From NCBI GenBank assembly GCA_015522685.1, contig WALU01000046.1, positions 1-13,595 of the forward strand: a DNA stretch of 13,595 nt. The letters run 5' to 3'. This document shows positions 1 to 13,595 of this stretch, piece after piece. Source of the DNA: Thermoproteota archaeon (GTDB lineage Archaea > Korarchaeota > Korarchaeia > Korarchaeales > Korarchaeaceae). Numbering within the stretch: position 1 is the stretch's first letter; the number at the start of each line of letters is the position of its first letter. A model generated the notes under the pieces. That model worked only from the letters and a program-made list of their open reading frames with translations, had not been told where the DNA came from and made no database searches. Made by a program: the position numbers and the translations under genes.

Positions 1-376
1 ATTTCCTCAGCATAAACACCCTTTCACCAAACACTGTAAGCGGAAATGATGTTGTATCAGTTATTAGACCATCAGTAGATGGCTCAAATGTATCAACATG
101 GTCAACAGCATCAATACCTCTTATCTCGTCTATTATCTGATTAGGATCAACGTGCTTGTCAGTGAGATCCATGACAGTAGTGATTTTTACATGATTCTTG
201 GCCTCAGAGAAGCCATATATATAATTGAGGTTTATCTTCCACTTCTCTATTATGGATAGGATCTCCCTCAGCTCGCCTGGGCGATCCACCTTAAGGTATA
301 TAGAGATACCGCGGAATTTCCTTCTTGGAAATATCAAGACGTTTCTATACTCAAGGCTTTCATGCTCCACTTCCAT
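1..376 (-). CDS. ACT-domain protein, probably ACT + V4R (4VR) ligand-binding protein; 3' end runs off the left edge
   Basis: Not in the ORF track. Manual translation from ATG 376 is open to base 1 (125 codons): MEVEHESLEYRNVLIFPRRKFRGISIYLKVDRPGELREILSIIEKWKINLNYIYGFS...GLITDTTSFPLTVFGERVFMLRK. 'DRPG.L..I..II....IN' is an ACT signature. 'FPL...GERV..L' resembles the start of archaeal V4R domains (recalled, not searched). Confidence 0.8.
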   Translation of the reverse strand, partial: MEVEHESLEYRNVLIFPRRKFRGISIYLKVDRPGELREILSIIEKWKINLNYIYGFSEAKNHVKITTVMDLTDKHVDPNQIIDEIRGIDAVDHVDTFEPSTDGLITDTTSFPLTVFGERVFMLRK

Positions 377-669
377 AACTGGCCCTATAAAGAAATTAGT
401 AGTAATCAAATAAAAAAGCATTTGTATGCCTACCCAATTTTCATATATTTTTATTCTTTTTGATATTATAAAACTTTAAGAGTATTTTATACAAAAAATT
501 CATATACTTTTTGATGAAAATATTGTTACAATGTGCTGAAGTAATGATATTATCTAGGAGGTTAGATTGACCCATACCCATTTATTTTCTATACAAAAAA
601 TGTATGATAGAATAATAGGTAAGGTCTCTATAAATCTCCTAGTGATTCAATATTGAGATATTAGCTAAT

Positions 670-713
670 GCCCAACGGGCGCCCACTGGGCGCTAGAAGA
701 CAGACAGGCGCTA
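670..713. promoter_or_regulatory. GC-rich palindromic cluster, candidate operator
   Basis: Tandem GCCCAACGGGC (670-680) and GCCCACTGGGC (681-691). Perfect GCGCCCA-C-TGGGCGC palindrome (679-693). GGCGCTA occurs twice (689-695, 707-713). All lie in an otherwise very AT-rich divergent intergenic region. Confidence 0.45.
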
Positions 714-745
714 TTAAATTTCTTAGTAGGTCCTTTAAATTGGTG

Positions 746-1888
746 ATGAAGTTGGAGAAGATCAGGACATTCCTGTTGATAATCTTCTTATCATCTCTAA
801 TAACTGCGACCCTGATATCCTCAAGTGCCGCAGAAAATTCAAGTGAACTCACAGCTACTACTCTTATATCCCTTTATAAGGGAGCTAGGATAGATCTACT
901 GAATACTCTCAATGCTTATTTCAATGTGTCAACGGCTTCTAGTGGAGGTAACGCATCGATCAATGCTAATGCATCCGGATCCTCAAATGAAACCGTATCT
1001 GGATCTGGAGTGGAAGTCAGTGCTAATGCTGCGGTATCGATCAATGCTAATGCATCCGGATCTAGTATGGCTGTAAATGCATCCTTCTGCACTAACATAT
1101 ATGAGACCACTTTAGGCTATGTAAAACAAGCTGATCAATATATTGAGGCTGCAGAGGCAAATATTAAAGCAGGCAATTATAATATAGCTGCCCATCAGGC
1201 TCTTAAATCCCTCAATATACTAGGTAAAGCATATGTACATCTTACGCATTGCATAGAAATGCAGAAGCAGTCAGCAAGCAGTTCATTGGGCAACGCTACG
1301 GGACTAGCTAATGGTCATGTAGCAGCGGGACTTATGTCTGCCATACTTAGACATGAGATGAGACTGAGCAGACTCAGAGCAGTACTGCAGGCAGCAAATA
1401 GCTCCGGGGTTAACGTAAGCTCTGCATGGAATCTGGTATCTCAGGCCCAGGATCTCCTCTCCAAGGCGAAGGATTTAGTCACGGAAGGAAACTCAAGTGC
1501 TAGTAATATAATGGCTGAGGCTAATAGAATTACAGCTCAAATAGTGAGAACTCTCAAAGCAGGATCTATAGAAGCTATTGAGCATGGTAAATGGCGTGTT
1601 AGGGGAAACAGGAGCATAATGAACATAAACATGAGCAAATCGTATGCTCATCATGGCCAGAATCATAGTAAGAATGCAACTTGGAAGGGCAACTACACCT
1701 CTGGAGCCAAGGGCGAGGAGAAGGGTCATAAAGGAAAGCCTGCTTTAAAGCCCACTTTCACAGCAGGAGGTAATCAAAGTAATCAGAGTAAAGGAAAGGG
1801 AAAGAACAGGATGAATGGAAGCACGTGGGAAAATGGAAACGGAGAGAGGCACAGGAGGTTTAACGGGAATAACTCCTTCGCACCATAA
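746..1888 (+). CDS. Secreted/cell-surface alpha-helical glycoprotein, hypothetical (380 aa from ATG 746; ORF track starts at 668)
   Basis: MKLEKIR + hydrophobic stretch + SSSAA forms a signal peptide starting at ATG 746. 20 N-X-S/T sequons counted by eye. Ala/Leu/Gln-rich amphipathic helices and a Gly/Lys/Asn/His-rich low-complexity tail. Confidence 0.8.
   Translation: MKLEKIRTFLLIIFLSSLITATLISSSAAENSSELTATTLISLYKGARIDLLNTLNAYFNVSTASSGGNASINANASGSSNETVSGSGVEVSANAAVSINANASGSSMAVNASFCTNIYETTLGYVKQADQYIEAAEANIKAGNYNIAAHQALKSLNILGKAYVHLTHCIEMQKQSASSSLGNATGLANGHVAAGLMSAILRHEMRLSRLRAVLQAANSSGVNVSSAWNLVSQAQDLLSKAKDLVTEGNSSASNIMAEANRITAQIVRTLKAGSIEAIEHGKWRVRGNRSIMNINMSKSYAHHGQNHSKNATWKGNYTSGAKGEEKGHKGKPALKPTFTAGGNQSNQSKGKGKNRMNGSTWENGNGERHRRFNGNNSFAP
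955..1062 (+). repeat. 27-bp exact direct repeat (955-981 and 1036-1062) encoding SINANASGS
   Basis: ATCGATCAATGCTAATGCATCCGGATC occurs twice, 81 nt apart and in frame. Confidence 0.9.
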
Positions 1889-1894
1889 ACAAAC

Positions 1895-1937
1895 CCTCCT
1901 ATTTTTTATTGAGGAAGTGATTTATTAATAGGAGGTG
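1895..1937 (+). promoter_or_regulatory. Shine-Dalgarno GGAGGTG (1931-1937) with upstream complementary anti-SD arm and T-tract
   Basis: CCTCCTATT (1895-1903) is the exact reverse complement of AATAGGAGG (1927-1935). T6 at 1902-1907. TTG start at 1943. Confidence 0.6.
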
Positions 1938-1942
1938 GCTAT

Positions 1943-2938
1943 TTGCCGGGGCGGTATTTTACTCTGACTTTACTCTTACTGATTATTCTTCCAGCGATTA
2001 TCTCAGCAAAAGCCCAAAATAACTCGAAGGTAGCGGTAACAATCTTTCCCGATGGCTGGATGGATATAACATTGATGCTCAATCTAACAGGTAACGAAAA
2101 CTCGGTTAATGTGAAGATAAATGGAGAGCCGCATTATTTACTAGTAGAGGGAGAAGGATGGCTTCTGCTGAATCATACACTCTCGGGCAACATCTTAAGC
2201 ATAGAGACTCTAGGGGCGAAGCACATAAATGTATCTTACCAAACTTCCTCCCTGACAACTAAAATAGGTAGCCTGTGGAACGCGAGCATAAACCTTAATG
2301 TCAGCAGTGTAACGCTATTACTCCCTAAAGATAGCGTTATTCTTGGAATGTCCTCAGTTCCAAATAACATCCAGATGAGAGATCAATGGATGGAATTTTC
2401 TTTTAGCTCAGGCTCTCTCTGGGTGACTTACAAGATCGAGAGAGTTCCTACTACCCCACCAACTTTGACTGCTTCAAAACCAAAGGGTTCTGAGAGTATA
2501 ACCAAGGAAGCTCAAGCTCCAGTTACACTATCGTCAAGTGAAAGCAATGCAAATTTGCCAGGCGTCACAACATCTAGGACTAAGAAGGTCAGCAGCTCCA
2601 TAAATACAGGAAATAGAGAATTCAATAGCTCCTTAATCTTTACGCTTATAATCGTAGTCATACTCATCGTTCTGGCCATCTCACTTGTGAGGAGGCGTGG
2701 ATCAGCAAGTATTAACGAATCGGAACTTGATAGCCTCGAAAGGAGCATAGTATCGGAACTTTTGAGGAGAAATGGGCAGGCCTTACAGTCAGATCTAGTT
2801 AAAGCCTTGGATGCCCCAAGAGCCACCGTATGGAGGAGACTTAGGAGGATGGAATCTGAGGGCAAGGTGGAGCTTGTGAAAGAGGGGAGATATACCCTAG
2901 TGAGACTAAAAGCGAATTTAGACGGCTTGAACTCTTAG
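1943..2938 (+). CDS. Membrane-anchored winged-helix protein (COG2512-like): signal peptide, extracellular beta domain, S/T/P linker, TM helix, cytoplasmic wHTH
   Basis: N-terminal signal (…AKA-Q) and beta-rich domain with sequons. Linker PTTPPT…SSS. TM LIFTLIIVVILIVLAISLV followed by RRR. C-terminal LDSLERSIVSELLRRNGQALQSDLVKALDAPRATVWRRLRRMESEGKVELVKEGRYTLVRL is a typical wHTH. Confidence 0.85.
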   Translation: MPGRYFTLTLLLLIILPAIISAKAQNNSKVAVTIFPDGWMDITLMLNLTGNENSVNVKINGEPHYLLVEGEGWLLLNHTLSGNILSIETLGAKHINVSYQTSSLTTKIGSLWNASINLNVSSVTLLLPKDSVILGMSSVPNNIQMRDQWMEFSFSSGSLWVTYKIERVPTTPPTLTASKPKGSESITKEAQAPVTLSSSESNANLPGVTTSRTKKVSSSINTGNREFNSSLIFTLIIVVILIVLAISLVRRRGSASINESELDSLERSIVSELLRRNGQALQSDLVKALDAPRATVWRRLRRMESEGKVELVKEGRYTLVRLKANLDGLNS

Positions 2939-3279
2939 ATCATAATCCTTACACTCGAATTTTAGGCTGTGTATTCTATCTACTCTGTTATTAGCTTATC
3001 TACCTATAATTTGAGAATTATATAGCGAAGATCTAGAAGATCTAAGTTCTTACCTGCTTTTCTACTTACTTTCACTTTTCCCTTGCTTAGCCTGATTAGC
3101 CTCATTAACTTCCTTGCAGTTTGCCCCTTGGAAGCTGTGCAATCCTTCGGATGGCCTTAAGCCCTAGATAGCCATAAGAAGAGAGAAACCTCGAATATTC
3201 ATCATTCAAATGGACCTTTATCTCTCCTCATTCTCCCTCTCATCTCCTCTCTTCCCATCTCATCTTCCCTAACCTTAGC

Positions 3280-3786
3280 TCAGCTTAGCATATTCTCCAG
3301 TCCACCAGACTTAGAGAACCTCTTGGCAACCTCATCAAAGTGATCCCTAACTGGCAAGTAAACCTTCTCATAGAACTGCCTCTGATCCAACAATATCTCC
3401 TTCGGAAATGTCTTAAGATAGTTTAAGGATGCCTTCCATGCTTCCCTATATGGAATGAAGGGCTCTATGCGCTGGGCTATCTCTCTATCGTAGTCTTCAG
3501 GCCTCTGAACCTCATCTCCGATAGTGAAGAGCCCACTTTCGGTAATATAAGCGGCCTCATTTCCTACCCTCTCTATTGACTTAGAGGGAGTAGGCATTGA
3601 AGGAGTGGCGGCTCCGGCTGCATATCTCCTCCTGGGCTTTCCTCCCGATCTCTTTGCCCATGCATAGAATATGGCTCTATTAAGTCCAAAGGACTCAGCT
3701 TTATTTATATCTTCATTCAGCAAGTAATAACGAGCTGCTTGGAGGAGCGCCATCACCTGAAACCTACCTATCTTACTCCTAGGCAT
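3280..3786 (-). CDS. Conserved hypothetical archaeal protein (168 aa from ATG 3786; ORF track starts at 3846)
   Basis: Normal globular composition. The N-terminal block GRFQVMALLQAARYY…GLNRAIFYAWAK resembles an uncharacterised crenarchaeal family (recalled). The first 20 codons of the longer ORF look non-coding. Confidence 0.75.
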   Translation of the reverse strand: MPRSKIGRFQVMALLQAARYYLLNEDINKAESFGLNRAIFYAWAKRSGGKPRRRYAAGAATPSMPTPSKSIERVGNEAAYITESGLFTIGDEVQRPEDYDREIAQRIEPFIPYREAWKASLNYLKTFPKEILLDQRQFYEKVYLPVRDHFDEVAKRFSKSGGLENMLS

Positions 3787-3887
3787 CCTTCTATGGAGAA
3801 GCGATAATGTATAATCTTTTCTCTGCATCGTTAGGAGATTTATCAACTAAATTGCATAAGGGCAAAAATTTATCATCAGTATAGCAG

Positions 3888-4253
3888 TTAGACTTCTAGG
3901 ATGATATCTCTCAACTTCTCGGCAGTCCTGACATAGAACTCAGCCATTTCCTTACTGAAAGATATAGGTCTATGGTCAGCTATCTTTCTAGCCTCAAATA
4001 AAGCCATATATTCATCTTTCAATTCTTTAGCCTTCTTCTCCCCTAATTTCCTCGAGAGAACTTTCATGAGGGCATTAGCAATTTTATCATCCTTCTTAGT
4101 CTTGAGACCCTTTAATATTGATTCTGCTGCTAATCTAACTGAGAAGTACGCAGCACTCACAGCTTTATTGTAGCAGCCTACCTCTAGATCCTTTAGAGAC
4201 TCTCCCATCAGTTCATCGGATTTTGACCTCAGATCCAGCAACTCTCGTGCCAC
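3888..4253 (-). CDS. HEPN domain protein (UPF0332-like), putative toxin
   Basis: 121 aa, all helical. 'G.YNKAVSAAYFS' N-terminal HEPN motif and R-X4-H motif (RKIADH). Overlaps the upstream small gene by 41 bp. Confidence 0.85.
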   Translation of the reverse strand: MARELLDLRSKSDELMGESLKDLEVGCYNKAVSAAYFSVRLAAESILKGLKTKKDDKIANALMKVLSRKLGEKKAKELKDEYMALFEARKIADHRPISFSKEMAEFYVRTAEKLRDIILEV

Positions 4254-4533
4254 CCCTCAAGAAAAATGCTTCCACTGCCTCTCTATCTTCCTTCGGAACT
4301 ACCAGAGGACTTACCTCATCAGGCGCTAGGGAAGCTACCTCCCTGAGATCACCCTGCTTAAGCTTATCGAGCATCACAAGAACATTAGAGTCATAGAGGG
4401 AGTCCTCAGGTGATGGAAGAGCTATAACCGAGACTAGTCTATCCTTAAAGGAATCCTCAAGCCTTGATATGAACTTCTGTACCTTCAGTCTCCACTCTCT
4501 TGGTGACCTAAGATTAACAGCAACTGAATACAT
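4213..4533 (-). CDS. Minimal nucleotidyltransferase (MNT)-fold protein with degenerate active site, putative antitoxin
   Basis: About 106 aa with MNT-like topology (FKDRLVSVIAL…DSNVLVML…VSPLVV) directly upstream of HEPN. The canonical GS…DxD motif is replaced by LPSPEDSLYDSN. The start is ATG 4533 or GTG 4536. Confidence 0.7.
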   Translation of the reverse strand: MYSVAVNLRSPREWRLKVQKFISRLEDSFKDRLVSVIALPSPEDSLYDSNVLVMLDKLKQGDLREVASLAPDEVSPLVVPKEDREAVEAFFLRGGTRVAGSEVKIR

Positions 4534-4696
4534 CACCTTCTATAGATTGCTGAATTAATAATGCTTCTGTATGAGTAGAATTCTAGTATTAATCCTATCC
4601 TATTACATATCATAGCACTTTTGCATAGTTCTAATCTAGTATATCACGAGTATAATATTGCACAGTATGCTAGCCTATATAGCAAAGTTAAAGCCT

Positions 4697-7675
4697 TTAG
4701 CTGGCTGATCTGCTACTCCTTTCATTGAATTCTTCCTCTCCTCTTTTCTTAGATTTTCTCACTCCAGCAATCACTATATACAACTCTGCTAAGGACATAA
4801 GTATCACTCCCCACCATATAAGATGGACATAGGGTACATCCTTCACTTGAACTAATGCGCCTGAGCTTCTCAGCGTGGAGTTAGTAACGTTGAATCCGGA
4901 GGCTAAATCATAGAGATCTAGTGTATAGGGAGTTATCATGCTCTCTTGAATGGTCTGGCTTAAGTAAGCTGAGGTAAAGAGGGAGGCTAAAGCCAGCTTT
5001 TGGTCTTCTCTCAATCCTTGGAAGGACTTGCTCAGATAATAGACCATTAGCTCATGAAACCCCGTACTCCATCTCCTATGCTTCACCATGGGTGGATTGA
5101 ATACCAGGTAGGTATCCCCAAGACCATTGCTAACAGGAAGAACATGGGCCACCAGTCCATGTATTCCTTGAACCTCCCCATTAGCATCGAACCTTATCTC
5201 CAGCTTTCTCTTCCCACTATTCGCAATTAGTGTTAAAGAGAGTTTAGCTCCTTCAGGCAGTTCCTTGGGAACTGGAAGGTAACCAAGGCAGCGATATGGT
5301 ATTTCACGGGAGATTATCTCGCTACAATTACTAGGTAGTACCTGGTCTATTACTCTTGATATGTATGTACTGTTAGAGAGAATATTTGCTAATCCACTCT
5401 TTAAGGCTATTTTCATGGTATCCGATAATATTGCTCTCTGATTGAAGGCAAGATATAGACTAACGTCTTCTCCTACGATAGCTGCTGGGATTTTTATGTT
5501 CATGTTTTTTCCTGATCTTGATCCTGATCCTGAGAATATACCATTTTCTATCACTAGAGTCGAGTTTGGTATCATAAGCCAGTTATCTACCTTCTTTGGA
5601 ATAGAACGCCTCTGCTTTAATAAATCAAAAAAGATAAGTGATGCTTTACTCACCTTCAGGGTTCCTCCAGCCAAGCTCAGCTTGAGAGGCTCTGAGAAGT
5701 TGAGATTCATCTTGGTGAATGACAAATCTTTGAGAGATATATTTCCGAGTAGTTTTACGTTGCCTATCACCATTATCTTAAAGATCGCTTTATTGCTCCT
5801 AGTGTTTAGGGAACCAACCACTAGTGGATTTGATATTGAAATGATTAGGCTTCCTAAATCCTCAAGCTCCTTAGAGGTATTAACATTGGCACTAATGGTA
5901 TTTACAAACATACCCTCTGCTGTAGACTGATAGGTACCGTTAAGTAGTAATCCTCTCTTCGTATACCTGTAAAGAGCCATTATACCACTTTCCTCAAGCT
6001 TTCTCTCACCATTTTCATACTTCTTCAGGTCCTGGCTGGTATTTGTAAATAAATCTAGCATAATGAGACTAGCTCTCTTATATATCTCAGACTTTCCTGC
6101 ATAAGGTGTGTAAAGGTCAACACTTCCGCCATAGAGATCATACTTGTAATTCTTGAGCATTAATCTCTCATCGTACACTTTCGCCTCCTGACCAAGGGGC
6201 AATTTTACATCCTTGAAATATGATCTGTTGTATGCAAAAGGACCACTAAGAATTATTCCCAGCATGGTTAGAGCCATAGCTGCATGTAGGAGAGATATAG
6301 AAGTCATCACACTGTTTCTCTCCCTAGCGTATATGTAAAGAGCAGTCAATCCCGAGAATAAACCAGCAACAGTAAAAGGAAGGAGAACAGATATCATGAG
6401 ATTGGTTATCATAGAGCTATCTGGGGACCAGATAAGATCTCCCCTGAAAGTTTGATAAAGGAGAATTACAGAGACTATCGAAAGCCCCCCCAATAATCCT
6501 AATATCTCTCTCCAACTAATCTTATTCCCTAGCGTACACATCGGTAGGGATATCAAAAGCAGGAGAGCAAAGGGAAAGAGAACCGGATGGAAGAACTCTA
6601 TGCCCGAGTCCATCTGAGGAACATTCATATTCATACCAAGCACGCTACCTATAGACCCTTCGGCCAGTACCATGAAGAGGATCATGAACATCATAAATAA
6701 GGAAAAGTAAGAGAAGATTAGGCCCATCCGGTAGGGGCTGGAGGTCGCCTTTTTTACTCCCTCTCCTATACCCTTAGATCTCCTTATACCTCCAACAATG
6801 AAAAGAGTAACCAAGGCTAGGGTGATAATACTCGTCATAAACTTTGGCGAGGCGAAACTGTGTAAAGGGGATATTCCCACTCTAGTAACTAGTATTGCCA
6901 AGAAAACGCTTCCAGCAGCTGTCATATGCGTGGCATATGAGAGCTTTCTATCTAAGGATCTTACATGAAAAACAGCAGTTAGAGCAAGCCAAGGCGTAAG
7001 CTCAGACGTCTCCACTGGATCCCAAGCCCAATAGCCCCCCCAGCCGAACGTAATATAACTCCAATAACCTCCCATTGCTATACCTAAGGTAAGTAGGAGC
7101 CATCCAACTTTAGCGAGAAGATCACTGGCTCTCCAATGCCCACTATAAAGAGAAACTGCTGATGCTGAGATAAGAGCATAAGCTGTGAATGTAGATAAAG
7201 GGTGAGGATATATCCAAGGGCTCTTCAGGAGAGGATTCAGACCCATTCCTGTAATAACGGGTTTATGAAAGGAGCTAAAGGCCCCATTTAGGAAGGATAA
7301 AGTTAAAGATGAGAGAATGAGAGCTCCATACATAGAATCGAGCCTTGCATCACGATGATACCTCCCATGAATTAATGCGATAATTGAAAGAACAGCAGTC
7401 AAGAGGAAGAGGCTTCCCCCTCCACTAGACCAGCTGGAAGCTACCTTAAAAATCAGAGGCAGATCTCTAGAAGAAGTCTCATAGACGGGCTTAAGCGTGT
7501 AATCTTGGACTGCGAAGGCAATCAAATAAAATATCCAGTCTACCAGAAGAACTAAATATGCTAGAATGCCTAGCTTATTTACTTTTCTCCTCTTAAAGAG
7601 AGTAAAAATGTTTACTAAGAGAATTAATGCACCAGCCAGTGCTAAAATACCGGTGTAATGCATTTTATCACCCAA
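4697..7675 (-). CDS. ccmF: Cytochrome c synthetase/haem lyase CcmF with large extracytoplasmic insertion (992 aa)
   Basis: WWD motif WGGYWAWDPVET, G.GLNPLL..P...HP, conserved His in FHV, LHSFA and LLHAA, many TM helices, and C-terminal P.V.LIW.G. Confidence 0.93.
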   Translation of the reverse strand: MGDKMHYTGILALAGALILLVNIFTLFKRRKVNKLGILAYLVLLVDWIFYLIAFAVQDYTLKPVYETSSRDLPLIFKVASSWSSGGGSLFLLTAVLSIIALIHGRYHRDARLDSMYGALILSSLTLSFLNGAFSSFHKPVITGMGLNPLLKSPWIYPHPLSTFTAYALISASAVSLYSGHWRASDLLAKVGWLLLTLGIAMGGYWSYITFGWGGYWAWDPVETSELTPWLALTAVFHVRSLDRKLSYATHMTAAGSVFLAILVTRVGISPLHSFASPKFMTSIITLALVTLFIVGGIRRSKGIGEGVKKATSSPYRMGLIFSYFSLFMMFMILFMVLAEGSIGSVLGMNMNVPQMDSGIEFFHPVLFPFALLLLISLPMCTLGNKISWREILGLLGGLSIVSVILLYQTFRGDLIWSPDSSMITNLMISVLLPFTVAGLFSGLTALYIYARERNSVMTSISLLHAAMALTMLGIILSGPFAYNRSYFKDVKLPLGQEAKVYDERLMLKNYKYDLYGGSVDLYTPYAGKSEIYKRASLIMLDLFTNTSQDLKKYENGERKLEESGIMALYRYTKRGLLLNGTYQSTAEGMFVNTISANVNTSKELEDLGSLIISISNPLVVGSLNTRSNKAIFKIMVIGNVKLLGNISLKDLSFTKMNLNFSEPLKLSLAGGTLKVSKASLIFFDLLKQRRSIPKKVDNWLMIPNSTLVIENGIFSGSGSRSGKNMNIKIPAAIVGEDVSLYLAFNQRAILSDTMKIALKSGLANILSNSTYISRVIDQVLPSNCSEIISREIPYRCLGYLPVPKELPEGAKLSLTLIANSGKRKLEIRFDANGEVQGIHGLVAHVLPVSNGLGDTYLVFNPPMVKHRRWSTGFHELMVYYLSKSFQGLREDQKLALASLFTSAYLSQTIQESMITPYTLDLYDLASGFNVTNSTLRSSGALVQVKDVPYVHLIWWGVILMSLAELYIVIAGVRKSKKRGEEEFNERSSRSAS

Positions 7676-8741
7676 AGACTATAATGTATATCCCCAAGAA
7701 TATCAAGAGAATACCATTAATCCTCTCCAGCCACGTCGGATTATTCGTTACTTTTAAGAAAGCACCAGCAGTTCTCTTCGCTAAGTAGAGAGAAATTATT
7801 AACGCAAACGCCATTCCTAGAGATAGGAGAGATATACCTGTTATACCTGCCATTGGTGATCCAATGGCGCTTATAATGGATACATAACCAGCTAGTAGTG
7901 GAAGACTACATTGGAAGGATATTAGGCCAAAGCTGAAGCAGGCAGCTAACAGGCCTGAAGAAAGAAGACCCCTTGTCCTTTGCCCAGGCAGAGGGCAAGA
8001 TCTAGAGGCAGTAAAGATCGCAAGGGAACCGAAAAGTATGGCAGCTATGGCCAAAGCTAAGGTAAGCCCTTTTATCAAATTGGCGACGAAAGAAGCAGCT
8101 ATCACAAGAAGAGATCCTAGAATCACCGTTCCGGCAAAAGAAGATCCTAGGCATGAGGCATAATCTTTCTTTCTCTTGATTCTCCCTACAGTGGCATATG
8201 TAGCGATTATTGGGGCAGAACATGGAGAGAATGCTACTAAGGCTCCTAGAAAGGGAAGAGAGAAAAATGATATTGGTTCCAATTCTCCAACCTTCTTTGT
8301 AGGTGAAGACTGCATAATCCTGAACTTAATCCATCTCCTGAAGTACGAGGCTGGATCCTTCTCTCTCACTGCCCCAACAATTTTATCTACAACTATTCCA
8401 TCCTTCAAGAGAAGGAAGGTAGGGGTCTCAGTCACTCTATATTCTGTGAAGAGACGATCTGTTTTACCTGGTAAAAGAGGTACATCCAAGACCTTTACTC
8501 CTGCAGGTGGCGACTTCTCTATGGACCTCCAATGAGGAAGCATCATCTCACAGGCGGAGCACGTCTCGCTCCAGAACATAACTGCTACGGCTCCCTTCTT
8601 AAGCTGGCTATTCGGCTTAATAGCAGGCATATAAAGAGTCGCTCCATTGCTAGCGAAGGATGCAAGCAAGCCTACTGCTACAGATGTTAGAATTATCGCA
8701 ATCGCTAAAATACTCTGATAGCTTACTCTCACGTATTTCAC
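7668..8741 (-). CDS. ccdA: Membrane-anchored thioredoxin (CcmG/ResA-like) fused to CcdA/DsbD-beta thiol-disulfide transporter
   Basis: N-terminal TM, WSETCSAC (CXXC at 8550-8561) and cis-Pro loop TPTF. Then about 6 TM helices with FSPCSAP and FQCSLP cysteines. The GTG start overlaps the ccmB TGA (GTGA). Confidence 0.85.
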   Translation of the reverse strand: MKYVRVSYQSILAIAIILTSVAVGLLASFASNGATLYMPAIKPNSQLKKGAVAVMFWSETCSACEMMLPHWRSIEKSPPAGVKVLDVPLLPGKTDRLFTEYRVTETPTFLLLKDGIVVDKIVGAVREKDPASYFRRWIKFRIMQSSPTKKVGELEPISFFSLPFLGALVAFSPCSAPIIATYATVGRIKRKKDYASCLGSSFAGTVILGSLLVIAASFVANLIKGLTLALAIAAILFGSLAIFTASRSCPLPGQRTRGLLSSGLLAACFSFGLISFQCSLPLLAGYVSIISAIGSPMAGITGISLLSLGMAFALIISLYLAKRTAGAFLKVTNNPTWLERINGILLIFLGIYIIVFG

Positions 8742-9385
8742 ACCTCCAGAAGATATCTAGCCAGCCAAGAGGCTATCGTGAAGAAGAGAAAGCTCGATAA
8801 AACTATCATTATCACTCCCGAATATTCTTCGGTGGAAAGAAAGTAGAGAGTTTCTTGAATAACCGGTAGACTTAGCACAAGGATTATGGTAGGCATTAAT
8901 ACTCCTCTAGCCCTCAGGAAAACTGATATGGTAGATGATAGAGCTGAAATCACAGATAGATACATGCTTGAAGAGATAGCAAGCAAATATATATAGAAGG
9001 GATCCTCGAGCAAACCTCCAGAAAAAAGCAGGGTTATCACGAAAGATGTGGATATTAGAACCTCCATTAGAATTAGGTTCAATATAAGCTTTCCAAAGAA
9101 AAATATTAGAGACTTGATTGGAGAGAGTTTTATCCCATCAAGTGTTCCTAAATCATCCTCCTTAACTACAGTCATAGCTGAAGTAAATGTAGCTAGGAAG
9201 AGAGCTATTAGCATTAATCCAGTACCAAGAAGGAAAAGAGAACTTTCTATGGGGATTCTACTCAGAGCGAAGCCTAGGAGGCTAGAGGCTGCCACTGAAA
9301 ATATAACAGCACTTCCTAACTCAGAAAGATTACGTATTTCTAGCTTTAGATCCTTCCAAACTATTCTTTTAATCTGAAGAAGCAA
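8738..9385 (-). CDS. ccmB: Haem exporter/ABC permease CcmB
   Basis: WKDLKLEIR start, KEDDLGTLDGIKLSP…FFGK motif, L.P.I.L.L.LPV, six TM helices, downstream of ccmA. Confidence 0.9.
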   Translation of the reverse strand: MLLQIKRIVWKDLKLEIRNLSELGSAVIFSVAASSLLGFALSRIPIESSLFLLGTGLMLIALFLATFTSAMTVVKEDDLGTLDGIKLSPIKSLIFFFGKLILNLILMEVLISTSFVITLLFSGGLLEDPFYIYLLAISSSMYLSVISALSSTISVFLRARGVLMPTIILVLSLPVIQETLYFLSTEEYSGVIMIVLSSFLFFTIASWLARYLLEV

Positions 9386-10001
9386 TTAACATGCCCTCTC
9401 TTAATTCTAATATCCTCGCTCCTAATTCTCTCACATCCGAACTTCGAGGTGAGGTTATAAGCACAGACCTCCTAAATGAGAGCAGCTTCAAGAACAGATC
9501 GGTTAACCACTTCTTTCCATTACTATCCAGTCCCGAGAACGGCTCATCTATAAGTAAAATAGGTGGATCATGCATTAGAGCCCTTATTATATCTACTCTC
9601 CTTCTCCATCCATAACTCAGCTCTGACACTTCTTTATTCATAAACCGTAGAACCCCCAATTCATCCAGTAATTCATCCACCTTAGATAAATTAGGATTTC
9701 CATAAAGCCCTGCATAATACAATAAATTTTCCTTAACAGTTAGATCCCTGTAAAGAAGAGGGGAGTGTGGAACATAACCTAAGGAGAACTTAGCCTCTGG
9801 TTTACGGACATCAATTCCAGATAATAAGACTCTCCCCTTAGATGGTGATGTGAGGCCTGATGCGAGCTTTAAGAGAGTAGTCTTACCAGATCCATTTGGA
9901 CCTACGACTGCAATAAAATCACCGCACTTTAATATTAGATCAATTTTTCTCAGTACATAACCATCGCCGAAACTCTTCCACACGCCCCTGAACTCTAACA
10001 T
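9369..10001 (-). CDS. ccmA: ABC ATPase CcmA
   Basis: Walker A GPNGSGKT, signature LSYGW, Walker B/D-loop LLIDEPFSGLD, located between ccmE and ccmB. Confidence 0.9.
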   Translation of the reverse strand: MLEFRGVWKSFGDGYVLRKIDLILKCGDFIAVVGPNGSGKTTLLKLASGLTSPSKGRVLLSGIDVRKPEAKFSLGYVPHSPLLYRDLTVKENLLYYAGLYGNPNLSKVDELLDELGVLRFMNKEVSELSYGWRRRVDIIRALMHDPPILLIDEPFSGLDSNGKKWLTDLFLKLLSFRRSVLITSPRSSDVRELGARILELREGMLIASSD

Positions 10002-10415
10002 CTAACCACCTGTGGCAGGAGGGGCCTCGTAGGCTTTATGACATCCCTGAAGTATCTCCTCTATCTCCAACTTACCCATTACATTGCCTACCTTAGCAGG
10101 ATAGAATGTTCCCCTAATCACGACCTCCTGATCTACGATGGAATGGGAGGGAGGAGCTCCATATTGACTAATGAATCTACTTAATTCATAAAAAGCATAA
10201 ACTCTATTCCCCTTCTTACCTTGAAGGACGAAGAGTATGAGATTTTTTTCAGGAATGATCCTTGTACTCTCTATAGATGCACGAAGCGTTACCATAGTAG
10301 GCTTCCTATACCTAGACAGCTGAGAAATACTCTCATATGAGCTAGAAGTTATTGTCATGTAGCCAGCCACTAAAATCACTAAGGCTAGGGAGCTGGCCAA
10401 AATGAATCCTCTCAA
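10002..10415 (-). CDS. ccmE: Haem chaperone CcmE, cysteine (CXXXY) variant
   Basis: Single N-terminal TM, OB-fold-like strands (…QEVVIRGTF…), and EILQGCHKAY giving CXXXY at 10029-10043. ATGA overlap with ccmC. Confidence 0.88.
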   Translation of the reverse strand: MRGFILASSLALVILVAGYMTITSSSYESISQLSRYRKPTMVTLRASIESTRIIPEKNLILFVLQGKKGNRVYAFYELSRFISQYGAPPSHSIVDQEVVIRGTFYPAKVGNVMGKLEIEEILQGCHKAYEAPPATGG

Positions 10416-11479
10416 GCTCTCTCCCTTCCTAAAAAATACGCTAGGGATAAGAGAGTTAGAGAGTATATTAAAGCATTCACTGAGTTTCCCCAGTAAGAGA
10501 TAAGCTTTATACTCCTAGCTTTGATCACTCTATCTTGTGTGGTGCCTTCAACGAGAAGCCAATGCTTTTCTAAAGTAAATCTTCTCTTTCCATTCTCCTT
10601 CCCATTCATAGTTACGAATAGGGGATTTATGGGCGGCTTACCGTGATATAATAATATATAATCCTGCTTATATGTGGTCCTCACATTAAGTTTCAAAAAA
10701 TCGTTTTCTATACTTCCTCTCAAAACTTGGACCTTAAAAGTCCCATTGGGATGATCACTTGCTAAGTTAGGAGGGAGTTGTACTGCAACCAATATCATAG
10801 CTACTAGTAGAGTAGGAATTATAGCAGAGATTATTCTTTTATCCCTTCTTGATATCGTAAAATAGGATAAGAAAATGGATTCTATTGCTACAATAAATAC
10901 TCTTGTGATAAAAAGCTCAAGGATCCCTCCTCCCATGAACATTTCTGTCTCAGATGCCGTAGGATGTAGGCTAGGCATTAAGTAGGGAGCTAAGAAACTT
11001 AGAGGTATCGTAGCATAAGCAGCCACAGCAAAGGCCATAGATACTCTTGGCCTTACATTTGGATCCTTTATACTCGATCTAATTGCAAGATATACGAGGA
11101 AAGCTAAGAACATGAAAAGAACTCCGGTTTCTCTAGGATCCCAATTCCATGATGATCCCCAAGATTCAGATGCCCATATTATCCCAGTAACTAAGGTAGA
11201 AAATCCCATCAAAATGCCTGCTAGTATGAACGAGTGGGCTGCTATCTCAAAACGGGATTCTCTCTTAAGAAGATAAACTATAGCAAATAAGAAGCCCAGA
11301 GTAAAGAGAAGGTATGTTGTAATGGATATAGGGACATGAATATATAAACTCCTGTAAGCTGTGGGATTACCTAAAGGAACAATAGAAGGGAAAGGCCCCT
11401 CAATTTGAGAGATAGCCAAAGTTATAGCATCTATTAATGAGAGAAGTACTAAGACTATTATTGTTAATCCCTTACTCAC
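10412..11479 (-). CDS. ccmC: Haem delivery protein CcmC with C-terminal extension (355 aa from GTG 11479; ORF track starts at 11590)
   Basis: YIHVP, WWD motif WGSSWNWDPRET, LHP. GTG 11479 follows GGGGGATG and avoids a 68-bp overlap with the cytochrome b gene. Confidence 0.9.
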   Translation of the reverse strand: MSKGLTIIVLVLLSLIDAITLAISQIEGPFPSIVPLGNPTAYRSLYIHVPISITTYLLFTLGFLFAIVYLLKRESRFEIAAHSFILAGILMGFSTLVTGIIWASESWGSSWNWDPRETGVLFMFLAFLVYLAIRSSIKDPNVRPRVSMAFAVAAYATIPLSFLAPYLMPSLHPTASETEMFMGGGILELFITRVFIVAIESIFLSYFTISRRDKRIISAIIPTLLVAMILVAVQLPPNLASDHPNGTFKVQVLRGSIENDFLKLNVRTTYKQDYILLYHGKPPINPLFVTMNGKENGKRRFTLEKHWLLVEGTTQDRVIKARSIKLISYWGNSVNALIYSLTLLSLAYFLGRERA

Positions 11480-11499
11480 TAGCGCATCCCCCGAAGACA

Positions 11500-11522
11500 A
11501 GTGAAAAGATAGGATGAAAAAA
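11500..11522 (-). terminator. Possible oligo-T terminator/attenuation site between the cytochrome genes and the ccm genes
   Basis: The minus strand reads TAA-TTTTTT-CATCCTATCTTTTCACT right after the cytochrome b stop. This is the only real intergenic gap in the cluster. Confidence 0.35.
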
Positions 11523-12170
11523 TTAAGAGACGGGATCGTCCCTATCGCCAAATACAATAGAACGGAGCATTTTATAAGCCCATGCGGCATATCCGTGAAA
11601 TATTGCAGTAAAGAGAATCATCATAGCTATTATGGAATGTCCTATTCTTGTAGCTATGGCAGCGCCTCCAAATCCTTCAGGGAAGATATACCCCCAAAAT
11701 GCGTTAATATAAGCTAGCTGTTCTGGGAATATTAAACCAAGCCCACTGAACACTATAGCTATGCCCAAGATAAACCAAACCCACCAAACTAGTACTTCTG
11801 TTGGTATTACCTTCTCAATATGGCGTCCACTTTTCTCATCATATCTTATAGGCTCATCAATGTGCTCTCTTAAGAACCAAGCCTTCGTCTCTGCGAAAAA
11901 GTGGTCAAATCCCATACCTATCCTTCTAAGACCATACCAATTATACTCGCCGCTTGCTACAAAGTAGTAAAGGAAGAAGATGGCTGTGGCAGTAAATAAC
12001 AAGCCTGTTACTACATGTATATCTCTAGCTAATCCATACCCTATCAGATCGATGTTTAATGATTTAGAGAGACTAAGACCAGTTATTCCCTGTATAAGAC
12101 CTTCTATTACTATGAGACAATGCATCACTCTGAAGAGAAGCGTATGTCTTACAACATTAACTCTCTTCAT
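11523..12170 (-). CDS. Di-haem cytochrome b membrane subunit (FdnI/HyaC/PhsC-like, Ni_hydr_CYTB type)
   Basis: V.RHTLLFRVMH start typical of the family. Four TM helices with His in VMH, DIH, IGH and IFH. Overlaps the upstream cytochrome c gene by 14 bp. Confidence 0.88.
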   Translation of the reverse strand: MKRVNVVRHTLLFRVMHCLIVIEGLIQGITGLSLSKSLNIDLIGYGLARDIHVVTGLLFTATAIFFLYYFVASGEYNWYGLRRIGMGFDHFFAETKAWFLREHIDEPIRYDEKSGRHIEKVIPTEVLVWWVWFILGIAIVFSGLGLIFPEQLAYINAFWGYIFPEGFGGAAIATRIGHSIIAMMILFTAIFHGYAAWAYKMLRSIVFGDRDDPVS

Positions 12171-13167
12171 GTTCTCCCCTCGCTAGTTTTGTGATCAGAT
12201 GCACACCAATACCTCCTACAGCTGCACCAGTAAGGAACTTGGCCCATGTATCAATAGGCGTACCAAAGGCTGTTTGAAGTTTAGTCCCCGATATATGAGG
12301 TCTCATGTCCTTATGGCAGGATTCGCATTCCAAGAAGCCTCTTTCAAACTGTCCCTGCTCATAGTTCTTCCCTTTGTAGTGGCAAGTTCTACAACCGGCA
12401 GTGTAAGGGGAAAGAGTCACCTTAGAAGCAGCTTCAGGTAAAGCTCCTCTAAGATTTAAGTTCAATAGTTCTACTGCCTTAGCGACCACGTCTCCTGCAA
12501 TCCTCGCGCACCTCTCTGATCTCTCAGGAGAACCACTCGCATAGCCTGAAGTCTCACACCATCTCCCTACAGATACATGGCAGAAGATGGAATGACTAAC
12601 ACTCTGGGGGAGAATCTTATCACTTTTATACTTAGGGACGAGAAACTGATGATTACTTGCATATCTATTACTTATTTCTGTTGGTAATTTCGTCGATTCA
12701 TACCACCTAAATAGGATTTGCCCTATCCTAACCCAATCTTTCTTCTCCTTGGAAACCATTTGGACAGCAGCGCCTGACCCCACTAGGGCTCCACAGCTAC
12801 CTCCCCAACCAAACCCTCCTCCATAACCAAACTGGATCAAAGAGCTCAGCTCTTTCTTCTTCTTGAGGGCGTCAAGTACCTCCTACTTCGAGGGTATGGG
12901 AAGAGTTGTGTATGGAAAACCAACTTTCTCCCTCAGGGCATTTGCTATAGCCCAAAAGCTCCCTCCACCGCACTCGAATGCGTAATAACCTAGATGACCT
13001 AGTTTCCTCGCATATTCTACATCTAGCTCCTCATAGGGCCAAGGGAGCTCCGGGATCTTTGTTCCGCTAGCAGCGGAAAGCTTTATAGAGGGGACCATGC
13101 TACCGACAGCTACGACGGCTAATCCCTTAAGGAAATTCCTTCTACTGACATCCACCAAATAATACAC
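12157..13167 (-). CDS. Tat-exported split-Soret-like (C_GCAxxG_C_C family) dihaem cytochrome c with C-terminal membrane anchor; one in-frame TAG at 12883-12885 (recoded or pseudogene)
   Basis: Track ORFs 12883..13167 and 12157..12840 are in the same frame, joined by 14 sense codons: …PIPSK*EVLDALKKKKELSSLIQFGYGGGFGWGGSCGAL. Tat motif SRRNFLK, LPWPY..LD, Cys motifs ECGGGSF, SCGAL, FCHVSV..WC and ERCAR, CXXCH twice (12379-12393, 12313-12327), hydrophobic C-tail. The true start may be TTG 13158 or GTG 13155. Confidence 0.85.
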
Positions 13168-13190
13168 CCTCGCGGAGCAATCTCACGGTA

Positions 13191-13200
13191 TTTATAAAAA
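13191..13200 (-). promoter_or_regulatory. Archaeal TATA box for the cytochrome/ccm operon
   Basis: TTTTTATAAA on the minus strand, about 24 nt upstream of GTG 13167. GAGGGTG SD-like motif at 13165-13171. Confidence 0.6.
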
Positions 13201-13595
13201 TTCTCTGCCTATCTTGCGTTTTTCGGTGGTTATAAAAAGCATTTTATGCGCTATCGGTTATAACTTAAGCCGTAAAATACAAGGGACTTTGAGGATAAGA
13301 GAAACTCTTTCTTAAGAAAAACTGCGAAAATCTAAATAGAAGTTCTTATAAATAAATAAGGAAAAAATAAATAAATTAAGTAAGATTTTTCAATAAAGCT
13401 CTTGCTTCTAGTTACTACATGGACCAAAACAAGCAAAGTATTGAGGCCTTATGTAAGACCTAAACAAAATAATAAGGCCTGTTTTTCAGTTATGCTATCA
13501 ACAATTGCTGCTGCATTTTGTGCATAATATATGTTAAATATATTCACTTTTCTGGGGGGGGGGAAGGAGCCCATATAGAACTTTTCCCCTTGAGG

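Follow-up and report, generated by a model that had tools for sequence, protein, structure and literature searches.

Only one solved relative was found for the cytochrome described here: Ssc, the split-Soret cytochrome c from Desulfovibrio desulfuricans strain ATCC 27774 (PDB entry 1H21). A report on Pyrodictium delaneyi (PMC8105010) describes the homologue of that archaeon as a dihaem split-Soret cytochrome adjoining a cytochrome b subunit, found by proteomics in both growth conditions. A database search at E ≤1e-10 retrieved 364 proteins, and the best 120 of these include entries from Ignicoccus and Pyrolobus that carry the name split-Soret cytochrome c. Haem c is attached outside the membrane by the Ccm system (System I), of which the archaeal variant has a CcmE with a CxxxY motif and no CcmH.

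A member of this family with one in-frame TAG codon was analysed in a window of 13,595 nucleotides (the whole stretch of DNA studied), which is the complete contig C46 of a 1.48-Mb Korarchaeal genome (63 contigs, 41.8% G+C, 92% complete). A 10-G run at window 13554-13563, which lies about 30 bases short of the end of the contig, appears to be a sequencing artefact of contig ends and not biology.

The Korarchaeal protein shares with Ssc the C_GCAxxG_C_C cysteine pattern and the two C-terminal CxxCH motifs. It differs from 1H21 in an extra stretch of about 17 residues, which holds the TAG and is gapped in 1H21, and in a hydrophobic C-terminal anchor past the aligned part. Pairing of the cytochrome c with a cytochrome b is common to P. 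delaneyi (Pyrde_1256/1257), but the Korarchaeal pair is directly followed by what looks like a full Ccm cluster, unlike the other archaeal split-Soret pairs. Furthermore, the split-Soret genes of Pyrodictium, Ignicoccus and Pyrolobus are uninterrupted, whereas the Korarchaeal gene carries the TAG. As set out below, this TAG is a non-programmed one-base departure from GAG, seen in this assembly alone, and not the state of the lineage.

The interrupted gene

Translation of the minus strand from 13167 to 12157 gave a frame of 337 codons with a single internal stop at codon 95, followed by the terminal stop, in agreement with the initial annotation. Given the base composition of the genome, 341 random codons would contain one stop or none with a probability of 1.5e-8. 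In a search of related genomes, homology crossed the stop (residues 1-336 with one TAG). Since the frame is improbably open by chance and homology runs across the stop, it is one gene with one stop. The start chosen by gene callers is a TTG at 13158, three codons inside the longest frame, resulting in a protein of 333 aa. Features of the gene are given below; homologue counts refer to an alignment of 119 listed proteins, being the best 120 of 364 minus the window's own fragment.

12157..13167, minus strand: split-Soret-type dihaem cytochrome c gene, with putative Tat signal, C_GCAxxG_C_C domain, two CxxCH motifs and a putative C-terminal membrane anchor
13123..13146, minus strand: twin-arginine motif SRRNFLKG, codons 8-15 (PF10518, 22.4 bits against a cut-off of 22.7)
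12970..12972, minus strand: Cys66, first conserved cysteine and the sole one upstream of the TAG (Cys in 117 of 119 listed homologues)
12883..12885, minus strand: in-frame TAG, codon 95; CTA on the plus strand, one base from GAG (Glu)
12379..12393, minus strand: first haem c motif, CRTCH, C259-H263 (both Cys in 118 of 119 listed homologues)
12313..12327, minus strand: second haem c motif, CESCH, C281-H285 (Cys in 117 and 118 of 119 listed homologues)
12181..12237, minus strand: C-terminal hydrophobic stretch FLTGAAVGGIGVHLITKLA, putative membrane anchor, read from the translation and kept in close homologues

For the twin-arginine signal, which is borderline, a precomputed PF10518 match was present on close homologues, and model TIGR01409 scored 16.9 bits (cut-off 16.7) on P0122, an uninterrupted protein of the same cluster. 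Cys125, Cys196, Cys204 and Cys220 lie downstream of the TAG, together with both CxxCH motifs and the hydrophobic C-terminal stretch. Each of these four residues and Cys66 is Cys in 117-119 of the 119 listed homologues. The division noted at first, with the Tat signal and first Cys (SRRNFLKG, Cys66) upstream and the haem motifs (CRTCH, CESCH) downstream, is therefore as described. Because the other conserved cysteines and both haem motifs lie past the TAG, neither half would be expected to work alone. The conserved cysteines include candidate ligands of a non-haem iron centre. From its hydrophobicity in the translation, FLTGAAVGGIGVHLITKLA is likely a membrane anchor.

Tat signals on c-type cytochromes were also seen in homologues P0002, P0003, P0045 and P0059. 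The order of cofactor loading relative to Tat (folded-protein) export is not obvious in this family, as the haems are attached outside the membrane.

Relationship to split-Soret cytochromes

PF09719 (C_GCAxxG_C_C) matched the protein with 36.1 bits, above its gathering cut-off of 27. With phmmer, residues 43-286 matched residues 19-234 of the 1H21 chain (E 1e-25). The equivalog model NF047622 scored 138.3 bits, under its cut-off of 400. Judged from these scores, the predicted cytochrome is related to the Desulfovibrio split-Soret protein but is not its equivalog. Archaeal split-Soret proteins of the same length class (P0074, P0083 and P0089) are 49-54% identical to it.

The name given to one bacterial homologue, P0054, is 'C-GCAxxG-C-C family (seleno)protein', so the annotation of some family members includes TGA-encoded selenocysteine, which differs from the TAG recoding proposed for the present gene.

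Neighbouring cytochrome b and maturation genes

All seven genes downstream of the cytochrome are open, tightly packed and on the same strand; the statement in the initial annotation that they remain open was borne out. They are as follows.

11523-12170, minus strand: membrane cytochrome b, Ni_hydr_CYTB type (PF01292, 43.3 bits), overlapping the end of the cytochrome c gene
10412-11590, minus strand: CcmC-like haem-handling membrane protein, 392 aa (PF01578, 96.6 bits; TIGR01191, 71.3 bits, under cut-off)
10002-10415, minus strand: 137-aa ORF, possible archaeal-type CcmE by position and CxxxY motif; ends GCHKAYEAPP
9369-10001, minus strand: CcmA-like ABC ATPase (PF00005, 106.5 bits; TIGR01189, 120.5 bits against a cut-off of 131.6)
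8738-9385, minus strand: CcmB-like permease (PF03379, 40.9 bits against a cut-off of 24.9)
7668-8741, minus strand: thioredoxin domain fused to a multi-pass membrane part (PF00085, 38.7 bits)
4697-7675, minus strand: CcmF-like haem lyase, 992 aa (PF01578, 62.5 bits; TIGR00353, 117.4 bits, under cut-off)

The cytochrome b neighbour is also present in related genome G023. All NCBIfam Ccm models scored below their cut-offs in the cluster, while Pfam models matched CcmC, CcmF, CcmB and the ABC ATPase. The product of 7668-8741 is inferred to supply thiol reductant in the manner of CcdA/DsbD, its membrane part being named by position. The 137-aa ORF between the CcmC-like and CcmA-like genes ends in LQGCHKAYEAPPATGG; neither Pfam nor NCBIfam gave it a match up to E 10. 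Its CxxxY sequence (CHKAY) is the motif of the archaeal variant of the haem chaperone CcmE, and the ORF may be a very divergent CcmE.

In the CcmF-like protein, the Pfam match covers residues 86-261 only and the TIGR00353 match residues 52-502; in the CcmC-like protein, the match lies within residues 35-201. Both proteins have long C-terminal parts without family match. Elsewhere in the window (3888-4536, minus strand), an ORF of 107 aa without family match lies upstream of, and overlaps, a HEPN-domain gene of 121 aa, an arrangement that resembles a nucleotidyltransferase/HEPN pair by placement.

In a six-frame search of the genome (frames of at least 80 codons), the cytochrome gene was the sole frame with at least two CxxCH motifs. 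Any CxxCH occurred in only six ORFs of at least 100 aa, and the other five had no hydrophobic N-terminus by a crude hydropathy measure. The protein is the only candidate c-type cytochrome of this vent archaeon genome of about 1.5 Mb. Since there is no other candidate, the maturation cluster appears to serve a single protein.

Codon 95 in relatives

Matches to the protein were found in 11 of 41 related genomes, this one counted. Five orthologue places in four of these genomes are full or nearly so, each a single uninterrupted frame; G009 and G010 have two further fragments, which break off before codon 95. Three loci outside the motif pattern (L017, L020 and L022) were left out of the codon count. 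In six distinct orthologue loci the aligned codon was GAG (three), GAT (two) or GAA (one), so that inspection of sister genomes, suggested at the outset as a check, did not reveal a conserved TAG.

In the alignment of 119 listed homologues, the corresponding column holds E in 73, D in 21, N in 8, a gap in 7, Q in 4, K in 3 and G, T and A once each, with no stop and no truncation. Glu or Asp thus occupies the site in 94 of the 119. Because the stretch around the TAG is gapped relative to 1H21, the site is a variable, non-catalytic place.

Codon 95 in the same population

The downstream fragment of the window, P0006 (208 aa), belongs to a 90% cluster with two other members. One, P0121 (91 aa), is the upstream fragment and shares a 31488-base record with P0006. 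The other, P0122, is an uninterrupted protein of 333 aa on an 8801-base record. P0122 is identical to the read-through protein of the window at 331 of 333 positions, the two mismatches being the start codon and a Glu opposite the stop. This Glu is exactly the residue guessed in the initial annotation ('SK-E-EV').

Run X1, a hydrothermal vent metagenome, was the only public run with the stretch and contained 78% of the sampled words of the gene. Three pieces among its Logan contigs cover 918 of the 1011 bases of the gene. They differ from the window at a single position, with C for A at 12885, resulting in the codon GAG. Word depth over the gene was 2.3-7.8 with two uncovered holes, which is very low coverage. 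Logan contigs are not reads; at a depth of 3.7 they establish the presence of C but not the absence of A. Since a contig error restoring the ancestral base is unlikely, C is taken to be truly in the X1 reads. Two other runs of that sample or study, X2 and X3, had no contig matching the stretch. JGI metagenome contigs gave 0 records with the exact 40-base stretch adjoining the site, and no RNA dataset was listed as containing the stretch.

A neighbouring protein of 406 aa differs at 1 of 406 residues between the window assembly and the other public assembly. This protein is secreted and rich in Asn and Ser; its residue 40 is Phe here (TTC, window 785-787) and Leu in the other record, the only other difference among five proteins compared. 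Differences between the two records beyond the TAG site could be real or errors.

Same-frame ORF pairs in the genome

A screen of the genome gave 117 same-frame ORF pairs in which both halves had at least 90 codons. Of these, 46 were dropped, either half being shadowed by a longer ORF in another frame, leaving 71 pairs separated by TAG (21), TGA (30) or TAA (20). The 130 codons on either side of each stop were scanned with Pfam, and a pair was to be flagged when the best stretch of a family crossed the stop. By this criterion 0 of 71 pairs were flagged, the cytochrome as positive control included; its PF09719 match starts 4 residues after the stop, at profile position 13. As the positive control was missed, the criterion is insensitive.

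Reading of the flanks, which was not systematic, gave one extra case with a single in-frame TAG (L064, also L095; C33:812-2560, minus strand). It consists of 201 + 381 codons, with a P-loop (GEYGSGKT) upstream of the TAG and the rest downstream. All eight of its matches, open frames of 259 to 608 aa with 25-31% identity, cross the TAG. One is the paralogue C33:7831-9648; the other seven come from 7 of the 25 other genomes in the search, at a single place per genome. Gene calls start after this TAG on two records (12103 and 7284 bases), and the stop is for that reason probably real. The 12103-base record has exactly the length of contig C33, but the proteins of the window lie on a record longer than the window. 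Pairs resembling one cut gene thus amounted to 2 of 21 for TAG and 0 of 50 for TGA or TAA, a difference that is not significant (Fisher P 0.085) and that comes from non-systematic reading.

At C12:9266-10099 (minus strand; L029), a HepT-like match ends at profile position 89 of 120 and is followed by a TGA and, in the same frame, by a nucleotidyltransferase-like gene. This is possibly a frameshifted HepT toxin gene.

Origin of the TAG

The explanation that we favour, with somewhat better than even confidence, is that low coverage introduced a consensus error or a minority allele. The change is G to T on the coding strand, or C to A at window 12885. The A would then be a miscalled base or an allele sampled at very low coverage, and not the base of the dominant strain. 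Other reconstructions of the population carry GAG and encode the intact, putatively Tat-exported and membrane-anchored cytochrome of 333 aa; on the favoured explanation, the organism would make the full-length protein. Sequencing error, one of the options raised at first, survives on the GAG of the X1 contig and the Glu of P0122. Several points weigh against this explanation. A may be the majority base in another sample. The assembly holding P0122 may be a distinct strain, as the 1/406 difference in the neighbouring protein would allow, in which case its Glu is no proof of error. If the 31488-base record is a separate assembly, the TAG was assembled twice. Finally, C33:812-2560 in the same genome has a real-looking in-frame TAG.

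Somewhat less probable, but still a serious competitor, is a true recent nonsense mutation that is dominant in the strain. The only c-type cytochrome would then be a fresh pseudogene, while sister strains keep GAG. The 91-94-aa N-terminal fragment would hold the export signal without haem sites and the remainder the haem sites without signal; as haem c is attached outside the membrane, the remainder would stay cytoplasmic without haem. The Ccm genes would have lost their only client and not yet decayed. In favour of such a mutation, the assembler did place A at 12885, and the 1/406 difference in the neighbouring protein makes micro-diversity plausible. The other in-frame TAG gene, implied by gene calls in a second record, shows a similar case in the same genome, and the match in only 11 of 41 related genomes makes the module seem dispensable in the genus. 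Against it stand the GAG of the X1 contig and the Glu of the same-cluster record, and also a coverage so low that consensus errors may occur. All seven dependent genes are intact, so that inactivation would have to be very recent, and the genome has no other candidate cytochrome c. A recent GAG-to-TAG change, initially regarded as the simplest explanation, thus survives alongside sequencing error but ranks below a consensus error or minority allele.

Deliberate decoding of the TAG, whether as pyrrolysine or through programmed or leaky readthrough controlling how much full-length cytochrome is made, is very improbable; pyrrolysine and programmed readthrough were the remaining suggestion of the initial annotation. 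The frame is otherwise perfect, and near-cognate insertion would probably do no harm, given that E, D, N, Q, K, G, T and A all occur in the column; the ratio of 2/21 TAG pairs to 0/50 others also leans this way, at the P value given above. However, the search for pyl genes gave nothing over cut-off in this 92% complete genome. The best scores were 19.4 bits for PylS (TIGR02367, cut-off 178.15), 34.3 for PylC (TIGR03909, cut-off 248.3) and 22.7 for PylD (TIGR03911, cut-off 150.05), and PylB (TIGR03910, cut-off 348) had no match; each model passes its cut-off in 1 of 14 control genomes. ARAGORN found no tRNA with a CUA, UUA or UCA anticodon among 40 tRNAs (27 with the intron option), a negative that is weak alone because the set is incomplete, tRNA-Trp not being found either. 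TAG is moreover a common stop: in 945 ORFs of at least 200 codons it ends 222 (23.5%), next to 370 for TGA and 353 for TAA. Its share is the same between neighbouring ORFs in one frame, of which it separates 43 of 164 pairs. Folding of the stop with the 117 bases downstream gave a z of -0.52 relative to shuffled sequences and nothing PYLIS-like, and Rfam at gathering thresholds gave 0 matches in the window. The site itself is gapped relative to 1H21 and not catalytic, and its codon is GAG, GAT or GAA in relatives and encodes Glu in the same population.

A milder form of this proposal is that TAG is slightly leaky in this uncultured vent archaeon, near-cognate readthrough keeping both the cytochrome c and the AAA-like ATPase of C33 partly functional. 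This would explain the intact seven-gene maturation cluster, and we hold it to be just as improbable as deliberate decoding.

That the gene is naturally split into two polypeptides acting together can practically be dismissed. Both parts are open and were called by gene callers (P0121, 91 aa; P0006, 208 aa), but each of the five archaeal orthologue places that are full or nearly full is one frame, the 119 listed homologues are single proteins running across the site, apart from 7 with a gap in the column, the second part has no signal although haem c is attached outside the membrane, and the first start codon past the TAG lies 14 codons downstream.

Significance and comparison with known systems

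When a low-coverage metagenome-assembled genome shows one in-frame stop, recoding should not be concluded before population records and reads have been checked; here, such checks restore a plain Glu codon. For annotation, the value of the locus lies in a sole candidate c-type cytochrome that heads its own cytochrome b and Ccm cluster. Cells that truly carry the TAG, if there are any, would have the whole module cleanly knocked out by nature, which would be of modest interest for population genomics and of none for the biology of the genetic code.

The gene resembles the pyrrolysine genes (mtmB, mtbB and mttB, with pylTSBCD) only in having one in-frame TAG in an otherwise open frame. It differs from those systems in that the searches gave neither pyl genes nor a tRNA-CUA, TAG often serves as a stop, and the in-frame TAG is conserved neither in orthologues nor even within the population. 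By comparison, it is like the nonsense differences of low-coverage metagenome-assembled genomes in being a single-base change, with a sense codon in relatives, confined to one assembly. It is an ordinary mutation or assembly error and not a special reading of the code. The TAG at codon 95 belongs with these consensus errors or segregating loss-of-function alleles, and nothing sets it apart from them.
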